DNA of 64,000 bases, taken from contig OZ242214.1 of NCBI GenBank assembly GCA_965206595.1, forward strand, positions 32,001 to 96,000, in the 5' to 3' direction. A program made the translations under genes and the position numbers. Position 1 is the stretch's first letter. The number at the start of each line of letters is the position of its first letter. Below the pieces are notes generated by a model that had not been told where the DNA came from, made no database searches, and saw nothing but the letters and a program-made list of their open reading frames with translations. Positions 1 through 64,000 of this stretch are shown here, piece by piece. Source of the stretch: Candidatus Latescibacterota bacterium. GTDB lineage: Bacteria > Latescibacterota > UBA2968 > UBA8231.

Positions 1-2303
1 AGGCGAGGGTCCTTCGGCGTCGTGCTCGGCTCGGTGAGGAAGACCTCGACTTCCTTCCACACCTGCTTCAGGCCGGGGTCCTCGAGCTCTTCCGGATCCG
101 CATACCGCCAGCGGCCGTTGTCCTGCCGGTAGAGCCCGGTGTGAAGCAGCACGCACCGGAACATCGACGAATCAGGGAAGTTCCCCTCGATGCCTAAGCC
201 TTCCATGCCGGACCGTTCCAGGATCCCGAGCATCAGCTTCTTGCGGGCGTTCACCACGACCGCGGAAGGACGGTGCCTGACGATCATCTCGTTGTTGATG
301 CGGGGGCAGTGCCCGAACACTTCCTCCATGATGTTCGACAGCGCCGTCCGCAGGCCGCGGGGGGAATCGGCTCGCCGCATCGGCTTACCCTTGTGGAACC
401 ACCGCGGCCCATCGAAACCGGGCCAGACCAGCCGGTCCAAGAGCTGTTGCAGATGGCCTTGGGCGTCGTCGGTCATTTGCTGCAGCTCCGGACCGACGAG
501 AGGATCGGCCCCGACAAGCTCGCTGTCGGTCTGCATCCTCAGCAGGCACCAGACCTCCAGGGCCGCCTCGCGGATCGGCAGCGGTTCCCGGGGCAACGCC
601 ACCACGATCCTGTCGGCGTTCAGGTCCGACCGAACCGCCTGCTCGGCCTGCGAGATCTCCTCGTGGCTTTCCGCAAGGACGTACAGCACCTCTCCATCCG
701 TGCCGGGATCGAGCCGCCTCAGGTACTGGTCCTGTCTAAGGGATTCGGGAAGGGTCGCTACGCACTCGTAGCGGCCGGCCAAGTATCTTCGGACGCAGCG
801 CTTGGCGTTGTACTCGACGGGGCGCCAAGCGGGCGGCCTGGCTTCCTCGCTGAGGAACCCCAGGCCGTCGAACTGCTCTACCTGCCTGCGCTTCTCCTCC
901 TCAAGCCTTCCCCGCAGGTCGACATCGGTGCCGTGCCATACCGCCACTTGGTCGCTGTGGCGGCGGTGGAGCAGCAGTTTGCGGTCGACCAGTCGCTGGA
1001 CGACATCCGCCTCCGAATCGTCACTGGCGTATCCCTTGAGCGCGAATCGCAGCAGGCCGTGGCCGGCGCGCGAGCGCTCGCCGCTCGCACCCAGACTGAG
1101 CAGACAGGCTGCCTTCAGAGCCTTCGTCTCCGCTTCGTCGGTAACCTTCGTCAACGCGCTCTCCGTCTCGAGCCACTGGCGGTAGGTGCCGCCAACCGAA
1201 GTGTCCGACCTCATCACTGGGGCGAAGTAGTCGTACAGGGCGGCCGGTCCGACCTCCCCGTCCATATCGACCGCGTAGAGGAAGCTGAACAGAGTGCGCT
1301 CGTTCTGAGCCACGCGCGCAGCCAGGCGGGGCAGCAGGTACAGCGTCACGGGTTCGAGGGGATATGCCCGGTGAAGCACCTGCTGAATCTCCAGGAGGGT
1401 GGCTTCTCCGAACAATCCATGAGTCTGGCATTCACGGGCTGCCCTGAGCGCAAGGGGCCCCGCCAGCTTCTTCCTGCCTCTGCGCGAAGCCACTACCTCA
1501 GAGACGAGCCGGTAGATCTCCTTGCTCTCATCGACGTACTGCAGGGTGCGGAAGCGGCCTTCGATCTTGGTCCACTCCGAACGGACCGACTGCGTCATGT
1601 TCCCCGCGTACTGGAGCAGGCTCTGATGGAGGAACAGGCCCATCGTCGCCGGCACCCCCCTGGGGCGGCTGACGAACTCCGCCAGCACCTGGATTTCCCC
1701 CAGTGCGGAAGTCCGCCCTTCGTTGAGGAGGGATTCGAGGTGCCTCCCGAACTCGTCCCACAGCAGGACGACCTGGTCGCACCCACACTCCCCCGCTTTT
1801 TTCTGCAAAGCGGCAAGCACGTCCTCCAACGCGCCCGGCCCCTCAGTATTCAGCCCCTCGATGGGCTTGGCTTGGCGCCCAAGTTTCAACCGCTTCATGC
1901 TCAGAACCGCGGCATCCCGCAGCGCCTCGGCGACGTTTGGGCGGTACCCGTGGAGAGCCACAACGACTCCCCGCTGTTTCCGGTTCCTCCCCCTTCTTTT
2001 CACGGAACGCGCCAGTTCCGGACTGACCGCTTCGAGACGGTCCGCTATCTGCCCCAGGGAACCGGCGACCTCCGGCCTGTTCTCAATCACCTGCAGGGCG
2101 TAGGTCGCCGTCAGTGACTTCCCGCTTCCATATGGAGCCACGACGAAATAGGTGCGCTCCTCCTCTTCGCCGATGAGAGCCTTGAGCAGGGGCACCGTCT
2201 TGGCAGTGGGCCGGAAGTGGGCGATCCGCTCCGGCTCGTCGGCGTCGTAGACGATGTTAATCGACCGCAGAAATGCGTCCTGCGAGGCAGGCTCGTTCGA
2301 CAC
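1..2303 (-). CDS. sspC: SspC-like P-loop ATPase of an Ssp (BREX type 4-like) phosphorothioation system, 3' end outside window
   Basis: Translated by hand because it is absent from the ORF track. GTG at 2303 after AGAAGGA gives MSNEPASQDAFLRSINIVYD..., with Walker A APYGSGKS and Walker B-like VVLLWDEFGRH. The same frame is still coding at base 3. It lies directly downstream of DUF4007 and cysteine desulfurase genes. Confidence 0.75.
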   Translation of the reverse strand, partial: MSNEPASQDAFLRSINIVYDADEPERIAHFRPTAKTVPLLKALIGEEEERTYFVVAPYGSGKSLTATYALQVIENRPEVAGSLGQIADRLEAVSPELARSVKRRGRNRKQRGVVVALHGYRPNVAEALRDAAVLSMKRLKLGRQAKPIEGLNTEGPGALEDVLAALQKKAGECGCDQVVLLWDEFGRHLESLLNEGRTSALGEIQVLAEFVSRPRGVPATMGLFLHQSLLQYAGNMTQSVRSEWTKIEGRFRTLQYVDESKEIYRLVSEVVASRRGRKKLAGPLALRAARECQTHGLFGEATLLEIQQVLHRAYPLEPVTLYLLPRLAARVAQNERTLFSFLYAVDMDGEVGPAALYDYFAPVMRSDTSVGGTYRQWLETESALTKVTDEAETKALKAACLLSLGASGERSRAGHGLLRFALKGYASDDSEADVVQRLVDRKLLLHRRHSDQVAVWHGTDVDLRGRLEEEKRRQVEQFDGLGFLSEEARPPAWRPVEYNAKRCVRRYLAGRYECVATLPESLRQDQYLRRLDPGTDGEVLYVLAESHEEISQAEQAVRSDLNADRIVVALPREPLPIREAALEVWCLLRMQTDSELVGADPLVGPELQQMTDDAQGHLQQLLDRLVWPGFDGPRWFHKGKPMRRADSPRGLRTALSNIMEEVFGHCPRINNEMIVRHRPSAVVVNARKKLMLGILERSGMEGLGIEGNFPDSSMFRCVLLHTGLYRQDNGRWRYADPEELEDPGLKQVWKEVEVFLTEPSTTPKDPR

Positions 2304-2313
2304 GGTTTTCCTT

Positions 2314-2595
2314 CTACGCTGCATGGAGACCCTTCAAATCCCGCATGAGCCCGCCGCTCGACGGCGAATCATCGCTGCCCGGGGCGCCCTTTCGATGCCG
2401 CCTTCCCGAGACTTGCTCGCACAGGCCGGCCGCCTGAAGCCAATACCGGATCGACTTGGCCATGTTGCGGCCCACCCCGAGCCAGTCGGCAACGTGCTCG
2501 TCGACGAGCTTCTCGGGCTCTTCGACGACGAGCTTCAACCCTTTGTGCAGCCACCCCTCCCGAACGGGGAAGGTCTCGTGTCCGCCGAACCTCAT
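2314..2595 (-). pseudogene. sspB: DUF4007/SspB family protein, only 93 aa (N-terminal part)
   Basis: ATG overlaps the desulfurase stop (ATGA). MRFGGHETFPVREGWLHKG...LGVGRNMAKSIRYWL is the typical DUF4007 N-terminus. The protein stops at about one third of the usual length. Confidence 0.75.
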
Positions 2596-3776
2596 TCCGC
2601 CACCTCCGAAAGCTCCATGCGGCTTGTGTCTCTCCAGTCCGAAAACGCCCTGATCCGGGCGGCTACGTCCGCTACGGCCTCGGCGGCAGCGGCAACCTCC
2701 TCCTCGCTGTTCAGCACCGACATGCTGAAGCGGACACTTGCGTACGCCTGCTCTTCCGACAGTCCCATGGCCCGCAGCACGTGCGACGGCTCCGGCCGGT
2801 GGTTGGTGCAGGCCGAGCTCTGCGAGCACCGGATCCCGCGCTGGTCCAACCGGGCTACCAGGGCCTGTCCGTCCACCCCGTCGAAGAGCAGGTTCGTCGT
2901 GTTGCACACTCGGGTGGCGCGCCCCCCGTTCACGGACACGCCGGCGCACCGGTCCATGACCTCGCTCTCGAACAGATCGCGCAGCCTGCCGAGCTTGGTG
3001 ATTGTTTCGGGGTGAGAGCCTGCGCGTATTCCGGCAGCACACCCCATGCCGGCGATCCCCGGCACGTTCTCGGTGCCCGCCCGCAGGCCCGACTCCTGGT
3101 CGCCGCCGTCGAGAAGTCCCCTGAGCCCGGCGCTGCCGCGCAGGTACAGAGCCCCTGTGCCGGGTGGACCGTGGAACTTGTGCCCGGCAATCGACGCGAA
3201 GTCGACCGGGAGTTTCCGCAGATTCACCGGCAGCTTGCCGACTGCCTGGGCCGCGTCCGTGTGGAACGGCACCCCGGCTTCCGAGCAGATCCGCCCGAAC
3301 TCCGCGACCGGTTGGACGACCCCGGTCTCGCTGTTCACCCATTGAATAGATATCAGGGCGGTTTCCCCGACGATCGCTTCCCGCAGGTCGTCCGGATCGA
3401 CGGTCCCGCTTCTGTCGACGGGGAGCAGCACGACTTCCGAACCTTCACGCTCAACCCGTTCGAGAGCGGCGAGGACGGATGAGTGTTCGGCTGCGGTCGA
3501 AACGATCCTTTTCCCCGGCCCGGAGAAACTGCGGATGACGGTGTTGTTCGCCTCGGTGGCGCCGCTGGTGAAGATGATGGAGTCGGGCTCGCATCCGATA
3601 AGAGAGGCCAGCGACGACCTGGCGTTGCGCAGCTGCTCGCGCGCACGGTCGCCGGCTGCATGGCTGCTGGAGGGATTGCCGAACGCCCCGCCCATCGCCT
3701 TCAACACGGCGGCGCGAACCTCGGGCAGCGGCTGAGTCGTGGCGTTGTTGTCGAGATAGATCTCGGAGGGCTCCAT
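2592..3776 (-). CDS. sspA: Cysteine desulfurase (IscS/DndA/SspA type)
   Basis: IYLDNNATT, FTSGATEANN, HTDAAQAVGK, PLP lysine in AGHKFHGP, RAGTEN, and catalytic SQSSACT. Start re-assigned to MEPSEIYLD. Confidence 0.93.
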   Translation of the reverse strand: MEPSEIYLDNNATTQPLPEVRAAVLKAMGGAFGNPSSSHAAGDRAREQLRNARSSLASLIGCEPDSIIFTSGATEANNTVIRSFSGPGKRIVSTAAEHSSVLAALERVEREGSEVVLLPVDRSGTVDPDDLREAIVGETALISIQWVNSETGVVQPVAEFGRICSEAGVPFHTDAAQAVGKLPVNLRKLPVDFASIAGHKFHGPPGTGALYLRGSAGLRGLLDGGDQESGLRAGTENVPGIAGMGCAAGIRAGSHPETITKLGRLRDLFESEVMDRCAGVSVNGGRATRVCNTTNLLFDGVDGQALVARLDQRGIRCSQSSACTNHRPEPSHVLRAMGLSEEQAYASVRFSMSVLNSEEEVAAAAEAVADVAARIRAFSDWRDTSRMELSEVAE

Positions 3777-4218
3777 GCTCAGGGACTGGAGATTTGCAGA
3801 TGAGAGATGGGTGTTGCGGATCGGAAAGCGAGGCAAGGTCCGTCTGGTCTCAGGTGCGAACAAAAACGAGGCCAGGTTTCGTGGAGTGTCGAACAGTCCA
3901 AGCCGGGGACCCTGGGAGATTTCAAGAGGTTTTTCAAGCCCTGATCTGTGTCCTAACCTATCCCGAATGTTGGGGGATGGTCAAGCGAATTCCCAAGATG
4001 TTGGGGTTCCTGCCGAAAGAGCACCAAGGGCGTAGCCGGTTCCGTTCGATCGTGGATCTGTTCCCTTACGGTCGCAGTAACGGCGGCTATTTGATACAGC
4101 TAATATACTGAACAAAAGTGCACATTGGCAAGGTTTGGAGCCTGACAAGGAGCCTGACAATAGATGAGATTTTCTCGGGGCAACCGGTCCATTCCAGTCC
4201 GCGACTCCTCGGTACAGG

Positions 4219-4290
4219 GTGAAGACGAAGTACGGGTTAACCGTGGATCGGGCGGAGATGGAGGCCCTGGCGTCGGTGCTGGCGGAGTTG
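4219..4290 (+). pseudogene. Short remnant resembling the C-terminus of DUF1524/HNH-type endonuclease proteins
   Basis: VKTKYGLTVDRAEMEALASVLA with no intact upstream frame. Confidence 0.3.
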
Positions 4291-4357
4291 GAAACCGTGA
4301 TTCGGATGCAGTCCTTCGGATCACTGAAGCGCAGCCGATTCGAACTGAGGATTAACC

Positions 4358-5164
4358 CTATTCCGTTTCTGACAGGGCTTTGACGGCGCCCCATGTCTGC
4401 TGGCGAACGGCGGTGTCACCTGGGCTCAGCAGCAGGGCCCTGACGGTAGAAGCATCCTCCTCAGGCGCCAGATAGAATCCTGTGTGTTGTACGTCATCAG
4501 CGTCCCAGTCTCTCACTTGCAGGACGAGGTCGATTTCGTCTCCGGCGGCCAAGTCCGTGATGACGTTTCCGTCTTTGTGCTCATTTTTCGGCAGCACATC
4601 AAAACACGAGATAAAGAACTCAATCCCCCAGGTGGTAGGCGTCTGCTCTGTCCGGATCGCATGGCCAAACGGGTCCCTCACGCTCCACACTGGAGAGCCG
4701 CCTAAGTACGGGAACGGCATCATGATGTTCCCGGCTGGCCGGATGGCGTAGTAGGTACGGCTTTCGTGGATGGCCGGTGTCGCCGCAATGACCAGACCGT
4801 CCGCTTTGTAGAAAAGCGGTCTGCCTTCGTCCCGGATGACATCGTCCGTAAAGGTCGCCGCCACGAAGATGCGCCCTGGCGTACTCCACCCGAGCCAGAT
4901 GCGGAAATCCAGATTCTCAGGATCGTACTCAGAGTAGAGGGGTACGTGATCCACAAATGTGTTCGGATTACCAAAAACTCCCTGTTTAGGTCGCCAAATG
5001 AGGAAATCTGACGCCGTCAGCAAGGGCGGACCCAGAATCTCAGACCAGTCGTCCAACTGACCATCCAGCTGAATCTGGTCCTCCGAGACGTACGGTATGG
5101 GAACCACGCCGTAGGCCGGAATGACCAGCGTCAGGGCCGCGAACAACGTGAGGCAGTAGCGCAT
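4358..5164 (-). CDS. Secreted protein with CBM9/DOMON-like sugar-binding domain and C-terminal TAV..TWGxxK tail
   Basis: Signal peptide MRYCLTLFAALTLVIPAYG, IQLDGQLDDW motif, ends TAVRQQTWGAVKALSETE. Confidence 0.7.
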   Translation of the reverse strand: MRYCLTLFAALTLVIPAYGVVPIPYVSEDQIQLDGQLDDWSEILGPPLLTASDFLIWRPKQGVFGNPNTFVDHVPLYSEYDPENLDFRIWLGWSTPGRIFVAATFTDDVIRDEGRPLFYKADGLVIAATPAIHESRTYYAIRPAGNIMMPFPYLGGSPVWSVRDPFGHAIRTEQTPTTWGIEFFISCFDVLPKNEHKDGNVITDLAAGDEIDLVLQVRDWDADDVQHTGFYLAPEEDASTVRALLLSPGDTAVRQQTWGAVKALSETE

Positions 5165-5374
5165 GGGGCTATGAGGGAGTAGGGCGGGAAGGTAAGGGTC
5201 CCGCCTGCTGGTTGGTACGTGCTCAGGAGAAGAAAACAACTTGACGACCGTGTCGTACCGTGGGTCTTCCGCTTGGCCAACACCGCCTCAGCCCTCCCGT
5301 GGCCCCCCATAATGACGAAGCAACATGACACACGCAATGCACGGGTTTTCGTAGCCTCGGCCTCCGGTCCCCGC

Positions 5375-5849
5375 TCAGTCGGCGGTGTACTTCGTCATCA
5401 CCTCCCAGATCTCGTCGGTGACGTCGTTCAGGCAGTAGTAGGTGAAACGCGTCAGGCCGGCGTCGACCATCGCCCGGAAGAGGAAGTCGAGCTCCTCGGC
5501 CGTCATCCAGGGACTGCCTCCGTGCTCGAGCCCGACGAACGGGGAGATCCGCTCCGGGTCGCCGATGCGGAACAGCATCTTGCGCGACTCGCGGTAGACG
5601 ATCTTCTCGAAGAAGCTCCAGGGAGCCGGGCGGTCGAAGTCGGCGATGCGGTAGTCGCGCGGAATCTCGACCCCGAGGAGGCGGCCGATCAGCGCCTCGA
5701 TCCTGTCGTCGCCGAGGCCAGGGTTCCACTCCCGCAGGGTGTTCCGGTAGCGCTCCAGGGTCCCGCGAAAGCCGTCGCGGCCTCCGGTCCAGAGGTAGTG
5801 CTTGGTCTGGTTGTAATCGCAGAACTGGTTGAGGCGGAGTCCGCCATCT
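5375..5849 (-). pseudogene. 3' fragment of a hypothetical protein cut at the integrase-island boundary
   Basis: The open frame DGGLRLNQFCDYNQTKHYLW...EIWEVMTKYTAD extends upstream of the annotated 67-aa ORF and ends abruptly at about 5849, where AT-rich sequence begins. Confidence 0.6.
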
Positions 5850-6036
5850 CAGTGTTTCCCACTGTCCCATTATTTTCCGTATTGCCCCATGTAACAAGCT
5901 CCCTTGCAGTAAGTTACCGACAATCAATCGTTTCTTGACGTTTCCTAAAGGTTCCTTTAGGTTCTCCTCCATAGTGATAATTTGGTGATACCATTAGAAA
6001 TATTTCAGTGGTGATATCAAGGAGGAAAATCGAACC

Positions 6037-7209
6037 TTGCAACGTCCAACAATGCTCTCGGCAACCTTCGTGCGATCAGTTAGCCAGCCGGGCCGATACG
6101 GCGACGGCCGTGGAGGGTTTGGGCTCTCGCTGCTGGTGAAGTTGAGGGAAAACGGGAGGCTGTCGAAGACGTGGAGCCAGCGGCTTCGGATCGACGGAAA
6201 AGTAACCAACGTCGGCTTGGGTTCCTGGCCTGTCACGACGCTCAAAGAGGCTCGGGAGAAGGCGTTGGAGAATCGTCGGGAAGTTGAGCATGGGGGTGAT
6301 CCCCGCGAACGCATCGCCCGCGTTCCGACGTTCGCGGAAGCCATCGAAAAGGTGATTGCGATCCATGAACCGTCATGGAAGGACGGAGCCCGATCTGGCG
6401 AAATCTGGCGGTCGTCTCTGCGCGACTACGCGATGCCGCGGCTCGGAGGAAAGCCAGTGGACAAGATCACGACGGCCGACGTGCTGGCCGTGTTGGTGCC
6501 GATCTGGAGCACGAAGCGGGAGACGGCGCGACGTGTTCGCCAGCGGATCGGCGCGATTTTGAAATGGGCGGTCGCGCAGGGATACCGCGACGACAACCCG
6601 GCCGGCGAGGCCATCGGCGAGGCACTGCCGAAAACCGGCTCTCCGAAACAGCACCAACGGGCGTTACCGCACGCCGAAGTAGGGACGGCGGTGCGCAAGG
6701 TGCGGGGGTCGAAGGCGTGGTGGGCGACGAAAGCAGCCTTCGAGTTTCTGACGCTGACGGCGGCGCGCTCGGGTGAAGTCCGGGGGGCGCGGTGGGAGGA
6801 GATCGACTTCGAGACGGCGACCTGGACGGTGCCGGGGGAGCGCATGAAGGCGGGCCGACCGCATCGGGTGCCGCTGCCCCGCCGAGCCCTCGAGGTGCTG
6901 GCCGAGGCGCGTGAGCTGGCTGACGGCTCCGGGCTGGTGTTCCCGAGCAGTGTGCGCGGCAAGATGCTATCGGACATGACCCTCTCCAAGCTCGTCAAGC
7001 AACTCGGCATCGAGGCGGTGCCGCATGGGTTCCGAAGCAGCTTCCGCGATTGGGCCGCGGAGTGCTCGACCGCGCCGAGGGAGGTCCGCGAGCTAGCATT
7101 GGCACACGTCAACAATGATCGGACGGAAACGGCGTATCGGAGGAGCGATTTGTTCGAGCTGCGGCGGAAACTGATGGAAGATTGGGGAGCTTACTTGGGC
7201 CGAAGGTAG
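6037..7209 (+). CDS. P4-like tyrosine integrase with N-terminal arm-binding domain
   Basis: PGRYGDG..GL.L.V arm domain, TAARSGEVRGARW, MKAGRPHRVPL, HGFRSSFRDW, LAH, and catalytic Tyr in AYRR. RBS AAGGAGG. Confidence 0.93.
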   Translation: MQRPTMLSATFVRSVSQPGRYGDGRGGFGLSLLVKLRENGRLSKTWSQRLRIDGKVTNVGLGSWPVTTLKEAREKALENRREVEHGGDPRERIARVPTFAEAIEKVIAIHEPSWKDGARSGEIWRSSLRDYAMPRLGGKPVDKITTADVLAVLVPIWSTKRETARRVRQRIGAILKWAVAQGYRDDNPAGEAIGEALPKTGSPKQHQRALPHAEVGTAVRKVRGSKAWWATKAAFEFLTLTAARSGEVRGARWEEIDFETATWTVPGERMKAGRPHRVPLPRRALEVLAEARELADGSGLVFPSSVRGKMLSDMTLSKLVKQLGIEAVPHGFRSSFRDWAAECSTAPREVRELALAHVNNDRTETAYRRSDLFELRRKLMEDWGAYLGRR

Positions 7210-7225
7210 TGATCTATTGGTAGAA

Positions 7226-8605
7226 CTGGACTTTTGCAAACTCCGCTTTTTTACTAAAGTTTCAGGTGTGCGACAATTCGCTGCTCTGTCCACCCTATTG
7301 TGGTTTGGTCCACTACCCAGGTGATGGTTTTGCTGAGCGTTTCTCGCGACACGGCTCGACAGGCTTCGCCAATGGTCGTCAGCACGGTGTGAGCCCAGTC
7401 ACGCGCACGGCCCTGCCGCATCCGTGCCCTGAGCAGACTGTGCGTCAGCATCACGAGGTACCTATGCCGGGTCTGGCCCTCGCCGCTTTTGTAACTGACC
7501 GTCTCCCATGCCCAGATGGTGCTTGCCGTCCCGATGAAAAGTCTCGGTGCCCGTCCAGCGTTTGCGATAAACATTCAGAATACGACTGATCTCCCAGTGC
7601 ACGCGATTGGTCAGTAGAAACTTGACCGCTTCCCTGCCGTTCTTGCGATCCCACAGGATCACCAGGCGAACCCGGTGCTTTAGCTTGGGCAGACTCAGGG
7701 TTTTGGTGAAATACCATTGTTTGCGCTTGCCGATGCTGACCTGTTTGCGATCCTCGGGCGGGATATTCGCAGCCACTTCGGCGGCCTTCATCAGGCCGCC
7801 CTTGAACTCGACCTTGCGGTTGCTCTTCAGGGCTCCTACGTAGCCGCGCTCATGACTATGGATGTGATCGAGACACTCGACACTGCTGAAGTAGCAGTCG
7901 AAGGCGAAATCACCCGGGATCTGGCGGAAAACGACCCCGTCCACCAGCTCTTTGAACAGCTCGGTATGGCTCTTGAAGGAGGTGTCCGTCTCCCCTTCCC
8001 GGCGCTTGCGAAAACGACGGAATTCCATCGGATAGTATTTCCCCGAGGTGCACACGTAGTTGGCGATGACGTAATCGTGCGCAATCCTATGGCGCTGGTC
8101 GGAGTGATCCCAAAACCAACCCACGTCCTCGATCTTGTCTCCGCTGTGGCCGACCAAGGTGTTGTCGATGGCGATCACCCCGCGCCCCGAATAGCGCGTC
8201 GAGGGACGCTCCTGCAACCATTCCAGGCGGTGTTCGTTGAGCCATTTCCCGTGCCCATCGCACCTGCGTAATCCAGCGGTTCAGGCAGGACTGATCGGTG
8301 GTCTCGACGAACTCGGCGTTGATCGCCGATACATGTTTGCGTTCGGCCACCATCAACCCGGTCAGATACTCGCCAAAGTGACGGCGCTCCGGGGCGTTGG
8401 CGAAGAGGCCGCCGAACTCTGCCACCGCGTCTTCAACCACCGTGGGAAAATCAACAATACCTGGCATGAACAACCTCTCACATGGCCAGGGGAAACGAAG
8501 GCGGGGGATGCCTTCGTCCTACCAAAAATACCGAGTTCCATCGAATTCGCGCTACCCTCTATCCTTGCCGATTATTCAGGAATTCTGCCTTTTGCAAAAG
8601 TCCAG
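7226..8605 (-). mobile_element. IS701-family insertion sequence
   Basis: Perfect 15-bp terminal inverted repeats CTGGACTTTTGCAAA (7226-7240) and TTTGCAAAAGTCCAG (8591-8605) enclose a DDE transposase. Confidence 0.8.
7254..8467 (-). pseudogene. IS701-family transposase, frameshifted into three ORFs
   Basis: ORFs 8087-8473, 7462-8217 and 7254-7574 carry consecutive parts: GVIAIDNT, FAFDCYF, YRKRWTGTETFHRDGK. Confidence 0.8.
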
Positions 8606-8620
8606 ATGTACCATTGGTGT

Positions 8621-8950
8621 ATGGTCAATCTGACCGACATGCAATGGCAACGAATCCGCCATCACTTTCCTGAAGAACTTCGTCCCAAGAGCCATCCGGG
8701 TCGCAAACCGGTTTGCACCCGTGATGTTTTTGAAGCCGTCCTTTGGATTCTAAACACCGGGGCTCAATGGCATATGTTGCCGCCGTGCTATCCGAACTAC
8801 AAAACCGTGCATCGCCGTTTTCAAAACGGGTGTCGTCAAGGGGTGGTACGCGAAGTTCTCATGGACCTGGCCCAGACCCTTCACGAGCAAGGGGGTCTGG
8901 ACGAATCGGAGGCTTTCATCGATGGCCTGTTCTCGGCGGCCAAGGGTGGA
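8621..8950 (+). pseudogene. IS5-family (IS427-like) transposase N-terminal fragment
   Basis: LTDMQWQRI...GRKP...VFEAVLWILNTGAQWHMLP...YKTVHRRF...AFIDG; the C-terminal part is absent. Confidence 0.8.
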
Positions 8951-9020
8951 GGACGCCGCCGCCAACCCCACCTTCCTCTTTGCCGAACCGCGCGTCGGCT
9001 ACCGCATGCCCCAAGGGACA
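8947..9020 (+). pseudogene. C-terminal scrap of an OmpR/KdpE-type response regulator winged helix
   Basis: EDAAANPTFLFAEPRVGYRM fused directly to the IS5 fragment. Confidence 0.5.
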
Positions 9021-9066
9021 GGAACCGGAACCGTGACCGCGACCGGGGAAGCCACAGTTGAAGAAA

Positions 9067-9948
9067 CTACAGCCCGCCCAACCCCTGGTGGGCGAAATGC
9101 CAGTCCTCCAGGTGGTTGAGCAACACCCCTGAAGTCCACGTCCGGGGCCGCTGCAAGGTGGCGTGAATTTCCGCCTGCTTGGCCTCGATGTGCTCGCGCT
9201 CGAGCAGGCGCCGGTTGAAGGCCGCCACGGCTCCTTCCTCGACCACACCTTCCCGCCGCACCCAGTCCTCGAATGCGAGGTAGTCCGGCATTTCCCCGCG
9301 GAGAAACGCAAGGGCCGCCTCCTCATCCACCTGCAGGGTCCGCAGACAGCGCTGGTCGAGGCTGCCCTCGGCGCAGTCGGGATAGTCGGGATGCAGCAGG
9401 CCCCTGGCGCGCAGGCAGGTCTTGAGCCAAGTGCGGGGAAGCTGGCAGATCCCCAACCGCCCCCGGTCGATGCTGCTGAGGGTCGGAGCCACGGGCCCTG
9501 GCAGGCCCTCGGCGCCGGGTGCGAATACCTGGCGATGGAACAGCTGCCAGTCCTGCAGGCAGTTGAGCAGCACGGCCGATACTTCCGTCTTCTCTTCCTG
9601 CGACCAGCCTATGTCGCCATAGGTCTCGTCGATCTTTCCCGGAATATGGTGGGGGCGCTGAACCAGGGCCTTGTTCCAGCGCGCGATGCGGGCGGGATCG
9701 CAGGTGCCTTCGGAGATCACCCACTCCTCGAACTGCAGGTAGGAAGGGCGCTGGTCCCACAGGAATTGCAGGGTGCTGTCCTGATCGAGCCGCAGCACCT
9801 CGAGGACGTACTTGTCGAGGCCGCCGCTGCAGAATGGGTAGCCGGGGTCGAGCTGCCCGGCCTGGTGGAGGCGGTTCTTCCACCAAAGACGGGGCAACTG
9901 GGCCACGCCCAGCGGGCCCTTGCACAGGGTGCTGACCAATGGTATCAC
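9067..9948 (-). CDS. Protein with two tandem DUF5069-like domains
   Basis: GTG after AAGGAG. Internal repeats GPLGVAQLPRLWWK / GRLGICQLPRTWLK, YLQFEEWV / YLAFEDWV, LLNCLQDW / LLNHLEDW. Confidence 0.65.
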   Translation of the reverse strand: MIPLVSTLCKGPLGVAQLPRLWWKNRLHQAGQLDPGYPFCSGGLDKYVLEVLRLDQDSTLQFLWDQRPSYLQFEEWVISEGTCDPARIARWNKALVQRPHHIPGKIDETYGDIGWSQEEKTEVSAVLLNCLQDWQLFHRQVFAPGAEGLPGPVAPTLSSIDRGRLGICQLPRTWLKTCLRARGLLHPDYPDCAEGSLDQRCLRTLQVDEEAALAFLRGEMPDYLAFEDWVRREGVVEEGAVAAFNRRLLEREHIEAKQAEIHATLQRPRTWTSGVLLNHLEDWHFAHQGLGGL

Positions 9949-10239
9949 GGTTTTGCTCCTTTCGGGTTGTGACTGTCCCACCCAGATCTTGGGATCGTTC
10001 CCCCGATCCATCCCGGTTCGTGAGCAGAATTGGCAATATTTCGGGGCAGGACACTGGCTGACAACTCGAACCAGGAACGTTCCCCTCGGCCGGAACCGCA
10101 AGTCCGCTTCGGCGGGATTTATGGGGAAATAGTGTCGGCCCTTTCCAGGCCGTTTCAAAGAAGGACCTGAGCGGACGGCAGGCAGAAAGTGATGCCCGGA
10201 ACAGGACGATGCTCCGTGCCGGCCAGAGCTGCCGGCACC

Positions 10240-11934
10240 TTACCCGCTGAGCCGCTCCTCGAGCAGGGCCGCCGCTTCCCCGTGCCCCTCCTTCTCCGCC
10301 CGGCAGAGCGGCTGCGCCCAAGGCGACTGCGCAGGCGCGGCCGGATCGGCGCCCTGTTCCAACAGGAACCGCACCATCTCCGCCTGCCCCTTGCGCGCCG
10401 CAGCGGCCAGGGGCGTGCCCCCGTATTCCAACTCGACCGCCTCGATATCGGCTCCCAGCTCCAGAAAGACGCGGGCGGCGGCGACATCCCCCTTTTCCGC
10501 ACAGCCGTGCAGGAAGGTGCGGCCGATCCAGTTGGCGCGCCGCATGTCGACGCCGCGGTCGGCCAGGGCGCGAATCGTAGGGGGGTCCGAAGGGTAGTTG
10601 CCGCCCCAGATGTCGGTCAGTTGGAACAGCTCTCCCGCATTCGGCACGGTTTCCAGGAAAAGGCCGATGAGCGCAGGCTTGTCCCGTCCCATCACCTCGT
10701 GCAGCAATTGCGGGTCCGCAACCCCCTCTTCCCCTTCGCGCAGGGCCCGTTCCAGCTCGGCATCGTCCATGGCATAGGAGGGGGTCACCGCTCCGTGCTC
10801 GCGCAGCAGGGCCTGCATCTGCCGGCCCTGCTCGCCGTGGTTGTACTCGACGATGGTCAGGCAGGTGCCGGAAGAGTCCACTCCGGCGTTGGGATCGGCG
10901 CCGCGTTCGATCAGCAGTCTCGCCGTCTCCAGGTGGTTTCCCGCGGAAGCGCCGAACAGTGCCCCGCCGCGCGGCGCGAGCTCCTCCGGCCGGTTGGGAT
11001 CGGCACCGAGGTCAAGCAGTTTTTCGACGATCCGGGTATGGCCGTTGCGAGCGGCGCAGGAGAGCGGGCTGCGTCTGCCGGCATCGAGGCCGCGGGCCTG
11101 GGCAGGATCGGCCGCCAGCACCGCATCGACGCGGGCTTCGTCTCCGGCAGCGCAGGCGATGCTCAGGGCGTACTCCGCGCCGCAGGCGAGCAGATGGCGG
11201 GTGACCATCCACGAGTCTTGCGGGGCTTCCGGCGGCAGATTGCGGGTCCGGTACCAGTAGTCGCCGTTGAGGGAGACCAGCAACGGAGTCTGGCCGTCGG
11301 CGCGGCGGGCTTCGAGGCCGGCGCCCCGTGCGACAAAGAGATCCACCAGGTCGTTCTGCCGCGTCAGCGCCGCCCAGTGCAGGGGCCCGTTGCCCAGCGC
11401 GTCCGCGGCGCGGATGAAACCGGGATGCTCTCCCAGCACCGCTTCGACCCGGGCGCGGTCGCGGCCCTTGATCGCCTCGGCCAGCGCGACAAATCCCGGA
11501 CCGTAACCGAAGCGCTCGCGCATCGCCGTCGCCAGCAGCGCCTGCACCTCCCTGTAGCCGCGCTCCTCGCTGATAGCCAGCAGCTTGTCCCACGAGTTGT
11601 AGGTATAGCGCGACTGGCCCGGATCGGCCCCTGCCTGCAGCAGCAGTTCTACCACCTCGGCATGGTTCTCGCGCACCGCCATGTGGATGGGAAACTGGTA
11701 CCAGTACTGGGCGTTGACCAACCTGGGGTCGCTGTCGAGCAGGGCGCGGACCCGCTCCAGATCTCCGGCGCCGCTGGCGCAGAAGAGCTCCCAGGCCCGG
11801 TTCCCGTCCACCGGCTCGATCCCGCACTGGTAGCTCTCCGTCTTCATGCCTTCCGGCTGCAGCAAACGGGCCATCCGTTGCGCGAAACGCTCGCCCGGCG
11901 ACTGGGCCTGCGGCTGCGATTTTCGTCCGGTCAT
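10240..11934 (-). CDS. Ankyrin-repeat protein
   Basis: Repeated ankyrin motifs: FPIHMAVRENHAEVVELLL, GNGPLHWAA, SPLSCAARNGHTRIVEKLL, GTPLAAAARKGQAEMVRFLL. Confidence 0.92.
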   Translation of the reverse strand: MTGRKSQPQAQSPGERFAQRMARLLQPEGMKTESYQCGIEPVDGNRAWELFCASGAGDLERVRALLDSDPRLVNAQYWYQFPIHMAVRENHAEVVELLLQAGADPGQSRYTYNSWDKLLAISEERGYREVQALLATAMRERFGYGPGFVALAEAIKGRDRARVEAVLGEHPGFIRAADALGNGPLHWAALTRQNDLVDLFVARGAGLEARRADGQTPLLVSLNGDYWYRTRNLPPEAPQDSWMVTRHLLACGAEYALSIACAAGDEARVDAVLAADPAQARGLDAGRRSPLSCAARNGHTRIVEKLLDLGADPNRPEELAPRGGALFGASAGNHLETARLLIERGADPNAGVDSSGTCLTIVEYNHGEQGRQMQALLREHGAVTPSYAMDDAELERALREGEEGVADPQLLHEVMGRDKPALIGLFLETVPNAGELFQLTDIWGGNYPSDPPTIRALADRGVDMRRANWIGRTFLHGCAEKGDVAAARVFLELGADIEAVELEYGGTPLAAAARKGQAEMVRFLLEQGADPAAPAQSPWAQPLCRAEKEGHGEAAALLEERLSG

Positions 11935-12407
11935 CCGCGGAATCCCCTTCCTTTTTCCGAGGCGCCTCCCGGGCAGGTATGAACCTCGACCGCTACATGC
12001 ACGAGGCCGAGGTCCCCGGGAATGCGCTCCTTGTATTGCCCCGGCATCGCGGGACGGTGAGCCACGACGGCGATCAGCGCCGAATAGATATCCGGACCGA
12101 TGGACCACAGGTGGAGGTCGGTGACCTTGCTGTCGCCGTCCTGCTCGATGCTGTGGGTGATCCTGTCGCGGATGGATTCGGGACCCTGCCTGTCGAGCAG
12201 TATGTCGCTGGTGGTCCGCAGCAGGCCGAACGACCAGCTGGCCAGGAACGCCTCGGTCACCGCGAAGAAGGACCCTGCACGAACTGCTGCCCCGTCCACC
12301 CGCGGCGGGGTGCGGCTGAAGCAGGACACGGCATTGCCCGCCTCTATCAACTCTCTCAGCACGTACCCTCCAATGGCGCCGCTGCCCCCCTGACGAGGAT
12401 CGTTCAT
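11931..12407 (-). pseudogene. Chimeric remnant: NAD-dependent epimerase N-terminus fused to cation diffusion facilitator (DmeF-like) C-terminus
   Basis: GGSGAIGGYVLRELIEAGNAV (Rossmann start) is joined in frame to WSFGLLRTTSDILLD...VTDLHLWSIGP...HVAVEVH. Confidence 0.65.
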
Positions 12408-12475
12408 CGCGTCATCCCTCTCTGTACCGTATGCGGTGGCAGGCCGTTGTATAAAAGCCCGATCCGAATGCAAGC

Positions 12476-13288
12476 TCAAACTTCCCGTCGAGGGGGATCG
12501 TACCTGGGAAAGAACGCACCTTCGCCGCATTGTCCCTCCCCGATCTTCGCTGCCTGCCCGCCGCCGGTAACCGGGAATCGAGCCCCATCCAGTTCCGGCA
12601 GGACGTAGCGGTTGAACCATACGCTCATCTGTTGGCGCATGTCGGATATCAGGGCCTTCCGGGACTTGTCGTCCACCAGGTTCCTGCGTTCCCCCGGGTC
12701 GTTCACCAGGTCGCAGAGCTCGTGCGGACCGTACGGATACCTGTGGACGTATTTCCACTCCTGCGTGCGGATCATGCGCACGGGACCGTACTCGTCGAAG
12801 ACGACGATCTCCTCCCAGGCGTCGTTCGTCTCTCCGGAAAGCGCGGGGAGAAAGCTCCTGCCGGGGGACATGTCGTCGTTCGGATCGGGCAACCCGAGGT
12901 AGTCGAGCAGGGTCGGCATGAAGTCGTACTGGCTCACCATCGCCTCGCTCACCCGTCCCGCGGGGATCCTGCCGGGCTGGCTGACGATGAAGGGGACCTT
13001 CACGGAGTTCTCGTACATGTTCAGCGGGAAGGTGCCGTTTCCCTTGTGCCAGAACCCGTGGTGTCCGCACGAGTAGCCGTTGTCGCTGCTGAAGACGACG
13101 AGCGTGTTCTCGCGGATACCCAGCTGCGCCAGCCGTTCGAGGATCCTCCCGACGTTCAGGTCGAGCGCCGTTATCGCCGCGAAGTACCCCTTCAACGACT
13201 CGCGGTTGCCCATGTGAACGGCCGCGGCCTGCACCGCCCACGGGTGCAATGCCTCCTGCGGACAGGTCCTGAACGGTTTCTTCTCCAT
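12476..13288 (-). pseudogene. Sulfatase, C-terminal half only
   Basis: YFAAITALDLNVGRIL, NTLVVFSSDNG, HKG, MYENSVKVPF, DFMPTLLD, DPGERRNL. No N-terminal CxPxR motif. Confidence 0.8.
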
Positions 13289-13507
13289 TCCCGATCCTCC
13301 GTCTCCTTTGAAAAGCAGGCCCCGTCCGGGGGCGGCACGCTCAGTCGCGGCGCAGCCACAGCCGCGCGCAGTGCCGCCGGTCCGCGGAGAGGTTCTGCAT
13401 GGGGAGAAAATAGCGCCGCCCTGCCCCCCGCTCGACCGGCCGGTGGCTTGCCGCCGCGGGAGCGGGCTATCTTCAGGCGGCACACCCACCCACGGATCGA
13501 GCGCCGA

Positions 13508-14632
13508 ATGACCACTGCAGAGGAACAGAGCAGCCTGCCCGGGGCCGCCCTCCCGGCACTCCTGCGGCCCGAGGTCCTGGCCGCTTTCGACCGCGAGTTC
13601 TTCGAGCGCGAGGGCTACTGGGTCTGGAACGGGGTCCTCACCGACGAGGGCCGCCGTCGCTGGACGGCCACCCTGCAGCGGCTGCAGGGAATGAACGACT
13701 CCTTCCTCACGGGCACCGACTGGGGCGCCGTCGACTACCCCGGCCTGGGCCTGACGGCGCCCGATCCGGAGGTCCATACCCCCGAGTTTCTGGCTTCCTG
13801 CCGCGGCGGCTCCGAGCAGATGCGGGTCATCCAGACGACCCCCGGCCTGCGCGACTACATGAAGGACCACGGGCTCTTCTGCCCGACACCGGAACCGGTG
13901 GCCGACGGCACCGGGTGGGAGGGGGTCATGCCCGAGTACTTCCCCCTGGCCTACGACGACTTCATCCTCGACGTCACCACCACCCACCCGCAGATGATGG
14001 AGCTCTTCGGCAAGCTCCTGGGGCCGCGGTTCCTGCTGGATCACATCCTGATGCTGAACCGCACACCGGGGTCGACGGGCCGGCGCTGGCACGCCCACGG
14101 CTACCGACAGGGGCAGCACGAGACCGAGGATCCCGGCGGCGGCGGCAACGAGCGCCCGCCGAGCAGGGAATTCCTGCAGCACCAGTGCGTGCGCACCCTG
14201 TGCTATCCCGAGGGCATGAGGGTCGACGACGGGGGCGGCGAGCTGGCCGTGGTCCCCGGCGCCCACCTCTACCGCAGCCCCTACCTGTGGAACACCCGGC
14301 GCAGCGAGTACGACGGCGAGTTCGAGGCCGGCTGGATGCGGGGCCGGGTCCACGCCTTCAGCGGGAAGCCCCTGCGCATCGAGCCCCTCTCCCTGGCCCC
14401 GGGCAGCATGGTCTCCTTCGTCCACCACATGCCGCACCGCGTCGGCCACCGCGACGAGGACGCCCCCACCCGCTGGGGGCTGCTGATGGCCTACCGCACA
14501 CCCGACCCGGAGTCGGCGCCGGCGCGCTGGAACGAGGGCGTCCCGGCCCAGTGGGTAGGGCGCCAGGAGGCCGCGGGCCGGATCACCGCATCGATGCGCC
14601 GGGTCTTCGAGGGGGACAACCCGCCGGCTTGA
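13508..14632 (+). CDS. Phytanoyl-CoA dioxygenase (PhyH)-like 2OG-Fe(II) oxygenase
   Basis: FFEREGY, RRWHAH, GELAVVPGAH, PGSMVSFVHHMPHR. Confidence 0.75.
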   Translation: MTTAEEQSSLPGAALPALLRPEVLAAFDREFFEREGYWVWNGVLTDEGRRRWTATLQRLQGMNDSFLTGTDWGAVDYPGLGLTAPDPEVHTPEFLASCRGGSEQMRVIQTTPGLRDYMKDHGLFCPTPEPVADGTGWEGVMPEYFPLAYDDFILDVTTTHPQMMELFGKLLGPRFLLDHILMLNRTPGSTGRRWHAHGYRQGQHETEDPGGGGNERPPSREFLQHQCVRTLCYPEGMRVDDGGGELAVVPGAHLYRSPYLWNTRRSEYDGEFEAGWMRGRVHAFSGKPLRIEPLSLAPGSMVSFVHHMPHRVGHRDEDAPTRWGLLMAYRTPDPESAPARWNEGVPAQWVGRQEAAGRITASMRRVFEGDNPPA

Positions 14633-14800
14633 TAAGGGCCGGCGGCGGGCTCCGTCAGGGTTTGCCCGGCCGGATCATCCGGGGCGGAACACTCGGGAGC
14701 GGTCCAGGGCGGACGATTAGTGCCTATACGCGCCATTACGCGCGAATTCGGCTGCCGCTGCATCCCGGGCCACCGTTCAGTCCCCCTGCAGTAGTTTGCG

Positions 14801-15010
14801 GTAGAGTCGGGATGTGGCGCGGTGGTGTAGGCTCGGCCTATCTGTTTCCGGCCCTTTCGTCTGCCGGTGCCTCACTAGCCGAACCCTGCCCCGTTTCCAC
14901 ACCCCGCTCATCGAACCCAGCGGGCGGATTTCCCGCATTGGGCTCTCGGACGAGATCATGCCTTCGCCCACGAAAAACCGGTCGTACGCGCGCAAAGGGG
15001 GGTGAACCCA
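14801..15010 (-). ncRNA. Group II intron 3' remnant (domains V-VI)
   Basis: The minus strand reads GAGAGCCCAATGCGGGAAATCCGCCCGCTGGGTTCGATGAGCGGG (domain V with AGC triad), then a long domain VI ending CCCGACTCTAC. No RT gene is left. Confidence 0.8.
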
Positions 15011-15034
15011 TGATCCTGCCACAGATGCCCCGCC

Positions 15035-15362
15035 GGGTCGCTGCGGGCAGCCGGGCTGGATGCGCTCGGGCAGGATGCCGAGCCGGATCCACCAGACCGA
15101 CAGTTGGGAGAGCCGTCCCAGCGCCTGGGAGGAGGCGAAGGGGGCGCCGTTGTCGGTACGGATGATGCGGGGCAGGCCGTAGGTGCGGAAGAGCCGGTGG
15201 AAGACCGGCCGGCTCAGTTGCCCCTGGGGCGCGTCGAGGGCCTGGCACCCCAGCAGAAAGCGGCTGTAGCCGTCGACGACGGTCAGCGGGTAGCAGTAGC
15301 GGCCATCCAGGGTTTTGAACTGCCCCTTGAAGTCGGCGGTCCAGACGTGATTGGGCGCGTTC
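15035..15362 (-). pseudogene. IS481-family transposase integrase-core fragment
   Basis: Hand translation: PNHVWTADFKGQFKTLDGRYCYPLTVVDGYSRFLL...YGLPRIIRTDNGAPF...WWIRLGILPERIQPG. Confidence 0.8.
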
Positions 15363-15524
15363 TTGGACTATGTGCCGGACGTCGACCAACCGCCCTTGGA
15401 TGGAAGCATACTCCCCTCTGCTGTTGAATCGGACACCTGGGGGAGGATCAAGAACCAATGAACTTTCGAAGGTGGTTGCTTGCGGCGGTGCTTCTGGTGC
15501 GGGGCGGTCCGCTCGGCGCTCAAG

Positions 15525-15966
15525 TCAGGGCACCGAGGAGACGACGGTGGAAATCTTCTTCGACATGTCGGAGAGCGACAGCTACGGAGTGGCGCAGGAG
15601 CCGTGGCGCGACTTCCGGCCGGACTACGTGGTCGGGGTCACCGGCAGCAACGGGGTCCTGACGAAGGAGTTCTACTGGCGCTACACCGGGACCGGGTGGG
15701 ACAAGAAGGAAGGGGCCGACATTCCCGAGGTGGACATAGCCTTCGCGACCCGATACCTGGAAGGAGCCTGGGACTGGAAGCTGCTGGACATCCCGGACAC
15801 GGACCGGCATCACCTTGAGGTGGACTCCTACAACCAACTCAAGGCCGTGCGGGTCTCGAAGGGTGTGTTCCGGGACTATGTGCCGAATGACGACTACGCC
15901 TTGAGGGGACAGATCCTCCCGTCGGCTGTCGAACCGGACACCTGGGGGAGGGTCAAGAGCCGATGA
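15525..15966 (+). pseudogene. Gene A copy 1, 5'-deleted
   Basis: QGTEETTVEIFFDMSESD...SAVEPDTWGRVKSR is joined by a deletion to a preceding A-tail/B-start scrap (15365-15524). Confidence 0.8.
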
Positions 15967-16316
15967 GCTATCGCGGGTGGTTGCTGGCGGCGGTGCTTCT
16001 GGTGTCGGGCGGTCCGCTCGGCGCTGAAGGGGAGTTTCCCATCGGGGCGTGGTTCCCGGGGATGATCGAGATCGAGGGGGACGAAGAGGCCGAGGAGGCC
16101 GAGTGGGCGACGCGGCTGGATTCGGTGAAGGCGCAAGGCTTCAACACCATCCATGCCCGGCAAGGCCGCGGCCATGTGCGGACCTCCGCGTACAACCAAC
16201 GCTGGATGGCCCGTGCCCACGCCCGGGGGCTGAAGGTGCAGCTGCACAGCTGGCAGCAGCCGCCCGAATGGCGCGAACACAGCCGCGGCTACTGGACGCG
16301 GCCTTGGAGCCGTTAA
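15963..16316 (+). pseudogene. Gene B 5' fragment, variant 1 (signal peptide plus about 95 aa)
   Basis: Matches the N-terminus of the 1180-aa ORF up to YWTR, then stops in the spacer. Confidence 0.8.
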
Positions 16317-16359
16317 CAAAAACCTGTTCACCTGATTCCTCACGATGGAGGATGCTACC

Positions 16360-17067
16360 ATGCGAACGAAGACCCTTCAACTCATGCTGACCGCTCTGAC
16401 CGCCTTGCTGGTGGCGGGACCGGGTTCGGCCCAGAACAGTGGAAATTTCACCGTCGACGGAGACCCGATGGAGTGGTCAGGGTTGCGGTTTGACGAATAC
16501 GCCGACGTGGTCCCGGACACCAGCAGCACCGTAGACCTTCTCGGTTACTCGTTTGGCGACGCCAGCGTCTACACGGGTGGGGACACGCTGATCACCTTCC
16601 TCTTCCAGTTTGTAGCCCCGCCCTTTCAGGGCGCCGAGGAGACGACGGTGGAGATCTTCTTCGACATGTCGGAGAGCGACAGCTACGGAGTGGCGCAGGG
16701 GCCGTGGAGCGATTTCCGGCCGGACTACGTGATAGGGGTCACGGGAAGCAACGGCGCTTTGACCAAGGAGTTCTACTGGCGCTACACCGGCAGCGGCTGG
16801 GACAAGAAGGAAGGAGCCGACATTCCCGAGGTGGATATAGCGTTCGCGACCCGATACCTGGAGGGCGCCCTGGACTGGAAGCGGCTGGATATCCCGGATA
16901 CGGACCGGCCCTACTACGAGGTGGAGTCCTATAACCAACTCAAGGCGGTGCGGGTCTCGAAGGCTGCGTTCCGGGACTATCTGCCGAATGGCGACCATCC
17001 ATTGAGGGAACAGATACTCCCCAGTGCGGTGGAAGCGGACTCATGGGGGAGGATCAAGAACCCATGA
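16360..17067 (+). CDS. Gene A copy 2: secreted 235-aa protein with C-terminal WGRIK tail
   Basis: RBS GGAGG, signal peptide MRTKTLQLMLTALTALLVAGPGSA, FTVDGDPMEW motif, ends SAVEADSWGRIKNP. Confidence 0.85.
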   Translation: MRTKTLQLMLTALTALLVAGPGSAQNSGNFTVDGDPMEWSGLRFDEYADVVPDTSSTVDLLGYSFGDASVYTGGDTLITFLFQFVAPPFQGAEETTVEIFFDMSESDSYGVAQGPWSDFRPDYVIGVTGSNGALTKEFYWRYTGSGWDKKEGADIPEVDIAFATRYLEGALDWKRLDIPDTDRPYYEVESYNQLKAVRVSKAAFRDYLPNGDHPLREQILPSAVEADSWGRIKNP

Positions 17068-17402
17068 ACTTTCGAGTGTGGTTTCTTGTGGCGGTGCTTC
17101 TGGTGCCGGTCGGTCCGCTCGGCGCGCAAGAGGAGTTTCCGATCGGGGCGTGGTTCCCGGGGATGACCGAGGGCGATGATGAGGACCAGTGGGCGGCGCG
17201 GCTGGATTCGGTGAAGGCGGCCGGGTTCAACACCATCCATGCCATTCGCGGGCGGGGGGAGATCCGGGCGTCCGAGTACAACAAAAAGTGGATGGCCCTG
17301 GCCCACGCCCGGGGCCTGAAGGTGCAGCTGCACAGCTGGAGGCAGCCGCCCGCGTGGCGCAGCTCCAGCCGCAACTACTGGACGCGGCCTTGGAGCCGTT
17401 AA
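17064..17402 (+). pseudogene. Gene B 5' fragment, variant 2
   Basis: MNFRVWFLVAVLL...EFPIGAWFPGM...YWTRPWSR, with the same breakpoint as variant 1. Confidence 0.8.
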
Positions 17403-17445
17403 CAAAAACCTGTTCACCTGATTCCTCACGATGGAGGATGCTACC

Positions 17446-18153
17446 ATGCGAACGAAGACGCTTCAACTCATGCTGACCGCTCTGACCGCCTTGCTGCTGG
17501 CGGGACCGGGTTCGGCTCAGAACAGTGGAAATTTCACCGTCGACGGAGACCCGATGGAGTGGTCAGGGTTGCGGTTTGACGAACGTAACGACGTGGTCCC
17601 GGACACCAGCAGCACCGTCGATCTGGACGGCTACTCGTTTGGCGCCGCCGGCGTCTACGCGGGCGGGGACACGCTGTTCACCTTCCTCTTCCAGTTTCGG
17701 GCCCCGCCCTTTCAGGGGGCCGAGGAGACGACGGTGGAGATCTTCTTCGACCTGTCGGAGAGCGACAGCTACGGAGTGGCGCAGGGGCCGTGGAGCGATT
17801 TCCGGCCGGACTACGTGATCGGGGTCACCGGCAGCAACGGCGCCCTGACGAAGGAGTTCTACTGGCGCTACTCCGGCAGCGGGTGGGACAAGAAGGAAGG
17901 GGCCGACATTCCCGAGGTGGAGGTGGCCTTCGCGACCCGATACCTGGAGGGAGCCCTGGACTGGAAGCGGCTGGACATCCCGGACACGGATCGGCATCAC
18001 TCCGAGGTGGACTCCTATAACCAACTCAAGGCGGTGCGGGTATCGAAGGGCGCGTTCCGGGACTATCTGCCGAATGGCGACCATCCCTTGAGGGAACAGA
18101 TACTCCCCACTGCTGTTGAATCGGACACCTGGGGGAGGATCAAGAACCCATGA
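17446..18153 (+). CDS. Gene A copy 3: secreted 235-aa protein
   Basis: Close paralog of 16360-17067, ends TAVESDTWGRIKNP. Confidence 0.85.
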   Translation: MRTKTLQLMLTALTALLLAGPGSAQNSGNFTVDGDPMEWSGLRFDERNDVVPDTSSTVDLDGYSFGAAGVYAGGDTLFTFLFQFRAPPFQGAEETTVEIFFDLSESDSYGVAQGPWSDFRPDYVIGVTGSNGALTKEFYWRYSGSGWDKKEGADIPEVEVAFATRYLEGALDWKRLDIPDTDRHHSEVDSYNQLKAVRVSKGAFRDYLPNGDHPLREQILPTAVESDTWGRIKNP

Positions 18154-21100
18154 GCTATCGAGGGTGGTTCCTTGTGGCGGTGCTTCTGGTGTCGGGCGGT
18201 CCGCTCGGCGCGGAGTTTCCCATCGGGGCGTGGTTCCCGGGGATGATCGAGATCGAGGGGGACGAAGAGGCCGAGGAGGCCGAGTGGGCGGCGCGGCTGG
18301 ATTCGGTGCAGGCGGCCGGGTTCAACACCGTCCATGCCATGCGCGGGCGCGGGGAGATCCGGACGTCCGAGTACAACAAAAAGTGGATGGACCTGGCCCA
18401 CGCCCGGGGGCTGAAGGTGCAGCTGCACAGTTGGCAGCCGCCGCCCGAATGGCGCGAGCACAGCCGCAACTACTGGACGCGGACCTTCGAGGCGGAGGAC
18501 ACGGAGCTCTTCACCTATCCGATCGGTCGGGAGGTCACCGACGACGACGGCACGACGAGGAGGGTTGCGCGGTATGCCGCGACGGGGGAGCACAACCCCG
18601 GCCTGGTGCTGGAATCGAGAGGAAGCGTGTACTTGCGCAGGAACCCTCCTCCCCCTCCTTCGGAGCCGGGATACGGCTCCCGCTTCGGGCACCATGTCTT
18701 CCGGCTGAAGACCGACGACGCCACTGGCACCGACCACATCGCCACCCTGAGAGTTCTCCAGCCGTCCGGGACCGTGATGGACTCGATGGAAGTGTTTGAA
18801 GACGACTTTCAGGCTGCCGACACATACCAGGACTTTGGACTCGAATATGACATTGGGCCCAAGACCGATGATCGCGGCTCCATTCCGGTTCGCTACCAGG
18901 TGTATTGGACCGGGGCGGACACTCTTTGGGTGGACCACATCCGGGCCCACGACTGGGAGATAGATCCTGACACTGAGGAGCCCGTGAAACCACCCCACGC
19001 TGCCCGGCTCTTTGCCGGCAAGTTTGACAGAACCCTCACTGACACCCTGGCCAAGTATGACGGGGTGAGGGCCCCGCGCCCGTGGCGGTTCGCCCTGTAC
19101 GACGAGCCGCGGTGGGAGCTTCGAGAGAGCGTGGCCTACGTGGACTCCTTCATCGAAGCCCAGACCGGAGGCACGCCGGGGATCAGTCCGTACAACCAAA
19201 ACCACCGCGGCGCCATGGAGCGGTATGTGGACACGGTCTCCCCGCCCGAGCTTCTGGTGGATTTCTACCCGTTCTTCCACGACACGCCGGCGCCGGGTCA
19301 GGCGGCCTATGCGGACTCCCTGCGCCGCCGCCTGGACTGGCTCGTCACCGGCTACGGCCACGCCCGGGCGGTGAGCCTGGGGCTTCGGGAGGACGGATCC
19401 GTCAAGCGCCGGATTCCTCTGTGGTGCGTGGTGCAGACACACAACTGGAGCAACTTGCGCAATCCGACGCCGGAGGAGATCCGCGTGCAGGTCAACCTGG
19501 CCCTGGCCCACGGCGCGACGGGCATCTACTACTACCAGTATCACAGTTACAGTGAGGACCGCCAGGTCGACGGCCTGGTCGATCTCGACTATCGGCGGAC
19601 GCCTCGACTGACGGAAGTGGAGGACCTCAACACGATGCTGGATGCGCTGGACGATACGTTTCTGGAGCTGACATCCGATGACGTGTTTGCCGGCGACGAT
19701 CCCGACGATTTCCCAGATTTCGTTCAGAGCCTTTCGGTTGGGGCCGATTATTTTCTGGGCGCCTTCACCCATACCGACGACACGCGCTATCTGATGGTGG
19801 TCAACACCCAGTGCGGAACCGCGGGCACGCGGACGACGACGGTGACCCTGGATGCGGCGGCCCTGAAAGGGGACGCCTACGACTATACGTTGTTCGATGT
19901 GTACGGAGACCGGCGGCTGCAGGCCGGGGGCAGCGATGCGCACCCGGCGTTCTCGGTGACGCTGGGTCCGGGGGAGGGCACGCTGTATCGGGTCGAGGCG
20001 GATCTTCCTGTTTTGGCGAGTTTCGGCTCTTCGAGTTACGAGTTGATCGAAGGGGGGGATGCGGTGACTGGGGAGAATCCGGCGGATGTGGGCAAGAGGG
20101 TGGAGGTGACGGTGTCCCTGTCGGCGGCGCCCAGCGAGCGGTTGGAGGTTCCCATTGAGGTGACGTTCGGGACGGAGGAATTCACGGCGGAGTACACGGC
20201 GGATGACCCGGACCTGCAGGACTACAGGGTCAGCGGCCTCTCGTCGGGGGGGCTGAGGTTCACCCCTAACCGAACCTCGGCGACGTTCCGGATCCGGGCC
20301 AACCCCGATCTCGACGTGGAGGACGAGACGATCGGCTTGAGTTTCGGGCGGTTGCCGGCGGGGGTGCGGACCGGGGATCCGTCGACGGCGACGGTGACGA
20401 TCCGGGACACGCCGAACCCGCCGGAGGGCTTGACGGCGACGGCGGGTCACGGCGAGGTGACGTTGCGGTGGGATGCCCCGGACCCGGAGAATCCCGGCAT
20501 CCGGGGCTGGCAGTATCAGGTGCGTCTGCCGCCGCAGCAGACGGAATTTGGGCCCTGGATGCCGATGGGCCTGGGGGAGTTCACCGATCGGACGGTGTTC
20601 CAGCGGACCGAGCACACCGTGGAGGGTTTGCCCAACGGGGTGAAGCACCTGTTCCGGATCAGGGCGTACACACGCGGGTACGGCTTGGCCTCGGCGTCGG
20701 CGGAGGCGACGCCCAATGGACTGCTGGCGGAGGCCTACCGAGGGGCGGTGGTGCTGCGGTGGATTGATGCCCCGGAGGGTGAAGATATAGCCAGGTGGGA
20801 GTATCAGGTGAGGGAGGTCTTGGAGCAGGGCCAAGGGGATTGGAGCGGGTGGAGTTCAGCCGGCGGGTCGAGCGCGCGATCGCACACGGTTCGGGGCCTG
20901 ACCAACGGGGTGCGGCACCACTTCCAGGTGCAGGGTCTCACGGCGGCGGGCGTGACGGCGCTGACGTGGCCGACGCCGAGGGACGGCAGTGTTGTGAAGG
21001 CGACGCCTCAGGCGAGTCTGCCTCTGCCTCCGAACGAGGCCCCATCGAAACCGGAGGGGGAGCCGGCGGTGTCGATTGCCGAGCACACCACCGACACAGG

Positions 21101-21692
21101 GGAGGACTATACCTCCCTGGATCCGGAGGGCACGGCGATCCAGTGGTCGTTGACCGGCGACGACGCCGCCCATCTCCAGGTCACCGCACAAGGCCGGTTG
21201 ATCTTCCGGGATCCGGCGCCGGATTTCGAGGATCCGAAGGACAAGGACAAGAACCGCGTCTACGAGGTGGAGGTTGTGGCCTCCGACGGGGAGTTGTCGT
21301 CGCCGCCGCTGGCCGTAACCGTAACGGTGACCAATGTGAACGAACCGCCGGTGATAACCGGGGAGGCGTCGCAGTCGGTTCCGGAGAATACCAAGCCCGT
21401 GGGCACGTACACGGCCACGGACCCGGAAGGGGACCCGTTTACCTGGTCGAACACTGGCGAGGATGCGGATGACTTCGTCATTGAGGATGGCGCTTTGAGT
21501 TTCAACCTGCCGCCCGACTACGAAAGCCCTTCCGACGCAGGAGGCAACAACGAATACCAGGTGACGGTAACGGCGACCGAGGGTATGCTAGCCGGGCAAC
21601 TAACGGCATGGGGACTTTCACCCCACAAAATGCGCGGCCTTGTCGGCCGCTCCTGCAACGTTAGGGTTAAACGCTATAAAAATGTCCTTTGA
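18150..21692 (+). CDS. Gene B: large secreted protein with a glycoside-hydrolase-like N-terminal region, Calx-beta-like, two fibronectin type III and cadherin-like domains; 3' end probably truncated
   Basis: Signal peptide; GFNTVH, LYDEPRW, ALAHGATGIYYY; FN3 PPEGLTATAGHGEVTLRW; cadherin PDFEDPKD..NRVYEVEVVASDG and PDYESPSD..NNEYQVTVTAT. Sequence after 21580 is intron-like. Confidence 0.8.
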   Translation: MSYRGWFLVAVLLVSGGPLGAEFPIGAWFPGMIEIEGDEEAEEAEWAARLDSVQAAGFNTVHAMRGRGEIRTSEYNKKWMDLAHARGLKVQLHSWQPPPEWREHSRNYWTRTFEAEDTELFTYPIGREVTDDDGTTRRVARYAATGEHNPGLVLESRGSVYLRRNPPPPPSEPGYGSRFGHHVFRLKTDDATGTDHIATLRVLQPSGTVMDSMEVFEDDFQAADTYQDFGLEYDIGPKTDDRGSIPVRYQVYWTGADTLWVDHIRAHDWEIDPDTEEPVKPPHAARLFAGKFDRTLTDTLAKYDGVRAPRPWRFALYDEPRWELRESVAYVDSFIEAQTGGTPGISPYNQNHRGAMERYVDTVSPPELLVDFYPFFHDTPAPGQAAYADSLRRRLDWLVTGYGHARAVSLGLREDGSVKRRIPLWCVVQTHNWSNLRNPTPEEIRVQVNLALAHGATGIYYYQYHSYSEDRQVDGLVDLDYRRTPRLTEVEDLNTMLDALDDTFLELTSDDVFAGDDPDDFPDFVQSLSVGADYFLGAFTHTDDTRYLMVVNTQCGTAGTRTTTVTLDAAALKGDAYDYTLFDVYGDRRLQAGGSDAHPAFSVTLGPGEGTLYRVEADLPVLASFGSSSYELIEGGDAVTGENPADVGKRVEVTVSLSAAPSERLEVPIEVTFGTEEFTAEYTADDPDLQDYRVSGLSSGGLRFTPNRTSATFRIRANPDLDVEDETIGLSFGRLPAGVRTGDPSTATVTIRDTPNPPEGLTATAGHGEVTLRWDAPDPENPGIRGWQYQVRLPPQQTEFGPWMPMGLGEFTDRTVFQRTEHTVEGLPNGVKHLFRIRAYTRGYGLASASAEATPNGLLAEAYRGAVVLRWIDAPEGEDIARWEYQVREVLEQGQGDWSGWSSAGGSSARSHTVRGLTNGVRHHFQVQGLTAAGVTALTWPTPRDGSVVKATPQASLPLPPNEAPSKPEGEPAVSIAEHTTDTGEDYTSLDPEGTAIQWSLTGDDAAHLQVTAQGRLIFRDPAPDFEDPKDKDKNRVYEVEVVASDGELSSPPLAVTVTVTNVNEPPVITGEASQSVPENTKPVGTYTATDPEGDPFTWSNTGEDADDFVIEDGALSFNLPPDYESPSDAGGNNEYQVTVTATEGMLAGQLTAWGLSPHKMRGLVGRSCNVRVKRYKNVL
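21581..21653 (-). ncRNA. Group II intron 5' (domain I start) remnant
   Basis: The minus strand GGAGCGGCCGACAAGGCCGCGCATTTTGTGGGGTGAAAGTCCCCATGCCG has the hairpin and GGGGTGAAAGTCCCC tetraloop stem typical of bacterial group II intron 5' ends. Confidence 0.55.
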
Positions 21693-21761
21693 AAAACCCG
21701 GATATAACCTTTCCGAATATCTGGATTGTTTCCGGCGTGTTTGGTGAGAGGAGAGAGCATC

Positions 21762-22492
21762 ATGAAAATTGCAGCGTTGCTGCTGTGGTGGGCAACCTGG
21801 GTCGGGTGCAGCAACCCCGTCACGCCAGATGAGGATAGGGAGGATGACGGGACTTGCTGCTGGGATGAAACCATCCTTGTGTTTGAGGCTCTTCCAAGGG
21901 CCTTCAACGAGCGCGACAAGGACCTCTATGAGACTCTACTCGCTGACGATTTCCGGTTCACGGAGAGCGACTGCGGGGGTTGATCTATGACTACGGCAAG
22001 GAGGAGGAGCTTCGAATTATGGGAACGCGGGATGGTTCCTCCCGGGGGATATTTGACATCTACCGCACTATCGAGTGGGGCTTCTTATTATCCCGAAGAT
22101 GGAACAGCAAATGGCCGCCCGGTGAACAGGCAGGTCCAGAAGAAGAAGAGTGGGAGGGATTTCGGGGCCTGGGGAAAATCACACTGCTCAATCAATCGGG
22201 CGAGAGTTATTTCGTCGATCAAATGATGACTTTCAAGGTCGCCCTCGACGGCATCATGAGCTGGATTGCCCATCCCGTCTGCTCCGAGGACGATAAACCA
22301 GAGGTGGGCAGCAGTTTTTCTTGGGGTTCTTTCAAGGAGCGACTGGACTCAACCACAGCGACAGGCTTCGAGCTAGGCGAGTCGGGGCTTGTATTCCCCG
22401 GTTATCGCGACCGGGCCCGTGGGGATGATATGCCTTCCATTTTTTCGAGAAACTGGGTGTCGAAGGAGTGGGGTCAACTCCAGGCTCCCTGA
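21762..22492 (+). pseudogene. Lipoprotein gene split by a frameshift near 21975-21985
   Basis: Lipobox WVGC. ORF 21726-21983 continues in another frame as YDYGKEEELRIMGTRDGSSRGIFD, which includes SWGSFK. Confidence 0.55.
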
Positions 22493-22521
22493 AACAGCAT
22501 TCGCATGTCGAGCGTCTCCGG

Positions 22522-24138
22522 ATGAAAAAGACCCTGTTTTTCCATCTCACCTACCTGTTGCTCTCCGGCGCGCTCATGCAGGACAGCATGGCCAGGGATC
22601 ATACCCGCCTGCTTCTACCCGCGGGCACCTGGGTGCGCTTTGGCGAAGCGGTCCTTACCGGTGAAATCGCCTATGCCCCCAACGGCGCCTGGCTGGCGGC
22701 GCCCAGCAGCATCGGCACCTGGCTCTACAACGCACGCACCGGCCGACTGAAAGCCCGTCTGGGTACGGGCTTCGTCCGGTCGGTGGCGTTCGCGCCCGAC
22801 AGCAGGACCCTTGCCGTCGGCAGCCACAGCGAGATCCAGCTGTGGAAGGTCAGGAGCGGACGACTCGACGCCACTCTCGACGGGCACGAGGGTTTCGTCC
22901 GTTCCGTGGCGTTCGCGCCGGACGGCAAGACCCTGGCCAGCGGCGGCCGGGACCGGACCATCCGGTTGTGGGAAGTCGGCACCGGACGACTCGAGGCCGC
23001 CCTCGACGGGCATAGGGGGGAGGTCGAGGCTCTTGCATTCTCTCCGGACGGCAGAACCCTGGCCAGTGCCGGCGGCGATTATGCGATCCGGTTGTGGGAT
23101 GCGGGCACCGGGCAGCACAAGGCTGCCCTGGAAGGGCATACGGGTTGGATCGAGGCTCTTGCATTCTCGCCGGACGGCAAGACCCTGGCCAGCGGCAGCT
23201 GGGACGGGACGATCCGGTTGTGGGACGCGGGAACCGGGCAACCCGGGACTACCCTGGAGGCGCATTCGGGGTATGGACTTGCGGAGTGGGTCTGGTCCGT
23301 GGCCTTCGCCCCGGACGGCAAGACCCTGGCCAGCGCTCACGACCACGCGATCCGGCTGTGGGACCTCGAGACAGGACAGCTCGGGACCACCCTCACCCTC
23401 GAGGGGCATACGAGCTGGATCTCTGCGGTGGCGTTCGCCCCGGACGGCAACACCCTGGCCAGCGGCAGCCGCAGCAGCAATGAGAGCGAGAGCAGGCATT
23501 TCTCCGTTCTGCTGTGGGATCTGTCGCCCCGCACCAAAGTGGAAGCCGCGGTCCTGGGCGGCATGGTCGAGGGATTGACCGTCGAGTTCTCCCGGGCCAT
23601 TTCCGGCCGCCGCCGCCACTACGCCTGGAGCGCCGTCACCGACACGTCCGGGCGGCTGGAGCTCACCCTGATCCCCGGGGTCACCGGCTTTTACGAAGCC
23701 CGCGCCCGCGCCGCCGACGGCACGGTCGCAGGCCGGTGGCACAGCATTCCTCTCAACATCGACGAGCGCCAGTTCCTGGAGCTCACCCTGGGTGGCGGCA
23801 TGCAGGTGGTCTCGGTCGAAGCGCTGGCCGCAGCCAAGGTCGCGGCGCCGGAAGGGCCGGCCGTCAGCGAGCTGCATCCCAACACCCCCAACCCTTTCAA
23901 CGCCGGCACCCGCATCGCCTACCGTCTGGCCGCCCCCGGTCCGGTGCGGCTGGAGATCTACAACCTGTTGGGACAGCCGGTACATACGCTGGTTGACGAA
24001 GCCCAGGCCCCCGGCGAGTACCAGGTCGCCTGGGATGCGCGCGACCAGCGGGGAGCTGCGGTCGCAGCGGGGGTCTACCTCACCCGCCTGACTTTCCCCG
24101 GTGGTGTGCAGAGCCGCAGACTCATCTATCTCAAGTAG
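22522..24138 (+). CDS. Secreted WD40-repeat protein with C-terminal FlgD/T9SS type A-like domain
   Basis: Repeats LEGH...V.SVAFAPDGKTLASG..D.TIRLWD; C-terminal PNTPNPFNAGTRIAY...LEIYNLLGQPV...AGVYLTRL. Confidence 0.92.
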   Translation: MKKTLFFHLTYLLLSGALMQDSMARDHTRLLLPAGTWVRFGEAVLTGEIAYAPNGAWLAAPSSIGTWLYNARTGRLKARLGTGFVRSVAFAPDSRTLAVGSHSEIQLWKVRSGRLDATLDGHEGFVRSVAFAPDGKTLASGGRDRTIRLWEVGTGRLEAALDGHRGEVEALAFSPDGRTLASAGGDYAIRLWDAGTGQHKAALEGHTGWIEALAFSPDGKTLASGSWDGTIRLWDAGTGQPGTTLEAHSGYGLAEWVWSVAFAPDGKTLASAHDHAIRLWDLETGQLGTTLTLEGHTSWISAVAFAPDGNTLASGSRSSNESESRHFSVLLWDLSPRTKVEAAVLGGMVEGLTVEFSRAISGRRRHYAWSAVTDTSGRLELTLIPGVTGFYEARARAADGTVAGRWHSIPLNIDERQFLELTLGGGMQVVSVEALAAAKVAAPEGPAVSELHPNTPNPFNAGTRIAYRLAAPGPVRLEIYNLLGQPVHTLVDEAQAPGEYQVAWDARDQRGAAVAAGVYLTRLTFPGGVQSRRLIYLK

Positions 24139-24225
24139 TGCGGAGCACATTCCGGCCTGCCTTGAAACGGCCGAAAGCGGACGCAGAGCCGCAACAGCTC
24201 ATTCTCACTGAAAGGACTCCTGGCC

Positions 24226-24999
24226 ATGCGCGTCGTATGGAACATGCTCTTCGGTTCGGTTTGCGCCATCATGTCGGGATATGGCACGGGTACGGCCCAT
24301 GCACAGGATGTCTCGGGATTCGTCGTGGATGGGGATTGGGGGGATTGGGGAGGGGGCGGTCCCGGCGAGGGGGATGAATTTTACGATGTCACCCCCGATA
24401 CCAACAGCAGCATAGATATCATCGCATACGGGTATGGACTCGGTTCTTTCCGCCGGGACGATGCCAACGGAACGGAGAACCTGTTCGCCTTCATTTTCAG
24501 GTTTCTGGAGGCTCCCTTTCAGGATTCGGCCCGGACTTCGGTGGAGCTGTTTTTCGACGTGTCGGCCGATTCCACCCTTGGCGAAGAAACGTCGCCCTGG
24601 GTCGGTTTCCTCCCGGATTATCGAATCGAAATCGTCGGAAACAATGGAGGGCTGACCGGGGAGACCTACCGCCGCCTGTCCGGAGATCGATGGATCGTCA
24701 GCGCAGGCGAGGACCTGCCTGAAGTGGAGGTCGCGCTTTCGGGTCAATGGCTGGAAGGAGCCGTCCCCTGGGCGGCGTTGGGCAGTCCCGGGGACACATC
24801 AGAAGAACGTGAAAGAGGATATTTCCACTTCAAGTGGGCTGCGAAAACCACAAAGAACGGTTCCCATGACTTTGTCCCGGACGGGAACACCTACTTCGAA
24901 GTTCCCTGGGGTCCGGTGGATTTGCGCATCTCGACTGCTGTCGAGTCTCAAGGATGGGGTTGGATCAAGAGCGATCATTCGAATGGAGAACCGGAGTGA
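24226..24999 (+). CDS. Gene A paralog, secreted
   Basis: FVVDGDWGDW, DVTPDTNSSID, TSVELFFDVSADS, FLPDYRI, ends TAVESQGWGWIK. Confidence 0.8.
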   Translation: MRVVWNMLFGSVCAIMSGYGTGTAHAQDVSGFVVDGDWGDWGGGGPGEGDEFYDVTPDTNSSIDIIAYGYGLGSFRRDDANGTENLFAFIFRFLEAPFQDSARTSVELFFDVSADSTLGEETSPWVGFLPDYRIEIVGNNGGLTGETYRRLSGDRWIVSAGEDLPEVEVALSGQWLEGAVPWAALGSPGDTSEERERGYFHFKWAAKTTKNGSHDFVPDGNTYFEVPWGPVDLRISTAVESQGWGWIKSDHSNGEPE

Positions 25000-27140
25000 A
25001 GGCCCGCACGATCCTGCTTGTATCGGCCCTTGTTTTCGTTCGGTATGGAATGGGTCTTGCGCAGGAGTTCCCCATCGGGGCCTGGTTCCCGGGCCTGTTC
25101 AACAACCAGTCGGAACAGTTTGCGGAGAGGCTCGACCGGGTAGTCGATGCCAACTTCAACACCATTCACGCCGCCCTCGCGGGAAGGAACGATCCTTCGG
25201 TCAATGGCGTTTTCCTCGACCTGGCGCACCAGCGGAGACTCAACGTGCAATTGTACAGCTGGAATGTCCCTCCCGCCTGGCGGACCACCACCCGAACCTA
25301 CTGGACCAAGACCCTGGAAGCGGAGAACAGGAGGTTCATCCATCCCGTCGGAACCCGGGACGGAGATGCCTGGCAGGCGAATACGGAAGATCACACCCCG
25401 GGCCTCCTTCTCGACACCCCGGCCGAGGGCTCCGGGATTTTCCTGCGTTACAGGGAACAGAAACTGAATGACCGTGGGCAGCTCGTGGAAAACAGAGTGC
25501 GTCACGGGATTCACGTCTTCCGCCTGAAAACGGACGACAACAGCAGCCCGGACATTATCGCTACCCTGAGAATCCTCAGGCATTCCGACGGCACGGTATT
25601 GCGCACGCGGGATGTGCGGGCACTGGAATTTCGCGAGGTCGATACCTACCAGGATTTCCTGATCCGCTACTCCGTTTCCCGCGGCGGCGACCGGGTGCGG
25701 TACCAGGTCGACTGGAGCGGGACCGGCAACCTCTGGGTGGACAGGATCAGGGCCCACGACAGTCACGGCTACAGGCTCTTCTCCGGGAATTACGATGCCG
25801 ATATCGTCAACGACCTGGCCGCCTATGACGGCATATCCGTCCGCCCGCCCTGGCGCTTCTACATGGACGATGAGCCCCATTGGACTGAGAAGGACGAGAG
25901 CATCGCCTATGTGAACGACTTGATAAAGGCGCAGACCGGAAAGTCGGGCGTGGTGTCTTTCCACCAGACCCGCAAGGATTACATGCAGCATTTCGTCGAC
26001 ACGGTTTTTCCTTCGGAGTTCCTGGTCAATTTCTATACTTTCGGGCTTTATGTTCCGGAGCCCGGTCGGGCAAGATACGCGACTCGCCTGCAGAGTGCCC
26101 TGGACAGTTACGTCACCTGGCACGGACACGCCAGGGAGGTGGCCAAGGAGGCCGGGATACCTCTTTGGGCGGTTATCCAGGCACATGGTTGGCCCAACGG
26201 CCTGCGCAACCCGACGCCGGAGGAAATCCGGGTTCAGGTAAACCTGGTTCTGGCCCACGGCGTGACGGGGATTTACTACTTCATGTATTCAAGCCACGTC
26301 GATGGCGATGGCAGGGCGGATTTACAGGGGTTGGTAGACGGGAACTACCGGATCACTCCCAAATGGAGAGAAGTGCAGGCCCTCAACAAAATGCTGCAGG
26401 AACTGGACGACACCCTGTTGCAGTTGACCTCGGACGCCGTCTTCCGCGGCGACGCTCCCGAATCCCCGGTGCAACGGCTTTCCGATCCGGCGGATTACCA
26501 CCTCGGCGCCTTTACCCATGCGGATGGCAGGCGCTATCTGATGGTCGTCAACCGCCGCTGCCAGCCCTATCCCCGCAGACCTCGGATGGTGACCATCCAA
26601 CTGGATGCATCTGAATTGGATGGCCCCACCTATTCCTACCTGGTCAGGGATATCCATACCAAAGAGATGGTAGCCACCAGCAACGGCGTTTCCCCTTCCT
26701 TTTCACTTTCCCTGGGTCCGGGAGAGGGGAAGCTGTTCCGCCTCGAACCCTGGGACGATCAGGTTGCCTTGACGGGGGATGTGACGGTTCCCGCGGGGGT
26801 GAAGCTGACTCTGGCTGCCGGAACGACGGTGGCGTTCGCCCCGGGGGACGAGACCGGGGGCGGCAATGACGGCTTGCGTTCGGAGCTCATCGTCGAGGGC
26901 ACTCTCGACGCCGGCGCCGGCGACATCACCTTTCGCTCATCCGATGAAGCAGGCGCTTCCTCCGATGGCAGTTGGTATGGCATTCGCGTGGCAGGAACCG
27001 GCAACGCCGACCTGTCCGGCGCCACTATCGAGGACGGGCTGCGTTGTGTGGAGACTTATGAAACGAGCACCCTCGACATGACCAACACTGCCTTGATCAA
27101 CTGCGGCCAGACCGTGGAACTGCTCTCGACCTCCCCATGA
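24996..27140 (+). CDS. Gene B paralog: secreted glycoside-hydrolase-like protein with a different C-terminal region
   Basis: GTGA overlap with the A paralog; EFPIGAWFPG, HVFRLKTDD, DDEPHW, LRNPTPEEIRVQVNL, LGPGEGKLFR. Confidence 0.82.
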   Translation: MKARTILLVSALVFVRYGMGLAQEFPIGAWFPGLFNNQSEQFAERLDRVVDANFNTIHAALAGRNDPSVNGVFLDLAHQRRLNVQLYSWNVPPAWRTTTRTYWTKTLEAENRRFIHPVGTRDGDAWQANTEDHTPGLLLDTPAEGSGIFLRYREQKLNDRGQLVENRVRHGIHVFRLKTDDNSSPDIIATLRILRHSDGTVLRTRDVRALEFREVDTYQDFLIRYSVSRGGDRVRYQVDWSGTGNLWVDRIRAHDSHGYRLFSGNYDADIVNDLAAYDGISVRPPWRFYMDDEPHWTEKDESIAYVNDLIKAQTGKSGVVSFHQTRKDYMQHFVDTVFPSEFLVNFYTFGLYVPEPGRARYATRLQSALDSYVTWHGHAREVAKEAGIPLWAVIQAHGWPNGLRNPTPEEIRVQVNLVLAHGVTGIYYFMYSSHVDGDGRADLQGLVDGNYRITPKWREVQALNKMLQELDDTLLQLTSDAVFRGDAPESPVQRLSDPADYHLGAFTHADGRRYLMVVNRRCQPYPRRPRMVTIQLDASELDGPTYSYLVRDIHTKEMVATSNGVSPSFSLSLGPGEGKLFRLEPWDDQVALTGDVTVPAGVKLTLAAGTTVAFAPGDETGGGNDGLRSELIVEGTLDAGAGDITFRSSDEAGASSDGSWYGIRVAGTGNADLSGATIEDGLRCVETYETSTLDMTNTALINCGQTVELLSTSP

Positions 27141-27194
27141 CAGCCCAGCGAATTAGTCCACCCGGGCTGCGGCCGGGCCCTGGCGGCCGCCAGC

Positions 27195-27253
27195 GATTGC
27201 TCGTGCGCAGCAGGGGGAAAGGTGAAGTCGGCGCACGCCAGTTTGAGCTGCAT
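27195..27253 (-). pseudogene. N-terminal scrap of a sugar phosphate isomerase/epimerase
   Basis: MQLKLACADFTFP after RBS GGAG; similarity is lost after about 20 codons. Confidence 0.35.
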
Positions 27254-27351
27254 GATTTCTCCGCTATGTGCTGAGGTTCCCGACTGACGAAAGCCCGGAC
27301 GCCATGATGCCGCGGCAGTCCAGCCGCCTTTGTCAGCAAGGCGACCCGTTT

Positions 27352-27546
27352 CTACGTGCCCACCTTCCTGACCCTGCCGACCTCGCCTGTCTCGAGGCGC
27401 ACCTTGATCCCGTGCGGATGCGTCGCCGACCGGGTCAGTATGTCCTGCACCACGCCCTCGGTCAGGCGGCCTGTGCGCTGGTCCTGCTTCTGCACTATGG
27501 AAACGCGTATCCCGGGCTTTACGGCCGCCCTGCTATTACCGTTCAC
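27352..27546 (-). CDS. YwbE (DUF2196) family protein
   Basis: MNGNSRAAVKPGIRVSIVQKQDQRTGRLTEGVVQDILTRSATHPHGIKVRLETGEVGRV; the GTG overlaps the upstream stop. Confidence 0.88.
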   Translation of the reverse strand: MNGNSRAAVKPGIRVSIVQKQDQRTGRLTEGVVQDILTRSATHPHGIKVRLETGEVGRVRKVGT

Positions 27547-29372
27547 TGCCCCCCGCTCTCCCGGTCGAGCCACACCGGGCTCAACCACGCCCGGTGCCCG
27601 TCCTTCTGCCGCAGGCGCAGGTAGTAGTAGGATCCCGACCCTTCCGGGACCGGAAGCTCGGCCCCGTCGATCTCCACGTCCCAGGAATCGGGCGCGTCCT
27701 GCCAGACGCACTGCCCGTTGGAAATAATTTCGATCCGCTCGATCGGCGCGGTCCCGTGCAGGCTGGCGGAGAAATGTACCTCTCCTCCTTCGGCCAGCAC
27801 GCCCTCCGCCCCGGAGCGCACCCCGTTGACGGCGTAGCCGCAGACGATCGGCACGCCGGACGTCGCGTAGGTCCAGCGCTCGTCCATCGCCTGCCACACC
27901 GCCTCGCGGGTCAGCTTCGCCGCCCGGAAACAGGTCATCCCGACGTAGCTTCCCGGGAGTTGCGTCGGGTGCCCCTGGTGGTTGTCGGTCCCGGCCACGA
28001 AACCCAGGCGCCAGCCCCTGGCGAAGGCATCCTGCACCGAAGCACCCATCCCCCCGTTGCGAATACCCCAGTACTCGTCGAGCGCGTCCGCCTCGAAATC
28101 GCCCCGGCCCTGGACGATTTCCACCAGCCTGGCCCGCTCGTTGGGGAACTCCCAGTGGTATTCCGACCAGTAGAACGACTTCCCCATGACCTCGCGGTGC
28201 TTGCCGTACTCGATGGGCTGTCCGCAGTTGGGATGGTGCGGCACCATGACCACGTCCCTGTCCCAGGTCACCTCCGAGGGGCAGAGCTCCGGCTTCCAGT
28301 GCCAGGTGCCGCCGTCGACTTCCGGGGTGCGCAGGTAGAGGTTGGCGTGCCCGTAGGCGTTGGAGCTTTCCCACGCGGGGATGGTCACGAAGCGACCCGG
28401 CTCGTTGAACTCCTCGTTGACCGCCAGGCACTCGTCCCACCCGGGGCCGATCGGGGCGTGGTCCGTCATCGCCACCACGTCGAGGTTGAGGTGGTCGCGG
28501 GCATAGGCGTAGGCCGCGCGCGGTTCGCGGTCGCCGTCCACCGAAAGCCGCGTGTGGAAGTGGATGCCGCCGAAGAAGTGGCCGCGCTCGCCGACCGCAT
28601 GCGCCGGACCGCCCCGGGCTTCGAGCCCGCGTTCTGGATCCCTCACCTCGATGCGGACCGGGCCGTCGGCCTGCACCTCGACGCCCTCGACCACGCCCCG
28701 TCCGTCAGCGCCGGTTTCCACCTCGGCGGGCAGCCCGGCGACCGCACCGTCGGCCTGCACGGCCACCTTCCCGCGGTAAGAGGGTATCGGATTGAGATTG
28801 TCGTCCGTGGCGAAGATCACGACCCTGCGCTTTCCTTCCGCGTCGGCCGTAGCGGAGATCCGGCCCTCCAGCCGCGTCAGGGGGCCGGGGGCGTTGAGCA
28901 GCGGAATCGGCTCGCCAACCTTCTCGAACACCTCGGCTTCGGGCCGCCGCACCCGCACCTGCAGGGCGCCGCTGACATCCGCATGAGGCGACGGCGCAAT
29001 TCCAAAGGGAAAGACCAGCCGCGCTCCCGGGCTCAGCGACCCGGTGACCTGGACGGTGCACAGGTAGACCTCGTTGACCGGCCGCCCCACCAGGCCGCCG
29101 CCGGCAGGACCGTCGCCGCCCCGGGTCAGATCGGTCCAGTCGCCCGGCAGCCCGTGCCCGATCACCACCACGCCCTCGCCCCCTTCGACAAACGGGTCTG
29201 CCAGCGTCCACTGGTGTGAATAGGTATGGAAGGTGCTGACCGTAACGCGCACGTCGGCGCCGGCTTCCAGGCCGGCCGGACATGCGACGAACAGCCGCAG
29301 GGGCTTGCACTGCCGGTCGGTGGCGACGAACTCCGTCTGTCCTTCAAAATGAATTTCCAACTGCTCGTACAT
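27543..29372 (-). CDS. DUF3604/PHP-like metallohydrolase
   Basis: FGGIHFHTRLSVDG, AMTDH, GHANLY, PHH, GFVAGTDNHQGHP, YYYLRLRQKDGHRAWLSPVW. Confidence 0.82.
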   Translation of the reverse strand: MYEQLEIHFEGQTEFVATDRQCKPLRLFVACPAGLEAGADVRVTVSTFHTYSHQWTLADPFVEGGEGVVVIGHGLPGDWTDLTRGGDGPAGGGLVGRPVNEVYLCTVQVTGSLSPGARLVFPFGIAPSPHADVSGALQVRVRRPEAEVFEKVGEPIPLLNAPGPLTRLEGRISATADAEGKRRVVIFATDDNLNPIPSYRGKVAVQADGAVAGLPAEVETGADGRGVVEGVEVQADGPVRIEVRDPERGLEARGGPAHAVGERGHFFGGIHFHTRLSVDGDREPRAAYAYARDHLNLDVVAMTDHAPIGPGWDECLAVNEEFNEPGRFVTIPAWESSNAYGHANLYLRTPEVDGGTWHWKPELCPSEVTWDRDVVMVPHHPNCGQPIEYGKHREVMGKSFYWSEYHWEFPNERARLVEIVQGRGDFEADALDEYWGIRNGGMGASVQDAFARGWRLGFVAGTDNHQGHPTQLPGSYVGMTCFRAAKLTREAVWQAMDERWTYATSGVPIVCGYAVNGVRSGAEGVLAEGGEVHFSASLHGTAPIERIEIISNGQCVWQDAPDSWDVEIDGAELPVPEGSGSYYYLRLRQKDGHRAWLSPVWLDRESGGQ

Positions 29373-29407
29373 GAGGTTCCCTCGATTCTGCGCGGTTGGC
29401 CGCCTGG

Positions 29408-29680
29408 CTAACAAGCCTGCGCGATACGCCGTGCGTGCCTGTCGTCCAGCAGCACCGTGCACTCAGGATGCTCCAAGGCCAAAGCCAGTGCGGCCAATTC
29501 TCCCACTCCCAGATCCAGATTCAACCATTCGGATGGAATCACGCGAGGGTCAACGATCTTGAGCCACTCGTAGTGTTGTGGATCGGGAACGTCATACCCT
29601 CTTTGTCGTCCTTCCGACAACTCTTGCGACACGGCCGTTGGAATCCACACTTCATTCTACAGGGTGGAAAGCCATTTCAG
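29408..29680 (-). pseudogene. DUF3368 PIN-domain toxin fragment
   Basis: WIPTAVSQEL...LDLGVGELAALALALE...VLLDDRHARRIA; lacks both termini. Confidence 0.7.
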
Positions 29681-29735
29681 GGCGCTATGGCCTGACAATT
29701 CAAGCCTCTGTGAGGTTGGCAAGGAAGGGAGCAAA

Positions 29736-30722
29736 ATGGAGAAACGGACTCTTGGCCGCACGGGACTCGAGGTCAGTGTGCTGGGAATGGGGGGACTCTA
29801 CGTCTCCGGCGCGGGTACCGGTGGCCGTGACGGATGCCGCGCCGTACACCGCGCCCTCGAGCTCGGCGTGAACTACGTGGATACGGCGCCCGCCTACCGC
29901 GACAGCGAAGAGGTTCTGGGCATCGCGCTCGAAGGTGTGACCCAGCCGTACTATCTCGCGACCAAGCTCGGCGGCCGCCCGGAGCCGTTCGATCCCCAGG
30001 ACAAGGATCTCCTGCGGCGGTCGGTCGATGAAAGCCTGCGGCTGCTCAAACGCGATGGTATCGACGTCCTGCTGATACATGAACCGGATCGCCCCGGTCA
30101 GTACGACTGGTGGACGGACTACGACCGTTTCCACGGACCGGTCTGCGATCTGCTGGAAGAGCTGAAGGCGGAGAAGATCATCCGCTTCACCGGACTCGGC
30201 GGCACCACCGCCTATCAGCTTCCCCTCATCATGGCGACCGGGAGCTACGACGTCGTCCTGACGGCGTTCAACTACAGCCTGCTCTGGCGGGAAGCGGCCA
30301 TCGCCGTCTTCCCCGAAGCCAGGCGGCGGAACATGGGCCTCGTCATCGGCTCGCCGCTTCAACAGGGCGCCCTGTCGCGGCGCTACCCCGAAATAGAAAC
30401 CGGGGCGCCGTGGCTGAGCCCGCCGCGACAGGAACAGTTTCGGCGGCTGTACGGGTTCCTGGATGAAACCGGACTGTCGCTGCCGGAGGCTGCGCTGCGC
30501 ATGATGGTGGCAAGCCCCGACGTCTCCACCGTCCTGATGGGAGCGCGGTCGGTGGAGGAGGTGGAAGAGAATGTGCGCGCGGTGGAAGCGGGGCCGCTGC
30601 CGGCGGATCTCCTCGGCGAGCTTCAGGAGATTGCGGACATGGTGCCGTTCCGGCCGGCTGAAGAGCCTTTCGGCCTGCCGTTCGGACGGCCGTACAAGGG
30701 CCCCGGCCATGCCGGCAGGTAG
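29736..30722 (+). CDS. Aldo/keto reductase
   Basis: RTLGRTGLEVSVLGMG, GVNYVDTAPAY, LATK, SLRLL..D.ID.LLIH. Confidence 0.93.
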   Translation: MEKRTLGRTGLEVSVLGMGGLYVSGAGTGGRDGCRAVHRALELGVNYVDTAPAYRDSEEVLGIALEGVTQPYYLATKLGGRPEPFDPQDKDLLRRSVDESLRLLKRDGIDVLLIHEPDRPGQYDWWTDYDRFHGPVCDLLEELKAEKIIRFTGLGGTTAYQLPLIMATGSYDVVLTAFNYSLLWREAAIAVFPEARRRNMGLVIGSPLQQGALSRRYPEIETGAPWLSPPRQEQFRRLYGFLDETGLSLPEAALRMMVASPDVSTVLMGARSVEEVEENVRAVEAGPLPADLLGELQEIADMVPFRPAEEPFGLPFGRPYKGPGHAGR

Positions 30723-30769
30723 GATCGGGAGAAGGCTGGATGGGAATGCGGGAAAGGGGCGCCTGTCAA

Positions 30770-31276
30770 CTATCCCGGTGAGGTGCGGTCGCGGACCTCG
30801 CGCAGGAACGCATCCAAAGCCCCGAGATCGCTCAGCACCGCCGGATGGGCATCGTCCAGGGTCGCCAGCAGAAAGTCGATGCGAGCCCAGTCGTACTCCA
30901 TCTCCACGTAGTAGCGGCGGAAGTGGCGAAAACGGAGCAACTCGCGGAGGCGGACGAGGTTGCCGTCCCCCACCACCTTCGTCCGTACCCCTTCGATCTC
31001 GAGGTTCATCTTTTCCAGCAGGGTGGAATGCCAACGCCCCTGCGGCAGGTCGTTCTCGAAGTAACCTGAGACCCGAACGAAGAAGGTTTCGAGGGCCGTA
31101 TAGTAGGTTTCCAGGTAGCCTGCGACGACCAGAGCGCTGTCATCGGTGCGGCCGATGCGGGGCAGCGTCGAGTCCCGGGCATGGCCGAGCTTGGAGTAGA
31201 TTGCCTCTACTCGTTCCCGCGCCTGCGCGAGCTCGGCGATCAGCTCGTCGATGCCGCGTTCAGGCCGGGTCTCCAT
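30770..31276 (-). CDS. HepT-like HEPN ribonuclease toxin
   Basis: YYTALETFF...WHSTLL...ELLRFRHFRRYY...YDW; directly downstream of an MNT gene. Confidence 0.8.
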   Translation of the reverse strand: METRPERGIDELIAELAQARERVEAIYSKLGHARDSTLPRIGRTDDSALVVAGYLETYYTALETFFVRVSGYFENDLPQGRWHSTLLEKMNLEIEGVRTKVVGDGNLVRLRELLRFRHFRRYYVEMEYDWARIDFLLATLDDAHPAVLSDLGALDAFLREVRDRTSPG

Positions 31277-31643
31277 CTTTCCATGCCACTCTGCCGAAGC
31301 GCCGGATGAGGTCGGCCCTTCCCGGATCGAGGCGCTCCATGACGACGAGGTCGACGTGGAAGTCGGTCATCGAATCCGCCTGGGACCGGATGGCCGCCAG
31401 GGTTTGTTCGTCGCAGTTCATCCCCTCGACGGCGATGTCGATATCCGAGATTTCCGAGAAGCGTTCGGTATGGACGAGGGACCCCCACTGGTAAATACGC
31501 GGGGGCCGGTACTGCGCGGCTATTGCGGAGATGATCCGGGCCGCGTCCCTCTGTGCGGACTGCAACCGACGGTGAAGAGCCTCTCGCCGCCGCTTGTGCC
31601 GGCTGACAACCCAGCGGGCGGCGGCGGCAGTATCGACAGCCAT
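31260..31643 (-). CDS. Minimal nucleotidyltransferase (MNT) antitoxin
   Basis: IYQWGSL...SDIDIAVEG...VDLV. Confidence 0.85.
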   Translation of the reverse strand: MAVDTAAAARWVVSRHKRRREALHRRLQSAQRDAARIISAIAAQYRPPRIYQWGSLVHTERFSEISDIDIAVEGMNCDEQTLAAIRSQADSMTDFHVDLVVMERLDPGRADLIRRFGRVAWKDGDPA

Positions 31644-31763
31644 ATTCCCTCTCAGGTGAACGCGATTAGCATACCTTCTGTGAATCCTCTGTCAAGAATA
31701 TCGAACGCAGGAACGGGACCGGCATGGCAGGCAGGTAGGCAGGTGTAGCAGGTAGAATGCGAA

Positions 31764-31799
31764 AAGCCTTCCGAAGGCATGGGAACCTTCGGAAGGCTT
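31764..31799. terminator. 14-bp perfect hairpin, likely terminator of the autotransporter gene
   Basis: AAGCCTTCCGAAGG-N8-CCTTCGGAAGGCTT, followed on the minus strand by a short T run. Confidence 0.55.
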
Positions 31800-31864
31800 G
31801 AAGAGCCGGAGACCGAAAGGAATCAGGTCTCAGGCAGTCGGCGCCGGCTGCGCCGGCGGATGCT

Positions 31865-34786
31865 TCACCGCAGCGCCAGGCGCAGCATGACCCCGTGGTC
31901 CGGAGGGGCGTTGCCGGCGGTGCTCTCGCGGCGCGTTCCCTCGATGCCCAGCTTCATCCCCTCCCGCTGCGGAAGCTCCAGCCGGCAGCCCAGGCGCACC
32001 TCGTGCAAGGCACCGTAATTCCCCACCCCCAGGTACGGCGTCCCCGTGCCCCGGCCGCCCAACAGCCCCAGCCCCCAGGCCGCCTCCGCCTCGAGACGGC
32101 CCGCCGCGTTGGCGGCCAGCCCCGCCAGCGTCTCGCGGTCCATAAGCGCCTCCACGCCGCCAGAAGACGACGTCCCCCACGAGGGCATCAGCGACACCGA
32201 CGGGCCCAGCTCCGAGGATGGCCGCGGGTCGAAGCGCAGCGAACCCGACAGCATGCAGTCCCGAAAGTCCGAAGCCTGGTGAGCCACCAGGCCGCGCACC
32301 GTCACCTGCGCCGTCAGGCCCCGCGCCGCGTCGGCAAACGCCGAACCGGCCCCGACCTCCACCCCGAAACCCGTCTCCGCGTCGCCGCCGTCGTGGCGCA
32401 GGCCCAGCTCCACCGTCGGCGTCAGCCACCCGCCTGCAAGCGCTACATCCAGGGAGCCCTCCAGACCCATACGCAGGCGGCTCACGTCGGCAACCGCCGG
32501 CGCAAGCAGGCCCGACGGGCTCGACCCCGCATCGGAGGTCGTGCGCACGAACAGCGCATCCGACTCGATTGCCAGCGACGGACCGCCCGCGGGTTCACCG
32601 GATACGAGGTCGGCCCTCACACCGGCCGCCGCCATCGCAAGGTCCATGCCGGTGCGGTACGACTCCCCGTCGTTCATCGTCAGCCTCAGGTCCCCCAGAC
32701 CGTATCCGGCGGTGCCCCACAGCGACACCTCCTGGGTTGGCTTGTAGCCGACATAGGGATACAGGCCGGTCAGCGAGGAGGCCAGGTTGCCGTCGCCGCG
32801 GCCGGGCGAACGCCAGCTGCCGTCCCCGCGGCTGTGCGACAGCGGCAGCCCCACCACCCAGGGCCCGACGGCGTAGTCGGCCCCGAACATCCCCGTCGTC
32901 ACCCCGCCGTCGAGGGACAGGGCGTCGGCGCTCCCGCCTATACTGGAATACGCTCCGCGGCCCCAGAGAGTGCCATGGCCGCTACCCGTCTGCCGGCTCA
33001 AGGTGAAGGCGCTTCCCGTCACCAGGTCGCGCAGGGCCGGGGACTGCGGCCGCAACCGGGCTTCGGCCGCCTCGCCGAACCGTTCCGGGGGCGTCGCGAA
33101 ACCGCCCTGCGGGGCGACTTCACTTGCGCCGACGGACGCATACGCCGCTTCCTCCCCTGCTACTCCGAGAGCATTGCCCGCGAATGTCGCCTGCACCCCC
33201 GGCTGGCGCGGCGCCTCCAGGCGCGCCTGTACGCCGTCGAGCACACGCTGGGCGGCAGTGCGGCCGAAGCGCGCCAGCCAGGCTTGCTGCAACGGATCCG
33301 CGTTCTCGATCGTCCCCGTCGCCGTGTCGTCGGCAATACGCGCCCCCGAGGCGTTGCTCAAGGTCAGCGTCAGGGTCTCCTCCCCCTCGTCGTGGGCATC
33401 GTCGAGAACCGCTATTGAAACCGTCTTGCGCGTCTCGCCCGCAGCGAAGGTGAGCGTTCCGTTCGCGGCTGTGTAGTCCTGGCCTGCCTGTGCGGTGCCG
33501 TCCGCGGTCGCGTAATCCACCGTCACCGTCTCCGAGGCCGTCCGGTTCAGCATCACCGTGAATTCGAGCGTTGCGTCCGCCGCCTCCGTCGTCCGCGCGT
33601 CCGCAACCGACAGCGCCGCCGCCCTTCCGGCGACGCAGTGGACCGACCCGTCCTCCAGGACGGTGCAGTTGACCGACCCGTCCACCTTGTGGCCGGGGTC
33701 GTCGGCCACGCCGGGGTAATAGCGATCTGCGGGCAACAAGCCCAAACTGGCGACGAGCGTGGGCACCCACCCGACGAATCCGGTGTCCGGCCCGCCCTCG
33801 TCAACGCTGATGCCGTTTGCGTCGCCATCGTCCAATTGCACCTGATACCGGTAGATCAACTCAGTCGTGAAGGAGCCGGACAGGTAGGCTGCCTGGCCAG
33901 CCACATCGCCGACCTGAATGCCAATGGACGATTCGCCCTGCACGTACACGGGCGTGTTGAACGTCAGGGCGATATCGATGTTTTCACCTACCAGGTAGGT
34001 GTCTCCGCCTGAGGGCGTCGATACGATCTCCGTCCTGTAGGCGCGGTGGTAACTGGGACGCCCCTTGACCTCTATCTTGAGAATCAAGCGAGAGCCCCAT
34101 TTCCAATCGGGATCGCCCGCGGTCCGAAAGCCGCAATGATCGTGGATTTCCCATCCTTCCTCGGCCCCGGGGTCGTCTTCACCGCTGTAGGTCGAGACGA
34201 ACTGGGCCAGGTTGTCATTTGCGCAACCTGCCGTGCAATCAAGCAGGAAGTAGTACTCCGTGTCCGGCTCCAGATAGGTGTTCTCAGGTGCCCACCACTC
34301 ATTGGCCGCATAGTCGTTCAACTGGCCTCTGGTGAGCTTGGCGACGCGGGTGAAGCCGGATTCATCCCAGAGGTAGATGCCTGCGTCCAGCGTCATGTAC
34401 CGGCTCTCATGGGTGTCGTGCACATGCAGCACGATGCTCGTCAATTCATACCCCCCGAGATTGGGGCCGGTTCTGAATGCCTGATTCAGTCCGTCCTGAG
34501 ACGCATTCAGCACTAACGCCCGGTCTGAGGATTGGTCGGTATTCTTCGCCAGCGTTCTGATCGGCGGATCGTACTCTTGAGCCGGGGCAGTCGCCGCGAC
34601 GACAAGGACGGTGGCCGCCCCCAGAAGCACGGTGCCAGCCCGGCTCGAGCGGCCTCGCCGTTGCAATTGCCGAATCCATCGCCTGGTCCTGGGGCCGAAG
34701 CGGCCTGCCTGTCGGGGTTGCGTGGTTCCTCCCCCGGCATCGGTCTCCCCCTGTCTCTGCAGGTCGACACCTGATATCCTGCTCAT
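31865..34786 (-). CDS. Autotransporter-like outer-membrane adhesin with Calx-beta domain (short paralog)
   Basis: Calx-beta TVTVDYATADGTAQAGQDY..FAAGET...DEGEETLTLTLSN; linker WLARFGRTAA; beta-barrel-like C-terminus LGLRHDGGDAETGFGVE...GVMLRLALR. Confidence 0.85.
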   Translation of the reverse strand: MSRISGVDLQRQGETDAGGGTTQPRQAGRFGPRTRRWIRQLQRRGRSSRAGTVLLGAATVLVVAATAPAQEYDPPIRTLAKNTDQSSDRALVLNASQDGLNQAFRTGPNLGGYELTSIVLHVHDTHESRYMTLDAGIYLWDESGFTRVAKLTRGQLNDYAANEWWAPENTYLEPDTEYYFLLDCTAGCANDNLAQFVSTYSGEDDPGAEEGWEIHDHCGFRTAGDPDWKWGSRLILKIEVKGRPSYHRAYRTEIVSTPSGGDTYLVGENIDIALTFNTPVYVQGESSIGIQVGDVAGQAAYLSGSFTTELIYRYQVQLDDGDANGISVDEGGPDTGFVGWVPTLVASLGLLPADRYYPGVADDPGHKVDGSVNCTVLEDGSVHCVAGRAAALSVADARTTEAADATLEFTVMLNRTASETVTVDYATADGTAQAGQDYTAANGTLTFAAGETRKTVSIAVLDDAHDEGEETLTLTLSNASGARIADDTATGTIENADPLQQAWLARFGRTAAQRVLDGVQARLEAPRQPGVQATFAGNALGVAGEEAAYASVGASEVAPQGGFATPPERFGEAAEARLRPQSPALRDLVTGSAFTLSRQTGSGHGTLWGRGAYSSIGGSADALSLDGGVTTGMFGADYAVGPWVVGLPLSHSRGDGSWRSPGRGDGNLASSLTGLYPYVGYKPTQEVSLWGTAGYGLGDLRLTMNDGESYRTGMDLAMAAAGVRADLVSGEPAGGPSLAIESDALFVRTTSDAGSSPSGLLAPAVADVSRLRMGLEGSLDVALAGGWLTPTVELGLRHDGGDAETGFGVEVGAGSAFADAARGLTAQVTVRGLVAHQASDFRDCMLSGSLRFDPRPSSELGPSVSLMPSWGTSSSGGVEALMDRETLAGLAANAAGRLEAEAAWGLGLLGGRGTGTPYLGVGNYGALHEVRLGCRLELPQREGMKLGIEGTRRESTAGNAPPDHGVMLRLALR

Positions 34787-34847
34787 GTCGCCCTCCCTCT
34801 CGGTAGGTTTCGCCAGAACGGAAATCGCTCTCGCATCCCATGCTGTC

Positions 34848-34862
34848 GCACGTACCGTGCCA
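34848..34862 (-). promoter_or_regulatory. Sigma-54 (-24/-12) promoter
   Basis: Minus strand TGGCACGGTACGTGC, about 60 nt upstream of the start codon. Confidence 0.7.
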
Positions 34863-35062
34863 GGCGCCGGAGGAATCGCCTAACCTCCTGATTTCAAAGG
34901 ACGTTAGAGGATCAGCACGGGAAGAACGGGATGGTGCCGAATTGATGCAGAATACAACGGTTCGAAAGCCGCGGAGAATCGGAAAGAGGAGATAACCCTC
35001 TGACAACGAGTGGCTTATGCGTGGTCGGCAAGGATGGGCGTGTTCGTGGCGATTTGCCGCGT

Positions 35063-35079
35063 TGTGGTATTTTACCACA
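35063..35079. promoter_or_regulatory. Candidate enhancer (bEBP) binding palindrome
   Basis: TGTGGTATTTTACCACA about 200 bp upstream of the sigma-54 site; conserved at 41106-41122. Confidence 0.55.
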
Positions 35080-35154
35080 CCCGCACCGGGACCGACGATG
35101 GGTCCGCCCTGGCCTCAGGTCCGGTCAGGTCTGGTCCGGTCGCCTCCGGCCCTG

Positions 35155-35240
35155 CGGTTCCCTTCTCCGGCAGCAGGTTGTACTTCTTCAAACTTCCTGC
35201 GCAGGGGCGTGCGATCGATGTCCAGCACCCGGGCGGCCCT
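35155..35240 (-). pseudogene. Duplicated 3' tip (Fis-type HTH) of the NtrC-family gene
   Basis: Similar to 41204-41285 (AARVLDIDRT.L.RK..KYNLLP), with a frameshift. Confidence 0.75.
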
Positions 35241-35641
35241 TTCCTGCTGTTGCCTGAAAGCCGCGTCATGTTCCTGGCGGGCGGAAATTGGCGCCCTTCC
35301 GCCCCCGGTGTGGCAAGAGGCCGAAGCCAGGCGGACCTGGAGGTCCCGCTACATCAGAGGGAGGACCGGATGGGAATCCTGACGGGAAGGGCCAGCGACT
35401 GCATGAAGGTCGCCGTGGCGGCGGCTGGGCGCGGGACCTGGAAAAGGTCCGGATGCGGGGGTGCGCGGAATCGAGCCGCGCCACCGCCCGGCGATCGGGC
35501 GCCTGCTCGAAGGCATCGACCGCCAGGCGCTCCCCCGCCGACTCGCCGGGGTTCACGCACCCGCGCACCGGGAGGCGCTGCGGTTCGAGAGCCCCCTGCC
35601 CGAGGACATTGCCCCGACCCTGCAGGGGGCCTCCAAACCCT

Positions 35642-38600
35642 TCACCGCAGCGCCAGGCGCAGCATGACCCCGTGGTCCGGCGCCTCGTTGTCGCCGGTGC
35701 TCTCGCGGCGCGTCCCCTCGATGCCCAGCTTCAGCCCTTCCCGGTTGGGCAGCTCCAGCCGACAGCCCAGGCGCACCTCGCGCAAGGCCGCGCTATTCCC
35801 CAGCCCCAGGTAGGGGGTCCCCGTGGCCCGACCGCCCAACACCGGCAGCCCGTAGGCTGCCTCGGCCTCTAGACGACCGGCCGCTGCAGCCCTGCTGTCC
35901 GCGGCCAGACCCGCCAGGGTTTCGCGGGCCATCAGCGCCGCCATTCCGCCCGGCGACGGCGCACCCCAGGAGGGCATCAGCGACACCGACGGGCCCAGCT
36001 CCGAGGACGGCCGCGGGTCGAAGCGCAGCGATCCCGACAGCCTCCAGTCCCGGAAGTCCGCGGCCTCGTGCGCCACCAGGCCGCGCACCATCAACTGCGC
36101 CGTCAGGCCTCGCGCCGCATCGGCAAACACCGAACCGCCGCCGATCTCCACCCCGAAACCGGTCTCCGCGTCGCCGCCGTCATGGCGCAGACCCAGCTCG
36201 ACCATCGGCCTCAGTAATTCACCCCCGGCAAGCGCCAGATCCAGGGAGCCCTCCAGGCCCAGCCGCAGGCGGCTGACGTCCGCCACGGCCGACGCCAGCA
36301 GGCCCGACGGGCCCGAGGCCGCCTCCGAGGTCGTGCGCACGAACAGGGCATCCGACTCGATTGCCAGCGAAGGACCGCCCGTCGGCCCTCCCGATACGAG
36401 GTCGCCCCGCACCCCGGCCGCAGCCATCGTCAGGTCCATGTCGGTCCGGTACGACTCCCCGTCCTTCAGCGTCAGCATCAGGTCGCCCTGACCGTAGCCC
36501 GCCATTCCCCACAGGGACAGACGCTCGGTGATGGCGAAGCCGGCGTAGGGATAGAGACCGGTCAGCGAGGAAGCCATGCTGCCGTCGCCGCGGTCCGAGG
36601 AATGCCAGCTGCCGTCCCCGCGGCTGTGCGACAGCGGCAGCCCCACCACCCAGGGACCGATGGCGTAATCGGCCCCGAACATCCCCGTCGTCACTCCTCC
36701 GTCGAGCGACAGGCCGTCGGCGCTGCCGCCGAAGCTGGAATACGCCCCGCCGCCCCAGAGGGTGCCCTGGCCTTCACCCCTCTGCCGGCTCAAGGTGAAC
36801 GCGCTTCCCGTCACCAGGTCGCGCAGCGTTGGCGACTGTGGCCTCACCCGGGACTCGGCCACGCTGCCGCCGAGCCGGGCGGAGGGCGTCACGAAGCGGC
36901 CCTGCGCGGCGACCGCACCGGCGCCGCCGGACGGAAACGCCGCTTCCTCACCTGCTGCCCCGAGAGTTTGGCCAGCAAACCTTGCCTGCATCCCCGACTC
37001 GCGCGGCGCCTCAAGGCGCGCCTGAACCCCGTCGAGCACGCGCTGGGCCGCGGTGCGGCCGAAGCGCGCCAGCCAGGCCCGCTGCAGGGGATCGTCGTTC
37101 TCGATCGTCCCGGTCGCCGTGTCGTCGGCGATGTGCGCCCCCGAGGCGTTGCTCAGGGTCAGCGTCAGCGTCTCCTCCCCCTCGTCGTGGGCGTCGTCGA
37201 GCACCGCGACCGATACCGTCTTCTGCGTCTCGCCCGGCGCGAAGGTCAGCGTGCCCACCGCCGCAGTGTAGTCCCGGCCCGCCGCTGCGGTGCCGTCCGC
37301 GGTGGCGAAATCCACCGTCACCGTCTCCGAGGCCTCCCTGCTCAGGCTGACCACGAACCCGAGGGTGGCGTCCGCCTCCTCCGTCACCCGCGCGGCGGCA
37401 ACCGACAGCGTCGCCAGCGCGTCCGGGCCCCGCACCTTGTGTGCCGGCTGCAGGCCTGCGGCGGCGAATTCAAGAGCTGCCTCCTCCCCGGTCTCGACGC
37501 TTCGGATCGCACCGCCGTTCAGGCGGATCGCCCCCGAGCCGATCTCGATCCCGTCGTCGTCCCCATCGTCCCTCCCGACCGTGTAGCCGAAGATGAGGGT
37601 CTGCGTGCTGTCTCCGCCGGCGATGTCGGCCCTCACTGTGCGCGCCGCGCCGGGATTCCCCAGGTCGAACTCGAGAAACGGACTTCCCGTTACCTGTACC
37701 CGCCGGGTGAAGGTCACCTGGATCTCGATGCGTTCGTCGTGCCCGTAGGTGTCCCCCGACGCCGGCCGGGAAACCACTTCGGGGAACCCATGGATCCGGA
37801 GCGGGCCGACCGCCTCGTCGTCGATCTCGACAACCACCAGGTCGGGCAGTTCGGTTCGACCCTCGTCATCGCTGAACAGGGAGTGGTGGAAGCGGCGCTC
37901 GCCGTGGAGCACATCGTCGTCCTGCAACGCCTCCACCGTGACAGAAACGGGCGCCTGCCAGTGCTGGACGTCCGAGAAGGTCTCGTTCTCGTCCGACGAG
38001 AACACCCAGGACTGGTCCCCGACCGGGATCAGATCGACATCGCCGGGACCGGTTTCCCGTCCAATCAGGACCCAGGCCGCCGGGCGCTCGTCGAGCTTGA
38101 GCTGGTAGGTCGCCTGCTCTCCTTCGCGCACCGTCAGCCGGAAGTCGGTGAGCGGGTTGCCCTCGCCGTCGAGGAAGGCGACGCCCACTTCGTCGTTGTC
38201 GACAATGACGATCCGCGACTGGCATGGACCGTCGCACGCCGTCCCGTCCGGACTGCGCACCTGAACCAGGTCGCTGAGCGCAGGATCCCGCGCCAAGCGT
38301 ACGGTGAAGTCCTCTTCGGGTTCGTCCGACTCGTCGTCGATCAGCTCCACCTCGATGTTCTTGCGCGCAACCCACCGGTCGGCGGCGGCCGAGAACTCCT
38401 CCGGGGTGAATGTCACCGTTGCCGCAACGGGGAGGTAATCCTCATCGGAAGCCGCGGTTCCGCTTTCCATCGAAAGGATCACCTCATGGCTCCGATTCGG
38501 CGCCGGAAGCCCGGGCTGCGTCTCCATGATCACCTCGAAGCTCCCCTCCGCGCCGGTGCCCTCGTCAAGGCGGTACACGGCGCGGCCGAGCCGTGCGATG

Positions 38601-40825
38601 ATCGCGGGATCGGCCACCGCCATGCGCACGCTCGCGGCCGCCGGCGTCCCGATGCGGTAGCCGTCGCCGTCGATCACTGTAGCCGTGAGGGTGCCTCCCC
38701 GGGTCACGCCCCGGTTTTGCCGAGAGGGAGGGATGCGCAGCTCCGCGGCGGTCGCGTTGGCCGGGAATTCCACGCTCTGCGCGAGGTCGGCGGGATTCAG
38801 GAACGGCTGCTCCTGCGTCAGCCTGACGTTGACCGCAATGGCGTGATCCGACGCCTCCGCCAGCGTCAGGTTGAGGACCACATCGTCCAACCCTGCGATA
38901 CAGGCGTCCCTGCCCGCGCTGATCCAAATCGTCTGTCCCATATCCGCCCCGTCGTCGTCGACAATGGTCACCGTGGCGGATGCCCGACTTCCGGCGCGCA
39001 CCCCGGACGGCAAGGTCCAGAAGGAGAGTTCCAGGCTCTCGCCATCGTCGTCCTCACTGTCGTCGGTCGCGGTCACTGTCAAGCTCTTCGAGGTCTCCCC
39101 CCGCGCGAAGGCGAGGCCGGTTGCAGACAGGGTGTAGTCGTCGACGGACGCCCCGTCGCCAAGGGCAACGACAATCGGGATGATCACGGCGCGATCGGGC
39201 TCGGGGTCCAGCTCCACGGTCACCGTAGCCGAGGTCCCGTCCTCGGAGATGGTAAAGGCGCTCGCGTCGAATGAAGCAGCCACCGATCGATAGACCTTGT
39301 GGCCGGGGTCGTCAGTCAGGCCGGCAAAATCCCGGGATGTCACGAATACACCGCGATAGGGGCCCGCCACGGGAAGCGGTCCGCCGAAGCCGGAGTTCTC
39401 ACCGCCGGGGTCGACACTGATGCCGGTTGCATCCGAATCGGTATTCTGTACGCGATACCCGTACACCAGCCGGTTGGTGCCCGAGCCCGATGCGTAACCT
39501 GCCGCACGGTAGTTTGAGCCGTCGGCGGCGGCGCCGACCCGGATGCCGATGATGGAGCCGGACGACAGGATGTGCACTTCCGTGCTGAACGTCAGGGTGA
39601 CGTCGATGTCCTCACCCACCCCGTAGCCATCCCCGTGGGCGGGAATCGAGGTGATTTCCACATCCGTGACGTGAGACGATCCGTCCACCATATGGTGGTG
39701 GTCGTCAGCCAAGCCGGGGTAATAGCGATCGACCGGCAACAGGCCGAGACTGGCAGAGATCGTCGGCACCGGTCCGCCGAAACCCTTCTCCCGCCCTCCC
39801 CCATCGACGCTGATGCCGTTTGCGTCGACATCGACAATATCCACCCGGTAGCGGTACACCAGCCGGGTCGAGATGGAGCCGGACAGGTATTTCGCGGCGC
39901 GGTAGTTGGAGTCGTCGGCAGCGTCGCCGACGCGAATGCCGATGACCGAGCCGTCCGGTGGCACGTACACCGCGGTGTTGAACGTCAGGGCGATATCGAT
40001 GTTCTCGCCATACTGGTAGGTGTTCCCGTTGACCGGTGTCGATATGATCTCCGTCTGGTAAGCGCGGTAGGGACTTTCGCGCCCCTTGATCTGTATCCTC
40101 AGAACCTCGTTTGCATACCATTTCCACTTGATGGAACCGGCGCTCCGAAAGCCAAGACGATCGAGAACAGTCCATCCCTCTGCGGCCCCGGAGTCTTCCC
40201 CATTGCTGCCGGTCGTACCGAATTCGGCGACATTGCCGCCTTCGCAGCCGGCGACACAATCAAGAGCGATATAGTACTCCGTGTGCGGCTCCAGAAAGGT
40301 GTCCGCGGGAGCCTGCCACTCGTTGTGCTCACGCTCGTTCAGGTGACCTCGAGTGAGGGCAGCGACCTTGGTGAGACACTCCTCGCCGCGGTACAGGCCA
40401 GCCTCTATCGTCATGTCCCGACTATCATGAGTATTGCGCACATACAGCGAAATGCTGTGCAGTTCATACCCAGCTTGATTCGGGCCGGTTGTGAATCCCT
40501 GGTACAGCCCGTCCTGATGCGCGCTCAGAGGCACGATTCTGCCAGAAGATTGACCCGTATTCTGCACGAGCGTGGTAATGGGCGGGTCGTACTGTTGCGC
40601 GCGGGCAACTACGGCACCAACGAGCGCCGTGGCGGTGGCCAGAAGCACGGTGCCGGATCTGCGCACCCCGCCTCGCGGGCCGCTTTGCCCGTTGCCTTGC
40701 CGTTGTACTTGCCGCAGCCATCGCCTGACCCTTGGGCCGAAACGGCCTTCCGCCCGCGGTTGTGAAGTCCCTTCCCCGGCCTCTTCCCCTCGGTTCCGCA
40801 GGTCGACACCTGACATCCTTCTCAT
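35642..40825 (-). CDS. Large autotransporter-like adhesin with multiple Calx-beta/Ig-like repeats
   Basis: Same N- and C-terminal regions as 31865-34786, plus extra repeats (TY..GE.I.V.LTF...G..T..L.Y.Y.V...D.D..GI) and Calx-beta units. Confidence 0.87.
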   Translation of the reverse strand: MRRMSGVDLRNRGEEAGEGTSQPRAEGRFGPRVRRWLRQVQRQGNGQSGPRGGVRRSGTVLLATATALVGAVVARAQQYDPPITTLVQNTGQSSGRIVPLSAHQDGLYQGFTTGPNQAGYELHSISLYVRNTHDSRDMTIEAGLYRGEECLTKVAALTRGHLNEREHNEWQAPADTFLEPHTEYYIALDCVAGCEGGNVAEFGTTGSNGEDSGAAEGWTVLDRLGFRSAGSIKWKWYANEVLRIQIKGRESPYRAYQTEIISTPVNGNTYQYGENIDIALTFNTAVYVPPDGSVIGIRVGDAADDSNYRAAKYLSGSISTRLVYRYRVDIVDVDANGISVDGGGREKGFGGPVPTISASLGLLPVDRYYPGLADDHHHMVDGSSHVTDVEITSIPAHGDGYGVGEDIDVTLTFSTEVHILSSGSIIGIRVGAAADGSNYRAAGYASGSGTNRLVYGYRVQNTDSDATGISVDPGGENSGFGGPLPVAGPYRGVFVTSRDFAGLTDDPGHKVYRSVAASFDASAFTISEDGTSATVTVELDPEPDRAVIIPIVVALGDGASVDDYTLSATGLAFARGETSKSLTVTATDDSEDDDGESLELSFWTLPSGVRAGSRASATVTIVDDDGADMGQTIWISAGRDACIAGLDDVVLNLTLAEASDHAIAVNVRLTQEQPFLNPADLAQSVEFPANATAAELRIPPSRQNRGVTRGGTLTATVIDGDGYRIGTPAAASVRMAVADPAIIARLGRAVYRLDEGTGAEGSFEVIMETQPGLPAPNRSHEVILSMESGTAASDEDYLPVAATVTFTPEEFSAAADRWVARKNIEVELIDDESDEPEEDFTVRLARDPALSDLVQVRSPDGTACDGPCQSRIVIVDNDEVGVAFLDGEGNPLTDFRLTVREGEQATYQLKLDERPAAWVLIGRETGPGDVDLIPVGDQSWVFSSDENETFSDVQHWQAPVSVTVEALQDDDVLHGERRFHHSLFSDDEGRTELPDLVVVEIDDEAVGPLRIHGFPEVVSRPASGDTYGHDERIEIQVTFTRRVQVTGSPFLEFDLGNPGAARTVRADIAGGDSTQTLIFGYTVGRDDGDDDGIEIGSGAIRLNGGAIRSVETGEEAALEFAAAGLQPAHKVRGPDALATLSVAAARVTEEADATLGFVVSLSREASETVTVDFATADGTAAAGRDYTAAVGTLTFAPGETQKTVSVAVLDDAHDEGEETLTLTLSNASGAHIADDTATGTIENDDPLQRAWLARFGRTAAQRVLDGVQARLEAPRESGMQARFAGQTLGAAGEEAAFPSGGAGAVAAQGRFVTPSARLGGSVAESRVRPQSPTLRDLVTGSAFTLSRQRGEGQGTLWGGGAYSSFGGSADGLSLDGGVTTGMFGADYAIGPWVVGLPLSHSRGDGSWHSSDRGDGSMASSLTGLYPYAGFAITERLSLWGMAGYGQGDLMLTLKDGESYRTDMDLTMAAAGVRGDLVSGGPTGGPSLAIESDALFVRTTSEAASGPSGLLASAVADVSRLRLGLEGSLDLALAGGELLRPMVELGLRHDGGDAETGFGVEIGGGSVFADAARGLTAQLMVRGLVAHEAADFRDWRLSGSLRFDPRPSSELGPSVSLMPSWGAPSPGGMAALMARETLAGLAADSRAAAAGRLEAEAAYGLPVLGGRATGTPYLGLGNSAALREVRLGCRLELPNREGLKLGIEGTRRESTGDNEAPDHGVMLRLALR

Positions 40826-40886
40826 GTCGCCCTCCCTCTCTGCATGTTCCGCCAGAACGGAAATCGCTCTCGCATCCCATTCTTTG

Positions 40887-40901
40887 GCACATACCGTGCC
40901 A
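40887..40901 (-). promoter_or_regulatory. Sigma-54 (-24/-12) promoter
   Basis: Minus strand TGGCACGGTATGTGC, directly downstream of an NtrC-type activator gene. Confidence 0.72.
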
Positions 40902-41105
40902 GGCGCAGGAGAAATCGCCTAACCTCCTTATTGCAAAAGAGGTTAGAGGATCAACACGGGAATACGGGAAGAAGCGGAATTGATGCAGAATACCACGGAT
41001 TGAAAGCCGCCCGAAGGCGGCAAGGAGGGGCCTAACCCTCTGAAATCGTGTTACTTATGCGTGGTTTTGGCGGGAATGGCCGATATGCGTGGTGATTTGC
41101 CGCGT

Positions 41106-41122
41106 TGTGGCATTTTACCACA
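41106..41122. promoter_or_regulatory. Candidate enhancer (bEBP) binding palindrome
   Basis: TGTGGCATTTTACCACA, paralogous to 35063-35079. Confidence 0.55.
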
Positions 41123-41203
41123 AACCGCCTGATCGAAACCGGGAGGTTCCGGGCTGGCCTCAGGGCCGTTCTTGTTTGGCCAGGCAGCTGCGCGGCCGGC
41201 GGT

Positions 41204-43123
41204 TCACTTCCCCGGCAGCAGGTTGTACTTCCTCAACTTCCGGTGCAGGGTCGTGCGATCGATGTCCAGCACCTGGGCTGCCCGGGTAATGTTGCTCCGG
41301 GCTACCTCGAGGGCGCGGACGATTGCCCGGCGTTCCGCTTCCTGCATCGACAGGGGGGGTTGGTCAGGACCTCCGGGGCCGCTTGAAGACGGAGGCAGGG
41401 CGGAGAGTTGCTGCGGGAGGTTGTTCACCTGAAGCCGGTCCGCGGTCTCGAGCAACACGGCGCGTTCAATGGCGTTCCTCAGCTCACGCACGTTGCCCGG
41501 CCAGTCGTAGGCGAGCAGTCTCTGCAGCGCCGCAGGGGAGATCCCGCGAATGCTTTCCCCGGCGCGTTCGGCATGGTCTTTGAGGAATTGCGCCGCCAGC
41601 AGGGAAATGTCCTCGCGGTGTTCCCTCAGGGGCGGGATGGTGAGAGGAAAGGCAGCGAGGCGATAGTACAGATCGGCGCGGAACCCGCCCTCCTTTACCG
41701 CGCTTTCCAGGTCCCGGTTGGTAGCCGCAATGACGCGGATGTTCACGGGAATCGCCGATGTCCCCCCCACGCGCTGGATTTCCCGCTCTTCCAGGACACG
41801 CAGCAGCTTGGCCTGCAGGGCGATGGGCATGTCGCCGATCTCGTCGAGCAGGACGGTCCCGCCCTGGGCGCGCTCGAACTGCCCGATGCGCCGCGCCGAC
41901 GCTCCCGTGAAAGCCCCGCGTTCGTGTCCGAACAGCTCGCTTTCGATCAGCGTCTCGGGAATGGCGGCGCAGTTGACGGCGACGAACGGGCCTGTCTTTC
42001 TCGGGCCGTTGTAGTGAATCAGCCTGGCGACGAGCTCCTTGCCGGTGCCGCTTTCCCCTTGAACCAGCACCGTGATGTCGCTTTCGGCGGCCCGCTGCAT
42101 CAGCGCGTAGAGGTCCTGCATCCTCTTGCTTTTCCCCACCATGCCGTCGAAGCCGTACGTCGTTCCCAGCTCGGCGCGCAAGCGCAGGACCTCGGCTTTC
42201 ATCTGCTCGCTCTCGACCTCCCGGGAGACGTCGCGGTATATGACGACATGCCCCGTTGCGTCTTGCCGGCTATCGTTCACGGGCGCTGTCGAGCGAAAAA
42301 ACAGCCGGGGTTTCGAGACGCCGGCTGCGGTGACCTCCTCCTCCAGTTCGCCGCTGCTGCCGATAAACAGCCCCCCTTCCGATCCGGGCAGAACGGGCGG
42401 CCGCAGGCGCGCCGTGACGCGTGCCCTGAGATCGCCCGGCGCCATTCCCTTGAGCTCGCTTTCCGGGACGTCGAGGAGCTTCTCATACCCCTGGTTCGCC
42501 ACCAGGATGCGCCCACCCGCATCGAACATGCCGATGGCATCTCCCGTCGCGTCGAGCACCGCCTGAAGCCTCTGGTTGCTGGCTTCCAGTTGTCGATTGC
42601 TGGTTTCAAGTTCCCGGCGGTGCTGTGCCAGTTCCTGCTCGATGTTCCACTTCCCGGTAAGCGACAGCGTGATCTGCTGGATCTCCTCTCGCGAAAACGG
42701 CTTGCGGATATACAGCAGCTTGTGAACCAGCTCCATGTCGTCGACGATCTCGGGCAGCGTCTTGTCGGAGTACGCGGTCATGATGACGATTTCGATATCC
42801 TGCTCGAATTCCCGGATCCTGCGCACGGTTTCGATGCCGTCGGTACCCGGGGGCATCCTGACGTCGACGTAGGCCATCGCAAAGGGACGGTTCGATTCCC
42901 TGCCCGCCCTGACCATGTCGAAAGCTCCCTCCCCGCTGGTCGCATGGGAAAGCTCGAACTGCGGCAGCACGAGCTTGCCGGCCTCCGGGACAAACGCTGA
43001 CGCCAGATCATCCGTCGCCCTCCTGGTGGAGGCGGAAGCCAGCATCTCTTCGAAGTCGTTGTGGATTTCCTTCTGGTCGTCGACGACCAGCACGCGGTAG
43101 TTCCAGGAAGGGTTTGTTTTCAT
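41204..43123 (-). CDS. Sigma-54-dependent response regulator (REC-PAS-AAA+-Fis HTH)
   Basis: [56 protein letters not shown]. Start re-assigned to MKTNPSWNY. Confidence 0.95.
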
Positions 43124-43206
43124 GTAGCTGCCTTTGGTCGCCCGATCACGAGGGACGACTCTGAAATGGTGATTTCGAGGCTCGCAGAAACAGCGCGCAG
43201 GAGACG

Positions 43207-44496
43207 TCAGGCAGGGGTTGCCGGCGTGGTGTCCCGATCCTGACGGGCGGAATCGAGCCGCAGTGTGACGCGCATGGTGGCGCCTGTGCCATGGCCGCGG
43301 CTCAAGGGTTGGATATTTCCTCCGATGCTGGTGACGAAATTGGCCGCCGAGTGCAGGCCCAGCCCGCTCCCTTCCCGCTTCGTCGTATAACCTGCCCTGA
43401 AAATCGCCTGGAGGTTCTTGCGGTCGATGCCGATGCCGTTGTCCTCCACTTCGAGGACGAGCAAGTCCTGGCGGACGCTGGCTCTTATCTCGATGCGAGG
43501 CGGTCCTTCGAGGCCGCCCGACTGCTTCAGCTCGTCGATGGCTTCCATCGCATTCTTTAGCAGGTTGACGAGCATCTGGTTGAACTGGGTTTCCTGAATG
43601 CTGATCTCTTCCGGGGCGTTGCCGCAGTTCACAAGTGTGCGGATTCCCCGGCTGGAAAACGAGTTCTGCAGGATCCTCAGGCAGCCTGAGATGGCCTGAC
43701 CCAGGTTGACGTCCTTGCAGGTCATCCCCTTGCTGTCGAAACCCCGTTGCGCGCGGACGATGTCGACGATGTGGTCCGTCTGGCTGCCGACCCGTTCTAC
43801 CGTGCGGACCAATTGCTGGTTCTCCCTGGCGAAATCGTCGGCGAGAGCCAGGAGAAACGGCCGCACCTGCCGGCCTTGCGGGTCGTTGCGGACATAGTCG
43901 GCCCAATCCTGCGGATGCGCCCTGACTGCCTGCGACAGACCGGACAGGCGTTCGATCAGCGCGTTGTCCACCAGCTTTTCTTTAAGAGTTCCCATACCGA
44001 TGGCAACGCTGTTTATGGCGTTGCCGATGTTGTGCAGGATGGTGTCCATGACCTCGAGGCGGCCCTGGGCGAAAGCCTGGGCCAGGGCTTCTTCCGCCCG
44101 CACTCTCTCGGTCACGTCGCGGAAGACGATGACCCCGCCGCCAGCCGCATTGCCCGGCGAGGTGATGGGCCTGCCGCTGGCGCTTATATGGACGCCTTCC
44201 GGCTTGGCCTCGGTGCGGATGAACATCTCCATCTCATCGGTCGCCTCCCCGCGCAGGGCGCGCACCAGGGGCAGTTCCCCGGCGGGAATGGGGGTGACTG
44301 TGTCCGGATAGAAAATGCTGTACTCCTCGGTCCCTTGTTCGAGGACCGTATCCAGCCTGCCTCCGACGATCTGTTGCGCACTTTTGTTGAAAGTGAGGTT
44401 GCCATTCTCATCGGCGACTATCACCCCGTCGCTGATGCTGTCGAAAATGGCCTGCATGAGCCGGACCTGATGCTGCAGCTCGTCAACGGTTTTCAA
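43207..44496 (-). CDS. PAS-domain sensor histidine kinase
   Basis: [15 protein letters not shown]...FRDVTER; H-box [10 protein letters not shown]; [28 protein letters not shown]. Confidence 0.92.
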
Positions 44497-44864
44497 TTCG
44501 ATCCCGACTCCCTTTGCTCAGAAACACCACGTTTCCCGATCACTTCGGCTTTGGACCCCATAGCGCCTTCCAGCGCTTGACGATGATCGGCCTCATGTCC
44601 GGGATGTGCTCCGGCCCGGGGCGTATCGTCCGACGATCGCGTGCATGGCCATGCGCTGTCCTCCCGCCCACATTCTACTGCAAGGCGAGGGTCCTGAAAA
44701 ACCTTGGTCTGCTGGTTGGCGACCTGGGTTTGGCCCGGTTCCAAGCCAACGGCTCATGCAGCCGGGCCATGCGGACGAGCCAGGGTCACGAGGCCAGGGG
44801 GCTGATTTTGCAGCCGGGTTCCCGAACATCAATAACAAGGAACAACAAAAACAAGGAACAACAA

Positions 44865-46766
44865 ATGACGAATGGCCTGTACGACGTGACCACAGAACGG
44901 GATGTAATGGTGGAGATGCGCGACGGGGTGCGGCTCGCGACCGACCTGTACTTCCCCGCCCGCGACGGGGAGCCGCTGCCCGGCACGCTCCCGGCGGTCT
45001 TTCACCGCACCCCCTACGACAAGAGCGGCGTCGAGCGCAATTGCGGGTACGGCTGTTTCTTCGCGCAGCGCGGGTACGTGGCGGTGTACCAGGACTGCCG
45101 GGGGACGTTCCAGTCCGAGGGGGACGTCAACTTCCTGCTGCCCGAGGCCGAGGACGGGTACGACGCCTTGCAGTGGATCGACCGGCAGCCGTGGAGCAAC
45201 GGCAAGGTGGGGTCGTGGGGGACCTCCTGGTCCGGCTGGACGCAGACGGCGATGGCGGCGTTGGGGCCGGCGAACCTCAAGGCCATGGTGGTCAACATGA
45301 GCGGCGCCGACGCGCACGAGTCTTCGGTGCGGCACGGAGGCGCGCTGGAGCTGCGGTTCCTGGCGTGGGCGTTCTGGCATTCGGCGGCCAACACGCAGCG
45401 CGCCCTGAAAGCCGACCCTGCGGTCGACGCCGCCCTGAACCTCGGCGCCCCGACCTTTGCCGACTGGCTGACGCGGATGCCGCTGCGCAAGGGGCAGACC
45501 CAGCTCAAACTGGTCCCGCCCTACGAGAAGTGGGCGCTGGACCTGCTGACCAGGGCCGACTACGACGAGTACTGGCGGCACCCGAGCTATGCACCGGCGC
45601 TGTTCTGGGACGACTTCCCGGACGTGCCGATTCTGCTCATCGGGGGCTGGTACGATTCCTACACCCGCTCGACCTGCAGGAACTACGAGGGCCTCGCGGC
45701 GCGCAAGCAGGGACCGGTGCGCATGCTCATGGGGCCGTGGACGCACGGGACGCAGACCCTGGAGCAGAGTTTTTCCGGGGACGTCGAGTTCGGGGAGGAT
45801 GCGGCGCTCGACGACTTCCGCGACCTGCATCTGCGCTACTTCGACCGGGCGCTCAAGGGAGCCGGCAACGGCGAGGCGAAGGCGCCGCCGGTGCGGATCT
45901 TCGCCATGGGCGGCGGCGGCGGTTATCGCACCGGCAACGGCCGGCTGTTCCACGGCGGCCGCTGGCGCGACGAAGCCGAGTGGCCCTTGGCGCGGACCCG
46001 CTACACCAGGTATTACCTCCACCGCGACGGCACCCTGTCGCCGGAAGAGCCTGTCAGGGACGGCGGCGACACGGTCTACCGCTTCGACCCCGCCAACCCG
46101 GTGCCCTCGATCGGCGGCAACGTCTCGTCGCTTTCCGGGATGGGCCCGCTGCCCCCGGGCGTGGGGGATTCCGCCAACGCGCCCTGGCAGGCGCGGGTGG
46201 AACAGCTGATGGTGCCGGGCGGGTTCGACCAGGTGGAGAGGCCGGAGTTTTACGGCTGCGCCCCGCCCTGTCTGCCGCTGGGCTCGCGGCCGGACGTGCT
46301 GGTCTTCGCCACCGAGCCGCTGGCCGGAGACATGGAGGTGACCGGGCCGATCGAGGTGAAGCTGTGGGTCTCGTCGTCGGCCCCGGACACGGACTTCACC
46401 GCCAAGCTGATCGACTGCTATCCGCCGAGCCGCTGGTACCCGCACGGGTACGCGCTCAACCTGACCGACAGCATCGCCCGCCTGCGCTACCGCAACGGGC
46501 GCGAAAAGGGGGAGCTGCTGGCGCCGGGCGAGGTCGCCGAGCTGACGATCACCCTGTATCCGACGAGCAACCTGTTCGCCGCCGGGCACCGGATCCGCCT
46601 CGACGTTTCCAGCTCGAACTTCCCCCGCTTCGACGTCAACCCCAACACCGGCGACCCCATCGGCCGGGAGCGGCGGCGGCAGGGGGCTGACAACAGGGTC
46701 CACCACAACGCGGCGCAACCGTCGCACGTGGTGCTGCCGGTCATTCCAGAAAGGAAAACCGCATAA
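44865..46766 (+). CDS. CocE/NonD family hydrolase
   Basis: MRDGVRLATDLYFP, RTPY, QDCRG, nucleophile GTSWSG, GGWYD, MGPWTH, SSSNFPRFDVNPNTG. Confidence 0.93.
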   Translation: MTNGLYDVTTERDVMVEMRDGVRLATDLYFPARDGEPLPGTLPAVFHRTPYDKSGVERNCGYGCFFAQRGYVAVYQDCRGTFQSEGDVNFLLPEAEDGYDALQWIDRQPWSNGKVGSWGTSWSGWTQTAMAALGPANLKAMVVNMSGADAHESSVRHGGALELRFLAWAFWHSAANTQRALKADPAVDAALNLGAPTFADWLTRMPLRKGQTQLKLVPPYEKWALDLLTRADYDEYWRHPSYAPALFWDDFPDVPILLIGGWYDSYTRSTCRNYEGLAARKQGPVRMLMGPWTHGTQTLEQSFSGDVEFGEDAALDDFRDLHLRYFDRALKGAGNGEAKAPPVRIFAMGGGGGYRTGNGRLFHGGRWRDEAEWPLARTRYTRYYLHRDGTLSPEEPVRDGGDTVYRFDPANPVPSIGGNVSSLSGMGPLPPGVGDSANAPWQARVEQLMVPGGFDQVERPEFYGCAPPCLPLGSRPDVLVFATEPLAGDMEVTGPIEVKLWVSSSAPDTDFTAKLIDCYPPSRWYPHGYALNLTDSIARLRYRNGREKGELLAPGEVAELTITLYPTSNLFAAGHRIRLDVSSSNFPRFDVNPNTGDPIGRERRRQGADNRVHHNAAQPSHVVLPVIPERKTA

Positions 46767-46918
46767 TGGCTTGGCCGGCACGATCCGGTTGCGGTTCCAG
46801 ACACCCGCACCGTTATAGCGTGCCCAGTGCAGCGGAGGCGGTGGAACAAGAGCAGCCGGTTAGTCGGCAACTGTATTTCGTACCGTGGTGAAGCCTCAGG
46901 TAGCTGCCAGTGGAGGCC

Positions 46919-47689
46919 TCACACCACGATGTCGGTTCCACTGCCTGCTCCCTCGAGACAATTGTCGATCACGTACCGGTATTTCGAGTATCCGCGCTGG
47001 ACAAGGGAGAAACGCTTGATGAGGTCCAGCGCCCAGAAAGGCACCAGGGATTCGGTCTTGATCTCCATGACGACGGGGGACTCCGCCCACTGAGCGGTGA
47101 CCGCGTCGTCGTAGTAGCTCATCTCCTCATCATGGCTCGACAGGTCGTACGAACCGCGCATCAGCCGGTAGCGCATAGCGCGGTCGAACGTAATGCGTCC
47201 GTAGGCGTCCACGTCGCTGACGAAGGGCTGCCGGTGGTAGCGGAGATGGAGCACGGGCTCGGTGCCGTACAGATGATGGACGTCGACGAAGGACCGCGGC
47301 AGGGCATCGTACGTCGGCGAGGTGCGTTCGCTCCTGGCGATTTCGAGCACCCCGGGCCACTCCGTCATAGCGATTCGGTCGCGGACCTTCCAGACGGTGC
47401 GGTTGTGCCGGTACTTGACCTCGAGGGTGGCAGACTCGACGGCGCCGGTTCCGTAATAGCGGACCCTGGGTTTGAACCGCAGCAGCTCGCGCAGCCTGGT
47501 GTCGTGGTAGAAGCGCAACCCGGGAGTATCCATGTACACGCTGTTGACCGTGTAGGCTCCCTGCTCCCTGGGGACGTTGGCGTCGAGCGAAAACAGCGGC
47601 TTGATGAAATCGCGAATTTCCGCGGCCTGCGGCTCGGTCACGGTGTACTTCAACTCGTAGCGGTGGATCGCAGGCAGCTCAACTGCCAT
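46919..47689 (-). CDS. VTC (polyphosphate polymerase-like) domain protein
   Basis: RYELKY, YTVNSVYMDTP, RFKPRVRYYG, LEVK, RITFD, MEIK, YSKY. Confidence 0.88.
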   Translation of the reverse strand: MAVELPAIHRYELKYTVTEPQAAEIRDFIKPLFSLDANVPREQGAYTVNSVYMDTPGLRFYHDTRLRELLRFKPRVRYYGTGAVESATLEVKYRHNRTVWKVRDRIAMTEWPGVLEIARSERTSPTYDALPRSFVDVHHLYGTEPVLHLRYHRQPFVSDVDAYGRITFDRAMRYRLMRGSYDLSSHDEEMSYYDDAVTAQWAESPVVMEIKTESLVPFWALDLIKRFSLVQRGYSKYRYVIDNCLEGAGSGTDIVV

Positions 47690-48992
47690 CGTGCCCCACC
47701 TCTTTCTGCAGAACCCCCGGATCCTCTATGCCCAGCTCGTAGTACAGGAAATAGAGGGCGTGCGCCAGTTCGCGTTGGCTCTCGGCGATTGCGACCCGCG
47801 CATCCATGATCGTGCGCTCGAGCTCGAGGATTTCGTCAGCCGGCACGGTAGGGTAGTCCCGTGTCTCGGCGATCACCAGCGACGATGCCTGGATGACGGC
47901 CTCGCCCTCCTGGAGGGTCAGGTCGCGGGCGAGCAGTGTCTCCGTGTAGTCGGAGAGCGTTTCGCGGACCTCCTCGGCGATGCGCTCGCGAACGGAAAGG
48001 ACCTCGAGCCCGCTTCCCGACACCGCAAGGAAAACGCCGGCCAGGTTGCCCGCATTGCGGTTGAAGAGGGGGAGCTCCAGGCCGAACCTCAGCTCATGCC
48101 AGTCACCTTCGGAACGCTCGAAGTGTCGGGAAACCTCCAGGAAAGACAACTGCGGCAGCCGCCGCCAGCTCTCGCGGTTTCGCCTTTCGAGGGCGAGTTG
48201 TCGCTGCTCCTCGGCCAACCGAAGCTCCGGGCGGTTGGCGTAGGCGAGGCCAAGGAGTCGCTCTTCATCCAAGGCGACTTCGGGAAGCGGCTCAGAAAGC
48301 ACCTGGATCTGCGTGGAGATACCCGTGAGTCGTCGCAACCTGCGCTCTTCCTCCCGCAGTGCGTGCAAGCTGCGAAGGTGACCCTGCCGCGCTTCGGCTA
48401 CGGCCGTTTTTGCTTTGACGAAGTAGACGATCGATCTCCGACCGAGGTCCATCATGGTCTCGATCTGGGAGATCCGCAGGTTCTCATTCTCAACCCGCAT
48501 GGCGGCGATGCGGGCCAGTTCGGCGTGCATGGCGATATCGGCGCAGGATCGGCGCACTCGCGAAGCCAGCCAATGCCGCTCCCGTACGGCCTCGACCTTG
48601 CGCTCCCACAAGGCTACCTGCTTCCGCTGCCGTCGCGCTCCCGCCTCTCCGGCGGAAGGAGGACGCCAGCGGATCCCTATCTCGAGTTCGTCGAACCGGG
48701 CGGTACCGGCCCGGGAGGCCAGGTTGCGGACGCGCACTTCCGGATTGTCGATCCAGTCGAGCGAGCGAATCCGGTGGGTGCGAACCTCGGTCTCTGTTTC
48801 GAGCGCACGGAGCCGCGGGTTGTTGTCCAAACCCACCGCCACCGTTGCTTCAATCGTCAGGGTCACCCCGTCCTTGTGGGCGGCGTTGTGACCGCCCGGG
48901 GCTTCGCCCGGGAGATCGGCGGAGGCTGCCGTCGAAGCGGGGATCGCAACGAAAGGGGCCAGCACCACGAGAAACCGGCCGCCTGCTCTCAT
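47679..48992 (-). CDS. TolC-family outer membrane protein
   Basis: Signal peptide, LDNNPRL, AYANRPEL, LELPLFNRNAG, helical repeats. Confidence 0.78.
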   Translation of the reverse strand: MRAGGRFLVVLAPFVAIPASTAASADLPGEAPGGHNAAHKDGVTLTIEATVAVGLDNNPRLRALETETEVRTHRIRSLDWIDNPEVRVRNLASRAGTARFDELEIGIRWRPPSAGEAGARRQRKQVALWERKVEAVRERHWLASRVRRSCADIAMHAELARIAAMRVENENLRISQIETMMDLGRRSIVYFVKAKTAVAEARQGHLRSLHALREEERRLRRLTGISTQIQVLSEPLPEVALDEERLLGLAYANRPELRLAEEQRQLALERRNRESWRRLPQLSFLEVSRHFERSEGDWHELRFGLELPLFNRNAGNLAGVFLAVSGSGLEVLSVRERIAEEVRETLSDYTETLLARDLTLQEGEAVIQASSLVIAETRDYPTVPADEILELERTIMDARVAIAESQRELAHALYFLYYELGIEDPGVLQKEVGHDGS

Positions 48993-50061
48993 CGCCCCGG
49001 TCTCCCGATTTCCGGGCCGCTCTCTTCCGCAAGGGCGCCCCACGGTGCGGACGGGCGATCGGCAAGGCGTACGCGTACGGACTCGCCGGGCAGCAGGAGG
49101 TGGCCCGGCTCGAGGAGGACACGGGCTTTTCTCGCCCACAACATCTGCCCGCGCAGCCACAGTCTCTCAGGCATAGGTGAGTACCCCGGATGCACGAAGT
49201 CGATCCTCCCTCTGGCGTCGAACTCGCTCGACCGCCTCGACATCACTTCCACCTTCTGCCCGACATCGACCTGCAGGTCCTTCGTCTCCGGGACATACAC
49301 TTCAACCGCGGAGGCGTGGGCGCTCTCCACGGAAACAATGGGCACGAAGGCATCGACCGTACTTCCTTGCAAGGCCAGGATCTCGGAGACCGATCCCGCA
49401 CACGGCGACCTGACCGTCCGGTACTCGATGCGCTGATCGATCAGGGCGAGTGACTGCCGGACCTCGTGCAGGCGCTGCACCCGGTCCCCGAGAAGCGAAA
49501 TCATGATGCTGTCGCCATAGGCACTCGAACCGCCGGCGCCAAGGTTGAGCACATCGGGCCGAATGAGGGCCGACTGTTCGGCTACCGACTGCTCCAGGGC
49601 ATCGCGGCGGATGGTCATGCGGGTCAGATCGCGATCCTGTCCCAGGCCGGCTTTCTCCGCTGCCGCAAGGGCGTCGATTTCCCGGCCGAGGGCCTCGAGC
49701 TCGGCCTCCTCCGCCTTGACGGCGGCGTACTGCTCGGACACGCGCAGTCGCAAAAGGTCGTACTCGACGCTGTATCGACGCCGGTCTGCAGTTACTATCG
49801 ACTCCAGGGCGGCCAGCTCTTCTTCACGTAGTCGTTTTTCCGCCAACAGATCCGAGGCGTCCAGGCGAGCCAGGACCTGTCCGGAAACGACGCTTTCCCC
49901 CACGGCGGTACTCACCTCCTGGATGGCACCTCCCTCGCGAGCGCCCACCGACCGCACCGTCGATACCACCGTGCCGATCAGGTACGGGTCGGCACGCCAC
50001 TCCCGATAGCCGTAGGCCGCGGCAAGCACGCCCGCCACCCACAGGGCACGAAAAGAGTTCT
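48989..50061 (-). pseudogene. HlyD-family periplasmic adaptor, extreme 5' end replaced by ISL3
   Basis: TM segment, lipoyl halves VGESVVSGQVLARLD and VRSPCAGSV, coiled coil; the upstream part of the ORF reads into the IS. Confidence 0.75.
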
Positions 50062-51406
50062 GGCTCGTCAGTAGAATTCGTGGGTGAATTGTGGCTCGGG
50101 TAAATCGCCGAGCTGATGGAATGAAGCGATTTGGAGTGCCTTGAAGGTGCGGCATCCGAATGCTTTTCTCCCTGTCAGATTCCATTTCAGGTTCAAGCCC
50201 TCGACCATGCCGTTGTTGAACTGCTTCCTGGCCCTGAACCAATTGAGGATGAGCTCTTGGTGACGCCGCAGCATTCCGGCGATGTCTTTCATCGGTTCGA
50301 TGTTGCTTCTCATCGTACGGAAACACCCGCGCTGGAGGAACTTCTCAGCCCACGCGGAGTAGGTGTAGTCCCAGAAGCGCTGGAAGTCCTCCTTGAGCAG
50401 GTAGGCTCTGACCGTCCGCAGGTTCATCTTCAATAGCTCCGACAGCTTCAAGCCTTGGGGGGGAGTCGCTGAGGTTCTCCTTGCGCTTCAGGAAGCACCA
50501 GCGGCTCTTGCTCAGGACCGGATCCTGGCCCTGTTCTTTGAGTCTGCGGGCCTCTTCGGCACGGACTTTGTCGAGGGCCTTGCTGAAGTGCTGCATGAGG
50601 TGAAAACGGTCGAGAATAGGTACCGCGGTGGGGAGCCGCTTGCTGATAACGTCGAGGTAGGCTTTCCAGATATCAGAGCAGATGACGGTAATCTGGTCGA
50701 GGAAACGGGTCGGCTCCTGCTCGCCGCCGGCTTCCTGCTTGCGCCGGTGCTCCTGCTCCCGTTCGGTAAAGCCGTCGTTCAAGGCCTTCTTCGTCCGCTT
50801 CTCGCCCATCCACAACAGGCGGCGGCGGTGGGGGTCGATCTGGTACAGCAACGTCAGATAATGAGGCCCCTTACGATACTGGATTTCATCCACGCCGAGG
50901 GCCGTGACCTGGTCGAGGCAGCGATGAGCGAGCCCATAGTCCACGACGTACTGGACGGAGTGGTAGACCTTGTCCCAACGGGTCCGGAAGGAACGCGCCA
51001 CCTCGATCCACGACAGTTTTTTGGCCCCCTGGGCCAGGAAGCAGCGGTAGAGGTCGGTCAGGTGGTGCTTGCCCGTGCTCCAGGGGACCTTCTCGACGAC
51101 CACCCGGCCGCAGGCTTTGCAGGCAACCCGGCGCATGCGATACACCAGAAAGACCGGAAACCCCCAGAGGGGAACAAACTCGAACAGCCGGGCCTCGGGG
51201 GCCGTGTCATAGGTGGGGGCCAAGTGACCGCAGCCGCTGCACGCGCCCCGGGAGTTTTTCCGTGGCCTGATCCTCACCATTATCCTTCCGTGCCGGTCAA
51301 AATGACTGCCCTCAAACACAAACCGCTTGAAGGTCGTGCACCGGTTTAGTACCGTGATCAGGCGCATCATTCCCTCCACAGGTAGTTGGGTTCCGTCTTG
51401 GTGGAC
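50062..51406 (-). mobile_element. ISL3-family element, transposase (50068-51370) frameshifted, one end lost
   Basis: GGCTCGTCAG end; zinc finger CSGCG, LGVDEI, SDIWKAY, LDRFH, NGMVEGLN; frameshift at the G run near 50457. Confidence 0.85.
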
Positions 51407-52797
51407 TAGAGGTGGACCCCATTCTTTGGACAGCCGGACAGCAGGATTAGGTGGATTCATTGTGGTTAATTTGCTGCCCTGTCCTTCTTGTTCTGGAGTC
51501 CCCTGAGACCTCCTTTCCGACTCTGCAAGATCGCCGTTTTGCTGGGTGCAGGATCGTCCACCCGTCCTTGGCAAATTGTCCACACCGTCCCCCCTTCCCT
51601 GTTCATGCCGCCCTGCGCCGGGTGTATTCTTCCATAGGCGTCCGGTCGCCGGCCAGGCTGGAATGAGGCCGCTCTTCGTTGTACTAGCGAAGCCAAGCCG
51701 CGATCATCTGACGCGCCTGCCCGTCCATCCTGAAAGTCGTGCAGATAGACACACTCGTATTTTAGGGAGCGCCAGAGACGCTCGATGAAGACGTTGTCCA
51801 TCCATCGCCCCTTGCCGTCCATCGAGATCGCTACCCCGGCTTGCTCGAGGACCTCGGTGAACTCCCGACTCGTAAACTGGCTGCCCTGGTCGGTGTTGAA
51901 GATCTCCGGTCTGCCGTAGCGGGCCAGCGCCTCCCGCAAGGCCTCCCGGCAGAACGCACTGTCCTGGGTATTCGACAGCCGCCACGAAAGCACCGTGCGC
52001 GTCGCCCAGTCCATGATCGCCACCAGATAAAGAAAACCACGCTGCATCGGGATATAGGTCACGTCCGCGCACCACACCTGGTTCGGCCGCTCGATCCTGA
52101 GATGGCCGAGACGATACGGATAGATCCGATGGGACCCATCCGGCGACGACGTCTGCGGCTTGCGGTAGATGGCCGTCAGTCCCATCTGTCGCATCAATCG
52201 ACGCACGCGCTTGCGCCCGACCCCATGGCCTTGGCGCCGCAGCTGACGGGCCATCTGCCGGGACCCATACCAGGGCGTGGCCAGAAACTGTTCGTCGATG
52301 GTGCGCATCAACTGCCGGTTGAAGGAACTTTCCCCTCGACCCGCGTAGTACTAGGTGGATCGCGAGAGGGCAACCAAGGTGCACTGGCGCACGATAGGGA
52401 GCCGGGGATGATCCGCATCGATCATCGCTTCCCTTCGGTCGCGGCTCAACGGCCGAAGGCGCGAGACAAAAAATCGTTCTCGACGGTCAGCTGGCCGATC
52501 TTGGCGTGCAGCGCCTTGACCTCCGCCTCATGGTCGGCGGCGCGGGAAGAGGTCTTGCGGGCGAACGCCTCGGGCAGGCTCTCCCGGGCCTGCCGTTTCC
52601 ACTGCGCAATCACGTTGGGGTGCAGATGATGCTTGGCAGCGAGCTCGGCCATCGTCTGGTCGCCGACCAGGGCCTCCAAGGCGACTTTGGCCTTGAATTG
52701 GGCGGAGAAGCTACGTCGTTTTCCCATGTCTCCAGTCCTTCCGTAGAGGGGTTGGATCCACCTAACGTAACTGTCCGAATTCCGGGGGCCACCTCTA
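51407..52797 (-). mobile_element. IS3-family element with orfA (52446-52727) and damaged orfB
   Basis: Inverted ends TAGAGGTGGACCCCATTCTTTGGACAG and CTGTCCGAATTCCGGGGGCCACCTCTA; orfA FSAQFKAKVALEAL; orfB WCADVTY, FNTDQGSQF, IERLWRSLKYE; in-frame TAG near 52351. Confidence 0.88.
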
Positions 52798-52879
52798 CTG
52801 TCCCAACATACCGGGGGATGATGCGCCTGGGCTACCTGGCCTCCTCTATTCCCATCGCCGCAGCCTCCCCTCCTCACCC

Positions 52880-53896
52880 ACAGATTCTCCAGAGGAGCCT
52901 GGATTTCACATCAAGGGGATCCATACCTCGACAGATTTTGGGAAGACCCTCGCGCAACGGTCGTTGGATGCAATCTATTTTGCGCTCCCTCCCGGAGTCC
53001 ACAACGGCGAAATTATCCAAGCGGCGAATGCGGGGGTACACATTTTTGCCGAGAAGCCGATGAGCCTGTACCTGAACGAAGCCATTGATATGGAACGCGC
53101 AATACAGGAAAACGGCGTCATCTCCACGGCGGGATTCCAACAGCGCTACGACTCACGTTATGAAGCTGTCAAGGAATTCCTCGCGGATAAAAAGCCGGTG
53201 ATGAGCACCACTATAGGAAATGGTGCGCTTGAAGGCCATTCAATCAAGCATACCAAAACCGAATCGTTTGGCGGACCCGCCAATCGTGTCTGGACGGCAA
53301 ACTACGAGTGGTCCGGGGCATCCGTTGTGGAAGGCGGGATTCACCAAACAGACCTGATGCGGTATTGGTTCGGTGACATCTCATGGGTTGAGGCGAATTA
53401 TGTCCACCGTGATGCGTCGGACATCGTTGATGGAGGGGATAATCCGTATGCCTATAGCGTAAGGTACGACTTTGAGTGCGGCTGCATCGCCAATCTCATC
53501 CTTTCCCGTCTGCGCCAGACTTACTATAGCGACGGCTATGAGAGTATACTCTGGACGCACGGGCATCTGAAGTTTGAGGGAGATGACCCAGTTGCTTATT
53601 ACTACGATGGACCGTATCCGCCGACGCAAACACCGCCGCAGGAAGCAGTGCGCCATCCACTTCCGACAGCCCCTCCCGTAGACACGACAGAGCAGATCAG
53701 TCGCGCTTTTCTCGGCGCGATTGAGGCAGGCAACTCGGCCCAACTTCGAAGTACCTTCACGAGCAGCATGAACAGCCTTGCTGCGGTACTAGGCGCGAAT
53801 GCCTCCGATCAGCTCGAGGGCGAGCGTATATATCTCAAGGATTTTCTTGTTGATGAGAGATACAATCGGTTCCGCCAGAAGCCTGCTGACAGATAG
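52880..53896 (+). pseudogene. Gfo/Idh/MocA oxidoreductase lacking its N-terminus
   Basis: DAIYFALPPGVH, HIFAEKP, GFQQRY, EGGIHQTDLMRY; Rossmann start missing. Confidence 0.75.
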
Positions 53897-54007
53897 TTCC
53901 GTCTGCCAAAACAGTAGCGAAGCCAGCAGCTGCCCGCGTTGGAGGGCGGGTGGCATCTGGCCGCCTGCCATCACAAAGACGAGTTGGAACTGCACGGCGT
54001 GTAGCTC

Positions 54008-54320
54008 TTATCTCGCCGTGTAATACGGTTCCGCGTCGAATCCCGGATACCGCGTCGCCATCCCCGCGATAAATCCTTCCGTCCACAGCGGGTCGCCCGG
54101 CGGCGGGAAGCCCAGCAGTTCGCGCTGGCGCGGGGTGGCCTCAGCCATGAAACGATTCATGGCGGCACCCTGGGCACCGCTTTTATACGTGAAGGTGCGA
54201 CCGCCGTCCCAAGGGCGGTCCTTGCGAGTGAAGCCCACCCACATGACCGGGCGATGCCCCGCTGGCGCAGTGAAATCGGAGGCGGCGTGGCGGGTGAAGA
54301 CGCTGTAGAGACAGCGCGCG
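54008..54320 (-). pseudogene. C-terminal fragment of a dioxygenase-like protein
   Basis: VFTRHAASDFTAPAGHRPVMW...ATPRQRELLGFPPPGDPLW...RYPGFD. Confidence 0.45.
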
Positions 54321-54328
54321 CAGATCCT

Positions 54329-55483
54329 TCAACCTCGAAGCGACCCTTCCAGGTCCGCCAACGCCAGCGCCCGGATTCCCTCGGCCATGTCGAAGGTCCG
54401 GGTTCCCGCGTGGATCACGTCGAGCCGGTTCAGGCGCAGGTCCTCGCAGGCGATGTGCATGCTTCGGGTCAAGCGAGGTGCCGACGTGAGCTTCACCTCG
54501 AAGCCGAGCCGCTGGCCGCCCTGATGGACCAGGAGATCCAGCTCCGCCCCGGCGTGGGTTGCCCAGAAGTAGCAGTCCTCCGGAGCGGCGTCCGCGAGGC
54601 GGATCACCTGCTCGATCACGAAGCCTTCCCAGGATGCGCCCACCTTCGGATGGCCTTCCAGATCCCGCTGCGAGGGCAGGTTCAGCAGCGCGTGCAGCAG
54701 GCCGCTGTCCCTCAGGTAGACCCGCGGCGCCTTGACCTGCCGCTTGGAGATGTTCTCGTGCCAGGGCTGCAGTTGCCTCACCACCAGGGCCGACTCGAGA
54801 TGCTCGAGGTAGGATCGGACCGTGGTATCGGCCACGCCGAAGGAGCGGGCGAACTCGGACGCGTTCCACACCTGCCCGTGGTAGTGGGCGAGCATGGTCC
54901 AGAACCGGCGCATGGTGCGCGCGCTCACGTTGACGCCAAGCTGAGGCAGGTCGCGTTCGAGGAAGGTGCGGACGAACTCCCGGCGCCACTCGAAGCTCTG
55001 CCTCTCGCCGCGGGCCAGGTAGGAGCGCGGGAATCCGCCTCGCCGCCAGAGCCGATCGGGGGTCTCGCGGCCGGTCTCGTCGAGGGCGAACCCGCCCAGC
55101 TCGCGATAGGCGATGCGTCCCGCGAGGGTTTCCGACGACTGGTGAAGCAACTCGGGGGAGGCGCTTCCCAGAATCAGGAACCTGGCCGGCGTGCCCTCCC
55201 GGTCCGCAAGCACGCGCAGGGCACGGAAAAGCTGGGGGACGCGCTGGATCTCGTCGAGCACGACCAGACCCGGCAGCGGCCGCAGCGCCCGCAGCGGATC
55301 GGCCAGCCGCGCCAGATCGGCCTCGTCTTCGAGATCGAATCGCTCGACGGGCCCCTCCCAGGCTGACGCGATGAGTCCCGCCAGGGTGCTCTTGCCCACC
55401 TGGCGGGCGCCGATGATGGCGGCCACCGGATGGTCTCGCAGCAGTGCGAGCACTCTCTCCCGTTCCCGGTCACGGTTGTTCAC
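54329..55483 (-). CDS. AAA_14 ATPase with DUF4143 domain
   Basis: GARQVGKST, LDEIQ, LGSAS, RGGFP, KAPRVYLRDSGL, SWEGFV, ELDL...FEVK. Confidence 0.92.
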   Translation of the reverse strand: MNNRDRERERVLALLRDHPVAAIIGARQVGKSTLAGLIASAWEGPVERFDLEDEADLARLADPLRALRPLPGLVVLDEIQRVPQLFRALRVLADREGTPARFLILGSASPELLHQSSETLAGRIAYRELGGFALDETGRETPDRLWRRGGFPRSYLARGERQSFEWRREFVRTFLERDLPQLGVNVSARTMRRFWTMLAHYHGQVWNASEFARSFGVADTTVRSYLEHLESALVVRQLQPWHENISKRQVKAPRVYLRDSGLLHALLNLPSQRDLEGHPKVGASWEGFVIEQVIRLADAAPEDCYFWATHAGAELDLLVHQGGQRLGFEVKLTSAPRLTRSMHIACEDLRLNRLDVIHAGTRTFDMAEGIRALALADLEGSLRG

Positions 55484-55570
55484 ATCGAGAATTTATATTG
55501 AAATCTCTGTTTCTTCCACAGAATTTTCAAGGAACACGGACCGATAGCCGCCCTGACCGATCCCGCCTCG

Positions 55571-56023
55571 ATGGGCAATTCTCAGGAAGACCCTGCCACA
55601 CCCCCCGGTTATAAGGGCGTTGACAAAGTTCTAAATGACTTTGAGGGCATGAAGCGTTTCATCGAGGTACAGCGCAGTCCGTATCACGGCTGGAACTTCT
55701 GCGTCGGCTCCATCGCTGAAGGGCTCGAAGATCCGGCCGATGAAATCTACCCCATCATAGAATACTTTGGCAGCCGCAATACGATCTTCCTGGTTCACTA
55801 TCGCAACCTCCTCGGGGGGCGCTACAGCTTCCGCGAGGCTCTGCCCGATGAAGGAGATATGGACTTCCACCGGGTATTGAAGGCCCTCAAGGACACAGGC
55901 TACTGTTACGGCATTGATCCCGACCACGTCCCGCGCACCGACGACGATCCGAAGGGCTACTATCAGTCCTATGCTTACTGCTTCGGTTACATCAATGCCA
56001 TGATTCAGGCGGTCTACGGTTAA
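55571..56023 (+). pseudogene. Mannonate dehydratase (UxuA-like) C-terminal fragment
   Basis: SPYHGWNFCVG, IFLVHYRN, FREALPDEGDMD, PDHVP, AYCFGYI. Confidence 0.72.
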
Positions 56024-56078
56024 TCCATATGCAGGTGGAAGAGGGCCGGCGCATCGCCCGTTCCTGGGGGGACTTGGT

Positions 56079-56324
56079 GTGACCCTGTCCGACCTTCGGC
56101 GGCGGCCGCCGGAACGCCGGGCGGACTTCGTCAGGGAGATCGCCGACGATGTGAGTCGGCGCATCCGCGAGGGACTGGTGTCCGAGGCCGAGGCGCGAGA
56201 GCTGGCAGCCAGCCTGCGCTTTCAGGCGGGGCTGCTGCTGCCGGGGCGCTTGGAGGCATTCGACCGCATCTACGGCTCCCGCTTCGAGCGACTGATCCGC
56301 CAGTTCCTGCGCGGCGAGAGCTGA
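56079..56324 (+). CDS. Small hypothetical protein
   Basis: 81-aa ORF with helical character, ending FDRIYGSRFERLIRQF. Confidence 0.55.
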   Translation: MTLSDLRRRPPERRADFVREIADDVSRRIREGLVSEAEARELAASLRFQAGLLLPGRLEAFDRIYGSRFERLIRQFLRGES

Positions 56325-56463
56325 TCGCCGTCACATCGTAGTAATACAGTTCTTCAGGGGTCACTGTAGTTCGAGTTAGCCGCCTGAGACTTCCTCCGCG
56401 ATGGGCTCCCGGCGCCGGTGAGCCGTAGGAAGAAGTGCGCCCTCAAAGTAGCTGGGAGCGGCT

Positions 56464-57315
56464 CTACTGCAGATCCTTGCCGGGAATTGTGCCCCAGGAG
56501 ACCGCTTCTGCCTCGCCCTCATAGACCGGCAGATACGGTTCCGTGATGTGTCGCGTTTGTTCGACCCAGTCAGCCCATTCAGACCTGCTGGCGATGTGAT
56601 CGCGGATCAATGCCTTGACTTCGCCGGGCATGTCGTCATAGGCCGGCCAATACCAGATAGTGAGCACTGTGCGGCGTTGGCCGCTCTGATTGGCACGGGC
56701 GGAATGCAGCAGACGCGAATCGCCGATGACGACATCGCCGGCGCGAACTGGTACATCGACCTCACCCTCGACCTGTTGAAAAGCGAGATGATCCCTATCG
56801 GTTGTGTTGATTACGGTGTCGTCGTCCCTTGGTCGCATATCGTGGAGCGGGTGACGTTTCAGGTGGGAGCCGGGGATCAAGCGTAGACAGCCGTTGTGTA
56901 TGTTCGTGTCGACCAGATAGTACATCAGGAAATACTGCTGCGGCTGGTTGGTGTAGCTGATGGGGTGTTCCCACAACACCCCGTCGTGGTGCCAGTATAA
57001 CGGTGGGCTGTGCGGAGGCTTGCTGATCACAAAGCCGCTCCAGAATTTGGGGGAATCAAATCCCAACTCGGCGAAAACCGCCATCGCGCCTGGATCGATG
57101 AGGAGTTCGGTGAAGGTTGGATGCGGGCAAGTCCAGTAGGGAATGAGGCAGCCCTGTGAGCGGTGCTGCTCAAAGTGCTCCTCGTCCTGTTGCGCGATCA
57201 TCCATTCGCTCATGGCGTTCAGCTTCGCTACCATCTCCGGTGCCAGCACATTCTCAAAGATGCAGAAGCCATCGCGCATGAGTTGATTGCGTTTCTCCTT
57301 GGCGACGATTGGCAT
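56464..57315 (-). CDS. Phytanoyl-CoA dioxygenase (PhyH) family protein
   Basis: RDGFCIFENVL, YWHHD, NGCLRLIPGSH, AGDVVIGDSRLLHSARAN...RR. Confidence 0.9.
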   Translation of the reverse strand: MPIVAKEKRNQLMRDGFCIFENVLAPEMVAKLNAMSEWMIAQQDEEHFEQHRSQGCLIPYWTCPHPTFTELLIDPGAMAVFAELGFDSPKFWSGFVISKPPHSPPLYWHHDGVLWEHPISYTNQPQQYFLMYYLVDTNIHNGCLRLIPGSHLKRHPLHDMRPRDDDTVINTTDRDHLAFQQVEGEVDVPVRAGDVVIGDSRLLHSARANQSGQRRTVLTIWYWPAYDDMPGEVKALIRDHIASRSEWADWVEQTRHITEPYLPVYEGEAEAVSWGTIPGKDLQ

Positions 57316-57375
57316 GGGGGGGCTCCTTCCGCGTCAGCAAGTTCTCACGCCCTCCCACCCGCCAAAATCGGGCTA

Positions 57376-58829
57376 TATCCGGGTTTTTCAAAGGACATTT
57401 TATAGCATGTACAGAGAGAGATATTGAGTGATTCACACGGTACGGAATCGGGCCGGAATCTGCGCAGGGATATCGAGGTCTCCGACGCACAGGTAAATGA
57501 GGTCGGCAAAGGCATCCAGAGATTTAAATCCACTGGCTCGATTCTTGACCATGCGGATGATTCGATTGAGCCCTTCGGCGGCGGCGTTGGTCAGGTGCGT
57601 GTCGACGAAGGCCGTGATGCCGGCCGCATGCTTGCGCACCGTGTTGACGAACCTGCGCAGGGGCTCCAGGCGGCTGCGCAGGGCCGCCGTCGTCCACTTC
57701 TTGAGGAAGCGTTCGGCGGCCCAGCGCGCCTTGTAGCGCCAGAAGTGCTCGAACTCGTCCTTCAGGCGCCAGGCGCGGTAGATGCGGCGGTTGGCCTTCT
57801 CCAGGGTTTGGAGCGTGCGCCGGTCCTTTGGCGAGCGCCGGGCGGAGTGATGCAGCAGCACCCAGCGCAGGCCCTTGAGCAGCTTGCGGTCCTCGCCGCA
57901 GGCTTGCCGCCACTGTTCCTTGCGCACCTCGTCGACGGCTTCGTTGAGGGCCTTGACGACGTGGAATCGGTCCAGGACGAGCTGGGCGTTGGGGCCGTGC
58001 TGGCGGATGGCGCCGATGAAGGTCTCGCTCATATCGCAGCAGGCCCAGCGGATACGGGCCTTCCGGAAGGCGCTGAGATGGTCCCGGAAGAACGTATCGA
58101 TCGTTTCGCGGGCCTTGCCCTTGCCGATCCAGACGACACAGGAGCGCTCCAGGTCGTAGACCAGGGTGGCGTATTTATGGCCCTTGGCGTAGGAGATCTC
58201 GTCGATGCCGAGGGTCGTCAGCGCGCGGATGCGATGGCCTGTACGCCGGCGCTCGATGAGCCGGTGCACCTGGTCGGACAGGGTCGAAGGAGCCAGGCCC
58301 AGCAAGCGCGCGGCGGTGACCTGCGGCATCCACTGGCAGTAGGTCAGCAGCAGGTATTCGAAGCGGTAGCTGACCCGGGCCGAGGGCGCTGCCCAGGGCA
58401 CCTCCTCGACGTGCCGGCCGTGGGTCGGACAGCGGATCTCTCGAGGGCGGTGGTACAACCAGACGGTACGGCCGCAAATGCGGACGTCGCGCCAGCGGCG
58501 GGGCTCCATGACCTGTACGATCTTGCCCCGGCGCCCACACTCGGGACACCGGCACCCGTTCCTTTGGGGCTTCACCGCGACCACGACGGCCGCTTCCTCC
58601 CCGTGTCCTTCGAACCACACGCCCACAGCGCCAAACCCCTTGAACTTGAACAGCTTGGAGACGAACTTCATAGCGGTCATAGGTCGCCTTCCCTTCCCTT
58701 TCCTGGGGAGTGCTTGATGGGGATACACCAAGCATAGGGAACGACCTATGGCCTTGTCATGTACTCAGATGAACAGCAAGGGCTCAGGTACTTTCCGTAC
58801 TTACGTTTCGGCGTTGAAAAACCCGGATA
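57376..58829. repeat. MITE-like element with 16-bp inverted ends enclosing an ISL3
   Basis: TATCCGGGTTTTTCAA (57376-57391) and TTGAAAAACCCGGATA (58814-58829); the left 33 bp recur inverted at 21673-21706. Confidence 0.6.
57433..58680 (-). CDS. ISL3-family transposase, apparently intact
   Basis: CPECG, LGIDEISYAKGHKYAT, CCDMS, LDRFHVV, TNAAAEGLN. Confidence 0.92.
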   Translation of the reverse strand: MTAMKFVSKLFKFKGFGAVGVWFEGHGEEAAVVVAVKPQRNGCRCPECGRRGKIVQVMEPRRWRDVRICGRTVWLYHRPREIRCPTHGRHVEEVPWAAPSARVSYRFEYLLLTYCQWMPQVTAARLLGLAPSTLSDQVHRLIERRRTGHRIRALTTLGIDEISYAKGHKYATLVYDLERSCVVWIGKGKARETIDTFFRDHLSAFRKARIRWACCDMSETFIGAIRQHGPNAQLVLDRFHVVKALNEAVDEVRKEQWRQACGEDRKLLKGLRWVLLHHSARRSPKDRRTLQTLEKANRRIYRAWRLKDEFEHFWRYKARWAAERFLKKWTTAALRSRLEPLRRFVNTVRKHAAGITAFVDTHLTNAAAEGLNRIIRMVKNRASGFKSLDAFADLIYLCVGDLDIPAQIPARFRTV

Positions 58830-59460
58830 GACCCTTCTTTTTCAGGTTTTTCCTTACGATGGGGAGCAAGGTCTTGCCCTTCCTGTCGGGGGTCACCTCG
58901 GTGGCTACCCTGCCGGTTTCCCGGCAGCATACTACGACCCCGATACTCACGCCCTTCTGCCAGTTGCCGTCAAACTTCTTGTTGAGGTGCCTGTTTTTAT
59001 CCTTTCCCCCGAAAAAGGTTTCGTCTATTTCAACGGCGCTGCTGTTGAGGCTTTCCTGTTCTCCCCACCCTTCCCGGATGCGATGCAGCATGAACAATGC
59101 CGACGAATACGCAAGGCCGAGGTCGCGGGCAAGCTGCCTGGCGCTGATTCCCTTCGGGCGGGACAGGTGCAGGTGGATGCCGATGGCCCATATCTGCAAG
59201 GGGATCTTGGAGTGAGACATCACCGTTTTCGTGCGAACGCTGAATCGCTTTCGGCAGTCGCCGCACCAATACGGCTGGGGTTTGCGGTTAGGGCATTCCG
59301 TTATCATGCCGTAGCAGCCCCAATGCGGGCAGTGTATGTTGACGGGAAGGCCGTCTACCGTCTTCCCCCATCTGAGTTCTTCAAACCATTTTTCCGCTGT
59401 TTCATCATCTGGAAACATTCTGAATAATTCGATTAAGGATAAACTTTTACCATTCTTCAC
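58801..59460 (-). pseudogene. IS1595-family transposase, 3'-truncated
   Basis: FPDDETAEKWFEELRW, zinc ribbon, SKIPLQIW, KGISARQL, VEIDETFFGG; ends at the inverted repeat. Confidence 0.85.
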
Positions 59461-59969
59461 TCCGATTACCTTCGGGCCGTGGAATACCGAACTTGAGACC
59501 AGCGGCCCTCATAAAATATTGTGATTCACGCTCCCATAGGATTCCTTTCGGTTAGTGGGATGGTGACTCTGTCGGTGTTCGCCGACAGAAGGGACTGAGG
59601 AAGCGGCAGCGGATGCTGAGGGCTTCCTCTTCGAATTACCATTATTGTACCTGGATTTTCTAAAAAAAAAATCGGCTTGCAGGAAATTTCCATAAAGCTC
59701 GTAACGGCGAGGGCGAACTTTAGTTTCTGGAAGCGGGAGAGGGGGTGTGGCAGGGGAGGCAAGGAGGTCGGCGGTGGATGCAGGAAGGCCTGATTCAAGG
59801 GGGGATGAGCATCCAGACGGTTCCTTCAGGAGCTGGAGCCGGGGTGTGGCTTTTGCGGGGTAGGTCCTGGGGGGAGGGGATTGCGGGGCTGCAAGCCCGG
59901 TGTCGCTGGAGGTCTCAGTCCGGATCGGCGTTACCTAAAAAGGATTCAGGAACTGCGGGTCGAGGTGGC

Positions 59970-60134
59970 GCTGAGGGATACGACCTGGTGCTTCGCCGAC
60001 GAGGGAATCTTCATCCCTTTGGAGAAACGTCTGCTATCAGCGCCGCTACATGAACGGCATGACCCAGCTGCGCGGCCTGAACAACTACCCCGAGCAGGAG
60101 GCGAGTATCAGGGAATTACCATCAACTGTGTACA
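59970..60134 (+). repeat. Degenerate direct repeat copy 1, ending in ATTACCATCAACTGTGTACA
   Basis: Aligns with 61416-61596; shared core GAACGGCATGA...GCTGCGCG..CTGAACAACTACCCCGAGCAGG...TCAGGGAATTACCATCA. Confidence 0.8.
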
Positions 60135-60153
60135 TCCATAGGACTATCGAAAC

Positions 60154-60930
60154 CTACCTGAACCTACCAGCGGCTTCCCGTAATTCAAAGATGTTATTCA
60201 TCTGTTCCGCGTTTGGTCTACGTCCGATCTTACCTAAGAAATCGCTCGCAACATCGGAATCGGTGATAGGCGTATCGCCACTGGGGTCGATTGCTGAGTC
60301 GATATACTGCACTGCCTTTGCGAGCTGCTTGGTATGGGCTATAAATGCTCCGGCCCTCGGTTCAATAACAACCTTGTTCCCTATCTGTGAGTCGAGCAAC
60401 CTTATGCTGATGTAGTTCAAAACTGAATGAATTTCGTCCAAGGCGTTCCCCACTTTTTCAATGCTTGCAGAAGCCAAGGGTTCAGGATTGGGTCCTATTA
60501 CTCGGGAAAGGTCAGTATGAGCGATGACTCTGTTTCTCCAGTCACGCGCAAATTCTCCAGATTCAATCGCAGTATTGACGCGACTACTCACTTCGCAATG
60601 CAATTCTGCATCTTCGCAAAGCTCCGGCAGCTTCAAGATGGTAAGATTGTCCTTTCCCTTGCCGCTACTAACAGGGTCGGTCAACTTGCTCACGAGCAGT
60701 ATTAGATTCTCCCAGAATACCCACTGAACATGCAAAAGAAATCCACCCATAATTGCTCTTAGAGGTTTGGCATCCTCAGCCCTGGTGAGTATCCGAAGCT
60801 CTCTGATTGTTATTGTTCCCCAACACCAGTTATTTACCAAGGCATGAAATATTGTCCCGAATTCTACCCCGAGCTTATCCTGGTACTCTTGCTTTACTTC
60901 AGACGAACTTCTTTGTCGCCTCTCTGTCAT
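60154..60930 (-). CDS. AbiU2-like HEPN domain protein
   Basis: ILLVSKLTDP...NLTI...RDWRNRVIAH (Rx4-6H HEPN motif); lower GC than the flanks. Confidence 0.75.
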   Translation of the reverse strand: MTERRQRSSSEVKQEYQDKLGVEFGTIFHALVNNWCWGTITIRELRILTRAEDAKPLRAIMGGFLLHVQWVFWENLILLVSKLTDPVSSGKGKDNLTILKLPELCEDAELHCEVSSRVNTAIESGEFARDWRNRVIAHTDLSRVIGPNPEPLASASIEKVGNALDEIHSVLNYISIRLLDSQIGNKVVIEPRAGAFIAHTKQLAKAVQYIDSAIDPSGDTPITDSDVASDFLGKIGRRPNAEQMNNIFELREAAGRFR

Positions 60931-61173
60931 TTTCCATCTTCCTTTTGCCATCTTCTGTTCTCATTGGGGAAGCATTCAAATCGTATCACTTCTGGTTTCC
61001 CCTGTTCCAGTTGCACTTCCTGTTTCATTTTCATGGCTTGTAGGGGGCGTATTTCTTCGCCGCGGTATTGCAGCCGACGAACAGAACCCCTGCGATGAGA
61101 AGATTCACTGCCTCTCTGTCATTCCTTCACCGGAACATCGACATCGACTTCGATCTTGGCGCGCGCCTTGACC

Positions 61174-61368
61174 TCATAGGGTGGACGCTCCAACGACTTC
61201 TTTCTCAAGGGTCACCGTCGTGGCCGTAGAATCCCCAATCGTAGTCACCGGCGATCCGGGCTCCTCGTCCCAAGGATCTTTGTCGTCGGGCGGATTGATC
61301 AGGTCCCAACCCGACAGAAGGATGGCCGTGGCGAAGATGGTGGCCTGGAGCAGCGTGAAGACAGTCAT
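61174..61368 (-). CDS. Small secreted/membrane peptide, possibly frameshifted remnant
   Basis: RBS GAGG, hydrophobic N-terminus, acidic tail. Confidence 0.4.
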   Translation of the reverse strand: MTVFTLLQATIFATAILLSGWDLINPPDDKDPWDEEPGSPVTTIGDSTATTVTLEKEVVGASTL

Positions 61369-61415
61369 AATACTCTTTCCTCAAGGGTTTCAAGCGAAAC
61401 TTCCAGCACAATCGC

Positions 61416-61596
61416 CACTGGAAGGATTCGATCTGGCGGTGCTGTTCTCAACGGCAAGGCGAGGATATCGGCATCCCCTTGAGCGGAACGGACCTCAATC
61501 AGAGGTCGCCAACAGGAACGGCATGAATCACGCTGCGCGAACTGAACAACTACCCCGAGCAGGGGGTGAGTGTCAGGGAATTACCATCACTGTACA
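61416..61596 (+). repeat. Degenerate direct repeat copy 2, ending in ATTACCATCACTGTACA
   Basis: See copy 1; similarity stops sharply after TGTACA. Confidence 0.8.
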
Positions 61597-61605
61597 CTCT
61601 TGCAT

Positions 61606-62373
61606 TCAGTCCTCCTTCATTTTTCTCAGGTCAACAATTTGATCTACAGTCAATTCCTTTTCTATGGAATTGCAGATCTCAACCATGCGAGATTGAAATG
61701 GCGAAAGAGGGCCTTTCTTATCCTCTCTCCACCTCAAGTGAAGAAGATATCCCAAGCAATCTGGCAATACACCACCAGGTAAATTCTTGGCATAGAAAGA
61801 TACGTCCCCAATTTTGCTATGATCAATTGACATATCCCCAGGAGATAAAAATTCGCTCATCCATTGATTGCTCACCGTGTTTCTCTGGAAAATAAAATAT
61901 TGTAGGGGGGAATCGTCTCTTTCCATGAAGTAATGGAATAGATGATCAGATCTGGCAGAAGCCTTTAGTCCCATAAAGCACATGGGAATCAACCATTCTT
62001 TTTCAAAGTTGATGTAGCTCTGTTTGCGACAATTATGGAATAACTCCTCCGCCCTTTCGTTTCTCCGATATCCAATTCGGACAATAGGTATCTTCATTTC
62101 ATTAATTATTGACGCCAGCCCTTCCATGAATTTAAACTTCGTTTTATCAGGCTCGTCAGGGAATAACTCGCATGCGTGTACTTCGGGAAGGCTGGGAATA
62201 TGGTTACGAGGCGATGGGAATAAATCTCTGAGAAGAGAAAAGTATTTTTTCCTGAAAGGCACAATCTGAGTTGCCATGAGATATACGCCAGTCAGTGCAG
62301 TTACTTGGTTTTTCCTGGATTCGGTATGATCCGCATACTTTTCGTCAAGATAAACATGAACAGATTCAACCAT
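61606..62373 (-). CDS. DUF3800-like (RNase H-fold) protein
   Basis: VHVYLDE at the N-terminus, EVHACELF, LPDCLGY near the C-terminus; low GC. Confidence 0.55.
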   Translation of the reverse strand: MVESVHVYLDEKYADHTESRKNQVTALTGVYLMATQIVPFRKKYFSLLRDLFPSPRNHIPSLPEVHACELFPDEPDKTKFKFMEGLASIINEMKIPIVRIGYRRNERAEELFHNCRKQSYINFEKEWLIPMCFMGLKASARSDHLFHYFMERDDSPLQYFIFQRNTVSNQWMSEFLSPGDMSIDHSKIGDVSFYAKNLPGGVLPDCLGYLLHLRWREDKKGPLSPFQSRMVEICNSIEKELTVDQIVDLRKMKED

Positions 62374-62407
62374 CTAGAGTAACCTCCAGGAGAAAAAATG
62401 GAACCTT

Positions 62408-62430
62408 ACAGAGATTATCATCACTGTACA
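62408..62430 (+). repeat. Third copy of the terminal site, ACAGAGATTATCATCACTGTACA
   Basis: Matches the last about 20 nt of the two longer repeats. Confidence 0.7.
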
Positions 62431-62450
62431 GATCATCCTTCTCCGGTTAT

Positions 62451-63344
62451 CTATCTGTAGTTCGGAATCTCCAACCTTCCCTCTTGCACCTTCACGAGAT
62501 ACTGGAAGAAGTTTTCTCGATCATACCCCCTCATAAACTTGCAAATCTTGCGTAGCTCACCAGGAATCTGGTCACGAGAAATTCCAGGATGAGGTGAGTT
62601 ACCAGGATGTAGAAATCGTATGGCATACTCGACATTCTCGGTTATCAGGCGACTGATTCCAGAGTATATGCTCTGAAAACGATCTTTTCTTCCCCCTTGG
62701 CCTTCCATAAGAGTGTTGGCCATTTCAAACATCTCTTCGTGCAGGGCACGACAGAGCCTTCTGGTGACATTCGGATACTCTACCTCATCCTTCAACCTAA
62801 TGAACTCATCTTCCAGGATGTATCTGATTCCTCTCGCTACTTCCAGCATCGCGCCAATGCTCACCTTCGGTTGTCTTGCACTGTCCTCGGGAAAGCCCTC
62901 AAGGAGGAAATACCTCCAAGTAGTATATCCACCCTGTCTTCCTCCATCTCCCCGAGCACCCACGTCAAGTTGATCGAGAAAAGGTTTCAACGTACGAAGA
63001 GGAATGTAGCTGTGCAGTTCAACGTACCCCTCGTACGTTCGATCCAGAGTTTCCTTGTGTTTTTCGCTCAGCTTTTCATACAGCCTGCTCAACCGATGTC
63101 CCCAACCGGATTTACCTGTATGGAACTGGATGAGTAGCTTCAGTCCCTGCTCTATGGCGGAATATGCCGACGGGACCCACACCCACCCCTGAATCCCTTC
63201 ATAGTCAGGTGCCATGTCAGGGGCTACCCCACCAGACTTATTGTACATTTTTGAGAGCGCGCTGATGGCCTCGGCAGTTCTCATGTACGCAGGTCTCAAA
63301 TGGTTGTCACTCGGCATTGCCGTTGCCTTCTCCCCTTCAGTCAT
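62451..63344 (-). CDS. HEPN-like domain protein
   Basis: YSAIEQGLKLLI...GHRLSRLYEKL...WRY pattern of HEPN helical domains; lower GC. Confidence 0.55.
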   Translation of the reverse strand: MTEGEKATAMPSDNHLRPAYMRTAEAISALSKMYNKSGGVAPDMAPDYEGIQGWVWVPSAYSAIEQGLKLLIQFHTGKSGWGHRLSRLYEKLSEKHKETLDRTYEGYVELHSYIPLRTLKPFLDQLDVGARGDGGRQGGYTTWRYFLLEGFPEDSARQPKVSIGAMLEVARGIRYILEDEFIRLKDEVEYPNVTRRLCRALHEEMFEMANTLMEGQGGRKDRFQSIYSGISRLITENVEYAIRFLHPGNSPHPGISRDQIPGELRKICKFMRGYDRENFFQYLVKVQEGRLEIPNYR

Positions 63345-63718
63345 TGGACAGTTCTCCCAATGTCCAGTACACAGTTTCCCCATCTTTCGGAAGCCGTAGA
63401 GCCTGTCGCGTACTGCTTGCCTGAGCAAGTAGAATCTGGAAGCAGTCCATGAGATCGTCAGGAACTCCTCGACAAAAAGCTGCGCGAGGCCGAGAACTAG
63501 AGAACGCCGAGCTGGACCGGGAAAGCGACCGGCTCAAGTGCCTGTATAATGCGACGGTAGAATACCGATCAAAAGCGCGATTTTTCCGATTATCTGGTCC
63601 CTTGTTATTCATGGAATTTTAGTGGAGAGGGCTGTACTGGGTGCCTCCCATGCTTAGATTTCAGAGGGAAACACAAGGCAGTATCGCCCTTTGAACCCAT
63701 CACACAGTAGGACACCCA

Positions 63719-64000
63719 ATGGGTGAATTACCGTCACACACCGAGTCCGAGCAAGCCGGGCCGATTCAGCCGTCTTTCAACCGCTCCATCCACATCGAAG
63801 CCCGCCCCACCCACCTTGGCAGCGACACCGGTGCGCTGATGTTGCGTCAACTGCTCGAACACAGCCGGGTTCTGGATTGGGTCGACGCCCACTTCGAGGA
63901 TCTCCGTACCCAAGACCAGATCACGCACCCGCTGCCGGAGCTGCTGCGCACACAGATCGTGCTGCTGGCACAGGGCTGGACCCACGCCGCCGACGCCGAC
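63719..64000 (+). pseudogene. IS1380-family transposase 5' part, frameshifted, runs off the window
   Basis: QPSFNRSIHIEARP, then in another frame SDTGALMLRQLLE...QITHPLPELLRTQIVLLAQGW. Confidence 0.75.

Follow-up and report, generated by a model that had tools for sequence, protein, structure and literature searches.

Integron cassette arrays consist of short co-oriented genes with a recurring site at each 3' end, and arrays made by IS26 translocatable units (IS6 family) or by ISEcp1 (IS1380 family, with one-ended mobilisation) alternate direct IS copies or right ends with single cargo segments. Features of both kinds recur at a locus within the 64,000-nucleotide stretch of Candidatus Latescibacterota DNA that was analysed here as a whole (the window). 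The element underlying this locus belongs to the IS481 family, and its closest annotated relative is ISAs19 of Aeromonas. PMC5756416 reports that ISAs19 makes 7-bp target duplications and that transposons often target one another, forming conglomerates. Solo IS ends and conglomerates of that sort share with the present locus truncated ends that carry insertions, seen here as an ISL3-family element in an IS1595-like gene and as scraps fused to an IS481 end. They differ from it in that the window holds three right ends of the same orientation, 9-20 nt behind different intact genes, and in a directional link of the right end to gene 3' ends across 33 sites.

The array comprises three co-oriented genes on the - strand with a GC content of 0.41-0.51 (0.64 for the genome), each followed on the same strand by a copy of the 17-nt site TGTACAGTGATG(G/A)TAAT. 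The outer tips of the copies (w1, 60134; w2, 61596; w3, 62430) lie 19, 9 and 20 nt past the stop codons, a spacing first described from the sequence alone (the sequence-only reading) and confirmed by the coordinates of the ORFs and tips. Scanning the window for the 17-mer with <=3 mismatches gave 3 matches against 0.02 expected from shuffles; w1 has a 2-nt insertion in its inverted repeat (TGTACA-CA-GTTGATGGTAATTCCCTGA) and was therefore missed by this ungapped scan, being recovered as repeats D1 and D3. Gene 1 (60154..60951, 265 aa) encodes a HEPN_AbiU2 domain (Pfam PF18734, E 6e-14, 52 bits against a cutoff of 26.8), in agreement with its original label. The DUF3800-like label of gene 2 (61606..62373, 255 aa) stands as well, based on the ESM Atlas (0.95, with DUF3800 in 30/30 named matches), while the protein had no match in Pfam, NCBIfam or PADLOC. 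Gene 3 (62451..63344, 297 aa from the ATG at 63344 or 325 aa from a TTG at 63428) is weakly HEPN-like, its Pfam HEPN match (E 0.041) lying below the cutoff and its Atlas match (0.87) serving as a lead only. The description of all three as putative defence genes is not supported, as a significant defence-type domain is present in one of the three (gene 1) and PADLOC matched 0/3. Upstream of gene 1 there is a putative 64-aa ORF with a hydrophobic N-terminus (61174..61368, - strand), for which a Pfam scan gave no match.

The TGTACAGTGATGGTAAT... sites are the last 27 bp at the right end of an IS481-family element. They are its right terminal inverted repeat (IRR), which the element's DDE transposase binds and cuts. 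The intact element, present in other genomes, is 1.22 kb long and has one 350-aa transposase, tips of the form 5'-TGT...ACA-3' and 7-bp target duplications. Ends of intact copies read TGTTCCGTGATGGTATTC… at the left inverted repeat (IRL) and …AATTACCATCACTGTACA at the IRR, with TGTTCCGTGATGGTATTCACCTGACAG as the IRL and TGTACAGTGATGGTAATTACCTGACAC as the IRR, which are terminal repeats of the IS481 kind. The six intact copies measure 1223 bp (L037 and L038), 1215 bp (L039) and 1241 bp (L040-L042), and are flanked by a perfect 7-bp duplication in L038, L040, L041 and L042, by one of 6/7 bp in L037 and by none in L039. The transposases of L037 and L038 score 260.2 and 260.4 bits against the NCBIfam IS481 model NF033577 (cutoff 224) and are thereby assigned to the family. 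This genome (G000) has one full-length copy, at 6064029-6065249, which is 83% identical; its transposase frame is broken and scores 214 bits, below the same cutoff, over model positions 2-243 of 284. The remaining matches in the genome are fragments. The core of the inverted repeat was found in 15/41 related genomes (0 for a reversed control pattern), with similarity always breaking at the tip, and the hosts of the element include Latescibacterota, Gemmatimonadota and some Pseudomonadota MAGs.

Since the site is the outer end of an element, similarity stops exactly at TGTACA, the element's tip. The sharp boundary noted in the sequence-only reading is thus real on the outer side; it does not extend to the inner side, where the similarity of w1 and w2 runs beyond ~25 nt, with 83 nt common to both at 88% identity, and continues into further common IS scraps. 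The suggested likeness to a TGT-type transposon end proved to be the right lead, the site being the recombination site of a mobile element, and scans of this and related genomes recovered it, as anticipated, behind varied low-GC genes. ISAs19 comes closest among annotated elements (plasmid label 'IS481-like element ISAs19 family transposase', 70% nucleotide identity), sharing a length of ~1.2 kb, a single HTH-plus-rve DDE transposase, TGT...ACA termini, the inverted repeat core GATGGTA-T--ACCTGACAG and a 7-bp target duplication, which is perfect in 3/10 Aeromonas copies. Taking the best tblastn segment at each of 15 Aeromonas loci, identity to the window-type transposase is 66-73%. The two differ in their hosts, in the outer IRR, which reads ...GGTGATAACTAGATCTGTACA in Aeromonas and ...AATTACCATCACTGTACA here, and in that the window contains relics only.

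None of the window copies is a complete autonomous element, as about 113, 87 and 27 nt of IS481 sequence remain at w1, w2 and w3, respectively. The IRR of w1 (60108..60134, 27 nt, - strand) matches that of the intact L037/L038 and passes inward into the last ~113 nt of the element, including the transposase stop region and with an internal ~60-nt deletion (60022..60107, - strand; blastn against the genome's full-length copy), fused in turn to a scrap of a different multicopy IS that belongs to a ~1.85-kb chimera (59875..60021, - strand). At w2, the IRR copy (61570..61596, - strand) is followed inward by ~87 nt of the IS481 3' end and then ~110 nt of the w1-type scrap chimera, with frame-breaking indels (61397..61569, - strand). 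The third copy, w3, is a solo IRR of ~27 nt (62404..62430, - strand) with the ribosome-binding region of gene 2 directly after it. Both w1 and w2 retain 3' coding remnants of the transposase in addition to the site, and all three relics are direct repeats with one gene outside each tip. Neither an IRL nor an IS481 transposase was found anywhere in the window; the relics are right ends only.

These observations bear on the proposed integron-like system, not described before, whose site-specific recombinase would insert single gene cassettes that each bring their own site. The placement of the site 9-20 nt past the stops of three unrelated genes, its sharp boundary and the presence of other varied genes in front of it elsewhere in the genome would suit such a system, but the terminal repeat of an IS, known from intact elements and their target duplications, fully accounts for the site, and w1 and w2 carry transposase remnants in addition to it. 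No integrase adjoins the array or its older copy, where Pfam scans of ORFs returned transposases only, and unlike integrons the array has no intI, attI or Pc. The only tyrosine integrase of the window (6037-7209) is 54 kb away, and the apparent likeness of the GTGAT motif to repeats beside it was not substantiated, as a GTGATGGTAAT scan with <=1 mismatch found nothing there and the GTGATA repeats mismatch the inverted repeat. A recombinase partner does exist in the form of the IS481-family DDE transposase, whereas no tyrosine recombinase accompanies the site. As had been stated from the letters, the site is not an attC hairpin (DNA folds of the three sites, z +1.1, -1.45 and -1.14 against shuffles), and differs from attC in being a transposase-binding inverted repeat.

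Nor does the site travel with homologues of genes 1 and 2, in contrast to integron cassettes. The comparison covered 1 homologue locus of gene 1 and 3 of gene 2, and the site was absent at 4/4, both near the gene 1 homologue in the related genome G019 and within 2.5 kb at 3/3 gene 2 loci. The latter came from an alignment search of genome contigs; 25 relatives of gene 2 were found, and close relatives were found neither by a single-protein search of genome contigs nor by an alignment search of metagenome contigs. The homologues of genes 1 and 2 elsewhere are too distant to be donors. A new integron-like stacker of defence genes would have been important had it held, but it is not supported, the site being a terminal repeat of an IS 1.22 kb in length with 7-bp target duplications, and the integron-like reading as such is now very improbable. 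Less probable still is an origin as the end of a Tn7-like/CAST element or as a dif-like Xer site. Type V-K CAST ends start with TGTACAGTGA, a start that the site has in common with them, and TGTACA is a 6-bp palindrome. Against this, the intact element measures 1.22 kb, encodes one IS481 transposase, makes a 7-bp duplication and has one inverted repeat per end, where Tn7-like/CAST elements have several transposase-binding repeats and contain tnsB/tnsC/tniQ-type genes. An Xer site of the IMEX kind would be 28 bp long and resemble the host's dif, with XerC and XerD arms, and the site is already accounted for as an IS end. This origin has scarcely any likelihood.

Each relic lies against the 3' end of an accessory gene of low GC, a different one in each case, in an island packed with IS scraps (ISL3, IS1595-like and a ~1860-bp IS4-type). 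On one side of the array is a truncated IS1595-like transposase gene (219 aa) with its conserved leader (58801..59680, - strand; Pfam, with NCBIfam IS1595 for an intact paralogue), cut by an ISL3-family IS (57364..58841, - strand; inverted repeat I1, Pfam DDE_Tnp_ISL3) for which 13 blast rows of at least 1,300 nt connect to other places in the genome. A weak fourth copy of the motif (59635-59651, 3 mismatches) lies in this leader at a -10-like box; it was rejected as an IS end and is read as a chance resemblance, since paralogous IS1595-like leaders match the motif less well. A search for inverted repeats at the IS1595-like unit found none, and there is consequently no support for its transposase using the TGTACA tip as a surrogate end. 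On the other side, gene 3 is preceded by the end of module X (63555..63598, - strand; an XRE-HTH gene, promoter and ~330-nt conserved leader), which is cut here by the ~1860-bp IS (IS4-type) beginning at 63599. The frame 'module X - variable cargo - IRR tip - IS1595-like gene' recurs: this genome has it in three islands, and a sister genome has it too. Further, the ~1.85-kb chimera (IRR tip, IS scraps and IS1595-like gene) occupies four places in three genomes at 72-80% identity, each with a different gene at the tip, a pattern that hints at repeated exchange of the tip or of the adjoining DNA. The block 57371-63598 is duplicated at genome positions 423989-430216 with 99.98% identity, and Rfam (E up to 1) gave no family in 57000-64000 or at loci L002 and L003.

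Reordered or excised cassettes, which the sequence-only reading suggested looking for, did not appear among assembled contigs mapped onto 57000-64000 (4 runs, 2 studies), a type of data that cannot reveal rare forms; contigs from both studies carry the array unrearranged. Some contigs contain joints linking about 59928-60098 with 61542-61570 through short sides of 28-36 letters. In X4 and X5, the strongest joint (60065 to 61566) reached a depth of 35-46 and a weaker one (60098 to 61570) 3.9-6.4, compared to 5.6 for the array, and in X1 the joints had a depth of 13-30 compared to 49. Excision was rejected as their source; they are read as further IS copies, with one side matching w1 and the opposite side w2.

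The array holds dead right-end relics of IS481-family elements, most likely left by ordinary IS traffic and decay, with no new cassette system involved. Copies of the IS would have inserted immediately downstream of genes, oriented with the right end toward the gene. Subsequent insertions and deletions would then have removed or replaced their bodies, in part by nested insertion along the inner side of the inverted repeat; two tandem IRR copies 32 nt apart in G019 provide a precedent for this. The outer right end may have been kept because losing it would harm the neighbouring gene, and the relics are presumably now inert as recombination sites. The individual steps of this history are reconstructed. 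A small hairpin just inside the inverted repeat might at most help to terminate the upstream gene. A stronger version of this last point, compatible with ordinary traffic and decay, is that the relics were co-opted, the hairpin (ACCCCCTGCTCGGGGT) and a T-rich stretch acting as a terminator or insulator. The hairpin is predicted in w2 and conserved in most relics, and right-end relics are kept more often than left-end ones. However, w3 has the 27-nt inverted repeat alone with no hairpin, and the hairpin was not among the sites called in the search for terminators; co-option is judged unlikely. Across 59400-63700, promoter and terminator scans gave no more sites than shuffled sequence (terminator-like, 2 against 4.4).

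Of 33 IRR tips, 26 have the largest ORF nearby directed at them by its 3' end, one faces a 5' end and six have no ORF; intact copies with duplications are among the 26. A comparison of 24 neighbouring proteins found no homologous pair. Among ISAs19-like copies of Aeromonas (n = 10, including those with perfect duplications), five point toward a 3' end and one away, with no ORF for three and too short a sequence for one. The DNA flanking IRR tips is usually low in GC, and the flank on the IRR side is lower than that on the IRL side in 6/6 intact TGTACAGTGATGG-type copies (by a small margin in L041, 0.61 against 0.66), in the full-length copy of this genome and in 8/9 scorable Aeromonas copies. 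Close pairs other than those of the array also share an orientation (genome 291336/294308 and the tandem pair in G019), and this genome has nine tip-bearing IRR sites compared to 2-3 left-end relics. Alignment of 30 tip flanks revealed no target consensus except a weak C-A at positions -5/-4. Literature searches on IS481 solo ends returned only unrelated eukaryotic transposon papers, and those on IS481 with terminators, orientation bias or target specificity nothing on this polarity. The polarity of the right end toward gene 3' ends is reproducible and has no explanation yet; simple survivorship may fall short of accounting for the 26/33, and random decay does not predict the excess of right-end over left-end relics.

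The same polarity would also fit IS-driven gene stacking, in which an IS481-family element, or its right end with transposase supplied in trans, would mobilise the gene beyond the right end. One route, known from ISEcp1, would be read-through to a surrogate end. In the other, a unit of gene plus IS would insert beside an IS end already present, as IS26 translocatable units do and as in the end-targeting of IS911; IS3-family transposases are known for such end-targeted insertion. Either route would yield direct-orientation gene-IRR-gene-IRR arrays whose IS bodies decay later. The direct repeats with one gene outside each tip, the gene-facing tips beside non-homologous proteins, the lower GC of IRR-side flanks in intact copies and the insertion at a repeat edge seen in G019 are all in keeping with stacking. 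But the 7-bp duplications of intact copies flank the IS alone, and those copies therefore moved with no neighbouring gene; mobilisation of the kind known from IS26 and ISEcp1 is a proposal here. Unlike IS26 or ISEcp1 arrays, the present one, of the IS481 family, contains no complete IS copy, and is not of the IS26 type; it has no left end either, the homologues of genes 1 and 2 have no adjoining IS end (distant as they are), and the same fixed array appears in contigs of two studies. Stacking is judged unlikely, and ordinary IS traffic followed by decay is preferred.

For annotation, the element can be recorded as an IS481-family (ISAs19-group) IS that occurs in Latescibacterota and in several further phyla, and searches with its 27-bp end can flag relics overlooked by gene callers. 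There is a slim chance that a directional process operates through the right end: the element would either insert in a fixed orientation immediately behind the stop codons of AT-rich genes acquired horizontally, or capture the gene beyond its right end and re-insert at resident ends. If so, the array would be a transposase-based analogue of a cassette array, built from accessory or defence genes one at a time with a right-end copy behind each, and the frame of module X, variable cargo, IRR tip and IS1595-like gene would be the platform of that process. Should the polarity reflect target choice and not survivorship, a common IS family would follow a new targeting rule, and the polarity would be one route to accessory islands studded with IS ends of the same orientation.

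Each of the three co-oriented genes of the array, all on the - strand, is followed on its sense strand by the TGTACA-GTGATG(G/A)TAAT site, with copy 1 (TGTACACAGTTGATGGTAATTCCCTGA; tip, the outer edge at TGTACA, at 60134) 19 nt past the stop of gene 1 (60154-60951; 265 aa), copy 2 (TGTACAGTGATGGTAATTCCCTGA; tip at 61596) 9 nt past the stop of gene 2 (61606-62373; 255 aa), and copy 3 (TGTACAGTGATGATAATCTCTGT; tip at 62430) 20 nt past the stop of gene 3 (62451-63344; 297 aa counted from ATG, 325 aa if a TTG farther upstream is the start). This arrangement is real, with three occurrences of the 17-mer (≤3 mismatches) in the window vs 0.02 expected; copy 1, which has a 2-nt insertion, was missed by the ungapped scan and recovered by a repeat finder. 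GC content over the three genes is 0.41-0.51, compared with 0.637 genome-wide (7.05 Mb, single contig). Gene 1, with a significant match to HEPN_AbiU2 (Pfam E 6e-14), can fairly be called a putative defence gene, and the label is plausible for gene 2, which lacks Pfam and NCBIfam matches, belongs to a small family (25 relatives), and groups with DUF3800 clusters in a protein-language-model atlas (score 0.95; 30/30 named matches). It is weak for gene 3, with a sub-threshold Pfam HEPN match (E 0.041) and an atlas score of 0.87 that serves as a lead only. PADLOC matched none of the three.

The site is a remnant terminus of an insertion sequence (IS) that is itself new but belongs to a known family. 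Copies 1 and 2 are alike for 83 nt inward (88% identity), and on its opposite strand this shared segment holds the last codons of a reading frame (...NGMT.L...) and then a stop codon. Across the genome, seven places match the 17-mer (≤2 mismatches) and blast with the ~150-nt relics identified about 10 distinct places, including a full-length element (genome 6064029-6065249) with an ORF carrying HTH and rve (integrase-core) domains. Its protein has relatives at 33 loci (Latescibacterota, Gemmatimonadota, Alphaproteobacteria, Aeromonas, and others), six of which hold intact elements of 1215-1241 bp, whose right (...AATTACCATCACTGTACA) and left (TGTTCCGTGATGGTATTCACCTGACAG) ends constitute an imperfect 27-bp inverted repeat (IR), the right arm (IRR) being the site itself. 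Perfect 7-bp direct duplications lie directly outside the tips of four intact copies (AAAAGAG, CTCTGAT, GCCTGTG, and GTTTAGA), while one of the other two has a 6/7-bp duplication and one has none. The 350-aa transposases of the intact elements score 260 bits against the NCBIfam IS481 model (cutoff, 224), and the nearest annotated relative on plasmids is an "IS481-like element ISAs19 family transposase" (70% nucleotide identity); a 7-bp duplication is reported for ISAs19 in a passage of PMC5756416. TGTACA is the tip of an IS481-family element, which explains the sharp end of similarity at that point.

None of the three window copies is an element. In copy 1, some 113 nt of the IS 3' end survive, interrupted by an internal deletion and joined directly to a scrap from a different multicopy IS; beyond that scrap lies an IS1595-like transposase gene, itself interrupted by ISL3. 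Copy 2 consists of about 87 nt of the IS and about 110 nt of the scrap chimera of copy 1, with frame-breaking indels, and copy 3 has been reduced to the 27-nt IR alone, immediately after which comes the ribosome-binding region of gene 2. Left-end relics number only two to three in the genome, and the transposase ORF of the only full-length copy (325 aa) stops about 60 residues early, with the remainder in another frame. This copy (locus L001, genome 6059249-6068249) sits in a defence island, between an HmaC-like gene (Swt1 HEPN and DUF499; PADLOC HmaC, 1133 bits) and a DUF2806 gene, adjoined by a GmrSD/HEC-05-like gene. The IS1595-like gene has a conserved leader, within which a weak fourth match (59635-59651) falls; paralogous leaders fit the motif less well, and the match was treated as chance. 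This strongly conserved leader of ~200 nt (window 59461-59680, - strand; paralogs at genome 2755297-2755587, 2750527-2750734, and 6740574-6740736) is common to the IS1595-like genes and has a perfect hairpin (CTGTCGGYG-loop-CRCCGACAG), a nearly invariant stretch of ~75 nt right before the start codon, an RNA fold with z = -2.6, and no Rfam match. Four same-orientation IS1595-like copies, ~3-4 kb apart, occur at genome 2741800-2755300, with near-duplicate pairs of PD40/WD40-type secreted-protein genes in two intervals, in what looks like a tandem segmental duplication.

The array belongs to a 6.2-kb block (57371-63598, ISL3 through gene 3) duplicated at genome 423989-430216 with 99.98% identity. 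The window copy is bounded by ISL3 on one side and on the other by an IS of ~1860 bp starting at 63599 (DDE_Tnp_1_4 transposase, ORF from 63719). The copy at 424 kb is the older, because there the IS1595-like gene runs on past ISL3 and the sequence upstream of gene 3, termed here module X, is uncut. The genome carries a heavy load of ISs; the ~1860-bp element has 28 blast matches of at least 1,800 nt and at least 99% identity elsewhere in the 7.05 Mb, including one right where the contig begins, a pattern that points to a recent burst.

Module X comprises a divergent XRE-type HTH gene (~80 aa), a TTGACA-17-TAGAAT promoter, and a conserved leader of ~330 nt ending ...CTCTAYTATGTTATACCAGATTTT, which looks non-coding, as its indels do not come in threes. 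In the window it is split by the 1860-bp IS, with an end left at 63555-63598. Full copies are present at genome 430252-430803, 433852-434488, 2757587-2758215, and 295366-296005 and at one locus of a related genome (G001), and a 63-nt leader fragment, unrelated to the IS end, lies at window 4266-4328, 1.7 kb from an integrase gene (6037-7209). The frame of module X, variable cargo, IRR tip, IS scraps, and IS1595-like gene is found again at genome 2.755 Mb, where the cargo is a SIR2-like gene, and in a sister genome that has other cargo. Cargo behind module X is not always defence-like (e.g., a 778-aa WD40 protein bearing a secretion tail). Module X occurs in four of 76 family genomes; apart from one weak match it is confined to the genus (6-11 blast matches per genome), and it is nearly absent from the rest of the family. 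It has no Rfam match and may represent a regulatory RNA or mark the boundary of a mobile element not yet recognised.

The sequence-only reading, in which the site marked an integron-like cassette system, is not supported. The recombinase co-occurring with the site is the IS481-family transposase of the intact elements; Pfam finds transposases only, and no tyrosine recombinase, beside the array or its older copy. The integrase at 6037-7209 is a phage-type tyrosine enzyme 54 kb away, and the three GTGATA-containing repeats upstream of it (5950-6036), to which the GTGAT motif had been likened, fail to match the IR, are unrelated to the IS end, and are possibly arm-type or operator sites. The three sites fold no better than shuffled DNA (z +1.10, -1.45, and -1.14), in agreement with the view that they are not attC hairpins. 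Homologues of genes 1 and 2 elsewhere lack the site: a different IS follows a gene 1 homologue (69% identical) in a same-family genome, with no IRR-like sequence in the 3.6-kb locus, and the site is absent within 2.5 kb of three gene 2 homologues in Dehalococcoidia MAGs. Contigs of two independent studies span the entire array in unchanged order. Together with the IS identification, these results leave little room for a dedicated cassette recombinase, and a separate site-specific system is highly improbable.

The array probably arose through ordinary IS insertion and decay, in which IS copies would have landed closely downstream of accessory genes in the island, their bodies would have been lost through subsequent insertions and deletions, and the outer ends would have survived next to intact genes. 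Transposons often target one another and form conglomerates, according to a passage of PMC5756416. At a locus of a same-family genome (G019:C1, about 1400500), tandem IRR copies lie 32 nt apart (TGTGCAGTGATGGTAATGACC... then TTTACAGTGACGGTAATGACC...), apparently through the insertion of one IS copy into the inner edge of the terminal repeat of a second, a precedent for such insertion in the history of the array.

The right end has a marked polarity. Scoring the largest ORF of ≥100 aa with its nearer end ≤400 nt outside the tip, 26 of 33 IRR tips (nine from this genome, 15 from relatives, and nine from other phyla, beside copies that are intact or nearly so) have the ORF 3' end toward the tip, one has an ORF pointing away, and six have none, though the tips do not count as independent (three come from the array itself, and related genomes have a history in common) and ORF calling is crude in high-GC DNA. 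At eight sites, 2-20 nt separate the stop from the tip. For ten Aeromonas ISAs19-like copies, of which three have perfect duplications, the counts at the right end are five ORFs toward, one away, three none, and one flank too short, compared with one toward, six away, and three none at the left end; at the left end of seven TGTACAGTGATGG-type full copies, five point toward and two away. In most copies (L037-L042, intact; L047-L062, Aeromonas), the 600 nt flanking the right end have a markedly lower GC content than those flanking the left (e.g., 0.31 vs 0.53, 0.48 vs 0.69, and 0.37 vs 0.66), even where perfect 7-bp duplications show simple recent insertion. No homology was detectable among 24 tip-adjacent proteins compared, and the claim that the site lies behind varied low-GC genes stands as to unrelated neighbours and a usually low-GC flank. 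The link to defence as such does not: several tip-adjacent proteins of this genome have a defence-related look (AbiU2, SIR2, TIR-like, RiboL-PSP HEPN below cutoff, and DUF2806 beside an Hma system), while none of 18 from other genomes has a defence-specific match, which indicates an association with low-GC accessory genes. No target consensus was found at the insertion sites. The polarity might reflect survivorship (an insertion behind a gene does no harm), a choice of target specific to orientation (e.g., terminator-like or AT-rich junctions), or capture of whatever gene lies past the right end. IS-driven stacking, by mechanisms like those of ISEcp1 or IS26 or by end targeting as in IS911, is an unlikely origin of the array; perfect duplications flank the IS alone at some copies, which for those copies argues against capture. 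Alongside insertion and decay as the favoured origin of the array, the directional association of an IS end with gene 3' ends merits a proper test.
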